Assembly: GCA_033239445.1 (NCBI GenBank)
Contig: GCA_033239445.1_3953.1
Length of the DNA: 64,000 nucleotides
Direction: 5' to 3' (one strand)
Source of the DNA: a phage
Shown: positions 1 through 64,000 of the stretch, in pieces
Layout: each line of letters opens with the position of its first letter
How positions within the stretch are numbered: position 1 is the stretch's first letter
The notes under the pieces: model-generated
Seen by the model: the letters and a program-made list of their open reading frames with translations, nothing else
Database searches by the model: none
What the model was told of the DNA's origin: nothing
Translations under genes and position numbers: made by a program

Positions 1-47
1 TTACGGTCTTCAGTTGACTCAAGCGGTCTTTCACTTGACCTCAAAAT

Positions 48-123
48 TGGTGCTCCCACAAGGATTCGAACCCTGATAAGTTGCTTACAAGGCAACCGTA
101 ATAGCCAATTATACGATAAGAGC
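48..123 (-). tRNA. tRNA-Thr (anticodon TGT)
   Basis: Minus-strand cloverleaf read by eye: CCA encoded (tgg 48-50), acceptor gctccca pairs with taagagc (two G:U), T-loop TTCGAAT, anticodon stem gttgc/gcaac with loop CTTGTAA. Confidence 0.8.
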
Positions 124-129
124 ATTGTT

Positions 130-204
130 TGGAGCATCCAGAGGGAATCGAACCCTCAACCTCAGTTTGGAAGACTGTAATTTTCCCGTTTAAACTATGG
201 ATGC
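130..204 (-). tRNA. tRNA-Gly (anticodon TCC)
   Basis: Minus strand; encoded CCA, acceptor gcatcca/tggatgc, T-loop TTCGATT, anticodon loop CTTCCAA, discriminator U. Confidence 0.8.
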
Positions 205-210
205 ACTAAT

Positions 211-286
211 TGGTGGAGAAGCAGGGAATTGAACCCTGTACTTAAGTTTGCAAAACTTACGTTTTAACCATGTAAACTACATCCCC
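211..286 (-). tRNA. tRNA-Ala (anticodon TGC)
   Basis: Minus strand; encoded CCA, T-stem caggg/ccctg, anticodon stem taagt/actta with loop TTTGCAA; acceptor stem carries a G3:U70 pair, the classical Ala identity element. Confidence 0.8.
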
Positions 287-292
287 ATTGTT

Positions 293-368
293 TGGTACAG
301 GTGGAGGGAATTGAACCCATCGTCTTACTGATTAAGAGTCAGCCGCATAACCATTTTGCTACACCTGC
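293..368 (-). tRNA. tRNA-Lys (anticodon CTT)
   Basis: Minus strand; encoded CCA, acceptor acaggtg/cacctgc, anticodon loop CTCTTAA; close paralog of the tRNA at 1747-1822. Confidence 0.7.
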
Positions 369-375
369 ATTAATT

Positions 376-452
376 TGGTACACCTAGAGAGATTCGAACT
401 CACACTGAGCAGATTCTAAGTCTGCTGCCTCTTCCAATTGGGCTATAGGTGC
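376..452 (-). tRNA. tRNA with anticodon TAG (Leu-type anticodon, class I fold with 5-nt variable loop)
   Basis: Minus strand; encoded CCA, U8-A9, D-stem GCC/GGC, anticodon stem GCAGA/TCTGC with loop CTTAGAA, variable region only 5 nt, discriminator A. Confidence 0.6.
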
Positions 453-705
453 ATTAAATCTTTGTAGAGAACTGCTAAGACGCCAAAGCAACAATGGTAT
501 CAAATGCCTTAACAATTCTCTAAAAAGACCTATTGGCCTCTGCATAGTCTTGCTTAATCCGGTGACTAGAACCTTTGGAGAGCTTGATATTATCTCTTCT
601 CCGTGACACCTACTAGGTGCTTTACCAGTGCCGTGTACGCCAATACACGAAGAGGAAACCTGAAACACTTGCTCGAACAGCGAGTCTCAGCTTTAAATCT
701 TATTA

Positions 706-795
706 GGCGGTAGATAAAGGAGTCGAACCCTCACCGTATTTCTACAATGGCAATAGTTTTCAAGACTATTTGGCTTCCATTAGCCGCTACCTACC
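706..795 (-). tRNA. tRNA-Ser (anticodon TGA), class II with long variable arm
   Basis: Minus strand; anticodon stem atagt/actat with loop CTTGAAA, long variable arm, T-loop TTCGACT, acceptor GGTAGGT/ATCTACC with one G:U, CC encoded. Confidence 0.7.
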
Positions 796-808
796 CCTAA
801 TAAGACTT

Positions 809-891
809 TGGCATGGGACGGAGGATTCGAACCCCTTTGAGTAAGTTTTGGAGGCTTACGCACATGCCTTAGTGTCTTAACATCGTCCCAT
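809..891 (-). tRNA. atypical tRNA-like gene, best read as tRNA-Trp (anticodon CCA) with enlarged D region
   Basis: Minus strand; perfect 7-bp acceptor atgggac/gtcccat with encoded CCA, T-loop TTCGAAT, anticodon-like loop CTCCAAA on a 4-bp stem, 5-nt variable loop; D region about 6 nt too long and position 8 is G. Confidence 0.45.
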
Positions 892-1056
892 ACTATATTT
901 CGAAGCTTACCCTGTTATCTCAACACTGTCAAGCTTCTTCTCAGATTATTTACATGTTCTGGAAAACATGAGATACAGACCACCTCCTTATGAGATTGAC
1001 TCTTTCAAGTCAATGCGGAGACCCATAAAGGTCGTCGTAGTAATCTGCTAACTATT

Positions 1057-1177
1057 TGGCAGTCAAGGTAGGAGTCGAACCTACTTACTATCGAAGGGAG
1101 CTACCCTTCAGCAACTTTCCGACTTTCGTTTATCTCTTAACGCGTATCTAAGATAACTTACTCGTGTTGTCTTGACC
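1057..1177 (-). ncRNA. 121-nt tRNA-like RNA (acceptor stem, T-arm and encoded CCA but no anticodon arm)
   Basis: tgg at 1057-1059, acceptor agtcaag pairs with cttgacc at 1171-1177, perfect T-arm gtagg/agtcgaa/cctac; interior holds hairpin gaaggg-agcta-cccttc and palindromic ttatct/agataa but no 5-7-5 anticodon arm. Confidence 0.45.
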
Positions 1178-1185
1178 ATTAAAAT

Positions 1186-1262
1186 TGGCACACCCTACAG
1201 GATTCGAACCTGTAACTGACGGTTTAGAAGACCGTTGCTCTATCCGTTTGAACTAAGGGTGC
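1186..1262 (-). tRNA. tRNA-Arg (anticodon TCT)
   Basis: Minus strand; encoded CCA, acceptor acaccct/agggtgc, T-stem acagg/cctgt, anticodon stem acggt/accgt with loop CTTCTAA. Confidence 0.8.
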
Positions 1263-1510
1263 ATTATCTTTAAAGGCTCTCTTAGAAAACCCTTAAAGAT
1301 GCCCACTTTATTAATCATACCGTGGGCTAGTACGCCAAATTCTTTAACAGGGAGTTGGAATACCCTGCTGGTGTTTAGCCTATTAAGCTACTGCCAGAAA
1401 AACATTATCGTTTGCATTTATTTTTAAGTTTTTAAAATAGACGCTACGCTAACGAAAACTAAGGTTATCTTAAAGTGGTCACATCTGAATGTCAACAACT
1501 TTATGAAATT

Positions 1511-1586
1511 TGGTACTGGTAGGTGGAATCGAACCACCGATATTCCCTTATCAGGGGAGTGTTATAACCTTCTTAACTATACCAGC
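1511..1586 (-). tRNA. tRNA-Ile (anticodon GAT)
   Basis: Minus strand; encoded CCA, acceptor actggta/taccagc, T-stem ggtgg/ccacc, anticodon loop CTGATAA. Confidence 0.8.
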
Positions 1587-1588
1587 AT

Positions 1589-1665
1589 TGGAGGTTCAGG
1601 TGGGAATCGAACCCACATTCATAGGGCTTATGAAACCCTTGCATTACCTTATCTGCGACTGAACC
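1589..1665 (-). tRNA. tRNA with anticodon CAT (elongator Met or Ile2-type)
   Basis: Minus strand; encoded CCA, perfect acceptor ggttcag/ctgaacc, anticodon stem agggc/accct with loop TTCATAA; fully paired 1:72 argues against an initiator. Confidence 0.75.
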
Positions 1666-1746
1666 ATTATAAGTTGCCCCTTTGTAGAGAACTGATTGAG
1701 TGGGTGTTTCCAGCCGCGCATGTGTTCTTCAGTTAAGGGGCGAATT

Positions 1747-1822
1747 TGGTAGAAGTGGAGGGATTCGAACCCGTCGCCTGTCAGATTAAAAGTCTGCCGC
1801 ATCACCATTCTGCTACACTTCC
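1747..1822 (-). tRNA. tRNA-Lys (anticodon TTT)
   Basis: Minus strand; encoded CCA, acceptor agaagtg/cacttcc, anticodon stem tcaga/tctgc with loop CTTTTAA. Confidence 0.75.
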
Positions 1823-2024
1823 ATTAAATCATCTTTGCAGTAACCTACGCAAACCTTGCTAAAGGGTTTGTAGAGTCATCTCTTATAAGCTAATCTAGAA
1901 TCATGCTCAAGAGACTCTTCGGCACTCATGGGACGACTGGTTAGCTCCATAAGTCACTGCAAAGAGGATTACCAGACCGTATTTATCTTAAGTGCTTCCA
2001 TTACACCAACACGCCGTAACGTGT

Positions 2025-2041
2025 GAAGGAATCGAACCTTC
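2025..2041 (-). other. orphan T-arm-like hairpin (gaagg-aatcgaa-ccttc) with no complete tRNA around it
   Basis: Perfect 5-bp stem and TTCGATT-type loop on the minus strand, but no matching acceptor or anticodon arm within 90 nt; flanked by spacer motifs A and B. Confidence 0.3.
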
Positions 2042-2077
2042 GCCTTTTCTTTACCAGAGAAATAGATTGTTTATTGT

Positions 2078-2118
2078 TTGCTGTAAACGGTCTTCTGTAA
2101 AATTGTTGGAACCAGACC
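2078..2118 (-). repeat. tRNA-cluster spacer motif A (TTGCTGTAAACGGTCTTCTGTAAA) followed by motif B (ACCAGACC)
   Basis: Motif A recurs at 2166-2185, 2622-2645 and 2785-2804; motif B recurs at 1971-1978, 2575-2582 and 2735-2742. Confidence 0.6.
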
Positions 2119-2165
2119 AAGTTTTAAATTTTTCAAATTAAATTGGCTTGAAATATTAAAATTGC

Positions 2166-2185
2166 TTGCTGTATTTGGTCTTCTG
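2166..2185 (-). repeat. tRNA-cluster spacer motif A copy
   Basis: ttgctgtatttggtcttctg; same core as the other three copies. Confidence 0.6.
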
Positions 2186-2246
2186 CTCCTTTAAAGAATA
2201 CTCGTAAGAACTCTTTAAGGGAGGGGCTAAAAAGCCCTCTCAAATT

Positions 2247-2323
2247 TGGCGGTTACGAAGGGATTCGAACCCTCATCATCCTCCGTGACAGGGAGGTATT
2301 TTGACCAGTTAAACTACATAACC
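2247..2323 (-). tRNA. tRNA-Asp (anticodon GTC)
   Basis: Minus strand; encoded CCA, acceptor ggttacg/cataacc, anticodon stem cctcc/ggagg with loop CTGTCAC. Confidence 0.8.
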
Positions 2324-2329
2324 TTTATT

Positions 2330-2417
2330 TGGTGCGCCGTGAAGGAGTCGAACCTCCCGAGTCATAATGACAAGTGATTTACAGTCACCACCGCTTCCAT
2401 CTACGGGATAACGACGC
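2330..2417 (-). tRNA. tRNA-Tyr (anticodon GTA), class II
   Basis: Minus strand; 88 nt with long variable arm, encoded CCA, acceptor gcgccgt/acgacgc, anticodon loop CTGTAAA. Confidence 0.75.
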
Positions 2418-2486
2418 ATTTTATTCTATTCAGGCTAAGGACTTGCACCTTACAAATCGGTGAGCAATCGCTTCTCTCCCAAATCT

Positions 2487-2563
2487 TGGCGGTTAGTCAG
2501 GGATTCGAACCCTGTACCATTCGGTTAACAGCCGACCGCACATGCCTTATGTGCTTCCTAACC
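2487..2563 (-). tRNA. tRNA-Asn (anticodon GTT)
   Basis: Minus strand; encoded CCA, perfect T-stem caggg/ccctg, anticodon stem tcgg/ccga with loop CTGTTAA. Confidence 0.75.
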
Positions 2564-2574
2564 ATGTTAGTATT

Positions 2575-2645
2575 ACCAGACCGTATCTTTTCATTTTTTG
2601 CCTATAAAAAATTTTAAGTGTTTGCTGTAAACGGCCTTCTGTAAA
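2575..2645 (-). repeat. spacer motif B (2575-2582) plus motif A (2622-2645) between tRNA-Asn and the CAT-anticodon tRNA
   Basis: On the minus strand motif B reads TGgTAATAC, an extended -10-like element ending about 6 nt before the tRNA-Asn 5-prime end. Confidence 0.5.
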
Positions 2646-2647
2646 TT

Positions 2648-2724
2648 TGGAGGCGGGTGTAGGAGTCGAACCTACCGATAACATGCTAATGAGACATGTG
2701 AGACACCCTTTCTCTATACCCGCA
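2648..2724 (-). tRNA. second tRNA with anticodon CAT, atypical
   Basis: Minus strand; encoded CCA, perfect T-arm gtagg/cctac, D-stem GAGA/TCTC, anticodon loop CTCATTA (pyrimidine at 37), apparent U1:C72 mismatch. Confidence 0.5.
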
Positions 2725-2734
2725 ATTCTTAATG

Positions 2735-2804
2735 ACCAGACCAAATCTTTTTTGGATTTCTATGCGCGAAATTGAAAAGTTTGTTTGCTGTAATTGGTCT
2801 TCTG
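2735..2804 (-). repeat. spacer motif B (2735-2742) plus motif A (2785-2804) between the CAT tRNA and tRNA-Glu
   Basis: Same A and B cores as the other copies. Confidence 0.5.
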
Positions 2805-2811
2805 TCAAAAC

Positions 2812-2889
2812 TGGCATTCCCGAAGGGACTTGAACCCTCAAACCACACCTTGAAAGGGTGTTGACTTTACCTAATTTGTCTACGGGAAT
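2812..2889 (-). tRNA. tRNA-Glu (anticodon TTC)
   Basis: Minus strand; encoded CCA, perfect acceptor attcccg/cgggaat, anticodon stem acacc/ggtgt with loop CTTTCAA. Confidence 0.8.
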
Positions 2890-2895
2890 ATAATT

Positions 2896-2975
2896 TGGTC
2901 TCCGTTGAAGGATTTGAACCTTCGACCCCTTGCTCCCAAAGCAAGTGCTGCTAAACCAAACTGAGCTAAACGGAG
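2896..2975 (-). tRNA. tRNA-Pro (anticodon TGG)
   Basis: Minus strand; encoded CCA, perfect acceptor ctccgtt/aacggag, anticodon stem cttgc/gcaag with loop TTTGGGA. Confidence 0.75.
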
Positions 2976-3098
2976 ATAATCTTTTTAACAACCTATGTAA
3001 CAACTATAACACTATTTTTTAGTGTCTGTCAAGAGGTTTTTTAAAATAATTTGATTTATTTCAGAAAACTTCTTTTTCGTTTCTATGTAGAACATATT

Positions 3099-3130
3099 AA
3101 AGGGTATTAAACACTTTGTCAATACCCTTT
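3099..3130. terminator. hairpin just downstream of the Ro60-like gene, possible bidirectional terminator
   Basis: Perfect 9-bp inverted repeat aagggtatt / aataccctt with 12-nt loop, T-rich flank on the plus side. Confidence 0.35.
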
Positions 3131-3140
3131 TTAAAACTTT

Positions 3141-4556
3141 TTACCAATCGTAGCGTTCAACCATTACTGCTTTGAGCATTACGCTGATAGGGTCAAACTT
3201 CTCACCACCAAGCAAAGCTTTTAAAGTGGCTGGAGAGAAACCAGATACCATCGCTACACCGTTATCCTTTACAGACACTTCGCAAGTACCGTTACGGTTT
3301 GCTAAGTACCAGAATACCAGTTGTGGCATCTCATATCCAGCTTTCTTGTACTTTTCTTGAATTGCTTCAAAGTTAGTACGACCATCTGCTCCATCAACCT
3401 GATTAAACTGCATATCAGAGAAGATGATAAGCTTACTAGGCATCTCTTTCTGAGTCAAGTTGTTTTTAACACCAATCTCAAGGATTCTTGCAAAAGCAGC
3501 TTGTAGGTCAGTTGAACCATACTCTACATGACTCTTCACTTGACGTAAGCGAGTCTGTAAATCACCACTCAATGTGATGAAGTGAGGTCTGCTAGAGTAA
3601 ACCATCAATTCATCTTTAAAGCAACCTGTATTACGTTCTGAAACGTACAGGGCTAAAGATACACCAATGTCTAGCGCTGTAACAGAACCATGTCGCTCCC
3701 AAGTCATAGATGAAGATACATCTGCCATGCACAGAATGTTCTCACCCTCTTTCATCCAGTTTGGTAAAGCTTTCCACTGCTCATTTGCAACGGTTGCATT
3801 ACCATAACCGACTGACTTTGTAATGTCATAAGGGTAGACTGCACCAGCATTAATCTTAGTCTCACCTTTAGTCAGTGCTGCAATGTATGCTGCATAACGC
3901 TCACCATCTTTACGACTGAAGAGTTTTTGATAACGTGCAGCAGCCAGTGAAGGAAGCTTGCTGTAATCAATCTCTCCGAACTCATTTGCTGAAATCTTTT
4001 GTTCAACAGTATCAGATAGTGCTGACAGAAGAACTCGATACTGCTTCTCTGAAAGATTTGCAAACTTACAGAAACGACGAACAAAACGCATGTGTCGTGA
4101 TTTTACTCGTGGTAACCATTTTGCTGCCAGAGCCGATGTTGCAGGGTCTAATAGTGCCGATTCTAAATGCTTGAAAGCATCTGTTTCGTAACGTGTACCA
4201 ACAAAGATTTTGAAGTCATCATAACGACCTAAATCAGAAATCTTGTCCATGATACGTAATACTTGAAACTCATCAAGAATCCCATCAGAGATTGCTTTAG
4301 TAAGAGTATAACGGAATGCTTTACGCTCACCCATACCTTCTCGTGCATCTCGCATATGTAACAGGATTCGAACTGCTACATCAATATCTTCTCGCATTGC
4401 CTTGTAAAACAAGTTTGGAAGAACTTCTACGTTTGTTCTGCTTGAACCAGCAGCTTTGTAGAAATCTACCAGTGCAGACATTGAAGAGGTGTGGTTAACA
4501 GCACCGTTTTCAGTTAAACCTGCATGTAAATGCGAGTGCTTAAATAATTCGCTCAT
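3141..4556 (-). CDS. rsr: Ro60/TROVE-family RNA-binding protein (Rsr-like) with C-terminal vWA domain
   Basis: 471 aa; MIDAS motif LCMADVSSSM, plus GSTDLQ and KLIIFSDMQF blocks, and upstream EGMGERKAFRYTLTKAI and YPYDITKSVGY, all matching remembered Ro60 landmarks (DVSxSM, GGTD, FTDNETF, HPFHIL). Confidence 0.7.
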   Translation of the reverse strand: MSELFKHSHLHAGLTENGAVNHTSSMSALVDFYKAAGSSRTNVEVLPNLFYKAMREDIDVAVRILLHMRDAREGMGERKAFRYTLTKAISDGILDEFQVLRIMDKISDLGRYDDFKIFVGTRYETDAFKHLESALLDPATSALAAKWLPRVKSRHMRFVRRFCKFANLSEKQYRVLLSALSDTVEQKISANEFGEIDYSKLPSLAAARYQKLFSRKDGERYAAYIAALTKGETKINAGAVYPYDITKSVGYGNATVANEQWKALPNWMKEGENILCMADVSSSMTWERHGSVTALDIGVSLALYVSERNTGCFKDELMVYSSRPHFITLSGDLQTRLRQVKSHVEYGSTDLQAAFARILEIGVKNNLTQKEMPSKLIIFSDMQFNQVDGADGRTNFEAIQEKYKKAGYEMPQLVFWYLANRNGTCEVSVKDNGVAMVSGFSPATLKALLGGEKFDPISVMLKAVMVERYDW

Positions 4557-4632
4557 ATTAATTCTCTCTCGTTAGAATGTTTTGGTGAGACAGACTCTAA
4601 CGTTTGATTTAGAACCTGTCAACACCTTTTTA

Positions 4633-5001
4633 TTATTTTTTCAGAGTTGCTACAGCAGAGAACGTTGGTTTGTTCTCCTGTGCTCCCTGATTCCCATTAT
4701 CTGTAGTCTTTTTGTCTACAGCGATGGCTTTCATCTCACCTGCTGAGTGAGTCATGATAACTTTACCAGCTTCCATCATTGACTTGACTTGGATATCTTT
4801 TTGAGTCAAACCAAATTCAGCAAGCTTTACAGGGTCTCTTGTAACAATGGCCTCAAACAGCTTTGCAGCATACTCTGCTGAGTTATCAATAGTCAACTGT
4901 GCCTTGACCAGTGAACTCTTGTTACGTGAGCCTTTGGGTCTACCTGATGGGTTACCAGATTGACCTTTCTTGAATTGGCCTTTGTTTGTTCGTTTCGTCA
5001 T
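4633..5001 (-). CDS. hypothetical basic protein with GNPSGRPKGSRNK motif
   Basis: 122 aa ORF; motif resembles the GNPxGRPKG signature seen in a family of small phage proteins. Confidence 0.5.
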   Translation of the reverse strand: MTKRTNKGQFKKGQSGNPSGRPKGSRNKSSLVKAQLTIDNSAEYAAKLFEAIVTRDPVKLAEFGLTQKDIQVKSMMEAGKVIMTHSAGEMKAIAVDKKTTDNGNQGAQENKPTFSAVATLKK

Positions 5002-5391
5002 TCTTCACCTCTTTTAAGAACTCTTAAAAGGCTTTTAAGATAAGAGATAGATATCCAGAAAGATATCTGTTTAAATAGCCTTTTTAGAAGAGTCTTTTAA
5101 GTAATCTTCTAAGTATTTATTAGGCTACACGTTGTCAAGAGGAATGTCAAGTAAATTTTTTAGTTGCAATACTTCTTGACTTGTTGTATGGATTACTGTA
5201 CCATCTTACTAAAGCTGTAGGTCTGCCTTTATCTACAAAGGAGACTTAATGAGAAACAATTCAAAATTGAAGACAGGTAATAATACCAATCACTGTAAGG
5301 AATCAAAGCGGGTAGAATTACTCTATTACAAATCCTCTGAAATTGGTTTGTACCTATACTTTCAAAATTATAGACGACAAGAGGATTATTT

Positions 5392-5625
5392 ATGTGTAGC
5401 TCCCAACTAGAAATCACAGATATTATTGATTTATACCAAACTGCAAAGAGTCATGGGTATATCACTTCAATTGGAAAGAATAAGCACTATGATGCACTAA
5501 CTGGTATGTATTTCAGAGCAATAGCTCAATCTAGTGAACAGGTTCTAATGGTTTCTTCCAGTGAATTTGCTTCATTTCTCTATTGCAGCAAGATTATCAA
5601 TCGTAGGAGAACTGATAAATGTTAA
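5392..5625 (+). CDS. hypothetical protein
   Basis: 77 aa ORF with SD aagagg upstream; first gene of the plus-strand block. Confidence 0.4.
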   Translation: MCSSQLEITDIIDLYQTAKSHGYITSIGKNKHYDALTGMYFRAIAQSSEQVLMVSSSEFASFLYCSKIINRRRTDKC

Positions 5626-6209
5626 ACGTGAGTTTTAATTATAATGGTGACGGGTCTGTATCAATCACTTCACCATATTCTGATGACCTTCTTAAAGAGT
5701 TGGTTAATCAATGTGAAAGAGGTATGCACTACGTACCTAATTCATTTAAACAGAAAACAATTGCAAATAACTTGATGCGTGTTACTGTTCAGTCAATGAA
5801 CCCAGATTATAACATTGATGGTGAAAGTCCATACTCACTTATGGCTTTAGGTGCTAATAGTGAATTTAAACTGGTGTGTCATGATTCAGAAACATTCTTC
5901 AAAGTATTCTCAAATCTTATCCACAATGCTAAATACAGTTATGTAGCTGGTTCAACATCATTCTCTCCAGCAAACTACACATGTGTTGTGATTGATAACC
6001 TCAGAGAGTCTGAAGATACTTCCACAGAGATTTCTTTCGATGTGAACACCTCTCCAGAGTCCACTCCAAGTAATGACTTTGACATGAACTATGCGTTATC
6101 TCTGAGTAAGAAATCTGATTTCATTGAATACGTCAATGGATTTGGATTTAAGTTGGATGAGACAATGAATCTCAAAAAACTTAAAAACATGCTTAAGACT
6201 ATGGCTTAA
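5619..6209 (+). CDS. hypothetical protein
   Basis: 196 aa ORF, followed by hairpin ggggc-gaaa-gcccc plus T-run. Confidence 0.55.
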   Translation: MLNVSFNYNGDGSVSITSPYSDDLLKELVNQCERGMHYVPNSFKQKTIANNLMRVTVQSMNPDYNIDGESPYSLMALGANSEFKLVCHDSETFFKVFSNLIHNAKYSYVAGSTSFSPANYTCVVIDNLRESEDTSTEISFDVNTSPESTPSNDFDMNYALSLSKKSDFIEYVNGFGFKLDETMNLKKLKNMLKTMA

Positions 6210-6215
6210 GTTTTA

Positions 6216-6240
6216 TGGGGCGAAAGCCCCTTTTATTTGT
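6216..6240 (+). terminator. rho-independent terminator
   Basis: ggggcgaaagcccc hairpin followed by TTTTATTT. Confidence 0.6.
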
Positions 6241-6252
6241 TAAGGATAGATA

Positions 6253-6621
6253 ATGAAGGCAAAGAGTGGAAAAGACTTTTATTGCTTCCTACAATCTTAT
6301 GTCCAAAGTGTTCAAGAAGGTGACAGGTATAATCTTGATGATGTACTTCCGACACCCTTAACATGGCGTGATAGCAAATGGCCTGAGAAGGATATCAACC
6401 CTACCGAAACATATTCCGAATACACACCTAAAATTCCTCTACCAGATACTGAAGAACTTCTTTACCCAATGTTTCATATCGTTGGTCTTGGTACATTTTT
6501 GATGGATATTCAATATGTGATGGGTAAAGGCTATAAGATTGACGGAGTTGTTGTAGGTGATGTTTCACCGCAGCACAAAGGTTATTTTAGACTAAATGCA
6601 AGATTAGAGGCTAAGAAATGA
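6253..6621 (+). CDS. hypothetical protein, paralog of the N-terminal domain of the next gene
   Basis: 122 aa; shares W-P-E-x-D-I, Y-T-P, EELLY and MD(I/L)QY blocks with residues 1-120 of 6618-7502. Confidence 0.55.
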   Translation: MKAKSGKDFYCFLQSYVQSVQEGDRYNLDDVLPTPLTWRDSKWPEKDINPTETYSEYTPKIPLPDTEELLYPMFHIVGLGTFLMDIQYVMGKGYKIDGVVVGDVSPQHKGYFRLNARLEAKK

Positions 6622-7502
6622 TTAAAGCAAAGACATATCCAGATTTTAAAGAGTTCGTTAAAGACTTTGTAGCGAATGTTAAAGCTGGCAAAAGATACGA
6701 CTTCAGAAAGTATCAAGAGGCCGTTCTGCCTCTGACATATAGCTCACCGTGGCCTGAGTCTGATATTCCAGAAGTTACTGACTTCAATTACACACCAGAC
6801 TACACAGTTCCATTTAGTGAAGAACTTTTATATTCAGTTGGTGCTCAGATGAGGACTGCTGACTTCTTCATGGACTTGCAGTATGCAATCATCAATGGGA
6901 AGGATGTTGACACAGTTTATTGTGAATGGTTGGCAAGGGTTAAACCTTTCTCCATGCTTAATGCAAAGTTGAAGGATGCAATCACACCTCCAGTTATTAC
7001 ACAGCAGCCAACTGACCAAACTGTTAACGAGGGTGGAACACTTACACTTTCAGTTGTTGCTACTGGTGCAACTGGTTATCAGTGGAAGAAAGGTGCATCA
7101 AACATCTCTGGAGCAACCTCTGCAACATATACTAAGAATGGCGTAGTCCCTACTGATGCTGGCGCATACACCTGTGTAGTTTCTGGTGAAGGTGGCTCAA
7201 GTGTTAATTCCAACGCTGCCACAGTAACTGTGAATGCACTGCCTGTGATTACACAGCAACCTACTAACCAAGAGATTACAGAGGGAGATACACTCACCCT
7301 TAGCATCGTAGCCACTGGTGCAACTGGTTATCAGTGGAAGAAAGATGATGTAGATATCCCTTCAGCAACATCTGCAACATATGAAAAGACACCGACTTCT
7401 AAAGCTGATGATGAAGGTACTTACTCTTGTGTTGTAACTGGTGTAGGTGGCTCAATCACATCCCAATCTGCCAAGGTGGTTATTAACGCAGTAGGAGGTT
7501 GA
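6618..7502 (+). CDS. protein with two C-terminal Ig-like repeats
   Basis: 294 aa; two tandem ~85-aa repeats (P-V-I-T-Q-Q-P-T ... T-L-T-L-S-x-V-A-T-G-A-T-G-Y-Q-W-K-K ... Y-x-C-V-V) typical of Ig-like domains. Confidence 0.6.
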   Translation: MIKAKTYPDFKEFVKDFVANVKAGKRYDFRKYQEAVLPLTYSSPWPESDIPEVTDFNYTPDYTVPFSEELLYSVGAQMRTADFFMDLQYAIINGKDVDTVYCEWLARVKPFSMLNAKLKDAITPPVITQQPTDQTVNEGGTLTLSVVATGATGYQWKKGASNISGATSATYTKNGVVPTDAGAYTCVVSGEGGSSVNSNAATVTVNALPVITQQPTNQEITEGDTLTLSIVATGATGYQWKKDDVDIPSATSATYEKTPTSKADDEGTYSCVVTGVGGSITSQSAKVVINAVGG

Positions 7503-7969
7503 TAATGCAACTCTCAAGTAAAGGCTTAGAAGCCATTAAGTTCTTTGAAGGGCTTCGTTTAGAAGCCTATAAAGACTCTGCTGGAATCCCTACAATTGGT
7601 TATGGAACAATCCGTATCAACGGAAGACCTGTTACGATGGGGATGAAGATTACTGCTGAACAAGCTGTTCAATATCTCCTTGCAGATGTTGAAAACTATG
7701 TAGGTGCAGTAAACAAAGCAATCAAGGTTCCAACTACGCAGAACGAATTTGATGCACTTGTTGTAGAGACTTACAACATCGGTATCAGTGCTATGCAGGA
7801 TTCAACTTTTATCAAGCGTCACAATGCTGGTAACAAAGTTGGTTGTGCAGAAGCTATGCAGTGGTGGAACAAGATTACAGTGAATGGTCAAAAAGTAACT
7901 TCCAAGGGTCTACAAAATAGACGTAGTTTGGAAGCCAAGATTTACCTTGACGCTGTTTATCCAAAATAG
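7499..7969 (+). CDS. phage lysozyme (GH24-type muramidase, endolysin)
   Basis: 156 aa; N-terminal FEGLRLEAYKDSAGIPTIGYGT matches the GH24 catalytic motif E-x8-D-x5-T. Confidence 0.8.
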   Translation: MIMQLSSKGLEAIKFFEGLRLEAYKDSAGIPTIGYGTIRINGRPVTMGMKITAEQAVQYLLADVENYVGAVNKAIKVPTTQNEFDALVVETYNIGISAMQDSTFIKRHNAGNKVGCAEAMQWWNKITVNGQKVTSKGLQNRRSLEAKIYLDAVYPK

Positions 7970-7979
7970 TAGATTAAGA

Positions 7980-8002
7980 GGCTCCTTCGGGAGCCTTTTT
8001 TA
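7980..8002 (+). terminator. rho-independent terminator after lysozyme
   Basis: ggctcc-ttcg-ggagcc hairpin followed by TTTTTTATTT. Confidence 0.7.
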
Positions 8003-8007
8003 TTTCT

Positions 8008-8418
8008 ATGGAGAAAACTATGAAGCTTTGGGCAAATGATAATGGTACTTTCAAGTACACAAGAAGTGGTATGAAGGTTCGTATTGCAGGAACCAAGTTG
8101 ATTACGATGGGTGACAAGGTGTTCACAAAGTTTGTTGTTGAGGTCATTGAACGCTCACCTATCACAATGGCTAACAAGGGTTTCTTTGCTGGTGAACTGT
8201 ACAACGTTGATGACAATGGCATGTTCTCACCTTTAGGTGAAAGTTCTCTTGATATTATTTCAGAGCACCCCTTGACAAGAGAGCAGTTATCAGGTTACTA
8301 TAAACTTCTACTTGAGCAGAAGAAGAAGTTACACCAGAGTGAGGCGACATACCATAACAATGAGTGTATAAAACTTCTGGATAAAATTGAGAAAGCTGAG
8401 AGAGGTTATTATGAATAA
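8008..8418 (+). CDS. hypothetical protein
   Basis: 136 aa ORF. Confidence 0.5.
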   Translation: MEKTMKLWANDNGTFKYTRSGMKVRIAGTKLITMGDKVFTKFVVEVIERSPITMANKGFFAGELYNVDDNGMFSPLGESSLDIISEHPLTREQLSGYYKLLLEQKKKLHQSEATYHNNECIKLLDKIEKAERGYYE

Positions 8419-8791
8419 GATTGATGTATTGGTTGACACATCCGGTCACGATTTAGATGAGTCTGGTGATTTTGCAAAAGCAATTATTTTCCAAGACAAT
8501 GGAAGACTGAAATTGCAGTTTGAGTCAGGTAGCACCCTATCATACCGTGGTGATGATGCAGACGGTTGTCCAATTTTTGGATGGTTTGACCTGAACTTTC
8601 ACAAATATGCTTACCACTACCCAGATGGTCAGGAAGATTGGACTACACAAGCTATCTTTGATGAACTTAATGGTGTACCTCTAGAAGATGAGGTTTCAGC
8701 ACCAACTCTTCTAACTTTCACCTTCATCAAAGAAGAAAAAGTCGGTGATATCTCCGTAACAGAAGCGTTGCAAGTTACACAGGTAGTTTGA
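8387..8791 (+). CDS. hypothetical protein
   Basis: 134 aa ORF, short overlap with upstream gene. Confidence 0.5.
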   Translation: MRKLREVIMNKIDVLVDTSGHDLDESGDFAKAIIFQDNGRLKLQFESGSTLSYRGDDADGCPIFGWFDLNFHKYAYHYPDGQEDWTTQAIFDELNGVPLEDEVSAPTLLTFTFIKEEKVGDISVTEALQVTQVV

Positions 8792-8792
8792 C

Positions 8793-9086
8793 ATGAGTAA
8801 AGTACAGGTTATCTTTCCGATTAATGATTTCAGCTATGAAGCTGAGTTTGACCTGTACGAAGAACTCACTGATGATGTTATCTGGAGTGTGGTGACAAAG
8901 GCCATTAAGAGACTTTATGGTGGCCTTTTAAACCCTAATAACCCAAAAGTATCAACAAAGCAAGTTTCTGAGCCATACACCAGCTATGATGCTGAAAAGA
9001 GTAAGTTCGAGATTACTTGCTATGACCTTCTGGTATCTGATAACAAAATCAACTACTTCTTCGTCAGAGAATATACAGATGCTTAA
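8793..9086 (+). CDS. hypothetical protein
   Basis: 97 aa ORF. Confidence 0.45.
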   Translation: MSKVQVIFPINDFSYEAEFDLYEELTDDVIWSVVTKAIKRLYGGLLNPNNPKVSTKQVSEPYTSYDAEKSKFEITCYDLLVSDNKINYFFVREYTDA

Positions 9087-9423
9087 GCTCCACATCGTTG
9101 TTTATAAGAATTTTGCAGATATACAAGAAGCCCTGTCATCGAGGCTGGACAAATGTCAGCAAAGACTATTTCTGATGTTTGATATGCTTGACTATAAACA
9201 ACCTGATAAGCTTGTATATAAAGATGGTACAGTAATCTTTAAAAGTGAAGAGTCAGTGACCATCTTTGTTAAGCATGATATGCCAGCTAAAAATATAGGG
9301 ATGCTTGAGTTCTACATCTACCAATCCACAGGTATGCGTGGTGAGGGCATCAAAATAGATTCTATTGAGGTCTTTGAAAAACCAAAGACACCACTTAAAA
9401 AGTATTTAGTGAGGAAGTTATAG
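9079..9423 (+). CDS. hypothetical protein
   Basis: ORF-track frame 8986-9423 trimmed to in-frame ATG at 9079 to avoid long overlap. Confidence 0.45.
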   Translation: MLKLHIVVYKNFADIQEALSSRLDKCQQRLFLMFDMLDYKQPDKLVYKDGTVIFKSEESVTIFVKHDMPAKNIGMLEFYIYQSTGMRGEGIKIDSIEVFEKPKTPLKKYLVRKL

Positions 9424-9424
9424 T

Positions 9425-10018
9425 ATGAGTGTACACATTAAAGAAAAGGGTGGAGTTGATTCTCCACAAGTTGCATTAGTCCAACACTACGGTAATGTTC
9501 AGGGTGTGCTTGCTGCGTTCCAGCCAAACATTAACTCACCAGCAAAAGTTGTCAAATTGACTATGGATGTGAACAACATCTCTGCATGTATCATTGAAGA
9601 TGTACAGTACTTTAAGTTCTCATCTAAAGAAGTTGATGAAGCACTTCTGAAGTACCGTTTAGACCTTGAGAAAGACATTAACCACCAAGAGGTTGTGAAA
9701 CTGTTTGGTGACCTACATGATATGCTTGATAAAGTCCACAAGCGTACATATTACATGAATGGTGGTTCAGTTATCACTACGTACACTTCTCCATTCACTA
9801 AAGAGGTCATCTTAACCGATGATGAGCAGTTCTTTGTTATGACTGCTTCAAGCTCAGATTGGTGGATGAAGAACACAGGAATGAAGACGATTATTGAAGC
9901 TATTCGTCAGCATATCCCAAACTTCAGCCCTTGGAAGGGTGCTTCTGATGACTTCATAGCTATCCTTGAAGATGTTCGAAGCAGAAAAAGTAAATTACTG
10001 CCTAGAAAATATACTTGA
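9425..10018 (+). CDS. hypothetical protein
   Basis: 197 aa ORF. Confidence 0.55.
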   Translation: MSVHIKEKGGVDSPQVALVQHYGNVQGVLAAFQPNINSPAKVVKLTMDVNNISACIIEDVQYFKFSSKEVDEALLKYRLDLEKDINHQEVVKLFGDLHDMLDKVHKRTYYMNGGSVITTYTSPFTKEVILTDDEQFFVMTASSSDWWMKNTGMKTIIEAIRQHIPNFSPWKGASDDFIAILEDVRSRKSKLLPRKYT

Positions 10019-10088
10019 CAGTAATATCTAGAATTTTGTATGATGGGAGCTATCGAAAGGTGGTTCCCTTTTTTATTGGAGAGATAAA

Positions 10089-10829
10089 ATGGTTAAAGTT
10101 AAAGAGACAGACACAATTTACATTTATGTAAAGGCTTCACCATCCCAAAGAACTAAGGCATTTGTTACGTATGTGTCTGATAGCGGGGTTGTGTACTTCC
10201 GACCTATGAAGACATTACATTTCAAGATTTATCCAGCAACATCACTTGGTCCAGAAGCACACTTATGGGCTGGTAAAGTCTATTCGACCACTGATATTGA
10301 AAACTTAACCTTCACAGGAAGCTTCAGAAAGCTTCTGGGTATTTCTTTACAAGATACTGTGGTAGGGGATGAAGAAGAAACTGAAAAGGCAACTTTTGAG
10401 GCAACTCCGACTCTGAAGAAAGAGGCAACTCCAAAGGTTAGAACGATTGATGTTACTATAGAGGCTCCTACACACAGACTTGCAGATGTACCTGAGCAAG
10501 AGTCTCGATACCAAACTAAAGAAGATGGTCATCAAACTCTGGTTGTAGATAACGTCAGAGATTACTTCAAGTATTTCTGTGATGCAAATCCACATAGTCA
10601 TGCTTGGACTACACCACAAAAGAAATTTAACTCCATGTTGACCAGCGCTTGTGAAGATGCTAAAAAGAATGTGGAAGAGTTAAAAGAAGCAATCAGTGTC
10701 ACAGACCATGTGGTTAATAAGAATGACATTGAGTACACAGTAAGAATGATGTTAAAAGCTGGTTTCACACCTTATCAGATTGCTGAAGAGATTCAAAGGC
10801 AATTCTACAACGCAATGGTGAAAGAATGA
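10089..10829 (+). CDS. hypothetical protein
   Basis: 246 aa ORF. Confidence 0.55.
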   Translation: MVKVKETDTIYIYVKASPSQRTKAFVTYVSDSGVVYFRPMKTLHFKIYPATSLGPEAHLWAGKVYSTTDIENLTFTGSFRKLLGISLQDTVVGDEEETEKATFEATPTLKKEATPKVRTIDVTIEAPTHRLADVPEQESRYQTKEDGHQTLVVDNVRDYFKYFCDANPHSHAWTTPQKKFNSMLTSACEDAKKNVEELKEAISVTDHVVNKNDIEYTVRMMLKAGFTPYQIAEEIQRQFYNAMVKE

Positions 10830-11044
10830 AAAAGTTTACAACTTTAGGTGAATACTGGAAGCTCTCTGTTTCTGAGCAGTACAGACGAGCTAAGAAGACT
10901 AAACAGTGTTATGGCAAAATTGCCAGAGGTGATATCTTAGTATGTACTGAAGAATCACTTAAGAACGTTACTCCCAGAGGTAAGACATTCCAGAGAATGA
11001 TTGACAGAGAGTGGAATGCACGATTAAAGAGGATTGAACAATGA
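10826..11044 (+). CDS. hypothetical protein
   Basis: 72 aa ORF, start overlaps upstream stop. Confidence 0.4.
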   Translation: MKKFTTLGEYWKLSVSEQYRRAKKTKQCYGKIARGDILVCTEESLKNVTPRGKTFQRMIDREWNARLKRIEQ

Positions 11045-11547
11045 TTTACGAAGATTCAAGAGACCAGATTTCTTATGAGAAGTCAAGACACCATGTATCT
11101 TTCAAGATTGTGAAAGCAAACGGTGATAAAGGAACTATTTCACACTTCGGAGGTGAAAATTGGTTTGGTACAGGATGCTTTGAAGGTTACAGCAGAGAAT
11201 ACTTGAAAGCTTTCTACAGAGACTTCTCAGCAGACTACAACGAACTTATCAATCTGGAAAATAAGCGTAGAAATGCTGAGTATAACACCAGAGGATGGGC
11301 AGGGATAGCAATTATGTTATCTGTAGTTCTTGCTATGATTTGTATCATCTCTTTTGGAAGTGTGTACATGCAAGACTTAACGTTTAACCAAGCTGAGAAG
11401 AAAATTTCTGAGATTTGGTTCTTGTATGTGATTCCAATAGTTGGTATCATCCTATCATGTTTGAGAATGACGACTTACAAGAAGAAGATTGTAGAGTTTG
11501 AGAGTAAGTTTGAAGAGGTAAGTAAAGAATGCAACCTAAAATTTTAG
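11041..11547 (+). CDS. hypothetical membrane protein
   Basis: 168 aa; two hydrophobic helices (WAGIAIMLSVVLAMICIISFG, WFLYVIPIVGIILSCL). Confidence 0.5.
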   Translation: MIYEDSRDQISYEKSRHHVSFKIVKANGDKGTISHFGGENWFGTGCFEGYSREYLKAFYRDFSADYNELINLENKRRNAEYNTRGWAGIAIMLSVVLAMICIISFGSVYMQDLTFNQAEKKISEIWFLYVIPIVGIILSCLRMTTYKKKIVEFESKFEEVSKECNLKF

Positions 11548-11617
11548 TAATTTGTATCCGCTATGCTATTGCGGAAATGATTAACCAGAAAATCCTAAAA
11601 GATATCTCGGAGGGTAA

Positions 11618-11827
11618 ATGATTAGAACACCTGTCAAGCCTTTTGGCTTTAACACTCTGGAAGAGTTCAAAGAGTACCTTGAGAAAGGTTTCTACAACGA
11701 ACAGCCAGTAACAGTGATTAAATCTGACTTAGCACAGCTTGTTGACATTGCTATTGCATCAACTGAGACTAAGAAGAAAGATAAAAAGACTTTATCAAAG
11801 AAAGATAAAGAATCTGTTGAAGAGTAA
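11618..11827 (+). CDS. hypothetical protein
   Basis: 69 aa ORF. Confidence 0.4.
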   Translation: MIRTPVKPFGFNTLEEFKEYLEKGFYNEQPVTVIKSDLAQLVDIAIASTETKKKDKKTLSKKDKESVEE

Positions 11828-11870
11828 TCTGTCAAGGGGTGTAAAAGCCCCTGTTTAGAGGTAGCGAAAA

Positions 11871-12326
11871 ATGAGTTTAAAATTGAAAGAAGGTCAGAAA
11901 GTTGTCGTTGTTGATTATGCCACAAAGACCGTGATGGCAAAAGGTGAAGTCACTGAGATATACACTTCAGCAGCATACCCTATCGCTGTAAGGATTGACA
12001 ACTCCTTTGTAAAAACCTGCTGTGATGAGGATATGCCATTTCAATCTGGAGAACGCTTAACATTCAATAGTGAGTATCTGTTTCGTGGTAAACATCATAG
12101 CTCACATAATGATTTTGATTTAGAAGTTCTCTCTGAGGAATACTATAACAGAGTTTACCTTGAAAGAGTCTCAAGCACTTACAAGTATCTGATGGATTCC
12201 TTCTTAAAAGAAGCTGTAAAGGTTTCTGAAGATGTAGATAAAGCAATTGCTTTGTTGATTCCACACATCAAGTCTGGTAAATTATCTGTAGAGGCAGTTA
12301 AAGCACTTATTGAGGAAAATCTATGA
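11871..12326 (+). CDS. hypothetical protein
   Basis: 151 aa ORF. Confidence 0.5.
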   Translation: MSLKLKEGQKVVVVDYATKTVMAKGEVTEIYTSAAYPIAVRIDNSFVKTCCDEDMPFQSGERLTFNSEYLFRGKHHSSHNDFDLEVLSEEYYNRVYLERVSSTYKYLMDSFLKEAVKVSEDVDKAIALLIPHIKSGKLSVEAVKALIEENL

Positions 12327-12619
12327 CTCCACAATCCAGAGGCGTTAAAGGTATCCATCCTCCAAAGGGTGGTTGGAAAGATAACACTTTCTACATCGTT
12401 GAAGTTGCTTACAAGCCACTTAACATGATTCATAAAGCGATGTTCTACACAGGGTTCTGTGATGATAACGGTGTACCTGCTGGTTACAACTGGCTTATGA
12501 ATGGTGGTTATGAAGAACTTTGCAGTATTCAAGAAGCTTATTACTTGAAAGCTATTGCAGAGTTACCTGATGAGTTTCAAATTGAGAGAGATGAGGATTG
12601 GAGAGATGAAGAATGTTAA
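12323..12619 (+). CDS. hypothetical protein
   Basis: 98 aa ORF. Confidence 0.45.
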   Translation: MTPQSRGVKGIHPPKGGWKDNTFYIVEVAYKPLNMIHKAMFYTGFCDDNGVPAGYNWLMNGGYEELCSIQEAYYLKAIAELPDEFQIERDEDWRDEEC

Positions 12620-13040
12620 AGAGACAGTACGCAAAGCTATGCTTAACAACGGTACTAAAGATGATATGTACAAAGATATCGTTGCAGAACTTGGTTGCTC
12701 AAGACATGCTGCAAAGGTTCTTCTCCATAGCTTTATCTGGGAGTGTTCAGAAGCTTACATGCAATCTGTAATAACTGAAGGGCTTGATATGTCTCTACCT
12801 GAACGCTTCAAAGAAGAGACTAAGGCTAGTTCCATAAAGCTAAACACACTCTATATTGTAGAAACCGTTGATACAGGTGAACCAGTAGGCACAATACATA
12901 TTGAAAGTATGTGTGATGGTAAGTTCCTCGGTTATGGTGAAGCAAACGCATATAGTGCATTCTCAACCGCACACTGGATAGTTGAAAATGATGGGTATAT
13001 TCAGGTCAATGGTAAAAATACTTTCAAACTTAAGATGTGA
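12606..13040 (+). CDS. hypothetical protein
   Basis: ORF-track frame 12555-13040 trimmed to ATG at 12606. Confidence 0.45.
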   Translation: MKNVKETVRKAMLNNGTKDDMYKDIVAELGCSRHAAKVLLHSFIWECSEAYMQSVITEGLDMSLPERFKEETKASSIKLNTLYIVETVDTGEPVGTIHIESMCDGKFLGYGEANAYSAFSTAHWIVENDGYIQVNGKNTFKLKM

Positions 13041-13708
13041 TTATGGGACACCTACTGAAGAAGAGTTGGAAGAACTTAACAGATATGGTTCCCCATCTGA
13101 AGAGGAAGAGAAAGAACTCCGAAGAATGGGAAGCAATTACTAAGAAATGCTTTAAGGATTTGATAGAGATGAAAAAGTTTAAACTTGAAAGAAAGTATCT
13201 GGTACTTAGCCTAGATGATATCAACACACATCTTGATGAAAGTGAGAAGTGGTCTTTAGACTTACTTGTTAATCGACTTAAGATGGAACGAGAAGATTCA
13301 GGTAAAGAGCCACTTGAAGGTGTCTTTGTCAAGAAGTCTTATCCGTTCTTTGAAGATACTTTGAAGAAACTTGAGATGTATGTTAAGCAGCAGAACCGTA
13401 AAGAGTTCTCTATGATTTCTCTTGGTGGACAACAAATGCTGGTTATGGAAGATATAAACCCTAAGAGAACCAACAAAGGTGTTTGTATCAAGGTCACAGG
13501 TAAAGAAGAATTTGTTGAATATGACATACTCAGACACATTATAGATGGTTTGGGTGTTGTACTGAACATGAATGAATACCATATTAGTTCACACCCGATT
13601 AAGGGTGACCAGATAATGATTCAGGTAAGAGAACGGCATAATGGGTTCACACACTTCTTCCAGACTTCTAAAACTTCATTGCAAGCCATGCTTAGTGAAT
13701 TGATGTAA
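13037..13708 (+). CDS. hypothetical protein
   Basis: 223 aa ORF; last gene of the plus block. Confidence 0.55.
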   Translation: MIMGHLLKKSWKNLTDMVPHLKRKRKNSEEWEAITKKCFKDLIEMKKFKLERKYLVLSLDDINTHLDESEKWSLDLLVNRLKMEREDSGKEPLEGVFVKKSYPFFEDTLKKLEMYVKQQNRKEFSMISLGGQQMLVMEDINPKRTNKGVCIKVTGKEEFVEYDILRHIIDGLGVVLNMNEYHISSHPIKGDQIMIQVRERHNGFTHFFQTSKTSLQAMLSELM

Positions 13709-13716
13709 GACTATAC

Positions 13717-13740
13717 AGCCCCTTAATTGGGGCTTTTTAT
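13717..13740 (+). terminator. rho-independent terminator
   Basis: agcccc-ttaatt-ggggct hairpin followed by TTTTTATT. Confidence 0.6.
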
Positions 13741-15224
13741 TGAGTAAAATTTACGAAATTTATAATTTTTATAAAATTTGGGATTCACTCCGTTCATCTT
13801 GGGTCACCATGATATGTGATAAAATATCTATACCCTTCTAAACACCCTCTCTAAGCATCATCTCTATATAGTATTATATAGTATTATATAGTATCTATAT
13901 AGCCTCTTAGTCCCTAAATAGTGCTCTCTATATAGCCCTCTATAAAGCCTTCTAAGCCTACCATTAATCAACCCTATACAATCACCTTCCTAACCTCTTC
14001 CTAGCCCCTTAGAAGCCCCTATACTCATCTTAATCTCTAGGTAAACGATAGTACCCTATATAGCAGAATCACTAGGTATTACTAAGCCTCTATATAGACT
14101 GTTATATAGCACTAAACAGGTATTCCCTGTAAAGGCTTATCCTACAAGGTCTAACACGGTACTAACAAGGTCTCTTATAAGCCTGTTAATTCCTGTTTTA
14201 TATAAGATAGTGTATAGATAGTTATTCAGAATTATAAAATTTTTATAAAATAGACTAGGTAGGTTACTTTTTAGGGTCTTTGGAGAATCTGAAAAATATC
14301 TACAGAGGATGTATATCTGCTTGGTAGCCCTTAACAGCCCTGTAACATCCCCTTTGCAAAATCTTAAAATATCATTAACAATCTCTTAACAACTCTTCCA
14401 AGTCCTTAACATCTCTCCAGAGTTCTTAACAGTCTCTTAACAGAACTAACAAGAGCTTAACAAGTCTGTAACATTACTAACAAGAGTCTAACAAGTTGCT
14501 TATAAGTTGCTAAATAGTTAAATCTTAAGAGTTATTTTGTTAAGATAATTAACAAGTTCTAAACCTTTTTAACAAGCTATTAACATGGTCACTATCTCTT
14601 GGTCTATAGTTCCTTATCCTTTCTTAGTGATTCTCTATAAAGCCCTGTATAGCTCTGTATAGCCTCTTCTAAGATTCTCCCTAGTAACTACACCCCAACT
14701 ACCTGTATAGCTCTTTGTAGGGCTTTCTAGGGGCTTATACAGGGACTTCAAAGAGTCTAACAAGCTCTTAACATACCACTAACAAGGATTTAACAAGGGG
14801 CTAACAAGCATAACTATGTTGCATTTGTTAAGATTTTGTTAAGAGAATGTAAAGGGGGCTAACTTTTACGTTACTTTTAAGCTCTTTTTAGACTCCATAA
14901 CATACTTTGAAGTAACTATCAAGCCCCTGTTTAACCATTCACAAGATTCTATCCAGCTTATAAGCTTATACCCTTATAAGATTCTTTTAAGGCTCTAGAA
15001 AGCTCTATAAAGGGTTTTTAAGAAGTGGTTAATATGATTGCTTAAGATGAGATGATAAGCCCGTATAGAGCGTTATAGAGCGTTTTAGGGATTGCCCTTC
15101 CCTTTCGGGTTATGGGCTTATATTTAAGTTGATTTGATAAGAGGATATAGAGTAAGCTATAGAGTTATTATTCTAAATGTATGGGATAGATTCTAGGAAG
15201 GTTTCTTTATAGACGTAAAAAGCC
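13741..15224. repeat. 1.5-kb non-coding region rich in short direct repeats (tattatatag x3, CTGTATAGC copies, about 15 YTAACAAG copies, tatagagcgt x2)
   Basis: No ORF of 60 aa or more on either strand; lies between the 3-prime ends of convergent gene blocks. Confidence 0.6.
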
Positions 15225-15250
15225 CCATCTAAGGGGCTGTAAAGGTGTCT
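15225..15250 (-). terminator. rho-independent terminator (minus strand)
   Basis: On the minus strand agcccc-ttagat-ggggct followed by TTTTTA. Confidence 0.55.
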
Positions 15251-15279
15251 GGGGCTATTTGCCCCGTTGCGGCGACTTG

Positions 15280-15531
15280 TTAGTTATTGAAGCCGTCAAC
15301 TTCATAGTAAAGCGTGATAAGAGAATCACCCCAATAGTAAGAGGATTTACCATCCTTTAAGACTTCTTGTTTTACTTCTTTCCAGAACCACTCAGATTGA
15401 TTGTAGTCCTGAATAGTTGCTTTTAGACACATATCAACCATGCCAAAAACATCGCCAGTTCCAACCATATCAAATTTAACATCTAATACATGGAAGCCAA
15501 AATTGTTAACAGTTGCGTGGATAGTAGCCAT
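15280..15531 (-). CDS. small hypothetical protein (small-gene array)
   Basis: 83 aa; ATG preceded by conserved leader CCTAAACTGGAGAATCTGAAA with SD GGAGA. Confidence 0.55.
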   Translation of the reverse strand: MATIHATVNNFGFHVLDVKFDMVGTGDVFGMVDMCLKATIQDYNQSEWFWKEVKQEVLKDGKSSYYWGDSLITLYYEVDGFNN

Positions 15532-15596
15532 TTTCAGATTCTCCAGTTTAGGAATTTAGGTTAGTGGGGAAGTCTCCCTCCCCGTTGAAAGTAATA
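15532..15596 (-). promoter_or_regulatory. conserved leader cassette, type II (GC-rich hairpin plus shared SD leader)
   Basis: ggggaagtctccctcccc hairpin followed on the minus strand by AACCTAAATTCCTAAACTGGAGAATCTGAAA-ATG. Confidence 0.5.
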
Positions 15597-15860
15597 TTAA
15601 TTCATTGCTGCATAAGTTGCAAGTCTTTTTTCATTGTATTTTGTAAGAATCTCACAAGATAAAACGTCATACTTTGCAACGGCTTCAGATTTAGTTAAAC
15701 CGAAATGGCTTACAATTTCACCATTCATGAATCCGACTACTTCATAAGATTCTGCGATGATTTCACCGTTGAACCAATCACTTTCAATACGTTTGCAAAG
15801 TTGGATATCTTCTTTGTCAGTACCGATTTGTAACAGGATAGTGATTTCTTGATTATTCAT
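15597..15860 (-). CDS. small hypothetical protein (small-gene array)
   Basis: 87 aa; conserved leader upstream. Confidence 0.55.
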   Translation of the reverse strand: MNNQEITILLQIGTDKEDIQLCKRIESDWFNGEIIAESYEVVGFMNGEIVSHFGLTKSEAVAKYDVLSCEILTKYNEKRLATYAAMN

Positions 15861-15920
15861 TTTCTAGTCTCCAGTTTAGGATTGTTGGGGAAGGTCATTC
15901 CCTCCCCGTTGATAAGTACT
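15861..15920 (-). promoter_or_regulatory. conserved leader cassette, type II
   Basis: ggggaaggtcattccctcccc hairpin plus CCTAAACTGGAGA leader. Confidence 0.5.
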
Positions 15921-16448
15921 TTATAGATTTGTGATGATTTCGTCAAGGGAATTTTCTAAGTTTTTTAAAGATTGTTCGTAAAGCCTAATTCCCCTATTTA
16001 ATGCTTCCCCTAACGTAATTTTAAAATTAGTTGTTGGGTAGTCACTTGTAAAGATGTTTTCCACTTCATAGAGTGGGTATTGTTGGTTACCCGTTCCCAT
16101 AGCATACATGCCTGTATAGTGGATTGCAATAAAAAGATTATGGGACTTAATAGAGCGCTCATAAGCCATTTTAAAGCGGTTTAACTCGTTTTTAGTTGCC
16201 TTAATAGCCATTTCGTGAATTTCTGCGACTATAGCCATATAATCATTCAGAATAAGAGAAATAGCCCCCATAAAGTTGTTGGCTGTTACCGCTTTTACAT
16301 TTGGTCGGTGTACATAAAACTTCTTACCTTCCCCTTTTGTGATAACTGCAAAAACTTTGCTCTTTAAGGTAAATTCCCAAGTATCTTTACAAGGCTTGCT
16401 CATCACTTCACGGCTACGGATTGCATTAACAGTATTAAACTTATTCAT
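15921..16448 (-). CDS. hypothetical protein (small-gene array)
   Basis: 175 aa; conserved leader upstream. Confidence 0.6.
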   Translation of the reverse strand: MNKFNTVNAIRSREVMSKPCKDTWEFTLKSKVFAVITKGEGKKFYVHRPNVKAVTANNFMGAISLILNDYMAIVAEIHEMAIKATKNELNRFKMAYERSIKSHNLFIAIHYTGMYAMGTGNQQYPLYEVENIFTSDYPTTNFKITLGEALNRGIRLYEQSLKNLENSLDEIITNL

Positions 16449-16512
16449 TCTAGATTCTCCAGTTTAGGAATTTTGTTTAGTGGGGAAGTCTCCCTCCCCG
16501 TTGATGAATACT
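16449..16512 (-). promoter_or_regulatory. conserved leader cassette, type II
   Basis: ggggaagtctccctcccc hairpin plus CCTAAACTGGAGAATCTAGA leader. Confidence 0.5.
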
Positions 16513-16653
16513 TTACTTGTTTTGATTCTGCATTGCAAGTAGTTTTTTATCAAAAAGTTTATCTGAGATTTCACCAATGATGAGCATTGCTAATGGCAAC
16601 ACAACAGAAACAATCATACCGCAAAGGATAGGGTTTTTAATGATATCTAACAT
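16513..16653 (-). CDS. small hypothetical membrane protein (46 aa)
   Basis: Below ORF-track cutoff; ATG preceded by CCTAAACTGGAGAATCAC leader; C-terminus LAMQNQNK identical to that of 20006-20353. Confidence 0.4.
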   Translation of the reverse strand: MLDIIKNPILCGMIVSVVLPLAMLIIGEISDKLFDKKLLAMQNQNK

Positions 16654-16849
16654 TTAGTGATTCTCCAGTTTAGGAAGTTGCCTTTTGAAGATACTATATA
16701 GATATGATTAGACCTTTGCAAGTACTTTTTACGCTTATCTATAAAGAATCTATTAAGTTAATCCCTTTTAGATAAACCCCCTCGAACAAAGTTACACTTG
16801 TCAAGGGGCATTGTCAATAGTTTTTCAAAAGATTTTTATAAGTTGTTGA

Positions 16850-17191
16850 TTAGCTTATAAAGATTTTTTCTGGCTTAACATAGGTTAATGACTGTTTTTT
16901 AAGCAAATCAGACCAAATGAGCGCGGCAATGTGACTATATCCCTTTTCTCTTAACTCCTGCATAGCTGATTTGCGAGTTTCGAAACGTGTAGCATAGTAT
17001 TCAGTGTTAAGGGTAGTTTTATTCCCTTCATTGTCAACATGTACAATCTGCATCACTTGAAACGGGCTTACATCTTCTCCCCTGTTCCATTGCTCAAAGT
17101 ACTTGAGACACTGCATAGGTTTCATTTTGTCGTTAACTTGGGTAGACCATGACGAATTTTCTTTATCGGTGATAATTGTTACATAGGCCAT
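16850..17191 (-). CDS. hypothetical protein (small-gene array)
   Basis: 113 aa; conserved leader upstream. Confidence 0.55.
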   Translation of the reverse strand: MAYVTIITDKENSSWSTQVNDKMKPMQCLKYFEQWNRGEDVSPFQVMQIVHVDNEGNKTTLNTEYYATRFETRKSAMQELREKGYSHIAALIWSDLLKKQSLTYVKPEKIFIS

Positions 17192-17283
17192 TTTTAGATT
17201 CTCCAGTTTAGGATTGTTGGTAAAGCTCTTTCTCTGGGGCTTAAGATACTAGCTTTTAAACCCCATGTAAAGCACTTTATTAG
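17192..17283 (-). promoter_or_regulatory. conserved promoter/leader cassette, type I (sigma70-like TTTACA-N17-TATCTT inside GGGG/CCCC inverted repeat)
   Basis: Minus strand reads TTTACAtggggtttaaaagctagTATCTTaagcccc ... CCTAAACTGGAGAATCTAAAA-ATG. Confidence 0.55.
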
Positions 17284-17505
17284 TTATTTGTAGTAATAGT
17301 ATGTAAAATCATTTATCAGGCTTCCAGCCTCATCGTTATACTGCTTATGACTAGCCAGATAACCGCCATTAGCTAGAATTTCATCAATCAACTTTTTAGC
17401 GTCATCGTTGGGAATTCTAACAGGGTTATTAAACGGTTGTAAATAGGTACGACGAACATTTGAGAATTTAAAATCAATGGTTTTTACGTTAAGAACTTGC
17501 AACAT
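17284..17505 (-). CDS. small hypothetical protein (small-gene array)
   Basis: ORF-track frame 17284-17583 trimmed: its first 26 codons translate the conserved leader (NNPKLEIQK); true start taken as the ATG after the SD. Confidence 0.5.
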   Translation of the reverse strand: MLQVLNVKTIDFKFSNVRRTYLQPFNNPVRIPNDDAKKLIDEILANGGYLASHKQYNDEAGSLINDFTYYYYK

Positions 17506-17583
17506 TTTTTGAATCTCCAGTTTAGGATTGTTGGGATGTTTCCCGTTGATGAATACTTTACTTTCTTGCGTTTTCAGTGTCAA
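17506..17583 (-). promoter_or_regulatory. conserved leader cassette, type II variant
   Basis: gggatgtttccc hairpin plus CCTAAACTGGAGATTCAAAAA leader. Confidence 0.45.
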
Positions 17584-17814
17584 CTACTTTTCTATAAGAA
17601 TCTCATATTCACCATTCACACTATCAAAGTAAATACCTTCATCATCTTCTGACTTATAGTAACATTGGATATCATCCGATGTTGGGTAGTCTTGCCTTGC
17701 TATCTGACAGGCAACAATAGCATTATTTTCGCTACCTGTAAACTCTTCTAAACCTTTAAAGTCACATTGTGAACCATTGCAGATAGATAAGATAAGATAG
17801 ATTGTTGTAAGCAT
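17584..17814 (-). CDS. small hypothetical protein
   Basis: 76 aa; own RBS, no conserved cassette; hairpin agccccgcacaggggct in its 5-prime region. Confidence 0.5.
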   Translation of the reverse strand: MLTTIYLILSICNGSQCDFKGLEEFTGSENNAIVACQIARQDYPTSDDIQCYYKSEDDEGIYFDSVNGEYEILIEK

Positions 17815-17877
17815 CTTTTAAGCCTCTTGTAAGCCCCTGTGCGGGGCTTTTCTAGTGAACTGGCATGATTCTATGGT

Positions 17878-18435
17878 TTATGCTGTTAATTCGTTTATAG
17901 CCGTTTCTGCTACGTTACATTGCATTGTGTCAAAGATATCACAATATACATTGCTCATCTCATCACTACGTTGGACTATTGCCGCAATGTTGCGTAATTC
18001 ATCCGGTATATAACCCAAGTTCCTATTATTCAGGTTAGGGACAAAGAAAGGCGCATACATAGCATTAAATTCAGTTGTGTAAACCTTTTTAATCCATTCT
18101 TTATCGAAATATTCTGTAAAGCTTGCTACGTCGCTCATGTTCTCACAGCTCCAGTCATCTTGTAAATCATCTTCTGGAATATCCAGTTCCAAGATAACAA
18201 GCTTTTGTGACTTCATTTGATAGGCTGCTGTAATGCTTGCGCTATCAAGCGCGTTTCTAATACCTTCATCTGTGATTTGTTCGTCATCCAGATTCTCTAC
18301 ATCATAGAACTTGTTAACAGGGTAGACGTAAAAACATCCATCCATATCAGAGCAATTCCAGACTCCTGATGGTTTATCACCGCCATTGATAAGGTTTACG
18401 AAGTTTTCTTGTGTAGTACCGTGGAAGCATTTCAT
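17878..18435 (-). CDS. hypothetical protein (small-gene array)
   Basis: 185 aa; conserved leader upstream. Confidence 0.6.
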   Translation of the reverse strand: MKCFHGTTQENFVNLINGGDKPSGVWNCSDMDGCFYVYPVNKFYDVENLDDEQITDEGIRNALDSASITAAYQMKSQKLVILELDIPEDDLQDDWSCENMSDVASFTEYFDKEWIKKVYTTEFNAMYAPFFVPNLNNRNLGYIPDELRNIAAIVQRSDEMSNVYCDIFDTMQCNVAETAINELTA

Positions 18436-18519
18436 TTTAGATTCTCCAGTTTAGGATTGTTGGTAAAGCTCTTTATCTGGGGCTTATCTTATCTAACTAT
18501 AAACCCCATGTAAAGGACT
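18436..18519 (-). promoter_or_regulatory. conserved promoter/leader cassette, type I (TTTACA-N17-TAAGAT)
   Basis: -35 TTTACA is the complement of 18509-18514, -10 TAAGAT the complement of 18486-18491, 17-nt spacer; followed by CCTAAACTGGAGAATCTAAA-ATG. Confidence 0.6.
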
Positions 18520-18768
18520 TTATTTAGTTTTCTTTGTAAAGATTAGTTTAACGGCAACAGTTGGTAACTCTTCAATACTTGTGAACAAAGTCACTTTTTG
18601 AGTCTTAACATTATAGCCATACTTTGAACCATAAGCCGTAAAACGGTTTACAATGTAACTGTAAGTTTTTGCAGTGTTATCTGGCATATGATATAAAAAC
18701 GGCTTGCCAAGGTTATCAAATTGTGTTAAGAGTCGGCAAGTGTCAGGGATATTCAACATATTAAACAT
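18520..18768 (-). CDS. small hypothetical protein (small-gene array)
   Basis: 82 aa; conserved leader upstream. Confidence 0.55.
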   Translation of the reverse strand: MFNMLNIPDTCRLLTQFDNLGKPFLYHMPDNTAKTYSYIVNRFTAYGSKYGYNVKTQKVTLFTSIEELPTVAVKLIFTKKTK

Positions 18769-18855
18769 TTTCAGATTCTCCAGTTTAGGATTGATTTAGT
18801 AAAGCTCTTTATCTGGGGCTATCTTATCAACTTGATAACCCCATGTAAAGCACTT
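18769..18855 (-). promoter_or_regulatory. conserved promoter/leader cassette, type I
   Basis: Minus strand TTTACAtggggttatcaagttgaTAAGATagcccc plus shared leader. Confidence 0.6.
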
Positions 18856-19104
18856 TTAGATGTTTTTATAACCTGCCGATGTGCATAAACCTTTTACAAG
18901 TTCAAAAGTCCATAATAAATCTTTGTATTCTATTTGAATCTCAGTTACAAGGTCTGTTTTTCGTTCGTTAGTTTTGAAATTCACTGTATACGTGTACTCA
19001 AAATCGAAATTACTTTTTATTTCCCCATACCGTCTACATTCTTTGTATACATCATCGAGAAAACCATTTTTCATCATACTTTTGAGTTGTGTTTTTGTTT
19101 TCAT
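18856..19104 (-). CDS. small hypothetical protein (small-gene array)
   Basis: ORF-track frame 18856-19176 trimmed; upstream 24 codons translate the conserved leader. Confidence 0.5.
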   Translation of the reverse strand: MKTKTQLKSMMKNGFLDDVYKECRRYGEIKSNFDFEYTYTVNFKTNERKTDLVTEIQIEYKDLLWTFELVKGLCTSAGYKNI

Positions 19105-19176
19105 CTTTTGAATCTCCAGTTTAGGGTTGTTTCGTTGTCTGATGAGTACTTTACTACTATGCTTTTGCAGTGTCAA
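19105..19176 (-). promoter_or_regulatory. conserved leader cassette, degenerate type II
   Basis: CCCTAAACTGGAGATTCAAAAG leader present; upstream part diverged. Confidence 0.4.
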
Positions 19177-19584
19177 TCAAATTTCTGAATAAATTGCGTC
19201 ACAAATTTCACGGAAAATCTCTTTTGAAAGATTACGCTGTAACCATGTTGCAAAGAAATCAGCAATTGCAAAGTTTGCATCAAAATCAACACATAGCCAC
19301 ACTTTAACAGCAAATCTAAACATTTTCAAGTCAAGTTCTTTATTCATTACTTTTGACTTTGACAGCATTTCCTTCATCTCATATTGAGCACCGTCAATTA
19401 TAGCTCCTGCTGCTACATCTTGCAAGGATTCTTTAAGCTGTTTTGTGTCTACTACTGCGCCCTGAATTTTACCGATGATATTATGTAGTGTTTCGTCTGG
19501 TGCTGCTGATGTTACAATGTTGATGCGGTTAATGGTCAAACGTGCTTTCAAAATTGCAACTTCTTTGTGATTAACATTAGTCAT
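19177..19584 (-). CDS. hypothetical protein (small-gene array)
   Basis: 135 aa; conserved leader upstream. Confidence 0.6.
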   Translation of the reverse strand: MTNVNHKEVAILKARLTINRINIVTSAAPDETLHNIIGKIQGAVVDTKQLKESLQDVAAGAIIDGAQYEMKEMLSKSKVMNKELDLKMFRFAVKVWLCVDFDANFAIADFFATWLQRNLSKEIFREICDAIYSEI

Positions 19585-19673
19585 TTTCTAGTCTCCAGTT
19601 TAGGTTAGTTTTAGATAAATCTCTTTATCTGGGGCTATCTTAGCAACTTGATAACCCCATGTAAAGCAATTTA
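19585..19673 (-). promoter_or_regulatory. conserved promoter/leader cassette, type I
   Basis: Minus strand TTTACAtggggttatcaagttgcTAAGATagcccc plus leader. Confidence 0.6.
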
Positions 19674-19946
19674 TTAGACTAAATACAATTTTTTACCACT
19701 AACAATAATGTAACTTACGCCGCTATTACTGTAAACATCTTGATAAATTCTGCGTAACTTTCCAAGGTATCGAACTTTCCAAGATGTAGGAATTTTCTTT
19801 CCATATCCTGTGGCGGTTTTTTGTAAACCTGCTACTTGCCAATCTAATAGGTGCTGTTCTGCTCTTAACTCTTCAAAGTTTAATACACCGTCTATATAGT
19901 GTTTTAAAGTTACGTTCAAAGTTCGACCGTCATTAGTAGTATACAT
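19674..19946 (-). CDS. small hypothetical protein (small-gene array)
   Basis: 90 aa; conserved leader upstream. Confidence 0.55.
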   Translation of the reverse strand: MYTTNDGRTLNVTLKHYIDGVLNFEELRAEQHLLDWQVAGLQKTATGYGKKIPTSWKVRYLGKLRRIYQDVYSNSGVSYIIVSGKKLYLV

Positions 19947-20005
19947 TTTCAGATTCTCCAGTTTAGGATTGTTGGGGCTTCTATCTTGCCCCGTTGATGA
20001 ATACT
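19947..20005 (-). promoter_or_regulatory. conserved leader cassette, type II
   Basis: ggggcttctatcttgcccc hairpin plus CCTAAACTGGAGAATCTGAAA leader. Confidence 0.5.
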
Positions 20006-20353
20006 TTACTTGTTTTGATTCTGCATTGCAAGCTCTTTTTTATTAATTTCTTGCGCTATCACGATATAATAATCTTTCAGGTTTATATCTTGAATTGACT
20101 CAAGAAGTATGTCATAATCACTGATTAATTTAAAATCACCGTCTAGGATGTTATCAATCCGGTATGTTTCTGCTTTGAATCGAAAGCTCATCTCTAAGCG
20201 TTTCAATTGTTCTAAGCTTAAACGCTCTAGAAAGCCCCGTACAAGGTTTATTTTTAAATCCCTTGTAAGTGCCTTATTAGCTATACTGTGCGCTTGTAAG
20301 GCTTTATAGAGCGCCACAATAGAGATAAAAATTGCAACGTATGTGATTAACAT
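20006..20353 (-). CDS. hypothetical membrane protein
   Basis: 115 aa; N-terminal hydrophobic helix; second gene of a two-gene unit with 20347-20643. Confidence 0.5.
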   Translation of the reverse strand: MLITYVAIFISIVALYKALQAHSIANKALTRDLKINLVRGFLERLSLEQLKRLEMSFRFKAETYRIDNILDGDFKLISDYDILLESIQDINLKDYYIVIAQEINKKELAMQNQNK

Positions 20354-20643
20354 TTGTTTTTACCTTTGTGGAATAGTTTACCAGTGTGACTAATTTCATA
20401 TGAATCAACCATATCTCTAGTGGTCTTAATCGATGACTTATTAGTGTTATCATAGATATCAACCTGAAGCAATGGTTTTTTGTATTCTTTACAAAAGTTC
20501 CATACACAAATTATTACTTCCTTTTTGTTAATCTTTCCATGATACCACTCTACGGCTTCAGATGTACGGCGCATAGATTCAATGAATTGGATATTACTTA
20601 ATAGCTGGCTTAATTTAGTTCTAACGTTTGCGGCAATAAACAT
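20347..20643 (-). CDS. small hypothetical protein (small-gene array)
   Basis: 98 aa; conserved leader upstream. Confidence 0.55.
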   Translation of the reverse strand: MFIAANVRTKLSQLLSNIQFIESMRRTSEAVEWYHGKINKKEVIICVWNFCKEYKKPLLQVDIYDNTNKSSIKTTRDMVDSYEISHTGKLFHKGKNKC

Positions 20644-20727
20644 TTTAGATTCTCCAGTTTAGGATTGTTTGTAAAGCTCTTTATCTGGGGCTATCTTATC
20701 AACTTGATAACCCCATGTAAAGCACTT
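20644..20727 (-). promoter_or_regulatory. conserved promoter/leader cassette, type I
   Basis: Same TTTACA-N17-TAAGAT core inside GGGG/CCCC repeat plus leader. Confidence 0.6.
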
Positions 20728-21240
20728 TTAGATATTAAAGATATTCATAACAGAATCTTTCAAGGCTTCTAAACGTTCCATTACTTCAGATTCTCCATCG
20801 GAGTTCGACACTTCCTCTTCTAATCGTGAATCTAAATCTTCCCCGTCAAGATAGCACCAATCGAAGCCATAAGCAAGAGAAAAGCTATTTAATACTGTAT
20901 TACCTTCTTTATCTTCTACCTTTGCAAATAGCACGTAGCTGTTAGCCTCTAAATCTCTTTGTAATTCATCTTGTAAGCTCTTGTAAGCCTCTATAGATGG
21001 ATTTTCGCGGCCTTGTTTAGCATAATCACTCATCAATTGTGAAAGGCTGTAATGCTGTGGAATTGCATATTTGTACCCGTTACGCTCTGGATTTTTAAGT
21101 TTGATTGTAACCCCGCCTTTGTGCTCATCGGTAAACTTCCAATTCTCCACACAATGGGATGCTTCACAAATATTAACAGCTTCATAGATGATAGTGAATT
21201 TTTCTTTTTGGACTTCAAAGGTAGCTTCAACAAAATTCAT
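20728..21240 (-). CDS. hypothetical protein (small-gene array)
   Basis: 170 aa; conserved leader upstream. Confidence 0.6.
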   Translation of the reverse strand: MNFVEATFEVQKEKFTIIYEAVNICEASHCVENWKFTDEHKGGVTIKLKNPERNGYKYAIPQHYSLSQLMSDYAKQGRENPSIEAYKSLQDELQRDLEANSYVLFAKVEDKEGNTVLNSFSLAYGFDWCYLDGEDLDSRLEEEVSNSDGESEVMERLEALKDSVMNIFNI

Positions 21241-21331
21241 TTTAGATTCTCCAGTTTAGGACTATTGGTTAGTAAAGCTCTTTATCTGGGGCTTATATTA
21301 TCTAACTATAAACCCCATGTAAAGCACTTTA
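21241..21331 (-). promoter_or_regulatory. conserved promoter/leader cassette, type I (TTTACA-N17-TAATAT)
   Basis: Minus strand TTTACAtggggtttatagttagaTAATATaagcccc plus leader. Confidence 0.6.
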
Positions 21332-21589
21332 TCAGATTAAATTGTCAGTTAATGATAAGTGCATTTTATAACCTTTCTTCGTGTAGACGTTAGTTCTACC
21401 GATTGCTTTTACACCTTTGAAAAGGTCATAGGAACTACGTTTTAAAGTAATTTCCTTATCACATTTTACGCCCCATCTTACAGCAGATTCTTTTCCGTTG
21501 TCAACCACTTTACCATTTAGTTTTTTAGCAGTTGCGCGAGCGTCATCACGAGATTTTGCAGATACAATGATGTTTTTGATAGTAGCCAT
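21332..21589 (-). CDS. small hypothetical protein (small-gene array)
   Basis: 85 aa; conserved leader upstream. Confidence 0.55.
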   Translation of the reverse strand: MATIKNIIVSAKSRDDARATAKKLNGKVVDNGKESAVRWGVKCDKEITLKRSSYDLFKGVKAIGRTNVYTKKGYKMHLSLTDNLI

Positions 21590-21680
21590 TTTTGATACTC
21601 CAGTTTAGGTTATTGTTTGGTAAAGCTCTTTATCTGGGGCTTATCTTATCTAACTATAAACCCCATGTAAAGGACTTTAT
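21590..21680 (-). promoter_or_regulatory. conserved promoter/leader cassette, type I
   Basis: TTTACA-N17-TAAGAT core plus CCTAAACTGGAGTATCAAAA leader. Confidence 0.6.
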
Positions 21681-22061
21681 TTAGTTAATTTTGAAAACTG
21701 TAACGTAGCCGTCACTACCAATAGTTTGAGATACTCCAGCTTTCTCTACATCATACCCCATTTTATCAAGATGGTACATTGCATCTTCATACCCATATTT
21801 ACCGCCTTGATAGCGTCTTTTTTCACAGCGTATCACAGTTTTACCACGTCCTGCAATAGCATTTATTATAGCTTTTTCACCGGATAGTGTACCGTCAAGC
21901 ATAGTAGCTTTGTAGTGGTTAATACGGTTACCATTAACATCATACTTAAAATTGTAAGCGTGAACAACAATTATTTTTCCTTTGAAGTTTTCTTTCATAG
22001 TTTCCTCTAAGATACTACGAAAGTTTTCTTTGTTGATAAATTTAGGCGCACGATATTTCAT
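21681..22061 (-). CDS. hypothetical protein (small-gene array)
   Basis: 126 aa; conserved leader upstream. Confidence 0.6.
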   Translation of the reverse strand: MKYRAPKFINKENFRSILEETMKENFKGKIIVVHAYNFKYDVNGNRINHYKATMLDGTLSGEKAIINAIAGRGKTVIRCEKRRYQGGKYGYEDAMYHLDKMGYDVEKAGVSQTIGSDGYVTVFKIN

Positions 22062-22145
22062 TTTAGATTCTCCAGTTTAGGATTGTTGGTAAAGCTCTTT
22101 ATCTGGGGCTTAAGATACTAGCTTTTAAACCCCATGTAAAGCACT
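22062..22145 (-). promoter_or_regulatory. conserved promoter/leader cassette, type I
   Basis: TTTACA-N17-TATCTT core plus leader. Confidence 0.55.
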
Positions 22146-22352
22146 TTAAACGTTATAATAATAAATTGCTGTATGCCTTGTAAACTGTCTTGTATGAGTT
22201 GTCAAATAACAATCAGACCTGATTGACGTATCAACATATTCATCAAAATCCTTTTCTGAGATACGTTGCCAAACATCACAAATTAGCATATAGAAACGAC
22301 GTTTATTTGTTTTGTTGTTGTCAACAATCATTAACTCACGTTGATATAACAT
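22146..22352 (-). CDS. small hypothetical protein (first gene of the array)
   Basis: 68 aa; conserved leader upstream. Confidence 0.5.
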   Translation of the reverse strand: MLYQRELMIVDNNKTNKRRFYMLICDVWQRISEKDFDEYVDTSIRSDCYLTTHTRQFTRHTAIYYYNV

Positions 22353-22410
22353 TTTTAGATTCTCCAGTTTAGGATTGTTGGGATGTTTCCCGTTGATGCA
22401 AATACTATAA
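22353..22410 (-). promoter_or_regulatory. conserved leader cassette, type II variant
   Basis: gggatgtttccc hairpin plus CCTAAACTGGAGAATCTAAAA leader. Confidence 0.45.
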
Positions 22411-22603
22411 GACTGGATTTATGAAGTCAACAAAATTTTTAAAAATATTTTCGATGCTTCGTGAATAGAACGCACGTATGCGAATACACTAAAACAGAAA
22501 TCTAGTCAAGAATTATTTTTCAGTTCTCTACAAATTTTTAGCTTGACTTTTAGGAGGAAGGGGAGTAAGAGGGGATGGTGGGTCTGGCTTCCTACAGCTA
22601 CCT

Positions 22604-22815
22604 GCCTGCACAATTTGAAAATGAATTTTCCCTTTGGAGTCCAACTGCATCTGCACAAATTGAAAATGAAAAAGCTCTTTGGAGTCTAGACCTGCACGTT
22701 TTGAAAATGAATTTTCCCTTTGGAGTCCAGCTAAAGAAATCTGTCCAGAGTTCTACAAAATAATACCTGCACAAATTTGAAATGAAAAAGCCCCCCTTAC
22801 CTGAGATTTAAAACT
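22604..22815. repeat. four imperfect tandem direct repeats of about 45 bp
   Basis: Units at about 22604, 22644, 22690 and 22774 share CTGCACAA(A)TTTGAAAATGAA ... CTTTGGAGTC; non-coding region between the small-gene array and the macro-domain gene. Confidence 0.6.
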
Positions 22816-22856
22816 CAAACTTTGGAGGGCTTGTCTATATTTATCTAGGTGACTTA

Positions 22857-23651
22857 TTAGTTACGTGCTTCAACATAGTTTACGTCTTCATGTGTGATAT
22901 AATATTCTGCAAACTCTTCTGTAGTCGCATTGATATACACACTTGCATCATCACCAAACGTTACCGCTCTGTGGTAGTGGCCCTGTAACGGGTGGGTAAC
23001 TTGAGCGTTACTTTGATTGTACTTCTCAACCGGAGGGTAACTGGTGTGTACCTTGCCATTACGCTTCACCTTGAGGGTAACTTTATCCTTGCCTACCACA
23101 GCAACACCATCAAAGTATTGAGGCTCACTGAAGTTCTCCCAACCAGTAACAGGACTAGTCAACTGACTGTACATCTTATCTTCATAGACATACATATATA
23201 CGTCAACATCTTTCATGGTCTGATTAATAATGGACAGCACAGCCATACTATCAAGACCACCAATCCCTGCACCAATCATAGGGAGTCCAACCTTCTTAAG
23301 CTGGTTTACTTTACAGTAGTTGTTAAGACGCTGTAAAGCTGCTTCTAAGGCATTGTATCGTGCATTTTTTCCAGTGATAACCTGAGTATAAAGGTTAGCA
23401 ATTCGACCCTGCTTCAAACGTGCTACAGAGATGTTACCAAGCATTAGATGCTTAGGGTTATGGTTTTCACCACCTACTGTAGCATAAACTTCAGCGTCAG
23501 TTTCATAAGCTTTTGGGTAGCGTTTAGCAATTGTTGCTGCGATACCTGCACCCATCAAGTTCATGCAGTTACAACCGTGACCAATGATATCAAACTTCTT
23601 ACCATCAAAGTCTTTAAAGATATCACCTTTAATAATTTTTACGATACCCAT
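22857..23651 (-). CDS. macro-domain protein (putative ADP-ribose binding or hydrolase) with C-terminal extension
   Basis: N-terminal KGDIF ... DIIGHGCNCMNLMGAGIAATIAKRYP resembles the macro-domain core; start trimmed to ATG at 23651, which overlaps the upstream stop. Confidence 0.5.
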   Translation of the reverse strand: MGIVKIIKGDIFKDFDGKKFDIIGHGCNCMNLMGAGIAATIAKRYPKAYETDAEVYATVGGENHNPKHLMLGNISVARLKQGRIANLYTQVITGKNARYNALEAALQRLNNYCKVNQLKKVGLPMIGAGIGGLDSMAVLSIINQTMKDVDVYMYVYEDKMYSQLTSPVTGWENFSEPQYFDGVAVVGKDKVTLKVKRNGKVHTSYPPVEKYNQSNAQVTHPLQGHYHRAVTFGDDASVYINATTEEFAEYYITHEDVNYVEARN

Positions 23652-23652
23652 A

Positions 23653-23853
23653 TTAGTAATGCTCCCAACGTTCGTTATCTTCAGATGGTTTAACTCGGTT
23701 ACCTTCATGGTCTACCCATAGAGCACCGCAACCTTCACAGATTACTGGCATTGCTGAACCAGCTTCAAATTCTGCCTTTGTAAAGAGACCTTTTAAGTCT
23801 CCTGTATCTTTTCCAAACATCTCAACAGAACACTTAGTGCAGAAATCAGCCAT
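23653..23853 (-). CDS. small zinc-ribbon-like protein
   Basis: 66 aa with CxxC ... CxxC (CTKCS, CEGCG). Confidence 0.45.
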   Translation of the reverse strand: MADFCTKCSVEMFGKDTGDLKGLFTKAEFEAGSAMPVICEGCGALWVDHEGNRVKPSEDNERWEHY

Positions 23854-24082
23854 TTGATATTACCTCTTGGAAGTATGTATCACCTTCATAAGAGTAATTA
23901 CACTTAAACTCTTCTAAGCTTAATCTTGTAAGCAGAGGATTCAGGTAGTGTTTAAAATCCCCTATCTTGAAGTTGTAGTGAATCAAGGGGTTCATGAATG
24001 TTATTACCTCATCCCGTCCAACAAATATAGCCCCTACTAACACTTGACGTGTAACTTTACTTCTTACCAGAATTGCTTTCAT
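23846..24082 (-). CDS. hypothetical protein
   Basis: 78 aa ORF. Confidence 0.4.
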   Translation of the reverse strand: MKAILVRSKVTRQVLVGAIFVGRDEVITFMNPLIHYNFKIGDFKHYLNPLLTRLSLEEFKCNYSYEGDTYFQEVISNG

Positions 24083-24386
24083 ACATCACCTTTTCAGTTA
24101 GCTCAAACAGGTCAACATGTTCGATGCTTTCAATATGGATACCAACTTTTGCATAGCGTTCTTTAACATTCTCTGCATTAAGCCATATCAGACACCAATG
24201 ATTCTCTATGGATTCTTCAAGCTTGTCAACACAATCTTTAAAAGATTTCATATCTCCACGAGTACCAATGAATGCAACAACCCCATAGAGAAACTCTTTA
24301 CCACTGTGACAGACTTGTGCTGTACCAATTTCTTTCTCACCGTCTGAAAAGACGGCTACATAATTCTTACCATCTAGTTGCATCAC
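24057..24386 (-). CDS. hypothetical protein
   Basis: 109 aa ORF. Confidence 0.45.
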   Translation of the reverse strand: MMQLDGKNYVAVFSDGEKEIGTAQVCHSGKEFLYGVVAFIGTRGDMKSFKDCVDKLEESIENHWCLIWLNAENVKERYAKVGIHIESIEHVDLFELTEKVMYESNSGKK

Positions 24387-24392
24387 TAACCC

Positions 24393-24662
24393 TCACTTCC
24401 TCGTTTTAAGGACTGCATAGATTTCTTTAGAATCTTCCCCGAACCATGTGTAGTGATTCTCGTTGATTTCAGGATGGTTGTCAACACGTATTTTGCAATC
24501 TCTTCCAACTTGTTTAAGTTGTGCAGAAACACCCTGCATAAAGATGTGACAAGTTACATCATCCATAACCGTTGGCATGATGTCAAATCTCATGTAAGTG
24601 TTACTTGGTCTTGGTAACAGAAGATAACCTTCCACAAAAAATGTTTCATTCTTCTCTGTCAT
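24393..24662 (-). CDS. hypothetical protein
   Basis: 89 aa ORF. Confidence 0.45.
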   Translation of the reverse strand: MTEKNETFFVEGYLLLPRPSNTYMRFDIMPTVMDDVTCHIFMQGVSAQLKQVGRDCKIRVDNHPEINENHYTWFGEDSKEIYAVLKTRK

Positions 24663-24928
24663 TGCTGCTTATTCCCTAACAAAATCATATCAATCAAATT
24701 GTTTGCCTTGATAGTACATTCATAGTAACCATCACGATAAAACTCAAGAGCACTTGCAAGGTCTGCACCTTTAGTACCTTTAACCTCATACCGTGCTTCT
24801 TCTTGAGTGTACTTGTCACTCTCACTTACTTGGGAGTTTTTGAAGGTACTGTTCACTTTGTTCGTTGAACACCCTGACATAAGGCTCAGTAGCACAATCA
24901 TTAATAAAGACTGTCTTAGTTTTTTCAT
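24659..24928 (-). CDS. lipoprotein, possible outer-membrane spanin (Rz1-like)
   Basis: 89 aa; signal peptide ending in lipobox LMSGC; overlaps the C-terminus of the next gene in another frame. Confidence 0.45.
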   Translation of the reverse strand: MKKLRQSLLMIVLLSLMSGCSTNKVNSTFKNSQVSESDKYTQEEARYEVKGTKGADLASALEFYRDGYYECTIKANNLIDMILLGNKQQ

Positions 24929-25169
24929 AGTTCAATACCTCTTTGGTGTGTTTGTTTTTAGCAAGCACATCTTTCAAATCATTTTTGTAATTGGAGCTAA
25001 GATTTGATAAACCTTCTTGATAAGCATCTTTAGCAACACTCACAAGTCTCTGGTTAGTTAACTCCTTTTCATTAACTTGGCTGGTCTTGTAAGTGTAACC
25101 TCCCCAAGCACCAACACCTGTTAAGAAAATGATTACAAAAGCTGCTTGACAAAATTCTTTAAACGTCAT
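24822..25169 (-). CDS. membrane-anchored protein, possible inner-membrane spanin (Rz-like)
   Basis: 115 aa; N-terminal TM helix then charged helical region; embedded-overlap arrangement with the lipoprotein gene. Confidence 0.4.
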   Translation of the reverse strand: MTFKEFCQAAFVIIFLTGVGAWGGYTYKTSQVNEKELTNQRLVSVAKDAYQEGLSNLSSNYKNDLKDVLAKNKHTKEVLNYEKTKTVFINDCATEPYVRVFNEQSEQYLQKLPSK

Positions 25170-25182
25170 TTAACTTCTCCTA

Positions 25183-25210
25183 GAAATGAAAAAGGCTCCC
25201 GAAGGAGCCT
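25183..25210 (-). terminator. rho-independent terminator (minus strand)
   Basis: On the minus strand ggctcc-ttcg-ggagcc followed by TTTTTCATTTCT. Confidence 0.65.
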
Positions 25211-25221
25211 CTATAATAACT

Positions 25222-25686
25222 TTAACCAAGAACTTTCACAAGGACATTTGCTGCCATTGTTGAGGCTTTTGAAGCAGCAGCTACGCCAGCCTTAATGGTA
25301 TTGTCCTTAATCGCAGAAACCGTTGCAGTATCTGTGAAGAGGTAAGTGGTAGTTTGAGAACCACTTGTAAAGGAAAGCATAAGAGCAGTTTCCAGATTGA
25401 AAGAACGGTAAGGAGCACCGGATTGTACAATCCCTTTTGCACCTAACTCTGAAGCCATACCCATATCATAGATAGTCATCAGATTTTCTTTATGAGCAGT
25501 AGTTGAACCAACACCCTTAACGTGTTTTGTGACATTCAACATTGCACGATACTCACGAATGTTACCATCAGCTTTCACGTTTACTGCACGGAAGATTTTA
25601 CCATCGAAATTACTTTTGATAATCTCACGAACTACCTGTGATTTGTTACCGGAAGCATCGATAGCTACTGTAATAATGTTTTGCAT
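25222..25686 (-). CDS. hypothetical protein
   Basis: 154 aa ORF. Confidence 0.55.
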   Translation of the reverse strand: MQNIITVAIDASGNKSQVVREIIKSNFDGKIFRAVNVKADGNIREYRAMLNVTKHVKGVGSTTAHKENLMTIYDMGMASELGAKGIVQSGAPYRSFNLETALMLSFTSGSQTTTYLFTDTATVSAIKDNTIKAGVAAASKASTMAANVLVKVLG

Positions 25687-25697
25687 GGTTTACTCTC

Positions 25698-26393
25698 TCA
25701 GTTTTTAACAAGCATTGTTTTGATGTGTGGTAAGATTCTTTCAACCTTCTCCACGTTCTTCACTGTATCTTCTATAAAGCATACTACATCATAGTAAGGT
25801 AGAATGCAAGACTGAAGCATACGAACTTTCAAACTTTCTGCACTAATCTCATTGTCACCAAATCCACGCATAAACAGTAGGAAATCACTGTCTACATTCT
25901 CATTCAGGAAAAGATGTGTGACAACTCTTTGTGATTCACCACGAGCAGTTAAGAATCCTATATCAGCATTTCTTGATATACCACACAGAATGTTAAAAAC
26001 ATATGTTGGTTTAGCTCTGCGAGAGTCTACCAAGTTAGTATACTGTGAGTAAGTACCATCATCTAACAAAGTTGCATTAAGTTTCTTGTCAAAGCTTGTA
26101 AGAACACCATCAATGTCTGCTAAGACCATTTTACGTTTTTCTTCCAAGTTCTTTGCAACCAAGATAAGGCTGTTACGACCAACATATACAGCTTTACCTG
26201 TTAGCAAATCCTGACAAGGAATCTGTGTCTTTGTTGAGTGGAAGTCTTCAAAGCTACACACAACATTTCTTGCTGTATCTGCAAAGTCAGCTTTAGCAAT
26301 ATCTGACCAACTTGCAGAACTGATATCTAAATCAAGTGGCTTGATATCATAAGCATGACACAGAACCATGTCAAATTGTTTTGATTCGCTCAT
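25698..26393 (-). CDS. HAD-superfamily phosphatase-like protein (possible nucleotidase)
   Basis: 231 aa; motif I-like LADIDGVL (DxDG). Confidence 0.4.
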   Translation of the reverse strand: MSESKQFDMVLCHAYDIKPLDLDISSASWSDIAKADFADTARNVVCSFEDFHSTKTQIPCQDLLTGKAVYVGRNSLILVAKNLEEKRKMVLADIDGVLTSFDKKLNATLLDDGTYSQYTNLVDSRRAKPTYVFNILCGISRNADIGFLTARGESQRVVTHLFLNENVDSDFLLFMRGFGDNEISAESLKVRMLQSCILPYYDVVCFIEDTVKNVEKVERILPHIKTMLVKN

Positions 26394-26943
26394 ATTTTAC
26401 CTTTTTAATGTTTGTTGCAAACTCACATTGAGCCAGCAGTTTCATGTTATTGTACACATCTTGAGAGTATTGTCTAGCCTTTGGAATCTTGTATTTGTAA
26501 CCAGCATTATAAGAAGCTAGGACACGCTTCATAGAGTACTTTCCATCTGGGTTACCATGAACCTTAGTCCAGAATAATAGCTCTTTATGAGCCTCTTTCG
26601 CTGAGTAATGGAAGTCACTTACTAACTTCTTCTTAGCAACCTTTGGAGATACCTTGTTACGCTTTACAACAGTCTTCAAGTGATTCTGGAAAACACCATA
26701 ATCATGAGTCTTTTTATTTTCTAACATGACACCTAATTGTGACTCTTGTAAGGCTATAGCTGCTAAAGGGATTCCCCAACCTTTCCCCATCTGCCCTTCG
26801 CCATAGTTATATGCTTTTAACATATTAACTTTCTGGCTGATTGTAAGCTCTGGACAGTCAGATGCTGTAGCTAAATGTGCTGTAAAGAATAAGCACAAAC
26901 CTAAAACAAATTTCTTCATTTGCACTCCTATTTTGTTAAACAT
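26371..26943 (-). CDS. secreted lytic-transglycosylase-like (SLT domain) protein
   Basis: 190 aa; N-terminal signal peptide; ALQESQLG ... DYGVFQNH resembles the SLT catalytic E-S and D-x-G-x-x-Q signature. Confidence 0.45.
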   Translation of the reverse strand: MFNKIGVQMKKFVLGLCLFFTAHLATASDCPELTISQKVNMLKAYNYGEGQMGKGWGIPLAAIALQESQLGVMLENKKTHDYGVFQNHLKTVVKRNKVSPKVAKKKLVSDFHYSAKEAHKELLFWTKVHGNPDGKYSMKRVLASYNAGYKYKIPKARQYSQDVYNNMKLLAQCEFATNIKKVKYERIKTI

Positions 26944-26984
26944 GCAGACAATTATACACTAACCTGCACATTTTTCAAATAAAA

Positions 26985-27005
26985 AAGGCTGCCGAAGCAG
27001 CCCCT
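26985..27005 (-). terminator. rho-independent terminator (minus strand)
   Basis: On the minus strand ggctgc-ttcg-gcagcc followed by TTTTTTATTT. Confidence 0.65.
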
Positions 27006-27020
27006 TTAGGAATTTACTTA

Positions 27021-28142
27021 TTAAACTTCACGTTTACGCTGAGAAATCAGTTCACCAGCAGTACCTACAACTACGTGGAGTGCTTCTGAACCATCCCACT
27101 CTTTGATGACTTCACGGCGACTATTTACAATCGCTGCAACTTCATAGCGGGAAGCTCGCATTTTCATGTCGTTGTAGTCAGTTGGTACTGAAACAACATC
27201 ACGAGGATGAACACGAACTTTCAGGATAGTGTCACCAGAGAAGCTAGTTACATAATCCCAAGCACCAACGTGCAGACCCTGAGAGCAGGTTACATGACGG
27301 TTATTATCAACCATCCAACGTGGCATCTCTACAATGTTACCCAAATCATTTGGAACTTTGCAGGTACGAGAGTCAAACAGTTTACCACCACGAGTTGTGA
27401 CTTTCTTCCAGCCGATGATATAACCTTCTTCATCAATTTCAACATCAAGGTGTGATACAAAGCCCCAAAGTTGTTCTACAGAATCTTTTGATGGGTTTTC
27501 CATCAGTTTTTCGAAGAATGCAATCAGTCGAACAAAACCATTATCACCTTTCTTCATCATATCCAGAATACGGTCTACCAGAGTTGAGCGCATCTGAACA
27601 GCACCGTAATACAGGTTGTCACCTTTGATGGTTACAGCACCTTGAGTGAAGTTCTCAATAGACTTGCGAATGTTCATCAGTTCAAAAGCTTTCTTGTACT
27701 CACCTGAAACAACAGCCATTACAATATCAGTGTAGTTAGGATGAGTTGACTCAACAATCTCAGACTCTGCACCGAAAGTCATGATAACAGAATCACCAGT
27801 AATCATGTACTCAATCTGGCTGTTATTCTGCATTGCTTCATGCAGAGCATTTACAGGTTCTGCTTTGACTGCTTCTTTAACAGCTTTTGCAACAGGTTTC
27901 TGCTTAGATACCTTCTTAGCCGCTTTAGCTTTCTTAGCACTCTTTGCAATATCTTTCAGAGTCTTTGCAGGTTTTGCTTTGGTTTTCCCTGACAGCAGTG
28001 TTGCTTCATGACGCTCTACAGCACGACCTACCGAACGGGTTGAAGTGTTATACTTCAGAGCGATTGCAGTTTTGGTCAGTTTACCTTCTTTAACCAGTGC
28101 ATAGATTTCTGCGTCGATTTGTGCTTTAGTCTTAGTAGTCAT
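27021..28142 (-). CDS. rIIB-like protein (tentative)
   Basis: 373 aa gene immediately downstream of, and co-oriented with, the GHKL-ATPase rIIA-like gene; assignment by synteny only. Confidence 0.4.
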   Translation of the reverse strand: MTTKTKAQIDAEIYALVKEGKLTKTAIALKYNTSTRSVGRAVERHEATLLSGKTKAKPAKTLKDIAKSAKKAKAAKKVSKQKPVAKAVKEAVKAEPVNALHEAMQNNSQIEYMITGDSVIMTFGAESEIVESTHPNYTDIVMAVVSGEYKKAFELMNIRKSIENFTQGAVTIKGDNLYYGAVQMRSTLVDRILDMMKKGDNGFVRLIAFFEKLMENPSKDSVEQLWGFVSHLDVEIDEEGYIIGWKKVTTRGGKLFDSRTCKVPNDLGNIVEMPRWMVDNNRHVTCSQGLHVGAWDYVTSFSGDTILKVRVHPRDVVSVPTDYNDMKMRASRYEVAAIVNSRREVIKEWDGSEALHVVVGTAGELISQRKREV

Positions 28143-28221
28143 TTCAATATCTCTCTTTGTTGTTTAAAATTACTTAGTGGTTCGTATTCTAAGGGGCTTT
28201 TCAGCCCCTGTCAAACTATTT

Positions 28222-30594
28222 TTAATCCCAGCATACAGTATCTTCTGGAATGCTCTTAGTGTCAAAACCTAAAAACTTACCAACTTCGACTGGTGATACT
28301 TTATTCCAATCCAGATTAGAAAGCAAGAAGTTTTCTTTACGGCGTTTCTCAAAGTAATCTTTGAACTTGCTTTCAAGACGCTTCTTAGCATTATCCAGAA
28401 CCTTTCTTGGCTTACAAGAACCTCTCATATTCCTACGAATGGTATCAAGAGTGCTGGTAATATCTTTGTAAGCAACTGGTGCAGCAGTATATGCCAAGCG
28501 TCCAAACATTGCTTCTATAGCCTCTTCATTCCCCTCTAAGAAAATAGTCTTCTTAAAGTCTTTACTGTAAATGTGGCCTCTGGACTTACGCTTATCAGCA
28601 AACATAAAGTTTCGAGAAATCACATTACAATCAGTGATATCATGATTATTAGTCATATATTGGTGAGTCAAGTAACGGTGATACTCAATCCAATGAGTAT
28701 TATCAATAAAATCTTTCATCACTTGTTCATTGACTTCTGTCCAGTCTTCAGGAATCTTTTTCCAGTTGGCTTTACGGAAGACATAAACTGACTGTCCAGT
28801 TAACTCTGTCATCAACGTTGCAGCACGTTCTGGTGAACATGAGAAGATTCCACCAATCACTTCATCACTCTGTGCTTTGATATACAGTTGTGGTTCTTCA
28901 ATCTCATCAAAGTTCTCTTTAACCTCTGTATAGCGAATCATGTCAGTATTTGGACATATAAATGCTTTATACAGTTTTACAACACCACGTACAATAGTAC
29001 GTTTCTCATAGTGGTGCTCTTTAGATGACATTGTATGCACACTTAACAGACTCTTGTCAAGCATATGCAAATCTACAAACTCATCAAATTGCTGCTGACT
29101 GCTGAACAAGAAAGCAATACCATTGTAGCGACGGAAGTTAGAGTCTTCCTGTTCACGGTCACGGCAAGCCCCACGGATAATCTGGTTTTTACCAGTTGTC
29201 TTTTCAGACCCGTTCTTGTTTCGACGGTCATTGATAAGGAACAAATAGTTGCTCAACTTATCTTTACTCATTGCACCAAAGATACTAAACATTGCTGCAT
29301 CTTGTGAATAAGTTGCTGAAGTTGCTCGAATACGGTTCTCCAGACTGCTGTACTTGTAGTATGCTACAGGTTCATACAGATTACCAATATTAGGAACTGG
29401 ATTACCATCTTTGTCAAGCCTCAAGTTACCTGCATCATCTTTCAAGAATGATGGAGAACCATCTGCTTCAGTTAACTGACCACGACGGATACCTAACAGT
29501 TTTTGTTCAAGCTTTTTCAAGTTCTGGCCTTGCCATTCCAGAGAATCTTGGACGTGAATAAAGATTTCACGAGCCTCCTTCCTTATGGTATCATAGGCTT
29601 GAGCAGCATCAATCAGAGTTGGCTTGTTAGCAATCTCTTTTACCACATCTTCTACGATTGTCTTAGTGATTTTCTTCACAGCTTCAACAATCTTGGTCTT
29701 AGTGGTCTCATTCATCTGCAATGCTTCACGAGATGCAGCAATAGCCACTGAACCAATTGGCATGTAGATGTTAACAAGGTCTACAGCACTACGGAAGAAC
29801 TGAGGCAGAATGCTTGTAAACTCTGAACCAAGCAACTCACCCATTTCAACAGGATAAGCAATATTACCCATGATTACATTGAAATGGACACTGTTACTAT
29901 TTGAACGCCAGTTCTCTTTGTACTTCATTGCATCATAGACACCATCTTCACGAGAAATGGAAGTCATTGCTTCAAGAATGTCATAGTACTCAACATTACA
30001 CTCTGGCTTAACTTTAAAGTACGAGTATACATTGCTCGCTTCTTCATGAAACTTGTTGATACGGTTATCGGATACCGCTACTCGAACAGCTAAACCATTT
30101 GGCTCTGTAGTTGGGTTAGTAGTCAACTTAGTTACTTGAGGGATACCATTCTCAAGGTAAACTGAGTATTTGTTAACTACACCATCAACATAGCTTGATA
30201 CAGTGAATGACTGAGCAATTGCAAAAGGTGACTTTGAACCGATACCCATAGCACCAATGTAGTCGTTTGAATCGTTCTTTGTAGATTCTCCATAGGTCAT
30301 GTAAAGTTTCATAACTTTATCATGAGTCAGCCCTGTACCAAAGTCACGAACTTCAAAGAATGGCTCGAAACGAGTTGGTAAGTGAACCAAGAAAGGTTTA
30401 TCAACGTTACCAGAATCAATGTGAGCATCTACTGCGTTACATGACAATTCACGAATTACAGCACGTTCTTTATATGTGTAAACACCTGAGCTTAGAAGAC
30501 TGAACATTTCAGGTGTCATCTTAATCTGAGCCTGAGAGGTTTCCAGTGTACTTGAGCTTTTAATTACCGTTGCGTGGTCATTTACCATGCGCAT
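28222..30594 (-). CDS. rIIA-like protein with N-terminal GHKL (Bergerat-fold) ATPase domain
   Basis: 790 aa; N-box RELSCNAVDA, G1 box VRDFGTGL, G2 box GAMGIGSKSPF. Confidence 0.55.
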   Translation of the reverse strand: MRMVNDHATVIKSSSTLETSQAQIKMTPEMFSLLSSGVYTYKERAVIRELSCNAVDAHIDSGNVDKPFLVHLPTRFEPFFEVRDFGTGLTHDKVMKLYMTYGESTKNDSNDYIGAMGIGSKSPFAIAQSFTVSSYVDGVVNKYSVYLENGIPQVTKLTTNPTTEPNGLAVRVAVSDNRINKFHEEASNVYSYFKVKPECNVEYYDILEAMTSISREDGVYDAMKYKENWRSNSNSVHFNVIMGNIAYPVEMGELLGSEFTSILPQFFRSAVDLVNIYMPIGSVAIAASREALQMNETTKTKIVEAVKKITKTIVEDVVKEIANKPTLIDAAQAYDTIRKEAREIFIHVQDSLEWQGQNLKKLEQKLLGIRRGQLTEADGSPSFLKDDAGNLRLDKDGNPVPNIGNLYEPVAYYKYSSLENRIRATSATYSQDAAMFSIFGAMSKDKLSNYLFLINDRRNKNGSEKTTGKNQIIRGACRDREQEDSNFRRYNGIAFLFSSQQQFDEFVDLHMLDKSLLSVHTMSSKEHHYEKRTIVRGVVKLYKAFICPNTDMIRYTEVKENFDEIEEPQLYIKAQSDEVIGGIFSCSPERAATLMTELTGQSVYVFRKANWKKIPEDWTEVNEQVMKDFIDNTHWIEYHRYLTHQYMTNNHDITDCNVISRNFMFADKRKSRGHIYSKDFKKTIFLEGNEEAIEAMFGRLAYTAAPVAYKDITSTLDTIRRNMRGSCKPRKVLDNAKKRLESKFKDYFEKRRKENFLLSNLDWNKVSPVEVGKFLGFDTKSIPEDTVCWD

Positions 30595-30656
30595 AAGAGT
30601 ATCTCCTTAGTTGTCGATGTGGCAAACTATATAATTTTATAGATGCCACTGTCAAG

Positions 30657-30837
30657 TTACTTTTTAAATTTCTTTCCAGTTCCATTACAGTAAGGGCAAC
30701 AATGCCCTATACCAACTACCCCAGAACCTTCACACTCATCACAAGGTTCAGTCTCTGAGAAGTACTTGCATAGTAACACTGCAATAGCAACTATACAACC
30801 GAGTGAAAGAACAATTTCTAACCAATAACCTTGCATA
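30657..30837 (-). CDS. small membrane zinc-ribbon protein (59 aa)
   Basis: Below ORF-track cutoff; hydrophobic helix then CDEC ... CPYC. Confidence 0.3.
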
Positions 30838-31165
30838 CCTTATCTCCTATAGTTCTGAATAGGACAAAACTTCTGTCATGAACAATACTCGAAGATACTG
30901 CAAAACTATTCTCAAGTATCTTTTTGTTTGGATTGTAAAATTCTTCTTGAAACAAATCAAGAGCTTCTTGATGGTTCTGTGGAAGACCTTTGATATAAAC
31001 CTTCAAAGTAACCGTTGTATAAATCTCAGAAGCTAACTCTGATTGTGCTGCTTGAAACAGTTCATTGATAAACTTATGACCATCTTCATGGCGCTTGATG
31101 TTTTCCCAACGTTCTTCAATGATTAAATTAACATTCATCTGTTTAATTTTCATAGTAATCTCCAC
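30818..31165 (-). CDS. hypothetical protein
   Basis: 115 aa ORF. Confidence 0.5.
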   Translation of the reverse strand: MEITMKIKQMNVNLIIEERWENIKRHEDGHKFINELFQAAQSELASEIYTTVTLKVYIKGLPQNHQEALDLFQEEFYNPNKKILENSFAVSSSIVHDRSFVLFRTIGDKVCKVIG

Positions 31166-31177
31166 AAATTAAAAAGG

Positions 31178-31197
31178 CTCCCGTAGGAGCCTCTTAT
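31178..31197 (-). terminator. rho-independent terminator (minus strand)
   Basis: On the minus strand ggctcc-tacg-ggagcc followed by TTTTTAATTT. Confidence 0.65.
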
Positions 31198-31206
31198 CAT
31201 ACTGTT

Positions 31207-33024
31207 TTAAAGTTGCTTGTCAATAGTATTTCGAACATCACGCAGGTTAATGTAACCGTAAGGTTGCGAGTTGCTAAATACCAGTTTCAAAGCACTATGA
31301 CAGTTGTCAATTGCACCTTCAAACTCTGCAAAGCCAAAACCATCTACAGCTACCAGCTTGTCACCATCCCACATAGGGACAACTCCACCAAAAGCAGACT
31401 TCTTAAGACCACTGTCAGTTTTAGGGTCTTTAGCCAGCATAATTTCTTGACCATCCATCTGTGCAAGAGTTGCTTTAACAGCAAATGCAAAGGTGTCACG
31501 AGTCAGGTACTGATAGGTGTATGAGCCTACACCAAACACTACGTTAGAACTTGCAAAACCTTTATCAGCAAGACGTGACAGAATCTCATTAGCCCTTTCC
31601 AGAGTGATAGAATCACCGTAGATTAATCCAATGTGCTCATCCAGTACTTTGTACCCTTTGGAGTTAACAGTGCCACCAAAGATGTTATATAGCGTGTGGA
31701 TAGCTCCGTCAATTTCTGCTGTCAGCATACGCTTCACAGTAAACTGTCCAGTCTTCTGAGCAGTAATAAGGTTGATTGTATCAGCAGATTCAAAATCTTC
31801 TTTATCAACAACCATCTCATAACCTTCAGAGATTAGCCAAGCAGAGAACCCAAAGCCAATATCAGACATTTCACAATTCAAGATTGTGTCATGCAGATGT
31901 GTATTGTTCGGTGCAAGCTCTTTCATGTGCTTATAGAACATTGACTTAGCAGTTTCCCATTCAATGGCTTTGTAACCTGTGACAATGTGAACAGGGTCTC
32001 CAGAGTCTGGACGGATTACCAACTTACCATCACGATTCAGGATTACATTACGTAGCTCTGGCAGAATCTGTGTAACAGTACGCCAGAAGTTGTAAGTATC
32101 TGATACAACACTTGCAATACCAATTGGATAAACATCTACCAGAAGATGTTCAAAAGTTTTAACCTCACCACGCCAACGCATTGCATCAAGCAAGTTGTCA
32201 GATTGTGAAAGATGCCAATCACTTACCTCTTTGTTAAGACTGTTCCATGAGATATTTGCACACATCACAGAGTGCTCGGTGGCTGGGACAGAGTTGCCAA
32301 TCTCACCCACAGTCATATATTGACCATATGCACGTTTAGCTGTATACACAGCAGGGAAGCTGTCAGTACCTTTAAAACTTGTCAGGTGACCTACTGCGTT
32401 AAACGCATCATCTGTGAAGCCAGACATACCACGCATTGCAAAGTCATGACACTGCCAAGGTAAATGGAAGTCGTTGTCACAGGTCTTGTCAGCCCATTGC
32501 TTACAAATACGTTTGTAATGCAGTGCAATAGTTGCAATCGTACAAGCCTTCCAGATTTCAGCAGAGAAAGCATCTTCAAGGTAACCAGCTACCCAATGGA
32601 ATCCTTCTACAGTGTTTTTGAAGACAATCATCGGGACACGCATAGGGACAATTGTACCTTCCTCTACAGAGTAGACTTCAACAGGCAGGTAACCCAAGTC
32701 ATGAAGTTCTTCCCAATGTTGACGACCAATAGCATCTGCACCGAGAACACCATTCATGATTTCCAAGATTTCGTCAATGGCTTCTTTCTTATCACGTTCA
32801 AAGAACGTTGCATTCCAGTGGTCTACCAGATAGTCTTTTACAAAACGCTGAATACCAAAGGCTACAACACCATCAATCTCTAACGGAGAGTTAAACCATT
32901 TGTCTCCACGAGGGGTTAAGTTAAGCATAAGATACTGTGTAGCATCTGGATACTGGTAGATATGCCCCGCTTTATAAGCATCTGCATTAAGACCTGCTGG
33001 TACTGCATAGATTGATTTAGTCAT
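31207..33024 (-). CDS. nadV: nicotinamide phosphoribosyltransferase family protein (NAMPT/NadV-like; could equally be a Namat-type enzyme)
   Basis: 605 aa; AYKAGHIYQYPD, HDFAMRGMSG ... FKGTDS, VPATEHSVM, VVSDTYNFW and IRPDSGDP match remembered NAMPT blocks (SYKVTHYKQYPP, HDFGYRG ... FKGTDT, VPAAEHS, VVSDSYD, IRPDSGNP). Confidence 0.85.
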   Translation of the reverse strand: MTKSIYAVPAGLNADAYKAGHIYQYPDATQYLMLNLTPRGDKWFNSPLEIDGVVAFGIQRFVKDYLVDHWNATFFERDKKEAIDEILEIMNGVLGADAIGRQHWEELHDLGYLPVEVYSVEEGTIVPMRVPMIVFKNTVEGFHWVAGYLEDAFSAEIWKACTIATIALHYKRICKQWADKTCDNDFHLPWQCHDFAMRGMSGFTDDAFNAVGHLTSFKGTDSFPAVYTAKRAYGQYMTVGEIGNSVPATEHSVMCANISWNSLNKEVSDWHLSQSDNLLDAMRWRGEVKTFEHLLVDVYPIGIASVVSDTYNFWRTVTQILPELRNVILNRDGKLVIRPDSGDPVHIVTGYKAIEWETAKSMFYKHMKELAPNNTHLHDTILNCEMSDIGFGFSAWLISEGYEMVVDKEDFESADTINLITAQKTGQFTVKRMLTAEIDGAIHTLYNIFGGTVNSKGYKVLDEHIGLIYGDSITLERANEILSRLADKGFASSNVVFGVGSYTYQYLTRDTFAFAVKATLAQMDGQEIMLAKDPKTDSGLKKSAFGGVVPMWDGDKLVAVDGFGFAEFEGAIDNCHSALKLVFSNSQPYGYINLRDVRNTIDKQL

Positions 33025-33068
33025 CTTTTTATCTCTCTCAAAGTGGGGCTTTTCAGCCCCTAAAGTTG

Positions 33069-33968
33069 TTATTCAATATTTGCTACGGTCACTTGTGAGA
33101 AGTGGGAAAGACCACGGTCTTTTTCATCCCCTAGTGAGTTTGTAGTGTAGATATGGTCGATACCATTGTCAAGGAGATTTTCAACACCTTTAGAGAAAAT
33201 CCCATGAGTAACATAAAGCTCTACACGTTCTGCTCCAGCTTCACGAAGATACTTTGCAGCCTCGATAAAGGTTCGACCACCATCACAGATATCATCCAGA
33301 ATCATAACAGTCTTACCTGTTAAGTCTACATCATCAAGGATGCGCATACCAGTGATTTCACCAGTTTTCAGGTTTCGTACCTTCGCCATTGTAATATAAG
33401 GTTTCTCAACCTCTTTAGCAGCCTCTTCAGTCTTCTTAGCTGCACCTGCATCTGGAGCCACTAAGTAATCAATACGTGGGTCACTTGCAAAGTGGACTGC
33501 TGCCTCTTTTTGAGGGAGGTTGTAGAAGCTCTTAAACAAATTCTCTGCAACATTACTGTGAGTATCCAGAGCACATACTGCATCGAACTCCATAGCATTT
33601 ACAAGATTTGCAAAGACTTTAAGTGCTGCTGAATCACCTTTAAACATGTGACGGTCATAGCGAGCATTTGGTAAGAATCCAAAAAGAACAGTTTTCATGG
33701 TTGCTTTCTGAGGAATCAAGCGGTCAATAGCCTCTTTAGCCATAGCCAATGCAAAGAGTGTGTCTTTGTCATAACCTTGTACAGTGAAGATAACATTTTC
33801 AATCTTACCAGCAGCATGTTCAACAAAGCCTACTAAGTCTTCTGAGAAGTTACCACCAATCTCCCCAGAAGGGAACTGGATAATGTTGAAGGTCTCTTGA
33901 TGAGAACCTTTGGAATTTGAATTAAGTAGAACTCGAATAGTAGTTTTCATAATATATCTCTCAGTCAA
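33069..33968 (-). CDS. prs: ribose-phosphate pyrophosphokinase family protein (PRPP synthetase-like; could be an ADP-ribose pyrophosphokinase of the Adps type)
   Basis: 299 aa; FPSGE near N-terminus, VAPDAGAAKK, and PRPP-binding loop VMILDDICDGGRTF. Confidence 0.75.
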   Translation of the reverse strand: MTERYIMKTTIRVLLNSNSKGSHQETFNIIQFPSGEIGGNFSEDLVGFVEHAAGKIENVIFTVQGYDKDTLFALAMAKEAIDRLIPQKATMKTVLFGFLPNARYDRHMFKGDSAALKVFANLVNAMEFDAVCALDTHSNVAENLFKSFYNLPQKEAAVHFASDPRIDYLVAPDAGAAKKTEEAAKEVEKPYITMAKVRNLKTGEITGMRILDDVDLTGKTVMILDDICDGGRTFIEAAKYLREAGAERVELYVTHGIFSKGVENLLDNGIDHIYTTNSLGDEKDRGLSHFSQVTVANIE

Positions 33969-34266
33969 AAGTTACAAATGTTACAGCCATAGCTGATTTA
34001 CATTTCTTTGGGTCTACAATGTGGTAGATAACTGAACAGTTTCCTGTTCCGTCTGGTACTGGTTTTGTCCAAGTACGTTCAATATTTGGCTCTCCAAACT
34101 CTTTATAGAATCCGTTGGAGTAGTGGTCTATCATCTCAATAGCAAGTGCATCTGGGACGTGACCACGTATCATATACATCTCACTACCATTTCCAGCTTC
34201 ACTAATAAGCTCTTTGATATCCCATTGTTCTCTAGCCATGATAAGTTGCCTCATAAACTGTCTCAA
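33961..34266 (-). CDS. hypothetical protein
   Basis: 101 aa ORF. Confidence 0.45.
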   Translation of the reverse strand: MRQFMRQLIMAREQWDIKELISEAGNGSEMYMIRGHVPDALAIEMIDHYSNGFYKEFGEPNIERTWTKPVPDGTGNCSVIYHIVDPKKCKSAMAVTFVTFD

Positions 34267-34747
34267 GCTTCAACAAGAGTGATATTGCCAGAACTGCATA
34301 TTCCCTGTCAAGCATTGGTGGCATATTATTTTTGAGATATGCTTTCTGTTCCTCCCAAGTCATCTTAGGGGCTTCTGGAAGCTTCTCTCCCTGCTTCTGG
34401 TTATCTTCTTGAGTCTGGATAAACCAGTTCGAGCAATGGTGCTCTCCACCTTTTGTCACGGGCTTATGGTGGCCTAATGTGAAAGCTTTCTTTCCAGAAT
34501 ATCTACAAAGCTTATTAAGGGTTGCAATAGTGTTCTTGACAACGCAGTATTCATAGAGGTTGTCAATAGTGTAATGAGGGTAGTACTGAAACAAGGCACT
34601 ATCACGGAACTTACCACGATTCCAAAGCACCATGTGATTAGAATTTGAAGGGTCATACTGATGTGACTCGATGAACTCTTGACGCTCATCAAAATCAAGA
34701 CGAAGAACAGACATTGCAGCAGCACGTTTCAGATTTGAATGGTACAT
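34232..34747 (-). CDS. possible HNH-family nuclease
   Basis: 171 aa; LGHHKPVTKGGEHHCSNW resembles an HNH core (HH ... P ... KGG ... N). Confidence 0.35.
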   Translation of the reverse strand: MYHSNLKRAAAMSVLRLDFDERQEFIESHQYDPSNSNHMVLWNRGKFRDSALFQYYPHYTIDNLYEYCVVKNTIATLNKLCRYSGKKAFTLGHHKPVTKGGEHHCSNWFIQTQEDNQKQGEKLPEAPKMTWEEQKAYLKNNMPPMLDREYAVLAISLLLKLETVYEATYHG

Positions 34748-34761
34748 GATTTCTCCAAAAT

Positions 34762-34785
34762 AAAAAGGGAACCTTTTACAGTTCC
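34762..34785 (-). terminator. rho-independent terminator (minus strand)
   Basis: On the minus strand gggaac-tgtaaaagg-ttccc followed by TTTTTTATTTT. Confidence 0.6.
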
Positions 34786-34799
34786 CTAATCATATACGC

Positions 34800-35111
34800 T
34801 TACTGAGCTATTTTCAAGACTTTTAAGAAACCTTCCTCGCCAATTGCATCATAAACGTTTTCAGTTGGCTTGATAAGGTTGTTCAAGCATACAATTTTCT
34901 TACGCTTCTTGTCATAAGTAAGCTTCAGTTGTTTCAACTCTTTGTCATCTTCAGGGTGCTCATTGTACATCTTCACAGCTTCTTTGAAGCTAATGTAGCC
35001 ACCACCTAAAGTAAGGAAACCTGTACCACAATAGTGGGAGTTGTGTTTATCAGCCATAAACTGGCACAGGATAGAAATCTGAATTTTACGAGTGTTATAA
35101 ATCTTTTCCAT
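34800..35111 (-). CDS. hypothetical protein
   Basis: 103 aa ORF. Confidence 0.5.
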   Translation of the reverse strand: MEKIYNTRKIQISILCQFMADKHNSHYCGTGFLTLGGGYISFKEAVKMYNEHPEDDKELKQLKLTYDKKRKKIVCLNNLIKPTENVYDAIGEEGFLKVLKIAQ

Positions 35112-35122
35112 TTTAATAATCC

Positions 35123-35380
35123 TTACTTGCTACGTTTACGGTTGCGAGCTTTTTTAGCTGCACGTTTAATTGCTGCTGCACCAGTTTGGCGATGAGCTTG
35201 CTTCTTACCACCTTTACCACGTCCAACATGGATGTAAGGTTGCTGTTCAATCTGGCTTGCAAGAACCTGTGCAACTGCTGAAGCGTCTACTCCAACCTGC
35301 TTACCAGTCATTGAAACGATAGCTGCTGCTTTTGCCAGAGCTGCTAAGAAACCTGCTTTCATGTTTGAAAAAATTCCCAT
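35123..35380 (-). CDS. small basic hypothetical protein
   Basis: 85 aa; lysine/arginine-rich C-terminus. Confidence 0.45.
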   Translation of the reverse strand: MGIFSNMKAGFLAALAKAAAIVSMTGKQVGVDASAVAQVLASQIEQQPYIHVGRGKGGKKQAHRQTGAAAIKRAAKKARNRKRSK

Positions 35381-35395
35381 TTTAATATCTCTCTT

Positions 35396-35653
35396 TTAAA
35401 GTTTAATACAGAACTGTTTTAGTTCTTCTTCTGTTACGGAAATTACTTTGTCATCTTCAACAATATTTGTTGCGTAGAAGTTTGACATGTGTGACTTATA
35501 TTTTACTCTGAAAACTTCAACTTCTGCAAGCTTTTTTAAAGCGTCTAGTCCGGTTGTATCAAAAAGACTCTTTGTGTACTTCTGCCAATCTTCAAGAGTG
35601 TTAGGGTTAACCTTATACTCTCCAAACAGTGAGCTATTGCAATAGATGGTCAT
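35396..35653 (-). CDS. hypothetical protein
   Basis: ORF-track frame 35396-35794 trimmed to internal ATG at 35653 (SD ggtgag) to remove overlap with nrdG. Confidence 0.4.
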   Translation of the reverse strand: MTIYCNSSLFGEYKVNPNTLEDWQKYTKSLFDTTGLDALKKLAEVEVFRVKYKSHMSNFYATNIVEDDKVISVTEEELKQFCIKL

Positions 35654-35678
35654 AATCTCACCTCTTTGAAAACCCGCT

Positions 35679-36170
35679 CTATTCTGCTCTCCATTGACAG
35701 TCGCCTTGCCAGCCATATTCTTTTCTCCAAAGTATTTGATTGTCAGACCCACGATACGGTTTGTGTGTCGGTTTAGAAGCATCATACTTACCATCTATTA
35801 CCACGTCAACATATTTCATCACTTCTAAGTTAATTTTTTCATGTAGTTGGTAACCTGTCCATAACCAGATAGACTTGTCTGGGTATACGGTTTTAATCCG
35901 CTTACAGATATTTGTTACTGTCTGAACATTCCTATCATCAAGTGGTTCTCCACCAAGGATAGATAGACCACTGATTCCATCATCATTCATTATCTGCATA
36001 ATGCCATAAAGGTTTGCATAAGTAAACTCTTTACCAGCATTAAACTTCCAAGATTCCTTGTTAAAGCAACCTTCACAGTGATGTTTGCAGCCAGCTACAA
36101 AAAGACTGACACGAGCACCTTCACCGTTCGCTGTATCGAATTTTCGTATTTCCATGTAGTTCATTAGCAC
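35679..36170 (-). CDS. nrdG: anaerobic ribonucleotide reductase activating protein (radical SAM)
   Basis: 163 aa; CKHHCEGC cluster in the N-terminal region; directly downstream of nrdD. Confidence 0.85.
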   Translation of the reverse strand: MLMNYMEIRKFDTANGEGARVSLFVAGCKHHCEGCFNKESWKFNAGKEFTYANLYGIMQIMNDDGISGLSILGGEPLDDRNVQTVTNICKRIKTVYPDKSIWLWTGYQLHEKINLEVMKYVDVVIDGKYDASKPTHKPYRGSDNQILWRKEYGWQGDCQWRAE

Positions 36171-36556
36171 ACCTCAACTTCAAAACTTACATGTTTTGTG
36201 ACGTACTCTTCACAATGCTCTTTAATAAATTCCTGAAGCAGTTCATCTTCCTGAGCACGAGTCATCAAAGCAACATACTTTGGATTCATTGTTTGCTGAA
36301 TACTGTAGAAAGACATGTCACCAATTTCTGTACCATATGAATCTGACCATGTTCCAGTTACTACTAAGACTTTATCACTCAACTCCGTAGGGAGTTCAAT
36401 GTCATCATCCTTTGCGTCATCAATAACAGAGTCAGTTATTAAAAGAGTACATGCTATGTAAAACTCTGAGTATTTTCTGTGGGTTTTCTCACAAGAGCCA
36501 CACTCTAAAGCATAGTCTTTAAGCCAGTTCATTTGATTTTTATTTAATTTAGTCAT
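36164..36556 (-). CDS. hypothetical protein
   Basis: 130 aa ORF. Confidence 0.5.
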   Translation of the reverse strand: MTKLNKNQMNWLKDYALECGSCEKTHRKYSEFYIACTLLITDSVIDDAKDDDIELPTELSDKVLVVTGTWSDSYGTEIGDMSFYSIQQTMNPKYVALMTRAQEDELLQEFIKEHCEEYVTKHVSFEVEVC

Positions 36557-36652
36557 TTCTCTTTCCTTTCAATGTGTTGTATAAAAGCCCTAACAAGAAA
36601 CCTAGTAAGACAGAGCCTACTAAGGTGACTAACAAGAATGTCTTAATCATCA

Positions 36653-36910
36653 TCAATACCACCATATTGTTTGGTTGTTATCACAAACATACAGGTACTC
36701 TGTCCCGATTTGTGGGACGATGATTGTAGTGTTGCCTGATATGACTGTCATATAGTATAGGTAATTTCTACTCTGTGACGTTTGCTGACAATGGTTTGCA
36801 GTCATCCAAAGCTTAGTGTGGTAACTGTCATACACAGCAAAACCTATCAGAATTACTAATGCAATCCCAAGAAACCATAACCAAAATTTAGGCCAAAAAT
36901 CATAGCTCAT
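36653..36910 (-). CDS. small hypothetical membrane protein
   Basis: 85 aa; hydrophobic segment WLWFLGIALVILIGFAVY. Confidence 0.45.
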   Translation of the reverse strand: MSYDFWPKFWLWFLGIALVILIGFAVYDSYHTKLWMTANHCQQTSQSRNYLYYMTVISGNTTIIVPQIGTEYLYVCDNNQTIWWY

Positions 36911-36979
36911 ACGTTAATTCCATACTCAATAAAAAAGGTGATGTAAGCCTATCAAGACCTACACCACCTTGTCAACTAC

Positions 36980-39124
36980 TTACATAGATTTTCTATCCTG
37001 AATTTCAGCAATTTTTGCATCGTTCATTCTGGAAGTACCTTTAATCTTAGTCCAGCCAAGATAACCACAAACACGGTTAATCACAGAGATATCGTGTGAG
37101 TTGCACTTAGGACACAATTCAACATCTGCACTTGGACGGTGACCACAATTCTCACAGATTGCCAAGTCAAAGTTAACACCTTGATAGAAACCTTTACCCA
37201 TACCTCTTGTCACACAAGCCCTAATAGCTTTATGATTCTCTGGATTAGCAATACGAACGTACTGGATATGACCACCATTACAAGCATGGAAGAAAGGTTC
37301 TTCTAAGTCTTGCTTTTCAAATGGTGTAATATCTGCACCAACATTCATGTGGAAGCTGTTTGTAAAGTATTCTTTATCAGATACACCTTTAACAACTCCA
37401 AACATGTTTCTAAACTGCTTCAATTGCGTACCACAAAGGCTCTCAGCAGGTGTACCATAGAGGGCATACAAGAAACCATCTTCCTGTTTAAACTGCTCCA
37501 GTTTGCCATTCAGGTAGTTTAAAACCTTACTTGCAATATCACCGTCTGACTCATGTAATCTCTTACCTTGTGCAAGGACTGTCAACTCATCCAATGCAGT
37601 GACACCGAAAGAGGCTGTAAAAGACTTCACAGTATCCCAACCAATCTTGTCAGTTGGCTTCTTATGACCTTTATACAAACCACCTTGTGTGAATGCCAGA
37701 GGGTTAGAACTTGCTGGCATATTAGCAATCATCTCATAACGCTTTTTATGGAAGCTTCTAATCATCTCAAGATACTTGTCAAGTTCTGTCCAGAAGTCTA
37801 AACCATTCTCTTCAGAATACTTGTAAATCATTGGCAGATTAAGAGATACTGCACCGATATTTGCTCGCCCTGTGTAGAACTCTTTACCATCTTCATCATG
37901 ATATGGAGATAAGAAAGCTCTGCAACCCATTGGAGAGATGACTGCACCTGAACGCTCAAAAGCTTCTGCAACAGAACCATGACCAGAAACACTTAAGAAG
38001 TCTGGGTACATAGCTTTAGAACAGCACTCAATAGCTTTGTCATAAAGAGTTCCCTGCCAAGGGTCTAACATGTGTCTTGTTTCATCATAGATGTAAACCA
38101 GTTTAGGGAATACAACAGGCTTCTTAGATTTACCTTGACCATTCATTCTCACATCAAGAATAGTCTTCGCAATCATAAATTGCAAGCGGTTATCTTCACT
38201 AGCCATATCTGGTTCGAGTAAACCAAATGTTAAGGTTGTGAATGCAAAGTCACCACGGCTGCAAGGAACTGTATTCAGTTTCATTTCCAGAGATTGGAAG
38301 CCTTGGGTTAGCTCAATCTGAAGTTGTTCTTTAGCATAGTGGTATGCACCACCTCTCCCTGTGATATTATACTGCTTTGCTTTTTCCAGATGATACTCAA
38401 AAGACTTCTTAGCATATGGCACAAGAACCTTGTCAATCTCTGGGATAGTGAACCCACCAAACTGCTGTGCAGTTGCTGAGAGTACAACGTCACCAATAAC
38501 CTGTAAAGCTGAAAGTACAGACTTTGGTTCACAGTATTCAATGCCGGACATTTCAAAACCACCTTTCAAGACACTTCCAATGTCAAACAGGCAACAGTTA
38601 ATACCACCGAAGATTAAATCTCTTAAGTCATGGATATAAATGAACCCATCTTCAATAGCACTTGCTTCTTCTGGTGTCAAGTGATACTGCTTAAAGATTT
38701 CTTTTGTCAAATATCCACGGATGATTGAACCTTTTGTAGAGATTAAGCTACTATCAAAGTTAGCATTCTCACGGTCACCTAAGAAGAGTGTGTCTTTAGT
38801 TTTCTGGTAAAGTTCATCCCAATTCTGTGCAACCTCTTTACGATAGTTTCTGTAGGTTGAATATGACTCATAGATTTCATGGTTTATCTCTGCCAGAGTT
38901 CCTTCCACAATACTGTGAACATCATCTACAGAGATGAGCATAGCATTCTGATTAGTTGCTCTGACAAGCAGTCTCATAAAGGCTGATTCAAGAGCATGGA
39001 TAACTTCTAGTGGTAACTCTTTGTAGCCAACTCTATTAGCTGACTTGGTAACTGCTTCGACGATTTTATTTACATTTGGTTTTTCCAGTGAACCGTCTTT
39101 CTTAATAATTTGTACTTTAACCAT
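36980..39124 (-). CDS. nrdD: anaerobic ribonucleoside-triphosphate reductase
   Basis: ATP-cone N-terminus, C-terminal zinc ribbon CENCGH ... CPKC and glycyl-radical motif RVCGYLG; start trimmed to ATG at 39124 with SD aggag. Confidence 0.9.
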   Translation of the reverse strand: MVKVQIIKKDGSLEKPNVNKIVEAVTKSANRVGYKELPLEVIHALESAFMRLLVRATNQNAMLISVDDVHSIVEGTLAEINHEIYESYSTYRNYRKEVAQNWDELYQKTKDTLFLGDRENANFDSSLISTKGSIIRGYLTKEIFKQYHLTPEEASAIEDGFIYIHDLRDLIFGGINCCLFDIGSVLKGGFEMSGIEYCEPKSVLSALQVIGDVVLSATAQQFGGFTIPEIDKVLVPYAKKSFEYHLEKAKQYNITGRGGAYHYAKEQLQIELTQGFQSLEMKLNTVPCSRGDFAFTTLTFGLLEPDMASEDNRLQFMIAKTILDVRMNGQGKSKKPVVFPKLVYIYDETRHMLDPWQGTLYDKAIECCSKAMYPDFLSVSGHGSVAEAFERSGAVISPMGCRAFLSPYHDEDGKEFYTGRANIGAVSLNLPMIYKYSEENGLDFWTELDKYLEMIRSFHKKRYEMIANMPASSNPLAFTQGGLYKGHKKPTDKIGWDTVKSFTASFGVTALDELTVLAQGKRLHESDGDIASKVLNYLNGKLEQFKQEDGFLYALYGTPAESLCGTQLKQFRNMFGVVKGVSDKEYFTNSFHMNVGADITPFEKQDLEEPFFHACNGGHIQYVRIANPENHKAIRACVTRGMGKGFYQGVNFDLAICENCGHRPSADVELCPKCNSHDISVINRVCGYLGWTKIKGTSRMNDAKIAEIQDRKSM

Positions 39125-39139
39125 TCTGACTCCTAATGC

Positions 39140-39163
39140 GAAAAAGGTCTCCGAAGAGACCCT
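39140..39163 (-). terminator. rho-independent terminator (minus strand)
   Basis: On the minus strand gggtctc-ttcg-gagacc followed by TTTTT. Confidence 0.65.
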
Positions 39164-39173
39164 TATATTAATT

Positions 39174-39374
39174 CTACTTATAAAACTTTTCAATAAGCTT
39201 TTTAAGCTTTCCGCTCAAATCATGTTTGATATCTAATATCTCAAAGATAACCCATACTAGCATAGCTCCAAAGAGAGCACCTTGTTTTAAATCAGTAAAC
39301 AGACTAGTAACCATGAATGCCAGAGCAATCATCGGAGCATCTTCAACAAAACCATCCCATAAACGTTTAAGCAT
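39174..39374 (-). CDS. small hypothetical membrane protein
   Basis: 66 aa; two hydrophobic segments. Confidence 0.45.
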   Translation of the reverse strand: MLKRLWDGFVEDAPMIALAFMVTSLFTDLKQGALFGAMLVWVIFEILDIKHDLSGKLKKLIEKFYK

Positions 39375-39609
39375 TATTCACCTCTGCCATAAAGTTCTGT
39401 AGTGTTCCAACAGGTTTCATTTCATTGTCTTCAACCTTCATAATAAAAGGCATCTGACGAACAGGTATCTTTGCAATATCCATCAGGTCACTTAGCTCAT
39501 AATCTTTCCCAAGCATTCTTACAACATGGTCTAATCCACGAGCCTGAGCAAAGTTCTTAGCAGTCACACACTGTGGGCAGCCATCTTTTGAGTAAATTAC
39601 ATAAGTCAT
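39367..39609 (-). CDS. nrdH: glutaredoxin/NrdH-like redoxin
   Basis: 80 aa; CPQC active site near the N-terminus; adjacent to nrdB. Confidence 0.8.
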   Translation of the reverse strand: MTYVIYSKDGCPQCVTAKNFAQARGLDHVVRMLGKDYELSDLMDIAKIPVRQMPFIMKVEDNEMKPVGTLQNFMAEVNNA

Positions 39610-40682
39610 TAAGGAACCTCTAAAAATCCTGAATTTAAATCATCAACAACAGTATTCAAAAGATACGCACCATTTTGTTGTTCTTGGTTAGCGTTTTGCT
39701 CTTTATCAATTTCCATCTTCTTAATCATATATTTCAAAGGTGGTTCTTTAGGAGCTACAAAGTCTCTTGGAATACCAAACATATCATACAATGGAGCAGC
39801 GTTGTAGTAAACCCATTCGTGAAGAAGTTTTGTATTCAAACCTACAACAGCACGTCCTTCAGAGAAGATATAATAAGACCATTTCTCTTCACTTTCAACT
39901 ACTTCATCCAGAATTACTTTAATTTCTGGGAGTACTTGACGGAAAGCTTCTTGCCACTCTTCATCTTTCAAAGTTTCTTTTAATGCTTCGATATCAATCT
40001 TTGTGTGAATGATTTCGTCAAGCATAATTTTCTGTACTGCTTGTGCAATCCCTTGGAATTTATCTTGTGCATCAAGTGCAAAGGTACATGCAAAGGATGC
40101 CATGAAGGAAATACCCTCAAGTGCTGTTACTGCAAAGAGACCTTTTAAGATTACTTTGTGGAAGTGTAAAGGGTCTTTCTCCATTAACTCTTGACGAACA
40201 TAGCTTAAACGATAGTTAATACCTTCGTCAAGTAATTCTGCCAGTGCTCTGTTCACAGTCTTCAATCTGTCCTGAACAGCAGCATTCTGGTTAATCTCAT
40301 CAAGGATTGTTTCAGGGTTCTTGATACACTGACGGACAATCTCTGAATAAGTTAGTGCATGAAGGTTCTCAATTTCTGATTGCTTCATGATAGCAGTTGC
40401 ATAGATATCATCAGAGATGAACGGTGCAAATGCAAAAGCTAAACTCTTAGCAACCTGTGTATCTGCTTCCCATTGCCATTTCAGAATCTCAAGCATTACA
40501 CCAGACATTGATTGAGGGACACTCTCAAAGTCTAAACGTGACTGTTCAAATGGGAACTCCTCTTCAGACCAGTCTTGTGCTTTCTGCTGCTTATACAGTT
40601 CAAAGATTTTTGGATAGTGTTTATTCAGTGAATCGAAAGTTTTTCGTTCACCGCCTAAGAAAATTGGATGTGGATTAATCAT
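39609..40682 (-). CDS. nrdB: ribonucleotide reductase class Ia small subunit
   Basis: 357 aa; ferritin-like diiron motifs (LEGISFMASFA, LDEIIHT); immediately downstream of nrdA. Confidence 0.85.
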   Translation of the reverse strand: MINPHPIFLGGERKTFDSLNKHYPKIFELYKQQKAQDWSEEEFPFEQSRLDFESVPQSMSGVMLEILKWQWEADTQVAKSLAFAFAPFISDDIYATAIMKQSEIENLHALTYSEIVRQCIKNPETILDEINQNAAVQDRLKTVNRALAELLDEGINYRLSYVRQELMEKDPLHFHKVILKGLFAVTALEGISFMASFACTFALDAQDKFQGIAQAVQKIMLDEIIHTKIDIEALKETLKDEEWQEAFRQVLPEIKVILDEVVESEEKWSYYIFSEGRAVVGLNTKLLHEWVYYNAAPLYDMFGIPRDFVAPKEPPLKYMIKKMEIDKEQNANQEQQNGAYLLNTVVDDLNSGFLEVP

Positions 40683-41062
40683 TCTGGTAAGATTCCTGTA
40701 TCTAGAAAGTTTCTGGCTTCAGTTGTTGTCATAACAACCCATCTGTCCTTGTTGAACATATCAAGTGGCCTTGCATATGTTTGCTTTGGATTAAAACAAT
40801 CAACATATCGTATATGTTCTTTCCAAGAACCATCTGGCATCTTAACTTTTAAGTCTAAGTCTGCAATATAATACAAAGACCGTCTTGGAATATAAAATAA
40901 ATATAGTGAGTTATCTTTACTACGTATTCTCGCATTGCGAATTAAATCTAGCATACCTTTCTCCAAGTTAATTTTAGAGGGTCTTTTACGACCCTCATAG
41001 TTATTCAAACTAAACGCCGCAACCCTCACAGTAGGCATCTTGTAGTGCTGATTTACCAACAC
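40679..41062 (-). CDS. hypothetical protein between nrdA and nrdB
   Basis: 127 aa ORF overlapping the nrdA 3-prime end; no recognisable nuclease motif. Confidence 0.35.
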   Translation of the reverse strand: MLVNQHYKMPTVRVAAFSLNNYEGRKRPSKINLEKGMLDLIRNARIRSKDNSLYLFYIPRRSLYYIADLDLKVKMPDGSWKEHIRYVDCFNPKQTYARPLDMFNKDRWVVMTTTEARNFLDTGILPE

Positions 41063-43244
41063 CGATACGGCTGTTCAGGTAGTACATAGTTTTCAAACCA
41101 ACAAGGTTTGCATAAATCATGTACTTCAAAGCTTGCTCTAATGATACCTTCTTAGACCTCGAGTAGTCAACATAGAAATCTGAAGAGATAGCTTGACCAG
41201 TGAATTTTTGAACAATTGCATAGCAATCAATCATATCAAATGTGTCAATATCCCAAGCAATTTCATATACATACTTCAACTCTTCATAATCAGGTACAAT
41301 AAACAGAACGTTACCAGTTGCAGACTTCTTAGTTAAGATGAAGTCACGAATAGGGTATAGGCCGTTTGTCGTGTTAGTTGCCAGAGAAGAACTCTCATTA
41401 GGCATGTAAGCCTCTAACACAGAGTTACGGATACCTCCATTTTCCTTGATTCGCTGTGACAGGTCATCCCAATCATAACGAAGTTTTGCATCGTGCTTTT
41501 CATCAATTTTCTTGTTAGCAGTCTTTGGTGGAACCCAACCGTCAGGGTACTTAGTAAACTGCATGTACTCTGGTACACCACGCTCTTTTGCGAGTCTTAA
41601 AGATGCTTCATGCAAGAAGTAAGAGTGCATCTCAGCCAACTCATGAAGTTTAGTTTTACCAGCCCTTGATGAGTAGTTCACATAGTTCTTCGCAAGGTAA
41701 TGGGCCACATTAGTAAGACCAATACCAACAGAACGACGTTTCTGAACATGGTTACGCATTGACGGATACGGATAATCCATAAGGTCAATAACGGAGTCAA
41801 CCATTGCAAGAGCATAATAAGCAACGTCAGCGTATTCATCTTCTGTGATTCTCCCTGCAACCAAACTAGCTAGGAAGCAAAGAGCAACTTCACCGTCTTC
41901 TTTCTTGGCTGTGTAGCTATACAGGTCTCTTTCATCCTCAAAACCATGAACTGGTAAGACAATCTCCATACACAGGTTTGACATTTTCAAAGGCTCTTTG
42001 AAAGGTGTATGATAGTTTGCGTTGTTAGTAAAGAACGGGTAAACACGTCCTGTAGCATAACGTTGTTGAATAAACAACTTGGCAACTTCACGAGCCTTCA
42101 CACGTTTATGTTTAACACCTGTATGAACTGCGTGACCTACTGCCATAGCAAATTCATCAGCACTTGCTGTGTAGAACATGTCATACAGTCTTGGTGCATC
42201 TTTGTAAGAGAATAGCAACCAATCTGTATCGTACTGTACACATTGCCAGAAGTAATCATTTGCACCAAATGAGTAATCCATTTCATTAATACGTTTTGCA
42301 GTAACCGTTGTAGGGTGCTTCAAGCGTAGCAAATCCTCAATCTGTGGGTCTAATGCAGTGAAGAAGTTATTAGCTGAACCACCACGACTCTTCTGCTTAT
42401 TAGCCTCTACAGCAGCACGTACAAGCTTATAATAAGGGAGTTTTCCCATATGCTCAATAGTGTTTTGTCGGATTCCATCACCAATTGTTCTGGTCTCCAT
42501 CAGCATACCAATACCTGCTTGCTTAGTGGTCATGTCATAAGCTACTTTTGTAGCAATGCCAAGAGATTCAGCAGTATCATTTGCTTTAATTAGGCAGCAT
42601 GAAGCATAGCCAGATTTTGTAGCTCTCAGACCATTCAGATACGGTGTAGGAGCATTAATCTTCAGGTCAGATAGATATGTGTAGAGTTTAATAACATCAT
42701 CTAAACGACGCTGTTTAGGCTGTCTTTCAAAGGCTTTCATAGCCATACCCATGAACATAAACTGTGGAGACTCAAATAGCTTACCACTTTTAATGTCACG
42801 GATTCCATACTTATCACGGAACTGCTTCAGTACTGCATACCCATAAGAGATATCTTTTGAATGTACGATGTGACCTTGTAAGTAGTCAATCTCTTCAGGT
42901 GTGTAATCCATATGTTCCCAAAGCCCCATCTGCTCCATCTTCATCACAAATGGAAGTAACTGAGGAACCTTTGTAAATCCACCAAAAGCTTCTTTGTAGA
43001 TAATGCCAAGAAGTAGTCTCCCAGCCATATCAGAGTACTCTTGAGTTTGCTTATCAATACAAACGTCAATCATAGCTTGGTGCATTTCTTTTGTTGTACA
43101 ACCTTCATAAACACGCTTCATAGCTTCCATTACAACTTCTGACCAGATAATTCCTCTCTTGTCAGCCCATGAAGCCCATTTATTTAAACGTTCTGGTTCG
43201 AATGGTACGATTGTACCGTCTGATTTGCGAATAGTAGTAATCAT
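41010..43244 (-). CDS. nrdA: ribonucleotide reductase class Ia large subunit
   Basis: 744 aa; N-terminal ATP-cone (ITTIRKSDGTIVPFEPERL), C-terminal cysteine pair CEGCG. Confidence 0.9.
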   Translation of the reverse strand: MITTIRKSDGTIVPFEPERLNKWASWADKRGIIWSEVVMEAMKRVYEGCTTKEMHQAMIDVCIDKQTQEYSDMAGRLLLGIIYKEAFGGFTKVPQLLPFVMKMEQMGLWEHMDYTPEEIDYLQGHIVHSKDISYGYAVLKQFRDKYGIRDIKSGKLFESPQFMFMGMAMKAFERQPKQRRLDDVIKLYTYLSDLKINAPTPYLNGLRATKSGYASCCLIKANDTAESLGIATKVAYDMTTKQAGIGMLMETRTIGDGIRQNTIEHMGKLPYYKLVRAAVEANKQKSRGGSANNFFTALDPQIEDLLRLKHPTTVTAKRINEMDYSFGANDYFWQCVQYDTDWLLFSYKDAPRLYDMFYTASADEFAMAVGHAVHTGVKHKRVKAREVAKLFIQQRYATGRVYPFFTNNANYHTPFKEPLKMSNLCMEIVLPVHGFEDERDLYSYTAKKEDGEVALCFLASLVAGRITEDEYADVAYYALAMVDSVIDLMDYPYPSMRNHVQKRRSVGIGLTNVAHYLAKNYVNYSSRAGKTKLHELAEMHSYFLHEASLRLAKERGVPEYMQFTKYPDGWVPPKTANKKIDEKHDAKLRYDWDDLSQRIKENGGIRNSVLEAYMPNESSSLATNTTNGLYPIRDFILTKKSATGNVLFIVPDYEELKYVYEIAWDIDTFDMIDCYAIVQKFTGQAISSDFYVDYSRSKKVSLEQALKYMIYANLVGLKTMYYLNSRIGVGKSALQDAYCEGCGV

Positions 43245-43267
43245 TATATTAAATCCTACAGGTGAAA

Positions 43268-43290
43268 AAGGGTCTCCGAAGAGACCCCTT
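43268..43290 (-). terminator. rho-independent terminator (minus strand)
   Basis: On the minus strand ggggtctc-ttcg-gagaccc followed by TTTTTCAC. Confidence 0.65.
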
Positions 43291-43295
43291 AGAGA

Positions 43296-43631
43296 TTAAA
43301 TGCTAAAAATCTTTTTACTTTCCCAGAGTTCAATGAACTTCTGTGACACTTTTGTTAGTGAACCTTTAGACATTGTATTCATGTACCAGTAACGTTTACC
43401 TTCATCGAATGCCATGTCAAGTTTCTCACTAATATCTTCTTCAAGTCTTGCAATTGAAAAGTTACCACGTACTTTGCAGACAACTCGTCCAAATTTGATA
43501 TCGCTGCGACCTTTGCAATCTTCAGTGTACATTACAAAGTCACCATGATGTAATGTCTCACCAAACTTATCATTGCCTAGTTCTTCACCAGCTTTGATTT
43601 CTTCTTTAGTTAACTTTTTAATTTTAGACAT
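43296..43631 (-). CDS. hypothetical protein
   Basis: 111 aa ORF. Confidence 0.5.
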   Translation of the reverse strand: MSKIKKLTKEEIKAGEELGNDKFGETLHHGDFVMYTEDCKGRSDIKFGRVVCKVRGNFSIARLEEDISEKLDMAFDEGKRYWYMNTMSKGSLTKVSQKFIELWESKKIFSI

Positions 43632-43950
43632 GATATCTATCCAAGTTTCGTTTCAAGTAAATCCACTGGTCATCTGTGCGCTCTACACCCATGAACAGGG
43701 GGGCTACAACAACTTTACCAAAAGTATTTCTGTGCTGGCAAATCTCGTAAGAGTACGGTTTATCAATATTTAAGCCATACTTATACAACACTGCTGCTAA
43801 TACTTGTTCATTATCCAGAATCGTTTCTGGCTTCTCTCCGTACTTGTCTAACAGTGAATCATTCATAAACACTGTCATAGAGAGATTGTAGTTGGAGAAG
43901 TGGCTTTTTGCCACCACTTCTTCACATTTATTAATGTTCTGTGAATCCAT
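43624..43950 (-). CDS. hypothetical protein
   Basis: 108 aa ORF. Confidence 0.5.
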   Translation of the reverse strand: MDSQNINKCEEVVAKSHFSNYNLSMTVFMNDSLLDKYGEKPETILDNEQVLAAVLYKYGLNIDKPYSYEICQHRNTFGKVVVAPLFMGVERTDDQWIYLKRNLDRYHV

Positions 43951-44686
43951 TATAACCGACTCCTTTCAACCACTGCTTGAGGTTGATTGCATCATAATTC
44001 AATTTCGGATATGAGGTTACATGGAACTTCTCACCATCATAGTACACAATATCCGCAAGCCATAATCCATTCTCACGGCAGAAGTCTTTATCTGCTTTTG
44101 AAGAGATTGGTTCAACTTTAGAAAAGTTTTTAATGCCAAGACTACCAAGACTTCCAATCAGCCCTTGGCAGATAACGCATGTGTCAGATGTTACCACAAA
44201 TAATTCTTTTGCGTCAACTTCTGCAATAAAACTTTCAAGTTGAACTTTTGGAAGATTAGACTGCTTCATAATCTTACCATCAGACTTGCGAATAATCGCA
44301 AACCACTCTTTACCTTCAATAATTGATTGACGCAGGTAACATTCATCACCAGTACGTTTCTCAATATCAAACATTCGCTGTAAAGCTTCTTGATAGTCGT
44401 CTGTGTATTTGAGGTTGTTGTTTTCACAAACAACCTTGATAGCACCATCATGGTCATGTTGTGTCAGGAAAATTAAACCATCAAGTACATACTGCAAATC
44501 AGCTTGAGCATCAAGGGTCTCAACAGGGTCTTTGGCTTCTACTGCTGCAACTAGCTCTCTAGCTTCTTCAAGCATACACAGAGACTGACTTTTCAGTGAT
44601 TCCCAATACTCTGTGCTGTATGGTTCTTTTGGATTATTGCCACAACGTAGATTCCAATTTCTTACGGATTCTCTGGAATTAAACAT
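43931..44686 (-). CDS. hypothetical protein (weak resemblance to MazG-like NTP pyrophosphohydrolase N-terminally)
   Basis: 251 aa; helical N-terminal half with acidic E/D pattern; function guess is weak. Confidence 0.5.
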   Translation of the reverse strand: MFNSRESVRNWNLRCGNNPKEPYSTEYWESLKSQSLCMLEEARELVAAVEAKDPVETLDAQADLQYVLDGLIFLTQHDHDGAIKVVCENNNLKYTDDYQEALQRMFDIEKRTGDECYLRQSIIEGKEWFAIIRKSDGKIMKQSNLPKVQLESFIAEVDAKELFVVTSDTCVICQGLIGSLGSLGIKNFSKVEPISSKADKDFCRENGLWLADIVYYDGEKFHVTSYPKLNYDAINLKQWLKGVGYNGFTEH

Positions 44687-44916
44687 TAAGCCTCCTTATC
44701 TTCAAACAACTTTTGTTGAGACTCAATATAGTCCATTCGTTCTTTGAGTTCAACACGTTTGCTTAACAGATGTTGAATTTGTGATTCCAGAGCATCCATC
44801 TCAGCTTCTGTAGCTGACTTAGCTTTACTGATAGTTTCCTTCAGTGCTGCTACACCACTCTGGATTTTAGAAACATGGTCATTTTTGATTTTATTAAACA
44901 TTTTAAACTCTCTCAT
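44686..44916 (-). CDS. small hypothetical protein
   Basis: 76 aa; coiled-coil-like. Confidence 0.4.
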   Translation of the reverse strand: MREFKMFNKIKNDHVSKIQSGVAALKETISKAKSATEAEMDALESQIQHLLSKRVELKERMDYIESQQKLFEDKEA

Positions 44917-45403
44917 TAAGTTTCATGATTTTAGTGATTCTCTTCTCAGCTTCATCATAAGTCTCTTTTGTAAGAAACTTGATTGCTGCAATGTTCGCAT
45001 TGTAGAAGAGTCGAAGCTTAGAGTCAATCCTTTTTGTCATGACGTCAAACTTATGTTGTAGGTTAGCTTCGCCATAAACTAAGCCACCTCGCGTATAGTA
45101 AGTCTGGATGATGTAGAAGTCAAACTCTTTTTCACCAAAAGATTCAATATCCTTCTTAATGTACTCAGAAGATGTTTGGTAAGTCATCCAATCACTTTCT
45201 TTTGTCACGACTTTACGTCTGGTCTTTCCAGCAACCTTTTTCTTAGTGACGTTATTAAATTGTTTCTTTCCAATATAATATTGTCCAGTTTTCTTACAGT
45301 ATACTAAATAGACAAAACCAAAATAGTTAGCGGGGTTAATTTCCCCGCACAGTGAAACCCAATGTCCATAAACAGGGCAATTTCCAAATCCTTTAATCTT
45401 CAT
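44903..45403 (-). CDS. possible GIY-YIG domain nuclease
   Basis: 166 aa; VYLVYCKKTGQYYIGKK resembles the GIY ... YIG motif pair. Confidence 0.4.
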   Translation of the reverse strand: MKIKGFGNCPVYGHWVSLCGEINPANYFGFVYLVYCKKTGQYYIGKKQFNNVTKKKVAGKTRRKVVTKESDWMTYQTSSEYIKKDIESFGEKEFDFYIIQTYYTRGGLVYGEANLQHKFDVMTKRIDSKLRLFYNANIAAIKFLTKETYDEAEKRITKIMKLNERV

Positions 45404-46460
45404 TCATAACTGGCTCCCAATTGTATTTTTTAAACGTAAAATCATCTTTAGGATTTCGTTCTTGATAAGCAATCCAGAAGTGTTGCTCCATTAATTCTAG
45501 TGGAGTTCTTGTCACAATCTGACCATCCCACGATTCATAAGTGTATGACTCTTTCTTAGCATAAAGCTCATAGATTGCGTCTAAGCACTCTTTGTAGGTA
45601 GTTTTACCTTCCAGTGCATTCATCACCGCAACCTTACCAGCACCTTTTAAACCGAAGTAGTTGTCTGCATTATCACCTGCTACAGCTTGATAGCAGAGGA
45701 ATTTAAAACCTACTCCGACTGTCTTCTTAGCTTTCGGTTTAGATTTGATAGGGCAATCCCAAATCTCACCAACGTTATTATCTGCAATGAAAATTAATGG
45801 AGCTTTCTCATAAGTCATATCAATACAGTAAGTTCCTTCAGCTTGACGAAGGTCTTTATCAATACTCATCAGAGCAGCTTTTTTACCCATCTTCTCAGCT
45901 TTTGCAATAACGATAGAGTCTGCTTCGAAGCCCCCTTTTAGGAGCTTAAACTCTGGTCGTGACAGAAGATACTCACGACAAGCAACTAGGTGTGTAGGTG
46001 TTACAGCTTCTTTTCTGTTACCTTGGTATTGGTGTTCAAGACCTTTGATATCCTTGTGTTTATGAACACCTTTCTCAGTAAGGTAACCCATCCATTTGCG
46101 TTCTTTACCAACGACTTTCAACCACTCCTGAAGAACTTGCTGTGTAGCCATAATTGCTTCAGCTTCACTCTTAGCCTCCTTCCAAGTCTGTCTTTCCCAT
46201 TCATCTTCATCAAAGTCAAGTCCTAACTCTTCAGTTAAAACTCTTTGGTCAGACAGCCATTGTGCTGCCAGTTTTGCACTATCAAAAGCGTCGGATTCTT
46301 CAGCAGTGATTTTATTCACATACTTGTACTTTGCTTTTTCAACTACACAAGCACCTTTGTAAGCAATGCTATCAGAGTCAATAAAGACGTGTGTAACGCT
46401 CTCTGGGAGCTTTGTTAAGGTGTATTGTTCCATTGTACTCTCCATACGAAAAAGCCCCAT
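45393..46460 (-). CDS. 5-prime to 3-prime exonuclease / flap endonuclease (RNase H-like)
   Basis: 355 aa; helix-3-turn-helix block AVAGDNADNYFGLKGAGKVAV typical of FEN-family 5-prime nucleases. Confidence 0.75.
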   Translation of the reverse strand: MGLFRMESTMEQYTLTKLPESVTHVFIDSDSIAYKGACVVEKAKYKYVNKITAEESDAFDSAKLAAQWLSDQRVLTEELGLDFDEDEWERQTWKEAKSEAEAIMATQQVLQEWLKVVGKERKWMGYLTEKGVHKHKDIKGLEHQYQGNRKEAVTPTHLVACREYLLSRPEFKLLKGGFEADSIVIAKAEKMGKKAALMSIDKDLRQAEGTYCIDMTYEKAPLIFIADNNVGEIWDCPIKSKPKAKKTVGVGFKFLCYQAVAGDNADNYFGLKGAGKVAVMNALEGKTTYKECLDAIYELYAKKESYTYESWDGQIVTRTPLELMEQHFWIAYQERNPKDDFTFKKYNWEPVMNED

Positions 46461-46463
46461 ACG

Positions 46464-46490
46464 TCTGTACAGGGCTTTGTAGTAGTTACT
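46464..46490 (-). terminator. possible rho-independent terminator (minus strand)
   Basis: On the minus strand agccc-tgtacagacgtatg-gggct followed by TTTTTC. Confidence 0.4.
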
Positions 46491-46495
46491 GACTA

Positions 46496-47356
46496 TTACT
46501 CGTCGTCAGTTTCGAAATCATCTTCGTCGTCATCATCTGGGTTTGGCAGGTCGTCGTCATCGTCATCACCACCTTTACCTTCATCACCAGAATCTTTTGC
46601 ATCTTCTTCAGTGATTTCACCGTTGTCTTCAACACCTGCAAGACCAAGCATTGCCAGTTCATCTTCATCCAGTTCAGTCTCAGTAGCACCACCAGTACCA
46701 CCAGTGTAAGGAACCAGAGTATCAATGATAAATTGTTCCTGAATTGGCTTGGTCAGAACGTTACCTTCAAATGTGTAGAAGTGAGTCGCCAGAATCACAC
46801 TACCAAATGAGCCGTTACCAACTGCAATATCTGGATGAATTACATCGTAAGTCTTATCATCATCGTGCTTATCAGATTTTGCTGCCTTGATTTTCTTCAT
46901 AGGCTGCTTAACTGCAACACGCTTACCGTTGATTTCTTCAACCAGCATTACAGGGAAACTCTGTTTTGCTGACCACACAGCACCGTCTTTATATGCTGCT
47001 GAACGGCTAACCTTCAGGATGTGATAGGTGTCAGCTTCAAACGGAGGCTCACAACCAAACTTCTCTTCGAAGTCATCTGCATCAACAGCCTCTGTAGTAA
47101 CTTTATCCCAACCTTCAGGACTCTTTTTAGACTTGGTGAACTCTTTAAAGAGCTTGTTACCATCTTTTGCCAGAATTGAAACGCTGTAGTTACAATCTTT
47201 GCCCGGAAAATGCTTATCCACAGATTTACCCTTTTGAGGGCGTGGAATAGTGTTCAGGTAATAGAACCAAACATCTTTCAGCAGGTAACGCAGAGTCTCA
47301 CGTTCTTGACCATTGTACTTCTCTACCGGAGCTTTCATTTTAACAACTTTAGACAT
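46496..47356 (-). CDS. possible single-stranded DNA-binding protein with acidic C-terminal tail
   Basis: 286 aa; C-terminus GGDDDDDDLPNPDDDDEDDFETDDE, reminiscent of T7 gp2.5-type tails. Confidence 0.45.
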   Translation of the reverse strand: MSKVVKMKAPVEKYNGQERETLRYLLKDVWFYYLNTIPRPQKGKSVDKHFPGKDCNYSVSILAKDGNKLFKEFTKSKKSPEGWDKVTTEAVDADDFEEKFGCEPPFEADTYHILKVSRSAAYKDGAVWSAKQSFPVMLVEEINGKRVAVKQPMKKIKAAKSDKHDDDKTYDVIHPDIAVGNGSFGSVILATHFYTFEGNVLTKPIQEQFIIDTLVPYTGGTGGATETELDEDELAMLGLAGVEDNGEITEEDAKDSGDEGKGGDDDDDDLPNPDDDDEDDFETDDE

Positions 47357-47441
47357 TTTAATACCTCTTTCTCAAATTAACTTTCAACTCAACTATCAAG
47401 GAGTACAATCTTACAGACTTCGTACTCCCTTGTCAAACACT

Positions 47442-47579
47442 TTAAGCAGATTTCTTAGCTGCTTTACGAGCCGTCTTACCTGTACGAACTCGCTTCTGTA
47501 CATAGTGTTCAGCAGATTTACCAGCAGTTGCTTTCATGGAATCGCCAAATACTTTCTCGAATGCTTTAGAATGTTTCAT
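47442..47579 (-). CDS. small basic protein (45 aa)
   Basis: Below ORF-track cutoff; start overlaps upstream stop (ATGA). Confidence 0.3.
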   Translation of the reverse strand: MKHSKAFEKVFGDSMKATAGKSAEHYVQKRVRTGKTARKAAKKSA

Positions 47580-47857
47580 GAATCTCTCCGATATATTTCA
47601 TATTCAAAATGTTTATTAGTCAAGGTAAAGATGTAAACTGTAGATAACCCATCAATCGCTAATGCAAATTGCTCAACATTATCTTTTGATAAGTGTTCAA
47701 ACTTTACTTCATGTCCCTTGTTGATGAGTACTTTACCGAACTGCTCTATCTTAGTCAAGCACTCTTTTACAAATTTTTCTCTGCTTTTTTCTGAATAGAA
47801 GGGTTCAAAACCCTCCTTCAGATAACTATCAATCAGTTTCGAACGGACAGTCATCAT
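47576..47857 (-). CDS. hypothetical protein
   Basis: 93 aa ORF. Confidence 0.5.
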   Translation of the reverse strand: MMTVRSKLIDSYLKEGFEPFYSEKSREKFVKECLTKIEQFGKVLINKGHEVKFEHLSKDNVEQFALAIDGLSTVYIFTLTNKHFEYEIYRRDS

Positions 47858-49814
47858 TATCCTCGTTAATCACAGGTGGAATGGTGGAGCTTTCACGTTG
47901 CTCTTGTGTGTAAATCTCTCCAGATTCACGGTCAAAATCAACATCTTCATAGTGTGGCATAGAGTCATCATAATGGTCTTCAGCCTCACCAATACCAAAC
48001 TGCTGACGAATATTCTCTGCTGCACCATCAATATCAACACCACATCCAGCAGCCTTTACAAGACGGCCTGTATCTGGATTGTACCAAGTGTGACCAGCAA
48101 TACCAGTTGATTTACCATGACGACGACATTTCGTTAACTTGATTTTTGTCAAGTTCTTTTTAACAGGGTCTGGGTCAACCTTGTTACGCATAAGTAAAAT
48201 GTTGTTCATGGAAATCTGGAAGTATGCACCAGAACCCTTGATATCTTCTTCAGAAATATCACCACCTTCAGAGTTAGCCTTTTGACCACCTGCACTCTTA
48301 CGAACGTGACACACGTTTACCTGAGCATACTGATAACGCTTACAGCGACGAAGTAACTCAGACAGAACTTCTTCTTCATCTGTATCAGAGCGTGACAGCG
48401 CCAATGTAATAGGGTCAAGGATGATAATCTTACAATCAAGACTGTTAACAAGGTAGTCAACAAACTCTAGCAAGTTATCTTGGTCAATAGCCCCTTGGTG
48501 GTCAACGATATGAATACGACGACCTTTCGACAATTCTGCGTGAGCAGTCTTAATCTCATCCCAATTACGCTCATCATAAGGAATCTCTGAAATCTGCTTA
48601 CTCAGGTGGATTGCACAGAGCATCTCCATGAGTTCTTCGTAAGTGTCTTCCACTGGAATTACACCAATATTATATTCAGTGTCTTTCCAAGCTGTGTAAA
48701 TCATCTCACGAGTATATGCAGACTTACCTACAGATGATGGTGCAGCTAACGTAGTAATCTCACCTAATCCATAACCACCATAAGTCAGTTTGTTCAAATC
48801 CCCAAAAGATTCTGGGAATGGAATCAAAGGAATCTGACCACGATTCTTCATTGCTTCAAAGCCATCTGCAAAGTTCTTAATACCAGCAGGGCAATAACGA
48901 GGCGCATTGTAGATTCTTTGCTTAAATCCTTCTAAGACTGTTTCTTTATCTTTGAAGAATTTAGTCCACCACTCACTTAAGTCTTTAATACCTTCAGGGT
49001 ACTGGAACAGACGAACCTTTTCAATTGGCAGTATACCAGCAGCTTCCTTAGTTACTTTCGCACCCGCTTCATCATTATCAAAGCAAAGGTAAATCTCATC
49101 AAAAGATGTGATGTACTGATAATTCTCTTTGATTGATTTAACGTTTGCACCAGATGGGACAGATACATGGCAGTAATTTTTTCTGCGTGACTTATCCTTA
49201 ATTGCTAAAGAAGTCATGTAGACTGCTGTAGCGCACTCCATCTCACCTTCCCAGATGAATAGGCGATTACCACCTTCAGGGGCAATCCATGAACCAAACA
49301 TTGCAAGTTCACCTTTAATATCACCTACACCACCTGAGAAATCTTTTAACTTGCCACGAAGTTGCTCTTTTGGATGGTCATCAGGGTATTTGTGACGTAC
49401 ACGATAGCCAACATGCTTAAGCTTACCATCTTCATCTTTCTTATATGTTGGGTAAAAGTGAGCATCAATATCTCCATTTTCATCAACATCAACCTTGATT
49501 CCAAGACGCTCAAGAACCTTCGCAGGAATCTTTCTGTCTTTTAAGTCCAGTGCTTCCAGATTGTCTTTAACGTCATCTAAATCCATACCACGAAACTTAC
49601 GATTCTTATTATCCGAACCTGTAGACATAGTGCTCACAATTTGACCCTTATCAAAATCCCACTCTGGAAAACCTTTATTGCAACTGAAGCAAGTCATTGA
49701 ATATGAATCATCATCATGGTGATAGATTGAACCTGCATCAGACGAACCACACTTTGGACAAGCACAATGACCTACAAACTGACCAGCCTCTTTTAATTTT
49801 CTAGTTTTAGCCAT
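47829..49814 (-). CDS. bifunctional DNA primase/helicase (T7 gp4-like)
   Basis: 661 aa; N-terminal zinc finger CACPKCGS ... CFSCNKG, central TOPRIM-like acidic region, C-terminal DnaB-type Walker A LAAPSSVGKSAY. Confidence 0.85.
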   Translation of the reverse strand: MAKTRKLKEAGQFVGHCACPKCGSSDAGSIYHHDDDSYSMTCFSCNKGFPEWDFDKGQIVSTMSTGSDNKNRKFRGMDLDDVKDNLEALDLKDRKIPAKVLERLGIKVDVDENGDIDAHFYPTYKKDEDGKLKHVGYRVRHKYPDDHPKEQLRGKLKDFSGGVGDIKGELAMFGSWIAPEGGNRLFIWEGEMECATAVYMTSLAIKDKSRRKNYCHVSVPSGANVKSIKENYQYITSFDEIYLCFDNDEAGAKVTKEAAGILPIEKVRLFQYPEGIKDLSEWWTKFFKDKETVLEGFKQRIYNAPRYCPAGIKNFADGFEAMKNRGQIPLIPFPESFGDLNKLTYGGYGLGEITTLAAPSSVGKSAYTREMIYTAWKDTEYNIGVIPVEDTYEELMEMLCAIHLSKQISEIPYDERNWDEIKTAHAELSKGRRIHIVDHQGAIDQDNLLEFVDYLVNSLDCKIIILDPITLALSRSDTDEEEVLSELLRRCKRYQYAQVNVCHVRKSAGGQKANSEGGDISEEDIKGSGAYFQISMNNILLMRNKVDPDPVKKNLTKIKLTKCRRHGKSTGIAGHTWYNPDTGRLVKAAGCGVDIDGAAENIRQQFGIGEAEDHYDDSMPHYEDVDFDRESGEIYTQEQRESSTIPPVINEDNDDCPFETD

Positions 49815-50022
49815 TCACACCTCTCCGACGCAATTCTGATTTAAGACCATTTTCAATCTTATCTAATTCGTGAATTTCTTCTGCAATCTCTTTCCGACGA
49901 GAAGCGACCCTCTCAAGTCGCTCCATCATAACTTCTTTAGAAAGAGATGAGAGTTCTACACTACGGTGGTCAATAACTTTCAGATTATTATCTCTCATCT
50001 TAATTCTCTTTTCAAAGGCCAA
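49807..50022 (-). CDS. small hypothetical protein
   Basis: 71 aa ORF. Confidence 0.4.
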   Translation of the reverse strand: MAFEKRIKMRDNNLKVIDHRSVELSSLSKEVMMERLERVASRRKEIAEEIHELDKIENGLKSELRRRGVNG

Positions 50023-50752
50023 TAATGGCTGTTAGTTTACCTTTAAGCTCATCCAGAGTCCCGTTATTTTGAATGATATCACGACCAAAGTTTGTTGAGA
50101 TGCCCTTCTCAGAAGAATGAGATGCAACCTGTGTAGCATTACTTCTCTTCACCTCAATGATTTGACTGTCATAACTTTGAAGGAACTCAGCCTCAATGTC
50201 AAATCGTAAGTCACAAATCAACATAACTGGTGTGTGACCTGCCTTATCACACTCTCCGTAGAACTTCTCCATTCTCTCTGCTAAATCAACAATCCAGAAT
50301 CGCTCACCCAGAGTTTTTCTCACAACCTCACTGCCCCAAACCTGCTGAATTTGACGTGAAGAGATATAGTAGTCATTTCTCAAACCAAGTCGAGTCTTGA
50401 TAGTTGGCTTCCCAACTTTCTTTAACTCTTTGATAAGCTTGTCAGCGATTTCACCACAAAGTTTAGAGTCTTCGTGAATCTTTTTGCCTTTCATGTGCCT
50501 CTGGAAAGCCCAAGTGACGCGAGACTCAATATTATCAAAGTCGAGATTGAACTTCTGAGGCATCTCTTTGGTTTCCCCATAAAGGTCTTGCCAGTTAAGG
50601 TCGAAGATTGTTCCAGCAGTGGCTTTCAGATTGTCTGCGAATGCAAAGACTTTAACAGCGTAACCTTCATCAATCAAGATGTTTTTTACAATAGTACATG
50701 AAGTGTCTTTACCAGAACGTGCCTTACCAGTGAATGCAATAATATCTTTCAT
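50012..50752 (-). CDS. P-loop kinase, probable deoxynucleoside monophosphate kinase
   Basis: 246 aa; Walker A FTGKARSGKDT at the N-terminus. Confidence 0.55.
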   Translation of the reverse strand: MKDIIAFTGKARSGKDTSCTIVKNILIDEGYAVKVFAFADNLKATAGTIFDLNWQDLYGETKEMPQKFNLDFDNIESRVTWAFQRHMKGKKIHEDSKLCGEIADKLIKELKKVGKPTIKTRLGLRNDYYISSRQIQQVWGSEVVRKTLGERFWIVDLAERMEKFYGECDKAGHTPVMLICDLRFDIEAEFLQSYDSQIIEVKRSNATQVASHSSEKGISTNFGRDIIQNNGTLDELKGKLTAIIGL

Positions 50753-50808
50753 AATAACCTCTCAATAATAAAAAGCCCCCAATTAAGGAGGCTTGGGAAA
50801 ACTAATGA

Positions 50809-51612
50809 TTACTGCTCAGTAGCTTGTGAGTTTTCACGTTCAGCCATTGCATCAAGCTGTTCACAGAACTCTTCACCAAAAGTAATTGCAATCTTTTCAC
50901 GTACAATTGCTGCACCTGTCTGGGTAAACACTTCATAAAGCGCACCTACACTTGCCCCTCCAGACATTTCTTCTACAAAGCTTGGTTCAGCATCGAGAAT
51001 TTTTGATACCTCTAAAAGAGCATGGATACCCATCACACTAATCACAGCAGACAGGATTGACGTCAGTTTAATCTGACTAGCATCAATACCTGCTACAGAC
51101 TCTGACGCTGCAACTTGCTCAAGTTTCTGCACTGAAGACTTAGCATACTCTTTAGCAACATCAGAGATGGCATCATACCCCCAATCCAGCTTTTGATAGC
51201 GAGGTGAATGGTCATTCATTCGTTTCTCAAGAGAGGCCATCACAGCAGCAACTGGTGCTACAGTGGCATTTACCAGTTCTTCTTCGCTCATCTTGTCAAG
51301 CTCTTTTAAACCAGCCTCTGTGATTGCATTGTAACCACCTGCATACATCTCATTAAAGATATACTCAGCAAAAGTGTCAAGGCCAATTACAATGGACTGT
51401 AAAGCGGCTTTACGATTGTCAAGCAAGAACTTAACCTCGTTTCGGAATTTCTCATCAGAGTCTACACCAGCCCCATCTGGACGGAGTGAGTCTGGGATTA
51501 CTTTTCCAGACAGTGAATTACTACGCATAACTACAGCAAGTGTCTCCACTGTGTTAAGCAGGAAGTTCTCATTGATACCTTTTTCAAGCAACACTTCATT
51601 TACAGTTTTCAT
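50809..51612 (-). CDS. hypothetical protein
   Basis: 267 aa ORF. Confidence 0.55.
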   Translation of the reverse strand: MKTVNEVLLEKGINENFLLNTVETLAVVMRSNSLSGKVIPDSLRPDGAGVDSDEKFRNEVKFLLDNRKAALQSIVIGLDTFAEYIFNEMYAGGYNAITEAGLKELDKMSEEELVNATVAPVAAVMASLEKRMNDHSPRYQKLDWGYDAISDVAKEYAKSSVQKLEQVAASESVAGIDASQIKLTSILSAVISVMGIHALLEVSKILDAEPSFVEEMSGGASVGALYEVFTQTGAAIVREKIAITFGEEFCEQLDAMAERENSQATEQ

Positions 51613-52036
51613 TTTTAATCTCTCTCATTTTGTTAATAGTAAGTCGTGATAATCTTAAACCTTCCTGTGAAGAGAAGTCAAGTCCTTTTTCAGACCTTGG
51701 GAAGTAATGCCTATCCCAAGTGCTCTCTGCATCTTGAAGAAGTGTTGCTAGACTAACTAAGTCTGTTCCGTTTTGCAACTTCTTTTTTAAGGTGTCTATC
51801 AAAAATGTTGTATCTTTTGCTTTACGCCTCTCAGAAGAAATCTCCTTCATATGCTCAAAGACTGAGCACTTCATTTCTTCGTCATATCCTTCAGACAACT
51901 CTATCTCGTGCTGAACATCAACCATACGACGATGTTGATAAGCGTACTCCTTCTGTGATTCTAAGTCAAGCTTTTCGATTTTCTCTAGAGCCTCAATGAA
52001 ATTCAAGATATCTGGGTGAACGTACATCCTCTGCAT
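51596..52036 (-). CDS. hypothetical protein
   Basis: 146 aa ORF; first gene of the minus block. Confidence 0.5.
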   Translation of the reverse strand: MQRMYVHPDILNFIEALEKIEKLDLESQKEYAYQHRRMVDVQHEIELSEGYDEEMKCSVFEHMKEISSERRKAKDTTFLIDTLKKKLQNGTDLVSLATLLQDAESTWDRHYFPRSEKGLDFSSQEGLRLSRLTINKMREIKNENCK

Positions 52037-52214
52037 GATTGCCTCTGTTAAGTTTCTATAAAGAGTTTAATCTCTTATCTTTACGTATTCTATACGTATA
52101 CTTTAAAGCTTTTAAAAGGCTATTAAAAGTCTTTTAAGGGTTTTAAAGAATCTGTATAGTAAGTCTGTAAAGGGAGTCTATTAAGATAAAACCCACTTCG
52201 CAAAGATTAACACC

Positions 52215-52258
52215 TTGTCAAGTGCTTTGTCAACTTGCTTTTTCAAAAAAAGTAGAGT
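52215..52258 (+). promoter_or_regulatory. possible promoter upstream of the DNA polymerase gene
   Basis: Two TTGTCA -35-like hexamers (52215-52220, 52228-52233) and TAGAGT -10-like hexamer in a divergent intergenic region. Confidence 0.3.
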
Positions 52259-52294
52259 AGTGTATTACCCAGACTGATTTGAGAGGGAGTTAAA

Positions 52295-54994
52295 ATGGAA
52301 AATGTAGATTTTGAAAACTTGCATTTAGTTGGTGATACAGAAACTGATGGGTTGTTGCTTGAGTTCACAAAAGCTCACGTTATGGCCTTTGCAGATTACA
52401 AAGATGACAGTGACGAACCTCCTGTTTGGGTATTCACTGATGAACCTATCCTTGGTCACAAGTATACCAAATACATTAAAGGTGGCTTACGAGAAGGGGT
52501 TGAGTTTGCTTTAAAGGCAAAAAGACTTTGCATCCACAATGGTCTGGGTTATGACTGGTGGGTGTTTAACCACATTGCACCTGATTTATGGAACTTTGAT
52601 AATCCAAAGTGTAAACCTTGGGGTGATTTCTTCCAAGACTCACTTATTCAGTCTCGCGTTCAGTGGATGGATAGGCCAACACCAAAAGGCTACAAAGGTG
52701 CTCACGGATTGGCTGCGTGGGGTGCTCGTGTTGGTGTTCGTAAACCTGAGATTGAAGAGTGGGGTGTATGGAATGCAGAAATCCTTAACCGTGTTGTTGA
52801 AGATATCCGCATTAACGCCAAAGCAAAAAGGGCTATGGATAATGAGTATCTAAAACTGAAGAAGTGTGGTGTTGATACTTATGAAACATACATGAGAGCC
52901 AAGGAAACATCTTTTTGGATGAGTCAGCAAGCAATCAATGGTTGGAAAGCTGATATCAACAAAATGAAAAGTTGTATCAAAGAGTTGGATAAGATGACTT
53001 CTGACTTAGCTTCTGAGGTAGAACCATTCTTACCACCAACTATCAAAACAAAAGGTAAAGTTACTGGTGAAGAATTTGCCAAGTCATGGAATGAGTACGT
53101 AGAGACATTTGGTGGTGCAGATGGTTTGAAGAGAATCACAAAGTACCCTAAGACAAAATATCGTCAGCAGGTTCGTAATGGTGAGATGCAAAGTTATCCT
53201 ATCAAGCCATATGGAAAACCAACTACAAAGATTTTCAGCATTGAAAAAAGAAATTGCTACACTCCAACTAACACCGTTACTGGAGAAGAGTACAAAGAAG
53301 GTTTTGTAGCGATGAAAGATGCTCGTGCAGTTTGCAATGAGTTAAATGCTAAAGTGGATAAGAAGTGCAAAGATTGGAAGCCAGTTAAGACAGTGAAGAT
53401 TGTGAAGTACTACAACAACCATGTAGTTAATCACTTTGGTCTTGAATCAAGTCGATACACAGGGTTGATTGATGCACCGTATACACCTATTGAGTTTGAA
53501 GTGTCACGAATGACTCAGGTGGCTGTTGTTAAGGATTACTTGAAGACTTTAGGTTGGATTCCTGATGATTGGAATTACAAGAAGGATTCAGATGGTCGTC
53601 CTGTGAAAGTTTGTCGATTCAAAGATAACAAGAAAATGATTCGCAAGCACCCAAAATGGGATGAAATGGTTGAGCGTTGTGGATTGAACTATGTTGAGCA
53701 CGAAGGTATTCAGTACATTGAGCATAACTGGTCTGTCAAAAAGTACACAGACTTGCTTGAGCCTTGCTTGATTCGTACTTCACCAAAACTGACTGAATCA
53801 TCTTATGACACCATTGAAGGTGAACTTGGACAGAAGATTGCGAAGTACTATACTTTGATGCACCGACGTAGAACTATTGAGAACTCAAAAGATGATGAAA
53901 AGGGCTGGTTGAACCAGATTCGTCCAGATGGTCGTTTGAGTGCTGGTGCAATGGTGTTTGGTACATCTACTGGACGTATGACGCAGTATGGTATTGTAAA
54001 CGTACCTTCTGGTGCTGCCGTTTATGGGGAACCAATGAGGGCAGTTTGGATTTGTGAAGAAGGGACAAACGTAGTCTCTGTAGATATGAACTCTGCACAG
54101 CTTGTTCTTCTTTGTAACTTTATGGGTGATAAGGATTTCACAAAGGCTGTAACTGAAGGTAAAGAAGAGATTGAGTTTGTTCGTCAAGAAGATGGTCGTT
54201 ACTATTGCAAACACTTTGATGAATACTTGAACCCTGAAGTTGACAAGTATCTTCGTTATGACCATGAAAATGACCTGTATGTAGTTTACTCAGGTACTGA
54301 TGCTCATACACTGAACAGTATCTACTTTAGTTTGAATGATGAGCAGGATATCTTGACTTGTCGTATGACTCAGGATGAAAATCTTCTTCACGAAATTAGT
54401 AAGGGTCGTAAGAAAGCTAAGAATGGTATCTATGCACTGTTGTTCGGTGCAGGTGATGAAAAGTTTGCTAAGACCATTAAAGCAGCTACCACTCAGGAAG
54501 GTGCATTAACTAAACAGACTTACTTTGTGCGTTTGCCGAAGATTAAGAAACTGTTAGACAACTTAGAAGCCGACTTTAAAGCTACTAAGAAAGCACTGGA
54601 AGAGGTGTTTGGTAAAACTGCTGCTATCGCTAAAGGTGGTTTTGTTAAGGTTGCTGGTGCTTGGTTGTGGTGTAAATCTCCACATAAACTTTTGAACTAT
54701 CTGTTGATGGGTTCAGAAGCACAAGTACAGAATGAAGCAATCAACCTTGCTTGTCGTCGTATGATTGATGAAGGGTTAATGAAACTGAATGGTCGTAAAC
54801 CAGCTATTGGTGCTCGCCTACTCTGTGCTTACCACGATGAAACAAGCTGGGAATGTCCAGAGAGCATGACAGCAGAAGTCAAAGCAGTAACTGACTGGTA
54901 CTACGGGCAAGCTTCTAAGAACTTAGGTCTTAAAAAAGATACCCTTGTAACTGGTGCTGGTAAGGTTGGTAAAAGCTGGCTGGAAGTTCACTAA
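52295..54994 (+). CDS. family A DNA polymerase with 3-prime to 5-prime exonuclease domain
   Basis: 899 aa; exo I DTETDGL, motif A-like VVSVDMNSAQL, motif B-like KNGIYALLFGAG, motif C-like LLCAYHDETSWEC. Confidence 0.85.
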   Translation: MENVDFENLHLVGDTETDGLLLEFTKAHVMAFADYKDDSDEPPVWVFTDEPILGHKYTKYIKGGLREGVEFALKAKRLCIHNGLGYDWWVFNHIAPDLWNFDNPKCKPWGDFFQDSLIQSRVQWMDRPTPKGYKGAHGLAAWGARVGVRKPEIEEWGVWNAEILNRVVEDIRINAKAKRAMDNEYLKLKKCGVDTYETYMRAKETSFWMSQQAINGWKADINKMKSCIKELDKMTSDLASEVEPFLPPTIKTKGKVTGEEFAKSWNEYVETFGGADGLKRITKYPKTKYRQQVRNGEMQSYPIKPYGKPTTKIFSIEKRNCYTPTNTVTGEEYKEGFVAMKDARAVCNELNAKVDKKCKDWKPVKTVKIVKYYNNHVVNHFGLESSRYTGLIDAPYTPIEFEVSRMTQVAVVKDYLKTLGWIPDDWNYKKDSDGRPVKVCRFKDNKKMIRKHPKWDEMVERCGLNYVEHEGIQYIEHNWSVKKYTDLLEPCLIRTSPKLTESSYDTIEGELGQKIAKYYTLMHRRRTIENSKDDEKGWLNQIRPDGRLSAGAMVFGTSTGRMTQYGIVNVPSGAAVYGEPMRAVWICEEGTNVVSVDMNSAQLVLLCNFMGDKDFTKAVTEGKEEIEFVRQEDGRYYCKHFDEYLNPEVDKYLRYDHENDLYVVYSGTDAHTLNSIYFSLNDEQDILTCRMTQDENLLHEISKGRKKAKNGIYALLFGAGDEKFAKTIKAATTQEGALTKQTYFVRLPKIKKLLDNLEADFKATKKALEEVFGKTAAIAKGGFVKVAGAWLWCKSPHKLLNYLLMGSEAQVQNEAINLACRRMIDEGLMKLNGRKPAIGARLLCAYHDETSWECPESMTAEVKAVTDWYYGQASKNLGLKKDTLVTGAGKVGKSWLEVH

Positions 54995-55054
54995 TAGTGT
55001 TGACAAGGTGCTCATGGAAGAGTACCTTATACTATATCTTGTATAGGAGGTCAT

Positions 55055-55273
55055 ATGACACTTTCAGAGATTGAAGTACAATTGCAGTGTGCAGGTTATT
55101 CTCAAAAAGAGATTGAAGGTATGTTTATTGCTCTTTGCAGTGGTTCTAGAAATTTGAAGGTAAACCCTGAAGTTCTGCGTAAAGTAGATATCTTTATTGC
55201 TGGTGGGAAAATTGCAAAAGATAAGACAGGCTACTTAAAAGGTGAGCACGTAGATATTGAGAGTTTACTATGA
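55055..55273 (+). CDS. small hypothetical protein
   Basis: 72 aa ORF with SD aggagg. Confidence 0.45.
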   Translation: MTLSEIEVQLQCAGYSQKEIEGMFIALCSGSRNLKVNPEVLRKVDIFIAGGKIAKDKTGYLKGEHVDIESLL

Positions 55274-55479
55274 GCCACCGTGGAAGAACACATCTGGCAA
55301 TGATGAAAGATGCTTCAAAGGAGACTATTAAGAACCGTAAGCAGAAGTTGTTTGAGAGAATGAACAGACTCATTGATAACACTTCTCTTTCTGGTAGTGA
55401 GAAGGTTTTCTTGAAAGGGAATCTGAAAAGTATTGCACAGGAACTTATTGACATTGAATTTTGGAGACACCAAAAATGA
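55270..55479 (+). CDS. small hypothetical protein
   Basis: 69 aa ORF. Confidence 0.4.
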   Translation: MSHRGRTHLAMMKDASKETIKNRKQKLFERMNRLIDNTSLSGSEKVFLKGNLKSIAQELIDIEFWRHQK

Positions 55480-55727
55480 GCAGTAGAGAAGAAGAAGCTT
55501 TAGCAATCTTCAAGAATGAAGACAAATCAATAGCTTTTGTCTCAGAGGCTTGGTGCAGAGGTTTGGGATATGATTGGTATCTTTTCTTATGCGCTAAGAA
55601 AGATGTTAAACCAGTTGATGAAACCCGATTCAAAGAACTGTATAATATCTGCCAAGAGGGTTATGAAGAACATTACGAAGGTTCTTTGAATCCTGTAAAT
55701 TCAAAAGCTTCAGACTTATTTTATTGA
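55476..55727 (+). CDS. small hypothetical protein
   Basis: ORF-track frame 55461-55727 trimmed to ATG at 55476. Confidence 0.4.
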   Translation: MSSREEEALAIFKNEDKSIAFVSEAWCRGLGYDWYLFLCAKKDVKPVDETRFKELYNICQEGYEEHYEGSLNPVNSKASDLFY

Positions 55728-55737
55728 GAGGTTTAAA

Positions 55738-55983
55738 ATGTTAAAATTATTGATACCAGCTTTAGTAGTCTTACTGGTGGGGTGCAACCCTTCTTATGAG
55801 AATAAGGATGCCTCTTACAGACTTCCTCCAGAAATGCAAGACTGCAAGATTTATAAGCTTAATGGTGATGCCATTAGCAGGGATGTTATTGTAGTTCGCT
55901 GCCCAAATTCTCAGACTACAACTTCTTACAAGTATGGGAAGAATAGTCAGTCACACACCACAGTTTTTGATGGAGAATATTGA
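55738..55983 (+). CDS. small lipoprotein
   Basis: 81 aa; signal peptide with lipobox LVGC. Confidence 0.45.
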   Translation: MLKLLIPALVVLLVGCNPSYENKDASYRLPPEMQDCKIYKLNGDAISRDVIVVRCPNSQTTTSYKYGKNSQSHTTVFDGEY

Positions 55984-55984
55984 T

Positions 55985-56191
55985 ATGCAGGTTCTGGTAA
56001 ATTTTATCTATAAGTATGACGTTGTTCACTCAACTACAACTGTAGCACAACGTAACCCAATAGTGCCACGAGAAGGTGAATGGGTAAGGATTGATGGTTG
56101 GACTTACACTGTAGAGAATATCATTCATAAGTTTGATGTTTGTGGAGACACACAAGTTATTGATGTAGAAATTGGTGGGAAACGTAAATGA
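55985..56191 (+). CDS. small hypothetical protein
   Basis: ORF-track frame 55934-56191 trimmed to ATG at 55985 with SD ggaga. Confidence 0.35.
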   Translation: MQVLVNFIYKYDVVHSTTTVAQRNPIVPREGEWVRIDGWTYTVENIIHKFDVCGDTQVIDVEIGGKRK

Positions 56192-57288
56192 CAATTCTGT
56201 ACAAACAAAATAAAGATGGTTCTTTCAACGTCTGGTCATGTGTTGCTGTAGGTGATAAAGTAGTCACGACTTATGGTAAAGAAAATGGCAAGATGATGTT
56301 CGAAGAGTACACAGCAGAACCTAAGAACATCGGTAAAAAGAATGAGCGTAATGCTGAACAGCAAGCTCTCTTTGAAGTTGCTGCTAAGTACAAGAAGCAG
56401 GTTGACCGTAAAGGGTATGCTTACACAAAATCTGAAGCAGAGAATGTTGAAAAGGTTGGTGTACAGCTTGCTCAGGATGCTTCCAAGATAAGTCACAAGA
56501 AGTATCTGGTATTCCCTGCCGATGCTCAACCTAAACTTGACGGGGTTCGTTGCAGGATTTCAAGAGATGCTGACTCAGAAAGTTTTACGGCATATTCTCG
56601 TGAGAACACGGTATACAACATTCCTGTAGAGTTGATTCCTGATGTTCTTCTTATGCTGAAGCTTCATAAAGATGTTGAAGATTTCGACGGTGAGATTTAT
56701 GCTCATGGTTGGGACTTGGAAGATATTGTGTCTATGATTAAGAATGCTGACAATCCAGACCGTCACCTTCTTAAATTCTACTGGTATGATATCTGTGACA
56801 AGACTAAATCTTGGCCTGAGCGTCGTGAAGTTATTGATAATTCACCAATCGTTGAACTCGGTGATGCTTGCAGGGTTGTACCTGTTCAGACAATCCGTGT
56901 TAACTCTTGGGAAGAATTTGATAATGCTCATGACAATTGGGTTAAACTCAAGTTTGAAGGGGCAATGTATCGGTCAATCTCACCAGATTCGTTCTATGAG
57001 TGTGGTCACCGTTCGTACTTCTTGATTAAACACAAGAAGATGCACACGCAGGAGTTCATAGTAACTGGTGTAAAGACTGATAAACGTGGTCATGGTAAGT
57101 TCGTTGTAGAGACTCTTCCTAACGTCTTTGTAGATGTTTCATGGAAAACTACACACGAGAAGAAAAAGTATCTTGCTGAACATCCTGAAGAGTTTATCGG
57201 GAAGCCTTTAACGGTTCAGTTCCAGAAGATGACTCGTAAGGGTTCTTTACAGTTCCCTGTTGGGCTTGTTATACGAGATTATGAATAG
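56188..57288 (+). CDS. ATP-dependent DNA ligase
   Basis: 366 aa; adenylation motif I KLDGVRC; size typical of phage ATP-dependent ligases. Confidence 0.75.
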   Translation: MTILYKQNKDGSFNVWSCVAVGDKVVTTYGKENGKMMFEEYTAEPKNIGKKNERNAEQQALFEVAAKYKKQVDRKGYAYTKSEAENVEKVGVQLAQDASKISHKKYLVFPADAQPKLDGVRCRISRDADSESFTAYSRENTVYNIPVELIPDVLLMLKLHKDVEDFDGEIYAHGWDLEDIVSMIKNADNPDRHLLKFYWYDICDKTKSWPERREVIDNSPIVELGDACRVVPVQTIRVNSWEEFDNAHDNWVKLKFEGAMYRSISPDSFYECGHRSYFLIKHKKMHTQEFIVTGVKTDKRGHGKFVVETLPNVFVDVSWKTTHEKKKYLAEHPEEFIGKPLTVQFQKMTRKGSLQFPVGLVIRDYE

Positions 57289-57297
57289 AGGTTAGCA

Positions 57298-57447
57298 TGT
57301 TTAGCGCAATTATCCTGTTTGTTTTTGTTGTTTTATCATTATCTTACTTCATAAGTAAACTTTTAAGTATAACATACAAAGCAGCCTTAGCCCTTACTCT
57401 GTTATCATTTGTAGTAAATGCAGTAGTCAGAGAATTTTTAATATAAA
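57298..57447 (+). CDS. small hydrophobic protein (49 aa)
   Basis: Below ORF-track cutoff; two hydrophobic segments. Confidence 0.3.
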
Positions 57448-57451
57448 GTTG

Positions 57452-57479
57452 TTGACATAGAAAATTTGGTGAGTATACT
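57452..57479 (+). promoter_or_regulatory. sigma70-like promoter (TTGACA-N16-TATACT)
   Basis: -35 TTGACA at 57452-57457, -10 TATACT at 57474-57479; predicted start near 57487. Confidence 0.55.
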
Positions 57480-57550
57480 GAGCAGCATAAACCAACGGGT
57501 ACTCACCAACATCACTTAAGAGTCTTTGAAAAGGGTTTTTAAGTGATGCT

Positions 57551-57627
57551 CGGTAAGGTTCGGTTCGGTTGGGTGTGGTATGGTCTGGTATGGCTGGGTT
57601 GGGTCTGGTCCGGTTTGGTGAGGGTAG
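57551..57627 (+). repeat. GGTNN pentanucleotide-periodic array A (about 15 units)
   Basis: cggta aggtt cggtt cggtt gggtg tggta tggtc tggta tggct gggtt gggtc tggtc cggtt tggtg agggt; GGT recurs every 5 nt. Confidence 0.75.
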
Positions 57628-57630
57628 TTA

Positions 57631-57664
57631 GTCTCAGCTACATTAAAATGAGACTCACCTTTTT
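57631..57664 (+). terminator. rho-independent terminator
   Basis: gtctc-agctacattaaaat-gagac hairpin extended by ggtgag/ctcacc, followed by TTTTT. Confidence 0.55.
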
Positions 57665-57699
57665 AAAAGGTCTTTAAAGAGGGTCTTTTAATGAGGTTT

Positions 57700-57772
57700 C
57701 GCTAGGTAGGGTAGTGTCCGGTTGGGTCTGGTAAGGTCAGGTTAGGTAAAGTGAGGTAAGGGTGGATGGTAG
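57700..57772 (+). repeat. GGTNN pentanucleotide-periodic array B
   Basis: Follows conserved module aaaaggtctttaaagagggtcttttaatgagg; ends ggatggtagtagcc like array D. Confidence 0.7.
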
Positions 57773-57851
57773 TAGCCACGTTAAAAATCTACCAAGTTTC
57801 TAAAGAGTCTTCTGTTGAGGGTTCTTTACAAACAACTTAACAATCAACTAA

Positions 57852-58457
<606 letters not shown>

Positions 58458-58459
58458 TT

Positions 58460-58900
58460 ATGAATACAAAAGCATTAGCAGCAAAGTTCAGTTACGGTGA
58501 TACTGTATCACACTCTGAGATGGACACCTTCTTAGGTATTGTGAAGCCGACTTATCAAGGTGACATTGTTAAGTACGAAGATGAAATGAAAGCTTACGCA
58601 CTTACACGCCTAAATCGACTTGAGAAGTTTATTGAGAAGCTTCTTAAAGAAGAGAAGATTTATCTGGTCACTTCAATGGGTGTTGGTTATCGTGTGGTGG
58701 AACCTAAACATCAAGCAACTATTGCAAAACGTAAAATGTCTAGTAAGATTGGTCGTGCTTTAAAGCAAGCCACTCAAGCGATTGAGAATGTGAACACTAT
58801 GGCACTTAGTCATCAAGAACGTTCACGACTGATTGAACAGCAAAACCATTTAGCTGCCATGAAAGCTAACATTAACAAACAACGTAGAAAACCTTTCTAA
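58460..58900 (+). CDS. hypothetical protein
   Basis: 146 aa ORF. Confidence 0.55.
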   Translation: MNTKALAAKFSYGDTVSHSEMDTFLGIVKPTYQGDIVKYEDEMKAYALTRLNRLEKFIEKLLKEEKIYLVTSMGVGYRVVEPKHQATIAKRKMSSKIGRALKQATQAIENVNTMALSHQERSRLIEQQNHLAAMKANINKQRRKPF

Positions 58901-58908
58901 GTTAGATA

Positions 58909-58935
58909 GGTAGCCTCTTCGGAGGCTCCTTTTTA
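58909..58935 (+). terminator. rho-independent terminator
   Basis: agcctc-ttcg-gaggct hairpin followed by CCTTTTT. Confidence 0.65.
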
Positions 58936-58965
58936 AAAGGTCTTTAAAAGGGTCTTTTAATGAGG

Positions 58966-59013
58966 CTGGGTTTGGTCTGGTTCGGTGTGGCAAGGTGGGG
59001 TTAGGTATGGGTA
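58966..59013 (+). repeat. GGTNN pentanucleotide-periodic array C
   Basis: Follows second copy of module aaaaggtctttaaaagggtcttttaatgagg; tail gggtagttaatcggagctacat parallels array A. Confidence 0.7.
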
Positions 59014-59043
59014 GTTAATCGGAGCTACATAAAAATTCGATTA

Positions 59044-59148
59044 CATCACTTAAGAGTCTTTGAAAAGGGTTTTTAAGTGATGTTTGGTCGGGTGTGGTTC
59101 AGTCAGGTAAGGTTGGGCGAGGTCAGGTCGGGTGCGGAAGGATGGCAG
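59044..59148 (+). repeat. second copy of the 10-bp-stem hairpin (59044-59082) followed by GGTNN array D (59083-59148)
   Basis: Hairpin catcacttaa ... ttaagtgatg identical to 57510-57548; array ends ggatggcagtagcc. Confidence 0.7.
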
Positions 59149-59170
59149 TAGCCTTATAAAAAATCTGCCA

Positions 59171-59217
59171 AATAAGCTATAAAATCTGTTGACAAGTCAG
59201 GTGTTATAGCTTATTTT
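59171..59217 (+). promoter_or_regulatory. possible promoter with -35 TTGACA (59189-59194) inside a perfect 8-bp inverted repeat (agctataa / ttatagct)
   Basis: Spacer 17 nt to TATTTT; the palindrome flanking the -35 is operator-like. Confidence 0.4.
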
Positions 59218-59257
59218 TATACTCAAATGTATACAAAATTTTATATAGGAGGTAGTT

Positions 59258-59638
59258 ATGAAAAAGTTACTTGTTGGTGTTGTTGCTCTTGGTATGAGTT
59301 TTAGTGCAGCAGCTATGAAGATGCCTGAAGCAAACTTTAATGGTGTTGCTTTAGAATCTTGTAAGATTGTACAGAAAATCGCTTCAAATGCTGGAGAGTT
59401 GACTAAACCGTTGTCTGCTCAGACTGTTCAAGAAATGACTGATAAGATGGTTGACTACAACTACCATTTTATGGGAGATTACTATGACAGATTGGCAGAT
59501 GAGATGGTTACTCAGAACGTTGACCTTCTTGATAGCAAAGGTATTGAGACTGTAGAAGATGTGAAAGACAACTTTATGCGTGAGTCTTTCAAAGGTGTTC
59601 AATACTTTATTGAAAATCGTCACTGCATGGGTTTATAA
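59258..59638 (+). CDS. secreted hypothetical protein
   Basis: 126 aa; N-terminal signal peptide; strong SD aggagg. Confidence 0.55.
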   Translation: MKKLLVGVVALGMSFSAAAMKMPEANFNGVALESCKIVQKIASNAGELTKPLSAQTVQEMTDKMVDYNYHFMGDYYDRLADEMVTQNVDLLDSKGIETVEDVKDNFMRESFKGVQYFIENRHCMGL

Positions 59639-59640
59639 TC

Positions 59641-59844
59641 ATGAAGAAGAACATCTGTAGAACAGACTATGGTGAAGTGGTCGATGATGACGGAGTAGTT
59701 ATTTACAGAGTTTGGGCTAATGATTTTGCAACCGTTGTAGAGTCTTTAGATAACTACATCAATGGGACTCGTGAAAACGTCAGAGCAACTAATCTTGATT
59801 CGTTAATAGACACTTCTCGAAAACGGAGAAAGAAAGATGAATGA
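59641..59844 (+). CDS. small hypothetical protein
   Basis: 67 aa ORF. Confidence 0.4.
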   Translation: MKKNICRTDYGEVVDDDGVVIYRVWANDFATVVESLDNYINGTRENVRATNLDSLIDTSRKRRKKDE

Positions 59845-60136
59845 AGTCTTTGACCCATATGCACCTCAAGATTCTTGGGAGGCTGATAGAGAGGTTGAAA
59901 TGGAGAGTTATATCTGTCCAATGGATATAGAAGAGATGAAAGATTTTGTATCTTTCAGATTCTCTAAAGAGATTGAGAAGCTAAAACTTTCTCAGGCTCA
60001 AGTAGCAACTGTTTGTGAAATCTCACAGAGTCGTGTGTCAAATATCATTAACGACCCTCAAAAGATTTCTTTAGAGTACATGCTTAATGCTTGTACAAAA
60101 CTTGGTGTAAATTTTAACTTAAGGCTGGCAGATTAA
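59837..60136 (+). CDS. small protein with helix-turn-helix-like segment
   Basis: 99 aa; LSQAQVATVCEISQSRVSNII resembles an XRE-type HTH. Confidence 0.4.
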   Translation: MNEVFDPYAPQDSWEADREVEMESYICPMDIEEMKDFVSFRFSKEIEKLKLSQAQVATVCEISQSRVSNIINDPQKISLEYMLNACTKLGVNFNLRLAD

Positions 60137-60137
60137 T

Positions 60138-60497
60138 ATGAAACGTGAAAATGCAATCTTTAACGATAACTTTGCAATTGGCTTCTATGGTAAACCAACT
60201 CCAGCAGAGAAACTTTATGGTAATGCAATTCTGGAGACCTTGAAAGAGGTTTACACAACTGGTGGTATGAAGCATACTGAAGCAAACCGTGTAAGAGGTT
60301 ATATGGCAATTGGCTCTGCAATCTCTAACATCAAACTTGAAACTACAAGTGCTAAAAAGGTACGAGACCACTTCATCAAAGAGTTGTCAGAGAACCTAGA
60401 TGGTGTTGATGTTAAGGCTGTCTGGTTAGATGTTGATGGTCACAACTACACAACTTTTGTGTTTAAAAATGAGGATATCAAATGTCTCTTCCCTTAA
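60138..60497 (+). CDS. hypothetical protein
   Basis: 119 aa ORF. Confidence 0.5.
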   Translation: MKRENAIFNDNFAIGFYGKPTPAEKLYGNAILETLKEVYTTGGMKHTEANRVRGYMAIGSAISNIKLETTSAKKVRDHFIKELSENLDGVDVKAVWLDVDGHNYTTFVFKNEDIKCLFP

Positions 60498-60985
60498 AAC
60501 TTGATTTATACTTTGGGTACAGTGTATTGCAAGGCAGCATACTGTCACTACCAAAGTCAGATTATCGTTGTGATTTAGGTTCTGTGAAACGTGCATCACA
60601 CTTTAACAACAACATCTTAGGCTTGCAGACACTTCACAGGTGGCTTGAGGAAGATGGACGGTTGAATGAATATCTTCACCAACTAGAACTAGCCAAAGAA
60701 GAAGGGCATATGGGTTGGAATTTACTACCCCATCTGTACAAACCTGCAAGTCCTATGGAGATACGCTATAACGAACAAGCAATTGATAGCTATAACAAAT
60801 ATAATATAACTATTGGCTCAAGAGCTTGGAAGGAATATGAAAAACTCCGTGAAATCATTATACAGACCATTGGAAAGCGTGTAGCAAAAGGTCTTGCTTA
60901 TGATGAAAAGGTTGACTGGAAGACACAGAAGTGTATAAAATTCTTCAAGTACGATAATGACAAAGATACTTTTGTAGAGGTTTAA
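60482..60985 (+). CDS. hypothetical protein
   Basis: 167 aa ORF. Confidence 0.5.
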   Translation: MSLPLKLDLYFGYSVLQGSILSLPKSDYRCDLGSVKRASHFNNNILGLQTLHRWLEEDGRLNEYLHQLELAKEEGHMGWNLLPHLYKPASPMEIRYNEQAIDSYNKYNITIGSRAWKEYEKLREIIIQTIGKRVAKGLAYDEKVDWKTQKCIKFFKYDNDKDTFVEV

Positions 60986-60986
60986 C

Positions 60987-61502
60987 ATGAAAATTGGAAT
61001 TACCCTTTGCCAGCCTGAAGCAGAGTTCTTGAAATCAATGTTGTCTGAGCATATGAAGTCTACAAATCATACTGAGAAGACATTCTTGATTGACACTAAC
61101 TATGATGCAGGAACTATTGAGTTCATTGATGAAGACACTGCTGACTCTCTGTGTGTTCTTCCTGCTCACTTATTTACTCCAGAGCTACGTGACAGCCGTT
61201 CTATTGAAGTTAATCTGGAGCCAAGTATTGAACTGTACTCAGACACACAGTATCCAAGAAGTTTTAAAGCATTGCTAAACATCTTCATAGCTGATATTGT
61301 AGAGATTGTTAAGCAGACTGAAGGTAGTCATGTAGTAACTGCTGAATATGAACAAGGGACAATTAAGCTGACAGGTGACTTTGGTTCTATGGGTTTCCTA
61401 GACTTTGTTCCAAAACACTTTGAAGATTTCCTGTCAAGTGAAGTTGATGACCTTGATTTCATACTAAAATTTGAACGCACTTTTAAGGTAAACAAAAAAT
61501 GA
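60987..61502 (+). CDS. hypothetical protein
   Basis: 171 aa ORF. Confidence 0.5.
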   Translation: MKIGITLCQPEAEFLKSMLSEHMKSTNHTEKTFLIDTNYDAGTIEFIDEDTADSLCVLPAHLFTPELRDSRSIEVNLEPSIELYSDTQYPRSFKALLNIFIADIVEIVKQTEGSHVVTAEYEQGTIKLTGDFGSMGFLDFVPKHFEDFLSSEVDDLDFILKFERTFKVNKK

Positions 61503-61771
61503 AAATCTTAAGCGGAGTATCACAGTGTTACATGAATAATGGTGAGCCAGTTAAATGCTGCCATTGTGGAGGTGAGAACTTCCAAGGTGAAGTTTCAGAG
61601 ATTGTCTCTGGCAATATCGCTGAAGAGTACACCCGTTGCTGTGGATGTGGAAAGATTTTATCTTTTTGGGCTTATGGAAGTTATGAACCACAACCTCACC
61701 TTATTTACCATCCAAACAGGATTGTGAAGCGTGTTCTGAACTGGTTCATTATCAAAGGATTTACAAAATGA
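61499..61771 (+). CDS. small cysteine-rich (zinc-binding-like) protein
   Basis: 90 aa; CCHCGG ... CCGCGK. Confidence 0.45.
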   Translation: MKILSGVSQCYMNNGEPVKCCHCGGENFQGEVSEIVSGNIAEEYTRCCGCGKILSFWAYGSYEPQPHLIYHPNRIVKRVLNWFIIKGFTK

Positions 61772-62313
61772 TTAAGTTAATTTTTGCAAGTGGTATTAAC
61801 GGGGAGTTTGGCACAGCTACTGGAATGCCTTGGCCTCGTAATAAACAAGATATGGCAGAGTTTAAGAAGCAGACTGTTAACCAGTTAGTCTTGATGGGTA
61901 GCGAAACTTGGAAGACTCTTGGGAGCAAGCCTTTGCCAAACCGTGAGAACCTTGTCTTGACAAACTCTCTTGACTTTTATGGTCTGGATTTTAAAGATGA
62001 CTCTTATTGTAAAGCAAGAGTTAAGCCTGAAGCTTTTGGGGCTTTCCTGAAGTATATTGATAGCTCTATTGATGAAGATGTTTTAGTAATCGGTGGAGCC
62101 AATATCTTAATCTCAGCTTTGCCGTATGCTGACGTAGTTTTCCACAGTGTTATTAAGGAAGTTACTGAAGAGGCTACTGTCAAGCTACCTTATGAGGGTT
62201 TCTTCCAGTACTTGTATGACACAGAATTATTTGCTAAAGTACAGTCCAAACCCTCAGAAGATAAGTCTGTGGTTTTTGATACCTATGTTCCACAAGTAAG
62301 AGGACGTTTCTAA
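61768..62313 (+). CDS. folA: dihydrofolate reductase
   Basis: 181 aa; N-terminal IFASGINGEFG ... GMPW ... LVLMGSETWKTLG ... PLPNRENLVLTNS pattern; immediately upstream of thymidylate synthase. Confidence 0.85.
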   Translation: MIKLIFASGINGEFGTATGMPWPRNKQDMAEFKKQTVNQLVLMGSETWKTLGSKPLPNRENLVLTNSLDFYGLDFKDDSYCKARVKPEAFGAFLKYIDSSIDEDVLVIGGANILISALPYADVVFHSVIKEVTEEATVKLPYEGFFQYLYDTELFAKVQSKPSEDKSVVFDTYVPQVRGRF

Positions 62314-62314
62314 T

Positions 62315-63214
62315 ATGTCACAAGCAGATGTAAGCTACAAAGCTATTTTAAACCATGTTTTATCAGTTGGTGAGTTGCGTAAAACCAGAACTGGCTCAGT
62401 GATTTCGACCTTTGCTCCACCTGAGTTCCGTTTTGATATGCGTAGTGGATTTCCATTAATCACCTCAAAACAAACATTTATGCGTCAAGTCCTCGGTGAA
62501 GCATTATGGTTTATGAACGGTGAAAACCAACTAGGCCATTTGCGTTACAGAACTTGGGGAGAGAACGACGGAGAGCGTTGGACTATCTGGACAGATGATT
62601 TTAAACGTTGGTTGAAAACAACCTATGCTACAGAGAATGATTGGCTGGAGGACGCTGGAGGAAGAATCTATGGAGTCCAATGGAGAGCCTACGAAGGTCA
62701 TGGTGGAGTTGTTGTAGACCAGTTGAGTAATCTTGTAGAGAAGATGAGAAAGTCTCCTACAGACCGTTACATGCTCGTTAACGCATGGAATGCAGCAGAT
62801 ATATCAAGTAACTCTATGGCATTAGCACCTTGCCATGTACTTTTTCAGATTTACATCTCGAACACTAATGAGGTGGATTTGAAATGGTATCAGCGCTCTT
62901 GTGATACGTTCTTAGGGTTACCATTTAACATTGCTTCCTATGCCTTTATCTTGGAGGTGTTGTGTAAACTAACGGGATATACACCGCGATATCTGGTAGG
63001 GACTTATGGTGATACTCAAATCTATCAGAACCATATGTCGCAGGTTTTTCAGCTTCTTGGCAATGAAGAGTTTCCAGCACCTAAGTTTGAAATTCATCAA
63101 GATTTAAAGTCTCTTGAAGATTTGAGACATATGACAGCAGATGACTTCCTAGGTGGGTTGAAAGGGTATAAACATGCTGGTAAGATTGAAGCACCTTTAT
63201 CAGTAGGTAAGTAG
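62315..63214 (+). CDS. thyA: thymidylate synthase
   Basis: 299 aa; active-site region LAPCH with catalytic Cys, plus ThyA-like blocks (RTGSV, DRYMLVNAWN). Confidence 0.9.
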   Translation: MSQADVSYKAILNHVLSVGELRKTRTGSVISTFAPPEFRFDMRSGFPLITSKQTFMRQVLGEALWFMNGENQLGHLRYRTWGENDGERWTIWTDDFKRWLKTTYATENDWLEDAGGRIYGVQWRAYEGHGGVVVDQLSNLVEKMRKSPTDRYMLVNAWNAADISSNSMALAPCHVLFQIYISNTNEVDLKWYQRSCDTFLGLPFNIASYAFILEVLCKLTGYTPRYLVGTYGDTQIYQNHMSQVFQLLGNEEFPAPKFEIHQDLKSLEDLRHMTADDFLGGLKGYKHAGKIEAPLSVGK

Positions 63215-63215
63215 A

Positions 63216-63245
63216 AACAAAAAAGGCTCCCGTAAAAAGGAGCCT
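63216..63245. terminator. bidirectional rho-independent terminator
   Basis: ggctcc-cgtaaaaa-ggagcc hairpin with A-run upstream and T-rich tract downstream; between convergent genes. Confidence 0.6.
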
Positions 63246-63250
63246 TAGAA

Positions 63251-63625
63251 TTATTTCTTTTTAGTGCTTTGGGTATTTTGTTCTGTAATTGCTTGCAAAG
63301 CTGATACAGATTGTGCTAAGTTGTTAACACTGTCAGAGAACTTATCAAGGGTCTTAGTCAACTTAGCGTTTTCTCCCTTAACATTCTCTAGCTGAACTTT
63401 CTGGTTCTCCATCCCTAATTGTAGGAGCTTCATATCAGATTGTAAGTCACGAATAGCTGAATAGTTACCTTTTGAGTAACCATCCAACTGTTGTAACTTA
63501 TTTGTGATAGACACTTCCTGTTTACCATCAGAGACCTGCATTGTAGTGTACATACCAATTACACTGAAAATACCTACAACGATTGCACCAATATTATTCT
63601 TAAAAGCATCTTCAAGCCACTTCAT
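63251..63625 (-). CDS. membrane-anchored coiled-coil protein
   Basis: 124 aa; N-terminal TM helix then heptad-like helical region. Confidence 0.5.
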   Translation of the reverse strand: MKWLEDAFKNNIGAIVVGIFSVIGMYTTMQVSDGKQEVSITNKLQQLDGYSKGNYSAIRDLQSDMKLLQLGMENQKVQLENVKGENAKLTKTLDKFSDSVNNLAQSVSALQAITEQNTQSTKKK

Positions 63626-63819
63626 TATTTCTCACCTTTAAAAGCCTTTTCCAAGGTATCTACAAATTCATCATCAATAGGTGTATCTGTTTTACTCGCA
63701 AGGTATCTTGCAAGCTTAAAGAACACTTTTTCAATCATGTATTCACTGAGAAGAGAAAAAAGAAGCTTCCAAAAGAATGCCCCAAGGTTTTTCATGAGGA
63801 TTGCTAGAATGGTTGGCAT
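63625..63819 (-). CDS. small hypothetical protein
   Basis: 64 aa ORF with hydrophobic N-terminus. Confidence 0.4.
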   Translation of the reverse strand: MPTILAILMKNLGAFFWKLLFSLLSEYMIEKVFFKLARYLASKTDTPIDDEFVDTLEKAFKGEK

Positions 63820-64000
63820 TTAATCACCTTACTTCTTGAGCCAAGATGGTGAGAATACCTACTAAGAAATATTAACACCATCTTGACAGTTAGTCAACAA
63901 GGTAATTATGCAGTTCTTACCCAAGCCATTAATTTAATGTAAGTGTTAAGAACACTGAATGCTGCACCAGAACCAGTTGCACCAGTGTTACCACTGAATG

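Follow-up and report, generated by a model that had tools for sequence, protein, structure and literature searches.

Several described systems bear on the interpretation of unusual tRNA genes in phage genomes. tRNAs of the 8/4 type occur in phage tRNA clusters, with examples for Ser and His, and standard detectors overlook them (Mukai et al. 2017, PMC5389517). A type I tRNA-Leu(CAA) of Streptomyces coelicolor is leucylated by that organism's own single LeuRS; E. coli LeuRS, at 1 nM, did not leucylate it in vitro (Fan et al. 2019, PMC6614811). The E. coli leucine identity elements are A73, the A15-U48 pair, G18G19 and A20a, and neither the anticodon nor the long variable arm is needed, armless minimal tRNA-Leu variants still being charged (Giegé and Eriani 2023, PMC9976931). 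The corresponding bacterial tryptophan set consists of the anticodon CCA, G73 and A1-U72 (PMC9976931). Finally, bacterial YrlA Y RNAs are tRNA mimics that are encoded less than 4 kb from Ro60 and on the same strand (Chen et al. 2014, PMC4201824). In phage Bas63, a relative of the phage described here, gp130 has been noted as Ro60-like and some 'tRNA genes' have been guessed to be Y RNAs; its tRNA genes are mostly non-essential under laboratory conditions (PMC11482910). We compare with these systems two elements from the tRNA array of a Felix O1-like phage.

Two predicted tRNA genes in a minus-strand array

The DNA analysed is a stretch of 64,000 nucleotides (the window; contig GCA_033239445.1_3953.1 of GenBank assembly GCA_033239445.1). 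Its first 6 kb match 336 phage records and share 98% identity with Shigella phages ESh20 and Sf17, and its sequence places the source phage in Mooglevirus, within the Ounavirinae (Felix O1-like phages). The minus strand carries a tRNA array at positions 48-2975, for which ARAGORN predicts 16 tRNAs and Rfam reports 14 at gathering score. In the Sf17 record the array extends past the point at which the window starts, and in total covers 18 amino-acid specificities, all except Trp and Cys. The phage tRNA-Ser (90 nt) and tRNA-Tyr (88 nt) have retained the long variable arm. A plausible sigma-70 site (11 of 12 matches) lies upstream of the array at 3032-3003 and another at 1495-1467; the promoter scan as a whole returned 6 sites against 5.8 expected, which is the chance level. 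An Rfam search (E<=10) of the array spacers and of a further element, X, gave only chance-level matches, and consensus folding of element X yielded no clear structure. Another tRNA-like RNA, with a large insert, is located 170 nt upstream of the Trp-like element described below.

A first-pass annotation, made from the letters alone, had picked out two non-canonical tRNAs, at 376-452 and 809-891. Both elements are where it put them, on the minus strand and inside the array, and its description of them is supported: the first is a class-I Leu tRNA and the second a Trp-like element with an enlarged D region. Additional to that annotation are the strand, the extension of the class-I shape to the whole Leu family of this phage and to many other phages, the 8/4 fold of the Trp-like element and the invariance of its insert.

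The explanation that we consider probable, with some room for doubt, is that both elements function as genes within a polycistronic tRNA operon on the phage's minus strand, one encoding a leucine-accepting tRNA and the other a tryptophan tRNA. It builds on gene structure, conservation, covariation, synteny and identity nucleotides; from these we infer transcription, processing, aminoacylation and decoding. Together, the tRNAs of such an operon would serve nearly all amino acids. Neither ARAGORN nor the Sf17 annotation provides any other Trp tRNA, and the Trp-like gene would raise coverage from 18 to 19 amino acids.

Structure of the Trp-like element

The Trp-like gene (809..891, minus strand) is 83 nt long including an encoded CCA, with the anticodon CCA at 849-851 and G73 as its discriminator. 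It sits 13 nt upstream of tRNA-Ser, a spacing like that of the other genes of the array. Its sequence, divided by structural element, is AUGGGAC G A-UGUUAAG-A CAC UAAGGCAU GUG C GUAAG C CUCCAAA A CUUAC UCAAA GGGG UUCGAAU CCUC C GUCCCAU G CCA. In the corresponding fold, the acceptor stem has 8 bp, the D stem 3 bp (with a loop of 8 nt), the anticodon stem 5 bp and a C.A mismatch, and the T stem 4 bp. The eighth acceptor pair, between G8 and the C at standard position 65, was chosen by an energy-based fold and can form in all 15 variants that we collected (see below); since it never varies, it is compatible with pairing rather than proven by covariation.

The acceptor stem had been described as perfect, and it is. 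The same had been said of the T arm, which does not hold for a conventional 7/5 reading: with five T-stem pairs, the element would contain an A49.C65 mismatch, present in every sequence, and a G51.U63 wobble. The 7/5 reading was rejected in favor of the 8/4 fold, which fits better, removing the mismatch and preserving a 12-bp acceptor branch. An alternative D stem, AUG(U)/(G)CAU, was also rejected; it is invariant in most variants, is lost in phage Wc4-1 and in variant L179, and clashes with the covarying CAC/GUG stem.

Relative to a canonical bacterial tRNA-Trp (7/5 fold, U8, 4-bp D stem, 2-nt connector), the element has a 9-nt connector and a 3-bp D stem, G8 in place of the usual U8 and no obvious U8-A14 pair, together with a conserved C31.A39 mismatch beside the anticodon loop and, in the basal position of the D stem, an A.C. 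The elbow motifs GG and UUCRANU are retained. ARAGORN with default settings makes no call at 809-891, and an Rfam search (E<=10) gives no match to RF00005 there, its best match being tRNA-Sec, with 18.5 bits where the gathering score is 47; the predictors thus assign no ordinary isotype with a high score. The CUCCAAA loop and the enlarged D region reported in the first-pass annotation were confirmed, and its estimate of an excess of about 6 nt was borne out when deletion of the 6-nt UGUUAA from the D region led ARAGORN, at default settings, to report tRNA-Trp(cca).

Matches to the region were found in 259 phage records. Neither Sf17, nor ESh20, nor any of the 40 of those records listed, Felix O1 among them, has an annotated tRNA there; the Felix O1 genome paper lists 22 tRNAs, and the Trp-like gene is not one of them (PMC3185647). 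From structure and conservation we class 809-891 as a conserved, unannotated, non-canonical gene of the tRNA-Trp type and of the 8/4 kind. It would serve as the array's tryptophan tRNA, keeping the 12-bp acceptor branch and looping out the 9-nt connector ahead of the 3-bp D stem.

Compensatory changes across four lineages

Annotated phages, IMG/VR contigs and metagenome contigs provided 15 distinct variants of the Trp-like element. When the 8/4 cloverleaf was laid on their alignment, 98.3% of cells were paired and 8 of the 20 pairs had changed on both sides (27 cells). Shuffled controls reached the observed values in 0 of 500 cases on four of five measures and in 2 of 500 on the fifth, and control registers slid by one to three columns contained at most one pair with changes on both sides. 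The D stem occurs as CAC/GUG, CUC/GAG, CGU/ACG and CAU/GUG, covariation is seen in four of the five anticodon-stem pairs, and the T stem includes an exchange of G-C for U-A. These compensatory changes span Mooglevirus, Felixounavirus, Wc4-1 and a divergent metagenome lineage; Wc4-1 and one divergent metagenome contig keep the element with additional compensatory changes of their own. Variant L179 has two acceptor-stem mismatches.

Within the anticodon loop U33, C34, C35, A36 and A37 never change, in contrast to positions 32 and 38 and to all four stems. The bacterial tryptophan identity set is present: the CCA anticodon and G73 are found in all 15 variants, and the first acceptor pair is A1-U72 in nine, G1.U72 in four and G1-C72 in two.

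An invariant connector and a clustered 8-mer

The connector, A-UGUUAAG-A (875..883, minus strand), lies between the acceptor and D stems and accounts for the 'extra' bases of the D region. All 15 variants carry exactly this sequence, even the two divergent lineages whose stems have all changed. The 8-mer at 875-882, TGTTAAGA, is the same as a motif that is over-represented in the genome, with 15 copies in the window against 5.2+-2.1 expected (about 3-fold). Seven exact copies and about eight with one mismatch fall at 14329-14844, within a 1.5-kb non-coding region, and a dense intergenic cluster of the 8-mer extends over 14384-14844. The distant phage Wc4-1 has 22 copies, with 15 in the second half of its genome against 2.1+-1.6 expected (about 7-fold); clusters lie next to its tRNA array, at 77285-77594, and towards the end of the record. 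The invariance of the connector and the clustering of the motif suggest that the insert may be constrained at the DNA level or through a sequence-specific protein.

The 5' leader of the gene (892..1000, minus strand) is also highly conserved and contains the hairpins CAUGUU/AACAUG and AAGCUU/AAGCUU. An exact 37-mer from it is found in 25 viral contigs, and it is retained in phage SUSP1, that is, also in front of a different Trp allele.

These observations admit an alternative that we regard as possible but doubtful, namely that the Trp-like element is a mimic of tRNAs, or a locus with two uses, with the UGUUAAGA connector as its key part. The connector would then act as an RNA decoy or regulator, or as a DNA site for a protein that binds the TCTTAACA/TGTTAAGA iteron clusters and is tolerated within a tRNA gene. 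A connector that stays fully identical in 15 variants while all four stems change suggests a sequence-specific partner, which the plain tRNA reading leaves unexplained; the enrichment and clustering of TGTTAAGA between genes in the window and in Wc4-1, the rejection of the element by generic tRNA models and the neighboring tRNA-like RNA with its large insert point the same way. However, the covariation of four RNA stems, an unvarying anticodon, G73 and the CCA in the gene would be superfluous to a pure DNA site, and a pure RNA decoy has no need to occupy the Trp slot, where other phages have a recognizable tRNA-Trp. The link between connector and motif was, moreover, noticed post hoc, and the mimic or dual-use reading and the tRNA reading are compatible with each other.

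A more specific proposal, which we would call speculative and rather unlikely, is that the UGUUAAGA connector is a functional recognition element shared with the intergenic TGTTAAGA iteron clusters and that the gene is dual-purpose: either the tRNA gene or its RNA would be bound by an iteron-binding protein, coupling tRNA supply to control of replication or transcription, or the product would be a tRNA-Trp with changed decoding, for example Hirsh-type reading of UGA. Separately, the same proposal would require enterobacterial LeuRS to charge armless Leu tRNAs, against a published statement that the enzyme charges type II alone.

D-arm mutations of E. coli tRNA-Trp (Hirsh G24A and A9C) are known to relax decoding to UGA. 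Recoding of UGA by the D-arm-altered tRNA-Trp was considered for this phage and rejected: TGA ends 25 of the 82 long ORFs in the window, the standard code gives a normal coding density, and the sole long in-frame TGA extension (11870-12326) can be put down to an ORF that lies downstream and shares its frame. Recoding thus finds no support, although readthrough of particular genes may occur.

A second allele at the tryptophan site

SUSP1, wV8 and two viral contigs have a different tRNA-Trp(CCA), of 71-72 nt, behind the same conserved leader. It has an E. coli-like acceptor, AGGGG(U/C)G, and a shortened D arm, GC-UAAGGCA-GC, and is followed directly by an HNH endonuclease gene. This allele scores 32.6 bits in Rfam and is called as tRNA-Trp by ARAGORN with default settings; the wV8 record gives it as a pseudo 'tRNA-OTHER'. 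Since relatives have a recognizable tRNA-Trp at the same site, we take the site to be the Trp slot of the array. The two alleles may have been swapped by endonuclease-driven gene conversion. T4 SegB offers an analogue for exchange of this kind.

The flag in the wV8 record, the listing of two tRNAs of the array as 'pseudo' in the Felix O1 paper (PMC3185647) and the frequent dispensability of phage tRNA genes would fit decay of one gene or of both into pseudogenes, or errors of annotation, with recent common ancestry as the only reason for their retention. We consider this very unlikely, and the pseudogene possibility raised in the first-pass annotation is contradicted by the data on both elements. 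Every helix of the Trp-like element has been kept by compensatory changes across four lineages, with compensation in 8 of 20 pairs and an invariant anticodon-loop core, which largely refutes decay. The Leu tRNA, at 56 bits, belongs to a family conserved from coliphages to mycobacteriophages, and its allelic forms covary. Both elements are conserved in relatives and are therefore, as far as comparative evidence goes, real genes rather than decaying copies; they most likely encode functional tRNAs.

A leucine-identity tRNA without a long variable arm

tRNA-Leu(UAG) occupies 376..452 on the minus strand, with its anticodon at 416-418 and a length of 77 nt including the encoded CCA. Its sequence is GCACCUA UA GCCCAAUUGGAAGAGGC A GCAGA CUUAGAA UCUGC UCAGU GUGAG UUCGAAU CUCUC UAGGUGU A CCA. 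ARAGORN calls it tRNA-Leu(tag), it is annotated as tRNA-Leu TAG in Sf17, and its Rfam tRNA (RF00005) score is 56.1 bits, where the gathering score is 29. An ordinary isotype with a high score is what the earlier annotation had said would tell against its claim, and for this gene that is half the case: the score is high, but the isotype is called as ordinary Leu because predictors name it from the anticodon.

Parsing of the sequence confirmed the previously described 77-nt cloverleaf with U8-A9, a 5-nt variable loop and the loop CUUAGAA. The variable loop, UCAGU, gives the molecule a class-I shape in place of the long arm of class II (a stem-loop of more than 10 nt). It also has a G1.U72 wobble, a U50.U64 mismatch in the T stem, and A73. 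The D arm consists of a 3-bp stem and an 11-nt loop, N13 A14 A15 U16 U17 G18 G19 N20 A20a G21 A22. This arm, GCC-CAAUUGGAAGA-GGC, has the length and register of that of E. coli tRNA-Leu(CAG), GCG-GAAUUGGUAGA-CGC (a reference sequence confirmed at 100% identity in the E. coli genome collection), and is one register off from tRNA-Trp, whose D loop is similar.

A Leu-type D arm, U48 (the last base of the variable loop) and A73 are thus all present, which identifies 376-452, on sequence grounds, as a leucine-identity tRNA that has lost its long arm; a short variable loop of about 5 nt on a Leu-identity body is also what characterizes type I tRNA-Leu. The long arm would be dispensable because bacterial LeuRS reads neither it nor the anticodon. 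In mechanistic terms, the gene would yield a leucine-accepting elongator tRNA in which the arm is gone and A73 and the D-loop and tertiary core read by enterobacterial LeuRS are kept (A14, A15-U48, G18G19 in the Leu register, and A20a). The main caveat is the negative result with E. coli LeuRS: since that enzyme fails on the Streptomyces tRNA, enterobacterial charging of class-I Leu tRNAs cannot be assumed, and leucine charging of the coliphage tRNAs is inferred from identity nucleotides.

Leu(UAG) would read CUA and CUG, and also CUU if its U34 is modified as in the host. The E. coli host strongly prefers CUG, and the leucine codon preference of the phage is the opposite. In the 82 long ORFs of the window, the leucine codons occur per 1000 as CUU 21.9, UUA 18.2, CUG 14.1, UUG 12.8, CUA 6.2 and CUC 4.3. 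The tRNA would accordingly serve a genome of 39% G+C in which CUU and UUA are far commoner, and CUG far rarer, than in the host.

Class-I Leu tRNAs in phages and tRNA arrays

All three Leu tRNAs of this phage are class I (UAA, 79 nt; CAA, 78 nt; UAG, 77 nt). At the site of Leu(UAG), Felix O1, SUSP1 and Wc4-1 carry a different class-I Leu(UAG) allele, and the anticodon stems covary; the Leu(UAA) of Wc4-1 is the only one with a long arm. A similar Leu gene was found in 304 phage records, with at least 80% of its length covered in 252. Mycobacterium phages (98) and Streptomyces phages (56) are prominent among the 304, and the rest include phages of Enterococcus, Lactobacillus, Klebsiella and Synechococcus; a comparable gene is present in a Vibrio phage as well. 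Almost all matches listed are annotated as tRNA-Leu. The short variable loop on a Leu body is shared by the UAA and CAA isoacceptors of this phage and by Leu tRNAs of Mycobacterium, Streptomyces, Enterococcus and Vibrio phages; a loop of the NCAGU type is common to all class-I Leu sequences that we read, and G1.U72 to most.

A pattern scan of bacterial assemblies recovered 57 class-I Leu genes, with all five kinds of Leu anticodon, and about half of them lie inside tRNA arrays (8-kb stretches holding 5-34 tRNAs). Class-I Leu genes were absent from 5,426 complete E. coli genomes, prophages included. Across phages and arrays, one Leu body is thus combined with the anticodons UAA, CAA, UAG, CAG and GAG, leucine anticodons throughout, in agreement with what a Leu-identity scaffold predicts. 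The literature that we found on class-I tRNA-Leu in phages or tRNA arrays consists of the Streptomyces work. Leu(UAG) is a member of a widespread armless-Leu class of phages and tRNA arrays that is annotated but undiscussed in that literature.

The first-pass annotation had left two choices for this tRNA, an identity that differs from the anticodon or a tolerated, unusual Leu tRNA. The D arm, U48 and A73 favor the second. Charging with an amino acid other than leucine (compare the CUN-to-Thr change in yeast mitochondria), or no charging at all, has on its side that E. coli LeuRS left the Streptomyces type I tRNA-Leu uncharged in vitro (PMC6614811) and that the anticodon alone leaves identity unfixed, as LeuRS ignores it (PMC9976931). 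We nevertheless hold it to be highly improbable: the D arm is in the Leu-specific register and accompanied by U48 and A73, the same body always comes with leucine anticodons, and CUA is present at an ordinary frequency in the phage ORFs.

A Ro60-like gene beside the array

Just upstream of the array, and 2.2 kb upstream of the Trp-like element on the same strand, is a CDS at 3141-4556 (minus strand; Pfam DUF2828 and DUF7788). Its product is predicted to adopt a Ro60/TROVE+vWA fold (AF2 pLDDT 88); Foldseek matches it to Ro60 (1yvr, TM 0.64) and to a Thermus phage Ro60 (9l5y, E about 1e-6 to 1e-7). Sequence searches of the PDB with the single sequence and with a profile gave no match, and only the fold search found Ro60.

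The array also contains four unannotated modules (1962-2815), framed by a covarying stem, UUAC-AGA-AGACCGU...ACGGUCU-G-GUAA, and one of them has the YrlA order of T arm, closed hairpin and D arm. The four modules were not found in Wc4-1.

That the Trp-like element itself is a Y-RNA-type partner of the Ro60-like protein, as its position on the same strand, the tRNA mimicry of YrlA Y RNAs near Ro60 (PMC4201824) and the suggestion made for Bas63 (PMC11482910) might lead one to propose, is scarcely credible: it has free, paired 5' and 3' ends, G73-CCA and a complete anticodon arm rather than a terminal Ro-binding stem and closed acceptor hairpin, it gives no Rfam YrlA match, the four framed modules are better candidates, and Wc4-1 keeps the element with no Ro60-like gene detectable by tblastn, for which reason dependence on Ro60 was rejected.

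Significance and comparison with known systems

Hundreds of genomes have been sequenced from the Felix O1-like phages, classic agents of typing and therapy, yet one gene of their tRNA operon is unannotated in the records inspected. As a tRNA-Trp gene it would make the array's near-full amino-acid set complete, a point relevant to the idea that such arrays stand in for host tRNAs destroyed by degradation or by defences that cut tRNAs; one such defence, retron Eco2, cleaves tRNA-Trp (PMC12916289). The gene would also extend the 8/4 architecture to tryptophan, and a natural 7-nt insert between the acceptor and D stems should be useful for work on the structural tolerance of tRNAs and for better tRNA detectors. 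The armless Leu tRNAs of coliphages provide a direct test of the published claim that E. coli LeuRS charges only long-arm (type II) tRNA-Leu.

Among RNAs that resemble tRNAs, YrlA Y RNAs share with the Trp-like element their tRNA-like character and, in this phage, a Ro60-like gene nearby on the same strand. They differ in having a terminal Ro-binding stem and neither an anticodon nor a free CCA end, whereas the Trp-like element is a complete cloverleaf. The stable RNAs C and D of phage T4 (species 1 and 2), which are non-tRNA or tRNA-like RNAs with tRNA-like termini, are co-transcribed with the T4 tRNAs and may offer a parallel to the Trp-like element.

For Leu(UAG) the closest described relative is the type I tRNA-Leu(CAA) of S. 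coelicolor (Fan et al. 2019, PMC6614811), which has the same 5-nt NCAGN loop and a Leu-like core. The loop is ACAGC in S. coelicolor and UCAGU here, with ACAGU and GCAGU in the versions of Streptomyces and mycobacterial phages. The S. coelicolor tRNA is chromosomal and is matched to an actinomycete LeuRS with an adapted leucine-specific domain (PMC6614811), whereas in the phage case three class-I Leu tRNAs occur in phages of E. coli, Shigella and Salmonella and none in the 5,426 E. coli genomes. The canonical class II tRNA-Leu of E. coli shares with phage Leu the D-arm layout (AAUUGG-A-GA loop) and A73, and G1.U72 of Leu(UAG) recurs in E. coli tRNA-Leu(UAA); the E. coli molecules have a 15-nt arm and 87 nt, in contrast to the 5-nt variable loop and 77 nt of Leu(UAG).

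The Trp-like element resembles the 8/4 tRNAs of Mukai et al. (2017, PMC5389517) in the division of its 12-bp branch into 8+4 rather than 7+5. Those tRNAs were described for Ser, His, Cys and Sec and not for Trp, and the allo-tRNA subgroup, with its long V arm and long D stem closed by a tetraloop, is unlike the Trp-like element with its variable region of 5 nt, 3-bp D stem, 8-nt D loop and 9-nt connector. Compared with E. coli tRNA-Trp (trpT), a canonical 76-nt 7/5 cloverleaf with U8 and a 4-bp D stem that is present in a single copy per genome, the phage element has a different frame but the same CUCCAAA loop, G73, A1-U72 and encoded CCA.

Possible allele exchange at the tRNA-Trp site

The unannotated, 83-nt Trp-like gene (809–891, minus strand) is preceded by a leader (892–1000, minus strand) that is nearly invariant between genera, its conservation exceeding that of the Trp-like tRNA itself. 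Within this leader lie two hairpins, a Shine-Dalgarno-like AAGGAGGU and a half-motif, GGUCUG. In phages SUSP1 (L007, 2005–2495) and wV8 (L042, 999–1488) the 83-nt allele is replaced by another tRNA-Trp allele, whose D arm is shortened. This allele lies behind the same leader, and an HNH endonuclease gene comes immediately after it. The arrangement suggests an exchange of Trp alleles driven by a homing endonuclease.

Other features of the tRNA array

The array also encodes a 121-nt tRNA-like RNA, ‘X’ (1060–1180, minus strand), which was called by no detector. It comprises a 7-bp acceptor stem (with G1.U72), a T arm (GUAGG-UUCGACU-CCUAC) and a G73-CCA 3' end, with approximately 75 nt of further hairpins lying between these parts. 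Two compensatory pairs are present, and the large loop carries a GUUAAGA sequence resembling the invariant connector of the Trp-like gene (875–883). The occurrence of ‘X’ is limited to Mooglevirus, SUSP1 and a single further contig.

Further genes of the array are irregular too, and loose D-arm structure seems to be general there. On the minus strand, tRNA-Pro(UGG) (2896–2975; 80 nt) has an irregular D stem, tRNA-Met(CAU) (2648–2724) scores only 31.7 bits, and tRNA-Tyr (2330–2417) reaches 22.3 bits against the Rfam tRNA model. An identical 15-mer, CTTTGTAGAGAACTG (460–474 and 1680–1694 in plus-strand coordinates), lies, in the RNA sense, 8 nt upstream of tRNA-Leu(UAG) and 15 nt upstream of the tRNA-Met at 1589–1665, and could be a processing or promoter element common to both genes.

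Genes for tRNA-Leu without the long variable arm (73–79 nt) are also present in bacterial genome contigs (L043–L162) from Planctomycetota, Acidobacteriota, Actinomycetes and others, where all five kinds of Leu anticodon are represented. They often lie within arrays that hold as many as 34 tRNAs per 8 kb, and in some cases several such isoacceptors are immediate neighbours.

A repeat cluster in a non-coding stretch

Within the non-coding stretch 13709–15279, which lies between convergent genes, TCTTAACA/TGTTAAGA repeats are densely packed (14320–14850, both orientations; seven exact copies and about eight with one mismatch). This cluster looks like iterons, either of an origin or of some other region bound by protein. 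In the distant phage Wc4-1, too, the motif is enriched and occurs in clusters.

A Ro60-like protein and candidate Y RNAs

The CDS at 3141–4556 (minus strand; 471 aa; Pfam DUF2828 and DUF7788) is annotated in RefSeq as ‘RNA-binding protein’. PDB sequence searches with its product returned no match. The protein folds as Ro60, with a TROVE ring and vWA domain: Foldseek matches its AF2 model (pLDDT 88) to Ro60 (1yvr), Thermus phage Ro60 (9l5y) and Deinococcus Rsr (2nvo), with E-values of about 1e-6 to 1e-7. Its homologues number more than 2,400, for the most part in large phages; a likeness to Ro60 was previously recorded for Bas63 gp130 (PMC11482910).

Four unannotated RNA modules (1962–2108, 2106–2196, 2566–2652 and 2728–2815, all minus strand) occupy gaps between tRNA genes, each framed by the same conserved stem (5'-UUAC AGA AGACCGU...ACGGUCU G GUAA-3'), in which covariation is seen (ACCGU/ACGGU versus ACCAA/UUGGU). 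The modules co-occur with the Ro60-like gene, and in Wc4-1 neither modules nor gene were found. All four are candidate phage Y RNAs. In the longest, a T arm (GAAGG-UUCGAUU-CCUUC) is combined with a closed hairpin that covaries and a hairpin resembling a D arm; YrlA-type Y RNAs share this layout.

What the first reader, a model, noticed from the sequence alone, without database searches (positions are those of the whole stretch)
1057..1177. 121-nt tRNA-like element with acceptor stem, T-arm and encoded CCA but no anticodon arm
The two ends pair as a 7-bp acceptor helix (one G:U) followed by discriminator and CCA, with a canonical T-arm adjacent to the 3-prime acceptor strand. The roughly 85-nt interior has a 6-bp hairpin and a palindromic segment but no 5-7-5 anticodon stem-loop. 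It is too long for a tRNA and too short for a tmRNA; possibilities are a Y-RNA-like or tRNA-mimic RNA partnered with the nearby Ro60 gene, a tRNA with an insertion, or a decayed tRNA.
Basis: seen in the sequence. Interest (0 to 1): 0.7.

Follow-up and report, generated by a model that had tools for sequence, protein, structure and literature searches.

The report
Anticodon-disabled serine-tRNA-like phage RNA gene
A 121-base gene inside the tRNA cluster of a Felix-O1-like phage is a remodelled serine tRNA that keeps its amino-acid-accepting end, T arm and long extra arm but has lost a working anticodon arm and D arm, so it is probably cut out like a tRNA yet cannot read codons.

Summary
The described features are all present on the minus strand at 1177->1057: a 7-bp acceptor helix with one G:U, discriminator G, encoded CCA and a canonical T arm. 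Standard detectors do not call it.

It is a real, maintained RNA. It occurs in 25 Mooglevirus/Suspvirus phage records and, diverged, in Yersinia phage P778. In both it lies directly 3' of tRNA-Arg(UCU). Nine base pairs show compensatory changes.

The "6-bp hairpin" (GAAGGG-UAGCU-CCCUUC) is not an oddity. Its tip GGGUAGCUCCC is the tip of the long variable arm of bona fide bacterial tRNA-Ser. It also recurs in 108 phage contigs, against 0 for a permuted control.

The element therefore keeps what seryl-tRNA synthetase reads: G2:C71, G73, a long extra arm and a T arm. Its anticodon arm is degenerate (nt 51-67, GGA but C33, 3 of 5 pairs). Its D arm is replaced by about 42 nt holding a covarying hairpin.

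The neighbouring 471-aa protein does have a Ro60 fold. However, it is present in all relatives whether or not the element is, and Y-RNA features are absent.

Best reading: a tRNA-Ser-derived, non-decoding acceptor RNA whose function is unproven.

The parts
1057..1177 (-). The whole 121-nt tRNA-like gene (RNA nt i = window 1178-i)
   Evidence: Sequence. CM R1 scores 151 bits here and 135-151 bits in 10 relatives.
1171..1177 (-). Acceptor 5' strand GGUCAAG (nt 1-7)
   Evidence: Pairs 7 of 7 with nt 111-117. Covaries with P778 (GGUCUGU/GCAGACC): 3 pairs changed on both sides.
1157..1170 (-). 5' linker ACAACACGAGUAAG (nt 8-21), first part of the insertion that replaces the D arm
   Evidence: 13 of 14 positions invariant in 10 Mooglevirus/Suspvirus sequences. 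No D stem can be drawn.
1130..1156 (-). Hairpin A (nt 22-48): 7-bp stem UUAUCUU/GAGAUAA with a 13-nt loop. Not a tRNA feature.
   Evidence: Compensatory changes U-A->C-G and U.G->G-C within Mooglevirus/Suspvirus. 4 pairs changed on both sides once P778 is included.
1111..1127 (-). 17-nt degenerate arm GAAAG-UCGGAAA-GUUGC (nt 51-67). Read here as an anticodon-arm relic with GGA (Ser) in the anticodon position, but with C33 and only 3 of 5 stem pairs. Relaxed ARAGORN drew it as a D arm.
   Evidence: Invariant in 10 sequences except G66A in two. ARAGORN -ps80 drawing. It lies 1 nt upstream of the variable-arm hairpin, as in class II tRNAs (inference). Not recognisable in P778.
1093..1109 (-). Hairpin B (nt 69-85) GAAGGG-UAGCU-CCCUUC, a tRNA-Ser-type long variable arm
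   Evidence: Compensatory G-C<->U-A and A-U<->G-C/U-A changes. The tip GGGUAGCUCCC is identical in P778. It is also identical in the variable arms of ARAGORN-called tRNA-Ser(CGA) and tRNA-Ser(GCU) of bacteria. 108 phage stretches carry it next to a T arm, against 0 for a loop-permuted control.
1068..1084 (-). T arm GUAGG-UUCGACU-CCUAC (nt 94-110)
   Evidence: Canonical. Invariant apart from one T-loop G->A in Moogle and a U.G pair in P778.
1057..1067 (-). Acceptor 3' strand CUUGACU (nt 111-117), discriminator G118, encoded CCA (nt 119-121)
   Evidence: G73 equivalent in 9 of 10 Mooglevirus/Suspvirus sequences and in P778. P778 has GUCU instead of GCCA.
1178..1185 (-). 8-nt A/U spacer AUUUUAAU between tRNA-Arg and the element. 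With the element it forms the 129-nt presence/absence unit bounded by TGCCA repeats.
   Evidence: Alignment A4 of phages with and without the element.
1186..1262 (-). tRNA-Arg(UCU), the conserved upstream neighbour and probable co-transcript
   Evidence: ARAGORN and Rfam. Same neighbour in P778.
1467..1495 (-). Sigma-70-like promoter match (TTGACA-17-TAAGAT) upstream of tRNA-Arg and the element
   Evidence: Consensus scan, 10 of 12 positions. No terminator-like site between it and the element. A consensus match only.

Best explanation
The element is a gene derived from a class II (serine) tRNA. It retains the acceptor stem, discriminator G, CCA, T arm and the long variable arm. It has lost a usable anticodon arm, and about 42 nt of foreign structure (hairpin A) replace the D arm.

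Inferred steps:
- It is transcribed with tRNA-Arg(UCU) as part of the phage tRNA operon.
- It is released by the host tRNA-processing enzymes. RNase P needs only the acceptor/T-arm stack plus RCCA.
- It accumulates as a ~121-nt RNA ending in CCA.
- It carries the features that bacterial seryl-tRNA synthetase uses: a long extra arm, G2:C71 and G73, with no need for an anticodon. It is therefore a plausible serine acceptor.
- It cannot decode, because position 33 is C, the stem has mismatches and there is no D arm.

Its role would then be non-decoding. Candidates are a decoy or sponge for a factor that recognises tRNA-Ser by shape, such as SerRS or a tRNA-targeting host toxin, or an accessory acceptor RNA.

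Shown: the anatomy, conservation, covariation, synteny, the variable-arm identity and the accessory (present/absent) distribution.
Inferred: transcription, processing, charging and function.
For: - Anatomy is confirmed.
- The RNA structure is maintained: 98% of cells paired, 9 pairs changed on both sides, 0 of 500 shuffles reach this, slid controls <=3.
- The P778 homologue sits at the same place, directly 3' of tRNA-Arg(UCU). It scores 27.8 bits, has a fully compensated acceptor stem and an identical GGGUAGCUCCC tip.
- That hairpin is the variable-arm tip of ARAGORN-called tRNA-Ser(CGA) (Desulfurobacteriaceae) and tRNA-Ser(GCU) (Nostoc).
- 108 phage stretches carry it 4-30 nt before a T arm, against 0 for a permuted loop. 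83 of the 108 close with a perfect 7-bp acceptor.
- The main 92-93-nt phage type has Ser anticodons (CGA, or GGA in L223) in a 5-7-5 arm, and an acceptor AGUCAGG/GGUCAGG close to GGUCAAG.
- The CM of that type scores the element at 30.9 bits, above every tRNA in the window (<=26.9).
- There are promoter-like sites upstream and no terminator in between.
- The indel is a clean 129-nt cassette bounded by TGCCA.
Against: - There is no expression, processing or charging data.
- G1.U72 replaces the G1-C72 that is conserved in bacterial tRNA-Ser, in all Mooglevirus/Suspvirus copies.
- E. coli SerRS is reported to read the tertiary structure of tRNA-Ser. Without a D arm that structure is unlikely to be intact.
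- The gap between the extra arm and the T stem is 8 nt (4 nt in P778), against 1-2 nt in normal tRNA-Ser.
- The anticodon-arm relic (nt 51-67) is my reading. ARAGORN drew it as a D arm, and it is not recognisable in P778.
- The thermodynamic signal is weak: z = -1.67, and the proposed fold is -27.4 against an MFE of -32.2 kcal/mol.
- The margin of the type-A model over ordinary tRNAs is only 4 bits, and P778 scores 14.8 bits.
- The covariation rests on two lineages, and alignment A6 was fitted to the model.
- The element is dispensable: it is absent from many close relatives.
Confidence: 0.6

Rival explanations
1. A decaying tRNA gene (pseudogene). It would be a former tRNA-Ser that suffered an insertion and is drifting. 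It would persist only because phage tRNA arrays turn over slowly, or because the acceptor/T-arm module is still needed as an RNase P cleavage signal for the polycistronic transcript.
For: - Not called by standard tRNA detectors.
- Degenerate anticodon arm and no D arm.
- Absent from many sister phages as a clean deletion.
- Other gaps in the same array hold further degenerate tRNA-like pieces.
- About 11-12% divergence between the Mooglevirus and Suspvirus copies, similar by eye to the flanking spacer.
Against: - The acceptor stem is perfectly paired in both lineages although 4 of 7 pairs differ.
- Hairpins A and B also change by compensation.
- The 11-nt variable-arm tip and the linker nt 49-63 are invariant.
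- The CCA and T arm are intact.
- A pure cleavage-signal role would not constrain hairpins A and B.
Confidence: 0.25
2. A Y-RNA-like partner of the phage Ro60-like protein. In this reading the RNA binds the TROVE/vWA ring encoded about 2 kb upstream and tethers or gates it, as YrlA does for Rsr.
For: - The protein has a Ro60 fold.
- Bacterial and phage Y RNAs are tRNA-like and are encoded within 4 kb on the same strand as Ro60 (PMC4201824; PMC12135203).
- The element has CGAAAG in an invariant single-stranded stretch.
Against: - No YrlA hit at E<=10.
- The topology is the inverse of YrlA (free acceptor end against a closed one), and the motif is not near the 5' end.
- The motif is absent from the P778 homologue.
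- The Ro60-like gene is universal in the family whereas the element is sporadic.
- Only 1 of 131 hairpin-bearing loci has the protein nearby.
Confidence: 0.07
3. A still-functional decoding tRNA with an odd shape. Either Ser(GGA) read from nt 51-67, or Ala(AGC) read from hairpin B as relaxed ARAGORN suggests.
For: - ARAGORN at 80% threshold calls nt 43-121 tRNA-Ala(AGC).
- Similar GGG-UAGCU-CCC arms are called tRNA-Ala(AGC) at default settings in some metagenomic genes.
- GGA is a serine anticodon, and the phage has no tRNA-Ser(GGA).
Against: - For AGC: U at position 37. Positions 32 and 38 covary as Watson-Crick pairs (G-C <-> U-A), which gives a 5-nt loop. There is no G3:U70. The real 5' acceptor strand is 42 nt further upstream.
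- For GGA: C at position 33 and only 3 of 5 stem pairs.
- No D arm in either case.
Confidence: 0.05

Closest known systems
Bacterial class II tRNA-Ser
   Same: 7-bp acceptor with G2:C71, discriminator G, CCA, canonical T arm and a long extra arm. The extra-arm tip GGGUAGCUCCC is identical to that of tRNA-Ser(CGA) and tRNA-Ser(GCU) found in bacterial genomes. It sits in a tRNA operon.
   Different: No D arm; about 42 nt with a foreign hairpin take its place. The anticodon arm is degenerate (C33, 3 of 5 pairs). G1.U72 replaces G1-C72. There are 8 nt between the extra arm and the T stem. It is 121 nt long against about 88-93 nt. tRNA detectors do not recognise it.
Phage T4 species 1 RNA (rnaC), a stable RNA of unknown function in the T4 tRNA cluster
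   Same: It lies in a phage tRNA cluster downstream of tRNA-Arg(UCU). It has a canonical T arm next to a 7-position acceptor-like stem, with the interior made of non-tRNA hairpins. It is about 120-140 nt long and absent from Rfam.
   Different: No detectable homology: R1 gives no hit and R2 gives only 21 bits. The T4 stem has two U.U mismatches and no NCCA end. It has no GGGUAGCUCCC arm. That its function is unknown is stated from my own knowledge of the T4 literature, which I could not retrieve.
Bacterial and phage Y RNAs (YrlA, Yrl1/2)
   Same: tRNA-like module with a T arm. Encoded near, and on the same strand as, a Ro60-fold protein.
   Different: Y RNAs have a Ro-binding terminal stem with the GNCGAA motif, and the acceptor-equivalent is a closed stem-loop. 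Here the ends form a true acceptor stem with CCA. There is no YrlA model hit, and presence does not track the Ro60-like gene.
92-93-nt phage 'type A' tRNA-Ser-like genes found here in IMG/VR contigs
   Same: Acceptor (A/G)GUCAGG against GGUCAAG, the same GGG-UAGCU-CCC hairpin 4 nt before the T arm, no D stem, and sub-threshold for Rfam tRNA at 21 bits.
   Different: Type A keeps a clean 5-7-5 arm with CGA or GGA and has a 6-bp T stem. The element has hairpin A instead and is 28 nt longer. Model-based similarity is modest at 30.9 bits.
tmRNA tRNA-like domain
   Same: Acceptor stem, T arm and CCA without an anticodon arm.
   Different: No G3:U70, no tag reading frame, no pseudoknots, and only a third of the length. 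There is no ARAGORN or Rfam tmRNA call on the element.

Membership tests
Canonical tRNA (Rfam RF00005 / ARAGORN) | Recognised by tRNA covariance or heuristic models as a full cloverleaf | tested here: not met
   No ARAGORN call in default or intron mode. No RF00005 match at E<=10 in a 3.5-kb search. Only a partial 'tRNA-Ala(agc)' for nt 43-121 at 80% threshold, using a 5 of 7 acceptor.
Canonical tRNA (Rfam RF00005 / ARAGORN) | D arm, and a 5-7-5 anticodon arm with U33 and a purine at 37 | tested here: not met
   No D stem after nt 7. Hairpin B has U at '37' and a covarying 32:38 pair. Nt 51-67 has C at '33' and 3 of 5 pairs.
tRNA-Ser (class II, bacterial) | Long variable (extra) arm between the anticodon arm and the T arm | tested here: met
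   6-bp/5-nt hairpin at nt 69-85. Its tip is identical to the variable-arm tips of ARAGORN-called tRNA-Ser(CGA) and tRNA-Ser(GCU). The spacing to the T stem is longer than usual (8 nt).
tRNA-Ser (class II, bacterial) | Discriminator G73 and G2:C71 (C2:G71 is an antideterminant) | tested here: met
   G118 in 9 of 10 Mooglevirus/Suspvirus sequences and in P778. G2-C116 in all. Criteria from PMC9976931.
tRNA-Ser (class II, bacterial) | G1:C72 | tested here: inconclusive
   G.U in all Mooglevirus/Suspvirus copies, G-C in P778.
tRNA-Ser (class II, bacterial) | Serine anticodon in a functional anticodon loop | tested here: not met
   GGA occupies the anticodon position of nt 51-67, but with C33 and a mismatched stem. 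It is not recognisable in P778.
tRNA-Ser (class II, bacterial) | Aminoacylation with serine by SerRS | not testable with these tools
   Needs an in vitro charging assay or an acid-gel Northern blot.
YrlA / bacterial Y RNA | Match to the YrlA covariance model (RF02553) | tested here: not met
   No hit at E<=10 on window 1-3500 or at E<=5 on 2900-5700. The model is in the library: it hits T4 di-tRNAs weakly.
YrlA / bacterial Y RNA | 5'/3' terminal stem carrying GNCGAAN0-1G near the 5' end (Ro-binding site) | tested here: not met
   The terminal stem is a plain tRNA acceptor helix. The only CGAA-type motif (ACGAAAG, nt 49-55) is internal, lacks the first G and is absent in P778. Criteria.
YrlA / bacterial Y RNA | Encoded within about 4 kb of, and on the same strand as, a Ro60 orthologue | tested here: met
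   The Ro60-fold ORF at 4556->3141 is about 2 kb upstream on the same strand.
YrlA / bacterial Y RNA | Co-occurrence with the Ro60 gene across genomes | tested here: not met
   The protein is in all 30 related loci. The element is in only 3 of the window-plus-IMG/VR loci searched and in 1 of 5 loci of the P778 clade. Only 1 of 131 hairpin loci has the protein.
YrlA / bacterial Y RNA | Binding to the Ro60 protein | not testable with these tools
   Needs RNA immunoprecipitation or a gel-shift assay.
tmRNA | tRNA-Ala-like domain with G3:U70, a tag reading frame and pseudoknots | tested here: not met
   Position 3:70 is U-A or U.G. No tmRNA call by ARAGORN or Rfam on the element. The relaxed tmRNA mode gives only a spurious call on the opposite strand that overruns the ends of the 500-nt stretch.
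Phage 'type A' GGGUAGCUCCC tRNA-Ser-like set (defined here) | Significant match to a covariance model built from 20 type-A sequences | tested here: inconclusive
   30.9 bits, against <=26.9 for ordinary tRNAs of the window. But the 5' strand is mis-placed in the alignment, and P778 scores only 14.8 bits.

The most novel reading that the evidence does not exclude
Phages repeatedly evolve anticodon-disabled or D-armless derivatives of tRNA-Ser. These keep exactly the SerRS identity set: acceptor end, G73, long GGG-UAGCU-CCC extra arm and T arm. This element would be one such RNA. It would be matured and serylated in the infected cell but excluded from decoding. It would act as a shape decoy or sponge, for example against host toxins or defence nucleases that pick tRNA-Ser by its long arm, or to titrate SerRS. 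Alternatively it could act as a non-ribosomal seryl donor.
Probability: 0.2. Interest if true: 0.75.

Novelty: new variant of a known kind. Interest (0 to 1): 0.45.

Why it matters
Phage tRNA clusters are usually annotated only for what tRNA finders call, and the gaps are treated as spacer. This gap holds a maintained, tRNA-derived RNA that cannot decode. The same serine-type extra arm marks about a hundred other uncalled or mis-called tRNA-like genes in phage contigs.

If these RNAs are charged, they would be natural examples of acceptor RNAs uncoupled from the genetic code. That bears on phage counter-defence against tRNA-targeting immunity and on tRNA engineering.

The work also gives T4's long-unexplained species 1 RNA an architectural analogue in another phage family. 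And it shows that closeness to a Ro60-like gene is not enough to call a Y RNA.

Tried and rejected
- An anticodon arm CUUAG-AUACGCG-UUAAG (Arg ACG) inside hairpin A. Rejected because it does not hold in the Suspvirus sequences.
- A helix extending hairpin B (nt 64-68/89-93). P778 does not support it.
- Pairing of nt 54-60 AGUCGGA with the whole T loop, as RNAalifold suggested. It cannot be tested, since the segment is invariant. The Moogle T-loop change breaks it. It is left open as a possible alternative conformer.
- Recent duplication of a phage tRNA. No close paralogue turned up among 50+ tRNAs of Mordin and P778.
- A host copy. No blastn match in 5,426 E. coli genomes.
- The 14-mer CGAAAGTCGGAAAG scan. 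Hits were mostly chance.
- The metagenome scan with TAGCTMCC...T arm. Hits were mostly ordinary tRNAs, with only one further true copy, L189.
- Homology to T4 rnaC or rnaD. Not detectable.
- Literature searches for DUF2828, T4 species 1 RNA and the hairpin sequence. Nothing relevant was found.
- Intron-containing tRNA. ARAGORN -i gave nothing credible.

Full report
**What the window is.** It comes from a Felix-O1-like myophage (Ounavirinae, Mooglevirus), about 98-99% identical to Shigella phage ESh20 and Citrobacter phage Mordin over the queried stretch. A tRNA array runs on the minus strand from 2975 to 48, with 16 ARAGORN calls. The finding lies in a 390-nt gap between tRNA-Arg(UCU) (1262->1186) and tRNA-Ser(UGA) (795->706).

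**Check of the observation.** The minus strand 1177->1057 reads GGUCAAGACAACACGAGUAAGUUAUCUUAGAUACGCGUUAAGAGAUAAACGAAAGUCGGAAAGUUGCUGAAGGGUAGCUCCCUUCGAUAGUAAGUAGGUUCGACUCCUACCUUGACUGCCA.
- The ends form a 7-bp helix with one G.U, followed by G and CCA.
- GUAGG-UUCGACU-CCUAC is a canonical T arm abutting the 3' strand.
- ARAGORN (default and intron modes) and Rfam 15 (gathering threshold, and E<=10 on 3.5 kb) give nothing for it.
- Folding energy alone is unremarkable (z = -1.67).

So the description is accurate.

**Is it real?** It is present at 89-99% identity in 25 GenBank phage records, all Mooglevirus or Suspvirus. On an alignment of ten of these, two internal hairpins show compensatory substitutions:
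- Hairpin B GAAGGG-UAGCU-CCCUUC: G-C->U-A and A-U->G-C.
- Hairpin A UUAUCUU/GAGAUAA: U-A->C-G and U.G->G-C.

A covariance model (R1) found a diverged copy of 117 nt (27.8 bits) in Yersinia phage vB_YenM_P778. That phage's Ro60-like protein is only 52% identical. This copy also lies directly 3' of tRNA-Arg(UCU).

P778 differs in four of the seven acceptor pairs, yet all seven still pair (GGUCUGU/GCAGACC). It keeps the hairpin tip GGGUAGCUCCC and the T arm. It does not encode CCA.

With P778 included, 98% of cells pair and 9 pairs have changes on both sides. Shuffles give 4.1+-0.9 (0 of 500 reach the observed value), and slid controls give <=3. The caveats are that there are only two lineages and that the alignment was fitted to the model.

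**Distribution.** Presence or absence is a clean 129-nt cassette: an 8-nt spacer plus the element, bounded by TGCCA, which is the 3' end of tRNA-Arg and also of the element. Many close relatives lack it, including Sf13, Sf14, Sf18, Silverhawkium and all Felixounavirus loci searched. So do four sisters of P778. It is therefore an accessory gene, as many phage tRNAs are.

**What the interior is.** ARAGORN at 80% threshold reads nt 43-121 as 'tRNA-Ala(AGC)', using hairpin B as a 5-7-5 arm and nt 51-67 as a D arm. That 5' strand pairs only 5 of 7, whereas nt 1-7 pair 7 of 7 and covary. The call is useful only as a sign that the 3' 70 nt have tRNA geometry.

The decisive clue came from the hairpin-B tip.
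- The pattern GGGTAGCTCCC-N(4-30)-GGTTCRANTCC occurs in 108 stretches of IMG/VR contigs. A control with the loop permuted (GGGTCGATCCC) occurs in none.
- 83 of the 108 close with a perfect 7-bp acceptor.
- In bacterial genomes the same hairpin is the tip of the long variable arm of ARAGORN-called tRNA-Ser(CGA) (a Desulfurobacteriaceae MAG) and tRNA-Ser(GCU) (Nostoc).
- The commonest phage form ('type A', 92-93 nt, about 47 contigs) has no D stem. It has a 5-7-5 arm whose loop is UUCGAGU (anticodon CGA) or, in L223, UUGGAUU (GGA). Both are serine anticodons. The hairpin follows, then 4 nt, then a T arm. Its acceptor AGUCAGG/GGUCAGG is close to this element's GGUCAAG.
- A second form (78 nt) is a tRNA(CAU) with this hairpin as an extra arm.
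- A model built from type A (R2) scores the element at 30.9 bits, above all ordinary tRNAs of the window (<=26.9). The margin is small, and P778 scores only 14.8 bits.

I conclude that hairpin B is a serine-type variable arm. Nt 51-67 (GAAAG-UCGGAAA-GUUGC) are 17 nt long, lie one base upstream of it, and have GGA in the anticodon position. That stretch is most simply a degenerate anticodon arm, with C33 and 3 of 5 pairs. Nt 8-50, with hairpin A, replace the D arm. The last two assignments are inference.

**Mechanism.** A review of tRNA identity states several points (PMC9976931):
- G1-C72 and G2-C71 are conserved in bacterial tRNA-Ser.
- G73 is a determinant in vivo.
- E. coli SerRS reads the tertiary shape.

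The element keeps the arm, G2:C71 and G73 (9 of 10 copies, plus P778). It has G1.U72 and no D arm.

From established knowledge, RNase P requires the acceptor/T-arm stack and RCCA. The element is therefore expected to be excised from the operon transcript. Promoter-like sites lie upstream at 1495->1467 and 3032->3003, and there is no terminator in between.

Charging with serine is plausible but unproven. Decoding is very unlikely. A non-decoding role (decoy, sponge or acceptor) is the best guess. A relic kept partly as a processing signal is the main rival.

**The Ro60 idea.** The 471-aa ORF 4556->3141 (DUF2828+DUF7788, PHROG 'RNA-binding protein') models confidently (pLDDT 88.6). Its eleven best PDB matches are all Ro60/TROVE, including Thermus phage phiLo Ro60, over about 510-540 columns. 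So a Ro60-fold gene is indeed next to the array.

The element nevertheless fails the Y-RNA criteria drawn from PMC4201824 and PMC12135203:
- No YrlA model hit.
- No Ro-binding terminal stem or 5' GNCGAA motif.
- The internal CGAAAG is not conserved in P778.
- The protein is universal in the family while the element is sporadic.
- Only 1 of 131 hairpin-bearing loci has the protein nearby.

**Closest known things.**
- By descent: class II tRNA-Ser.
- By architecture and genomic setting: T4 species 1 RNA (rnaC). Read here from NC_000866, it has a canonical T arm, a 7-position acceptor-like stem with two U.U, and non-tRNA hairpins. It lies downstream of tRNA-Arg(UCU). No homology is detectable. 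Neither T4 RNA is in Rfam.

**Verdict.** The element is a new variant of a known kind, a tRNA-Ser-derived, non-decoding tRNA-like gene. It belongs to a wider set of phage serine-tRNA-like genes that carry the same extra arm, which I found in neither Rfam nor the searched literature.

Noticed in passing
window 809-893, minus strand: A second uncalled tRNA-like gene of about 84 nt: AUGGGAC...GUCCCAU-G-CCA, with T arm AGGGG-UUCGAAU-CCUCC. Its anticodon loop CUCCAAA (anticodon CCA, Trp) is flanked by a C.A mismatch (C.C in P778). The D region is expanded to 26 nt. It is conserved in all Felix-O1-like relatives, with compensatory anticodon-stem changes (UAAG/CUUA against ACGG/CCGU). ARAGORN calls it Trp only in mitochondrial mode. 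Trp is the amino acid missing from the annotated tRNA set, so this is probably a non-canonical tRNA-Trp.
   Followed up: partly
window 3141-4556, minus strand: A 471-aa DUF2828+DUF7788 protein is a Ro60 (TROVE + vWA) structural homologue: AF2 pLDDT 88.6, and the top 11 PDB hits are all Ro60. It is encoded immediately upstream of the tRNA array in all Felix-O1-like phages examined and in many other phages (2,440 database relatives). No Y-RNA candidate was found for it by Rfam.
   Followed up: partly
window 946-989, minus strand: The spacer is invariant across the aligned relatives (Mooglevirus, Suspvirus and two IMG/VR loci lacking the element). It holds AAGGAGG (989-983) followed by AUG UUU UCC AGA ACA UGU AAA UAA (969-946). 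This overlaps a 6-bp hairpin CAUGUU-UUCCAG-AACAUG. It could be a 7-codon mini-ORF or a structural signal inside the tRNA operon.
   Followed up: no
window 1263-1466, minus strand: A 200-nt leader lies between a promoter-like site and tRNA-Arg. It gives weak Rfam tmRNA-type hits (alpha_tmRNA 20 bits, tmRNA_permuted 30 bits). It contains a hairpin CAGGG-UAUUCCAACU-CCCUG that covaries with UGAGG/CCUCA in locus L163, plus a D-arm-like UAGC-UUAAUAG-GCUA. It may be another tRNA-derived relic.
   Followed up: no
window 2017-2091, minus strand: A sub-threshold tRNA match (28.8 bits against a cutoff of 29) with T arm GAAGG-UUCGAUU-CCUUC. ARAGORN does not call it, and it is unannotated in Mordin.
   Followed up: no
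L198 9926-10018 and about 46 other IMG/VR contigs (e.g. L200, L205, L213; two copies in L223): A 92-93-nt 'type A' phage gene with acceptor, no D stem, a 5-7-5 arm with a Ser anticodon (CGA or GGA), the GGG-UAGCU-CCC hairpin and a 6-bp T stem. Rfam tRNA scores it at only 21 bits, and ARAGORN mis-calls it tRNA-Pro(UGG) or misses it. It is probably a D-armless phage tRNA-Ser.
   Followed up: partly
L181 1796-1867 and 1886-2129 (same contig as L169): A 72-nt tRNA-Ala-like gene (G3:U70, A73, normal D and T arms) has its anticodon arm replaced by GGG-UAGCU-CCC. It lies directly upstream of a permuted tmRNA (Rfam 58.7 bits) in a 50.6-kb phage contig.
   Followed up: no
L183 1530-1639, minus strand: A 110-nt tRNA-like gene downstream of a 9-tRNA array, on the same strand. 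It has acceptor GAGUGG/CCACUC, an internal T-arm-like hairpin, GGGG-UAGCU-CCCC, and then the true T arm. It was the best outside hit of the type-A model at 42.1 bits.
   Followed up: no
L012 (phage T4) 2909-3047, minus strand: T4 species 1 RNA (rnaC) folds far better than shuffles (z = -4.6). It has a canonical T arm CCGGG-UUCGAAU-CCCGG next to an acceptor-like stem CGAUUCG/CGUUUCG. Neither rnaC nor rnaD matches any Rfam family.
   Followed up: partly
L164-L168, just 3' of tRNA-Arg(UCU), e.g. L165 10017-10140: In the P778 clade a small conserved ORF (MDRK..KRFAICFPSG...) follows tRNA-Arg inside the tRNA array. In P778 the tRNA-like element is inserted between tRNA-Arg and this ORF.
   Followed up: no
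64 Methanomassiliicoccales/Thermoplasmata genome contigs, e.g. L303 11542-11588: The same GGGGUAGCUCCCC hairpin lies 25 nt upstream of a T-arm-like GGGGGUUCAAAUCCCUC in a conserved archaeal locus. ARAGORN does not call it, and its nature is unknown.
   Followed up: no

Follow-up and report, generated by a model that had tools for sequence, protein, structure and literature searches.

Structured RNAs in the tRNA spacers of an Ounavirinae phage and their linkage to a DUF2828 protein with a predicted Ro60-like fold

The window, that is, the whole 64,000-nt stretch of phage DNA analysed here, carries near one end a cluster of 16 tRNA genes (ARAGORN, 48-2975), every one of which lies on the minus strand. 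Over nt 1-3300 the window matches Ounavirinae phages of Shigella, Citrobacter, and Escherichia at up to 99.4% identity, with Mooglevirus phages (e.g. Sf17 and ESh20) as the top matches. The next gene transcriptionally upstream of the cluster (3141-4556, minus strand) encodes a 471-aa protein with DUF2828 and DUF7788 domains and carries the RefSeq label 'RNA-binding protein, DUF2828'. Just past the stop codon of this gene is a terminator-like hairpin (3099-3130, minus strand; consensus match), which would separate the DUF2828 gene from the tRNA and small RNA transcription unit. A promoter-like site follows ahead of tRNA-Pro (3003-3032, minus strand; TTGACA-18-TATAGT with an upstream TG, 11/12 consensus positions), and, judging from its sequence, it is likely to be the start of a precursor containing the tRNAs and the Y-like RNAs described below. 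Four structured RNA units lie within the cluster, all on the minus strand. Unit 4 (2733-2807) takes up the whole spacer between tRNA-Glu and tRNA-Met (2725-2811), and unit 3 (2573-2644) does the same between tRNA-Met and tRNA-Asn (2564-2647). Unit 2 (2108-2189) and unit 1 (1969-2100) sit side by side between tRNA-Asp and a separate structured element at 1823-1968.

The ends of the four units are formed by two short motifs, each of which the sequence-only reading had counted four times in the tRNA spacers, and both counts are borne out. When up to three mismatches were allowed, motif A (TTGCTGTAAACGGTCTTCTG) was found at exactly four plus-strand sites in the whole 64-kb window (2078, 2166, 2622, and 2785), while 100 of 100 shuffled windows gave no match. 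Motif B (ACCAGACC) has its four copies in the tRNA cluster at 1971, 2111, 2575, and 2735; four further, unrelated sites occur near 57.6-59 kb (chance expectation, 1.2). The motifs are always paired as B...A, 60-125 nt apart, and their minus-strand sequences complement each other: A supplies the 5' half and B the 3' half of one RNA element, present in four copies. The suggestion that the spacers hold additional small RNAs was well placed, as motifs A and B mark the ends of four structured RNAs and the conserved structured element at 1823-1968 makes a fifth. Taken as a whole, the sequence-only reading is partly supported.

RNAfold predicts one closing structure common to all four units, consisting of a 4-5-bp outer stem, a 3-nt AGA bulge facing a single G, and a 7-bp inner stem that reads AGACCGU/ACGGUCU or AGACCAA/UUGGUCU. 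Immediately after the stem comes a box, (U/A)UACAGCAA, that is predicted to be unpaired. The inner G-C pair of the 7-bp stem is invariant in these phages, and the 3' strand continues with a conserved G. In unit 4, the outer stem UGAC/GUCA, an AGA/G internal loop, and the inner stem AGACCAA/UUGGUCU are joined to a UUACAGCAA box; unit 3 combines UUAC/GUAA and AGGCCGU/ACGGUCU with the same box, and unit 2 combines GGAGC/GUUCC and AGACCAA/UUGGUCU with a variant box, AUACAGCAA. The closing stem and UUACAGCAA box of unit 1 are like those of the other units. Units 2-4 have a variable interior, and that of unit 1 is a permuted tRNA-like module.

Support for the units is comparative rather than thermodynamic, since folding each sequence singly gives weak z-scores (-0.9 to -1.9). 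Covariation between paralogues is seen in the inner stem (CCGU/ACGG versus CCAA/UUGG) and in the outer stem (UUAC/GUAA, UGAC/GUCA, and GAGC/GCUC), and one orthologue carries the compensatory outer stem UUGC/GCAA. The comparison of spacers with related phages that had been proposed as a check recovered orthologues of the units, with stems kept by compensatory substitutions; the outer stem of unit 4, for example, covaries among its orthologues. Because the substitutions compensate base pairs, the motifs are under RNA-level, not DNA-level, constraint.

Unit 1 is longer than the others and resembles YrlA RNAs in its interior. The perfect T-arm at 2025-2041, which had been described as isolated, is indeed perfect on the minus strand (5-bp stem, UUCGAUU loop), but it stands within a module of four hairpins, predicted by RNAfold in the order V (2046-2062), T (2025-2041), AS (2009-2024), and D (1992-2006), with CUAU preceding V. 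Among 12 distinct Ounavirinae orthologues, the D stem never varies and the T stem hardly does (one broken cell), and three pairs of the AS stem have changed on both sides. Pairing in the AS hairpin survives three different sequences (ACACG/CGUGU, ACUCGGC/GUCGAGU, and ACCCUUC/GAAGGGU). The V hairpin is variable, and in one lineage (loci L097 and L117) it has been replaced. Long forms with the tRNA-like module are also found in unrelated phages (L080, L036, L042, and L031). In the published layout of YrlA, T, AS, and D come after YUAY and a variable V hairpin; T and D are near-invariant, the acceptor-like hairpin is non-conserved, and the RNA ends pair around the whole (Chen et al., 2014; PMC4201824). 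The hairpin order of unit 1 is the same.

The fifth structured element (1823-1968, minus strand) adjoins the 5' end of tRNA-Lys. The long-range pairing tctttgcagt/actgcaaaga that had been noted in this spacer was found at 1833-1842/1955-1964 and belongs to a helix of about 23 bp that closes the element. Folding of 1823-1970 on the minus strand gave z = -5.3, and seven predicted pairs show two-sided compensatory changes between two Ounavirinae lineages. The element has no match in Rfam. A third motif had been proposed to abut the 5' ends of three tRNAs. The leaders of these tRNAs are similar, and two of the three have an exact 15-mer in common (CTTTGTAGAGAACTG, at 460 and 1680), but the resemblance is otherwise loose and the motif weaker than claimed.

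The comparative evidence extends well beyond the Ounavirinae. In 80 viral loci, for which the sole selection criterion was that a DUF2828 relative be encoded, T[TA]ACAGCAA recurs 20-500 nt from the DUF2828 gene and on the gene strand, flanked by a 6-bp stem whose sequence varies from phage to phage. A covariance model, R1, has 39 short units as its seed, which was selected for stem pairing. On the window, R1 finds the four units and nothing else, including unit 4 at 2734-2804 (43.2 bits, E 3e-7), unit 3 at 2574-2641 (50.9 bits, E 4e-9), and unit 2 at 2110-2185 (49 bits). On the 80 viral loci it gives 86 matches at E<0.1, every one on the gene strand; at E<0.01, 51 of the 80 loci have a match, and 54 of 71 such matches fall within 500 nt of the gene. 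The remaining 29 of 80 loci gave no match at E<0.01, and some of these carry long or divergent forms. A pair that lay outside the seed selection (columns 5/82) offers a non-circular check, and is A-U in 30 cases, U-A in 7, and unpaired in 1. In an independent set of 80 bacterial and archaeal genome loci, with DUF2828 homologues 32-41% identical, R1 gave 50 matches at E<0.05, all on the gene strand and mostly just upstream of the gene. All stem positions were paired in these matches, with 18 additional pair types, whereas a control in which the partner columns were slid gave just 36-47% pairing. A crude test for a perfect 6-bp stem has a high background (72/150 real versus 30/150 shuffled hexamers), and we therefore rely on the covariance model, the strand and position statistics, and the unselected pair. 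Stem compensation persists in phages whose DUF2828 proteins are just 30-45% identical.

The element stands beside the DUF2828 gene in cultured phages of Listeria, Staphylococcus, Campylobacter, Mycobacterium, and Vibrio. RNA and gene occur together in phages of Gram-negative, Gram-positive, and actinobacterial hosts, and in genome bins placed in many phyla. The Listeria element is present in three tandem copies, RtcB lies nearby in a Listeria phage, and tandem arrays of 2-4 copies occur elsewhere. In many loci the RNA is present with no tRNA within 6 kb (e.g. L009, L012, L017, L018, L020, L025, L030, L034, L068, L071, and L075), so that the RNA tracks the DUF2828 gene and not tRNA clusters. 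Some stand-alone copies are followed by a GC-rich hairpin and U-run, which we read as an intrinsic terminator (L068, L071, and L073). In KVP40-like phages, as at many loci of bacteria and prophages, the element is found within the DUF2828 5' UTR or a short way upstream of it, on the same strand (e.g. L010 5950-5990, L011 1760-1799, L013 2855-2894, and L202 2460-2510); in the KVP40-like phages it takes the form of a box-bearing mini-hairpin within the 5' UTR. A search of the window and its relatives against Rfam at permissive thresholds returned no curated family at its cut-off, and a literature search with the box sequence found no phage paper. The RNA family is widespread and absent from Rfam, and we have very little doubt that it is a conserved structured RNA family linked to DUF2828.

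The 471-aa protein matches DUF7788 (5.9e-44) and DUF2828 (5.3e-27) only in Pfam, and also PHROG 850 'RNA-binding protein'. The TROVE domain (Pfam PF05731) was not matched at E<=1; phmmer and a 35-sequence profile recovered neither Ro60 nor any other sequence-level relative from the PDB at E<=10; and NCBIfam gave nothing relevant for protein or profile. The link to Ro60 came from fold comparison alone. A confident AlphaFold2 model built on 35 homologues (pLDDT 88.9) predicts a helical-repeat ring followed by a vWA domain, Ro60-like over the full length, and Foldseek agrees. The MIDAS residues of the DxSxS motif (D279, S281, and S283; DVSSSM in the window protein) are invariant in the 35 homologues. 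The DUF2828 Pfam family is found in eukaryotes as well as in phages and bacteria. In the literature, DUF2828, PF11443, and UCP015417 led only to papers on plants, tardigrades, and other unrelated subjects. That the protein is Ro-like was already known: some mycobacteriophage homologues are annotated 'Ro-like RNA binding protein', and a 2024 preprint described gp130 of Bas63 (Felixounavirus) as a Ro60-like protein, encoded upstream of tRNAs, that neutralises the defence system ppl. From synteny at the genus level and from its 84-85% identity to Felixounavirus homologues, the window protein appears to be orthologous to Bas63 gp130. As to the Y RNAs of gp130, the preprint only guessed at "some tRNA genes". 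It is the RNAs, then, that are new.

We compared this arrangement with bacterial and phage Ro60 (Rsr) systems, namely YrlA (RF02553), YrlB, Yrn1 of D. radiodurans, and the Ro60 of Thermus phage phiLo with its Yrl1 and Yrl2. As in those systems, a protein with a ring and a vWA/MIDAS domain (here predicted) is encoded beside small RNAs with paired ends, and a conserved protein-side motif is placed at or beside the end stem. Short forms occur alongside a long T-AS-D form that has YUAY and a variable V hairpin upstream, and linkage is seen with tRNA clusters as well as, in a Listeria phage, with RtcB. As would be expected of YrlA, the closing-stem RNAs have covarying stems and lie on the strand of the Ro60-fold gene, 330-2500 nt downstream of it, and unit 1, alone among the four, contains the tRNA-like domain. 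The differences lie in sequence. Unlike Ro60, the window protein belongs to Pfam DUF2828/DUF7788 and not to TROVE, and sequence searches do not link the two. Unlike Y RNAs, the window RNAs have as their putative recognition element a G-C-closed stem, UUACAGCAA, and a 3' UG, and they would be embedded between tRNAs in one precursor. The known Ro60-contact motifs GGUCCGA and GNCGAAN0-1G are absent from the window RNAs: where YrlA has a 5' GNCGAAN0-1G (PMC4201824), the 5' region reads CAGAAGACCGUUUACAGCAA. GGCGAAG occurs once, at the T-stem junction, and it is not conserved, since several relatives have GGAGAAG in its place. Even at E<=10, neither the Y_RNA nor the YrlA model of Rfam matched the window. 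Among relatives, YrlA scores of 39.2 and 32.9 bits, below the gathering score of 69 bits, cover the tRNA-like part only; sub-threshold YrlA matches are given by the long forms in unrelated phages. By analogy, the RNA and protein would work as a pair in the manner of Ro60 and Y RNA, yet they fall outside both families as defined by sequence.

Small RNAs within a phage tRNA cluster have a precedent in T4, in which species 1 (rnaC) and species 2 (rnaD) are stable non-tRNA RNAs co-transcribed with the tRNA cluster and cut by the tRNA-processing machinery. We liken the units to these RNAs by genomic setting alone; we know of no Ro-like protein associated with the T4 RNAs.

We consider it likely that the structured units and the DUF2828 protein form a phage particle resembling that of Ro60 and Y RNA. 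The units would be transcribed within the polycistronic tRNA precursor, probably from the promoter-like site at 3032-3003, and freed as RNase P and tRNA 3'-end enzymes excise the flanking tRNAs. The motifs had also been read as processing signals. They may act as such secondarily, given that units 3 and 4 fill inter-tRNA spacers and would be released by tRNA end-processing. The closing stem and box would be the binding site of the Ro60-fold DUF2828 protein encoded just upstream, the presumed partner of the RNAs. The variable part or the tRNA mimic may in turn recruit or gate a second partner, perhaps an exoribonuclease or an enzyme that handles or repairs tRNA, or may instead serve as a decoy for a host defence nuclease. 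Recruitment of a second partner would parallel the binding of host PNPase by phiLo Ro60/Yrl, bacterial Y RNAs being known to tether Ro60 to PNPase (PMC12135203). The presence of RtcB near the Listeria element and the mini-hairpin in the 5' UTR of KVP40-like phages fit roles in tRNA or RNA repair and in feedback by the protein.

Other explanations of the motifs have to be weighed against this model. The sequence-only reading favoured internal sigma-70 promoters, with a TTTACA or TTGACA -35 hexamer and TGgTAATAC as an extended -10, that restart transcription within the cluster. The minus strand does have such hexamers in motif A or next to it, and it also has the -10-like TGGTAATAC, which ends 4 nt, and not about 6 nt, before the 5' end of tRNA-Asn. 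But a sigma-70 consensus scan of 1-3200 gave 6 promoter-like sites where 6.4 are expected by chance, and the single site that touches a motif (2101-2073) is a weak 9/12 match. TAATAC lacks the final T required at position 6 of the -10 element, the variable interior means that no conserved -10 follows motif A at the proper spacing, and in other phages the stems differ entirely in sequence and have no -35-like hexamer. The compensatory changes between A and B, which extend to distant phages, would be unexpected of DNA-level elements. On these grounds we reject internal promoters as extremely improbable. We give hardly any credence, too, to the idea that the T-arm region is a decayed tRNA gene and that the A/B repeats are what remains of duplicated spacers, or else the terminal inverted repeats of a miniature mobile element. 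It is true that A and B form an imperfect inverted repeat, and that the Rfam tRNA model reaches 28.8 bits (gathering score, 29) on 2017-2091, the V/T part of unit 1, by treating hairpin V as a GGU-bearing anticodon arm. However, T-arm, closed acceptor-like hairpin, and D-arm stand in an order that is permuted relative to a tRNA gene; this order is conserved in the Ounavirinae, with T and D almost invariant and AS covarying, and recurs in the unrelated phages listed above, while the supposed anticodon arm is the very hairpin that one lineage has replaced. The units are, moreover, syntenic, and their stems compensate even in phages with distantly related DUF2828 proteins. With the permuted T-AS-D order conserved, the decayed-tRNA and mobile-element readings were both rejected.

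The particle model has also to be set against readings in which the units are real RNAs of another kind. They might act without the DUF2828 protein, in the processing or stability of the precursor, as nuclease decoys, or as RNAs that base-pair through the ACAGCAA box, and the filling of entire inter-tRNA spacers by units 3 and 4 and the predicted single-strandedness of the box are consistent with such roles. We regard this as unlikely, as the RNA follows the DUF2828 gene across host groups and phyla, often far from any tRNA, and some copies are stand-alone genes with a terminator-like hairpin and U-run of their own. Furthermore, the 9-nt box is conserved irrespective of the host, which points to a phage-encoded reader. 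A different possibility is that the elements act in cis, as autoregulatory operators of the DUF2828 mRNA, rather than in trans as small RNAs, and their position in the leader of the gene at many bacterial, prophage, and KVP40-like loci would suit such a role. For the elements as a whole we find this very unlikely: the window units lie 330-2500 nt downstream of the gene, from which they are divided by the terminator-like hairpin, the strong promoter-like site, and several tRNAs, and elsewhere the elements form tandem arrays or have putative intrinsic terminators. A copy in the leader fits feedback by the DUF2828 protein, and as such adds to the Ro60/Y-RNA-like particle model without replacing it.

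A further resemblance leads outside bacteria and phages. The only Rfam family repeatedly matched by the short units is RF01414, the Class I RNAs of Dictyostelium, with 17.6-29.1 bits against a gathering score of 41.5 bits, below which all scores remain (17.6-22.2 bits in the window, where unit 3 is among the sub-threshold matches, and 29.1 bits in L080; the E-value was 0.003 for a search of 751 nt). The Class I family consists of eukaryotic RNAs of 42-65 nt with DUSE promoters, reported as unique to Dictyostelia, in which a stem of the 5' and 3' ends starts with an invariant G, an 11-nt CCUUACAGCAA box adjoins the 5' strand, the remainder is variable, and the 3' end is CUGU; only one protein, the RRM protein Rnp1A/CIBP, has been proven to bind them directly (Aspegren, 2004; Avesson, 2011; Kjellin, 2021). 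The phage short forms are of similar size (44-75 nt), and like Class I RNAs they have a stem of about 6 bp with an invariant G-C first pair, a single-stranded box directly after the 5' strand, and a variable remainder. The boxes CCUUACAGCAA and UUACAGCAA agree at 9 of 11 positions, the phage box holding all five of the reportedly near-universal Class I positions (U3, C6, C9, A10, and A11), and the 3' ends read C-UG(U) in Class I and C-UG(G/U/A) in the phages. A difference is that the spacing from stem to ACAGCAA is 1 nt shorter in the phage RNAs. Neither Class I RNA nor vWA proteins come up in the paper on RNP1A. It is tempting to speculate that the stem/UUACAGCAA RNAs and the Class I RNAs are one family with the DUF2828 protein as common reader, a proposal that we put forward as possible but doubtful. 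Such a joint family would go back to a common ancestor, or to a transfer in which the RNA and the protein moved together. If true, a 20-year-old orphan class of abundant amoeba RNAs gains a candidate protein partner and a biochemical role, and a second, TROVE-independent branch of Ro/Y-RNA particles would span viruses, bacteria, and eukaryotes.

What lies in these phage tRNA spacers appears, from sequence comparison and predicted structure, to be a widespread variant of the Ro60/Y-RNA theme with a predicted RNA recognition module of its own, a finding whose novelty lies with the RNAs, the protein side having been anticipated in part. It accounts for the unannotated 'spacers' of phage tRNA clusters, and the R1 covariance model can be used to annotate hundreds of phage genomes. 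Binding assays, box mutants, and deletions in Bas63 would put the proposed particle directly to the test. Ro60/Y-RNA particles matter for RNA quality control, autoimmunity, and, as recently recognised, phage counter-defence. For the Ro60-like phage protein, our analysis indicates its likely RNAs and defines a putative recognition module, one that accompanies DUF2828 genes in phages whose hosts span many bacterial phyla.

Upstream of tRNA-Lys, the minus strand of the window carries a conserved structured RNA of about 145 nt (1823-1968) that directly adjoins the tRNA and has a closing helix of about 23 bp. Its fold has a z-score of -5.3, comparison of two Ounavirinae lineages reveals compensatory changes in seven of the predicted pairs, and AUUCUAGAUU is conserved together with a UAGCAAG-type loop. 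No Rfam family matched this RNA. It may serve as a processing stem of the RNase III type, or it may be a further small RNA.

Other spacers of the tRNA cluster, all read on the minus strand, are also structured, including 453-705 (z = -2.9) and 1666-1746 (z = -3.6), as well as the 61 nt that separate tRNA-Asp from unit 2 of the Y-RNA-like small RNAs (2186-2246) and form two hairpins (z = -3.9). The first two share a 15-mer, CAGUUCUCUACAAAG, at their 3' ends just before the tRNA 5' end, and this accounts for the leader motif that the sequence-only reading had noted abutting tRNA 5' ends. Part of the similarity stems from duplicated tRNA-plus-leader modules. The CUU and UUU versions of tRNA-Lys are 82% identical across 83 nt, short flanks included (family D6). 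The tRNA spacers are, moreover, insertion hot spots, as HNH endonuclease genes have been inserted there in several relatives (H5-H7; Citrobacter phage Michonne). In one relative, L096, other sequence interrupts unit 1 after the T-arm (5544 onward).

Two further minus-strand elements, at 808-895 and ~1056-1178, are tRNA-like: each has a T-arm and an encoded CCA, together with an acceptor pairing of 7 bp. For the second, this would imply a length of ~120 nt. Neither was called by ARAGORN or by the Rfam tRNA model, and the sole match for the pair was to tRNA-Sec (18.5 bits, window 815-889). The element at 808-895 has a 13-mer in common with tRNA-Asn. Degenerate or atypical tRNAs are one possible reading of the two elements, additional tRNA mimics another.

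In KVP40-like Vibrio phages, a version of the Y-RNA-like element of about 40 nt lies in the 5' UTR of the gene for the DUF2828 protein, the presumed Ro60-like partner of the units (L010 5950-5990; L011 1760-1799; L013 2855-2894; L202 2460-2510). It precedes the start of the protein's tblastn match by 8-16 nt in the three IMG/VR loci (L010, L011 and L013), and overlaps the annotated start codon in L202. This placement suggests that the DUF2828 protein autoregulates in these phages. KVP40-like long forms have the same closing stem (GAUUAG or GAUUCG), with a different, conserved CCUUUCUGGAGGGGAAAGCAAAAACUCGCCAA interior in place of the tRNA-like module (L010 5272-5374; L033 5730-5832; L013 1261-1377; L014 3129-3236; L011 145-284). 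A separate clade (L012, L021-L023, L027, L032 and L039) has forms of ~235 nt that start with GGAUCG-GUACAGCAAAAAGUA and directly follow a short unit.

Listeria phage LMSP-25 (L201) carries three tandem units (2100-2400) upstream of its DUF2828 gene and, just downstream (4569-6455), a metal-dependent phosphohydrolase along with a 'tRNA splicing ligase' of the RtcB type, a layout that recalls the Salmonella rsr-yrlBA-rtcBA RNA-repair operon. In six viral loci (L036, L045, L051, L055, L067 and L073), ARAGORN placed phage-encoded tmRNA genes within a few kilobases of the DUF2828 gene, a possible further connection with translation or RNA quality control.
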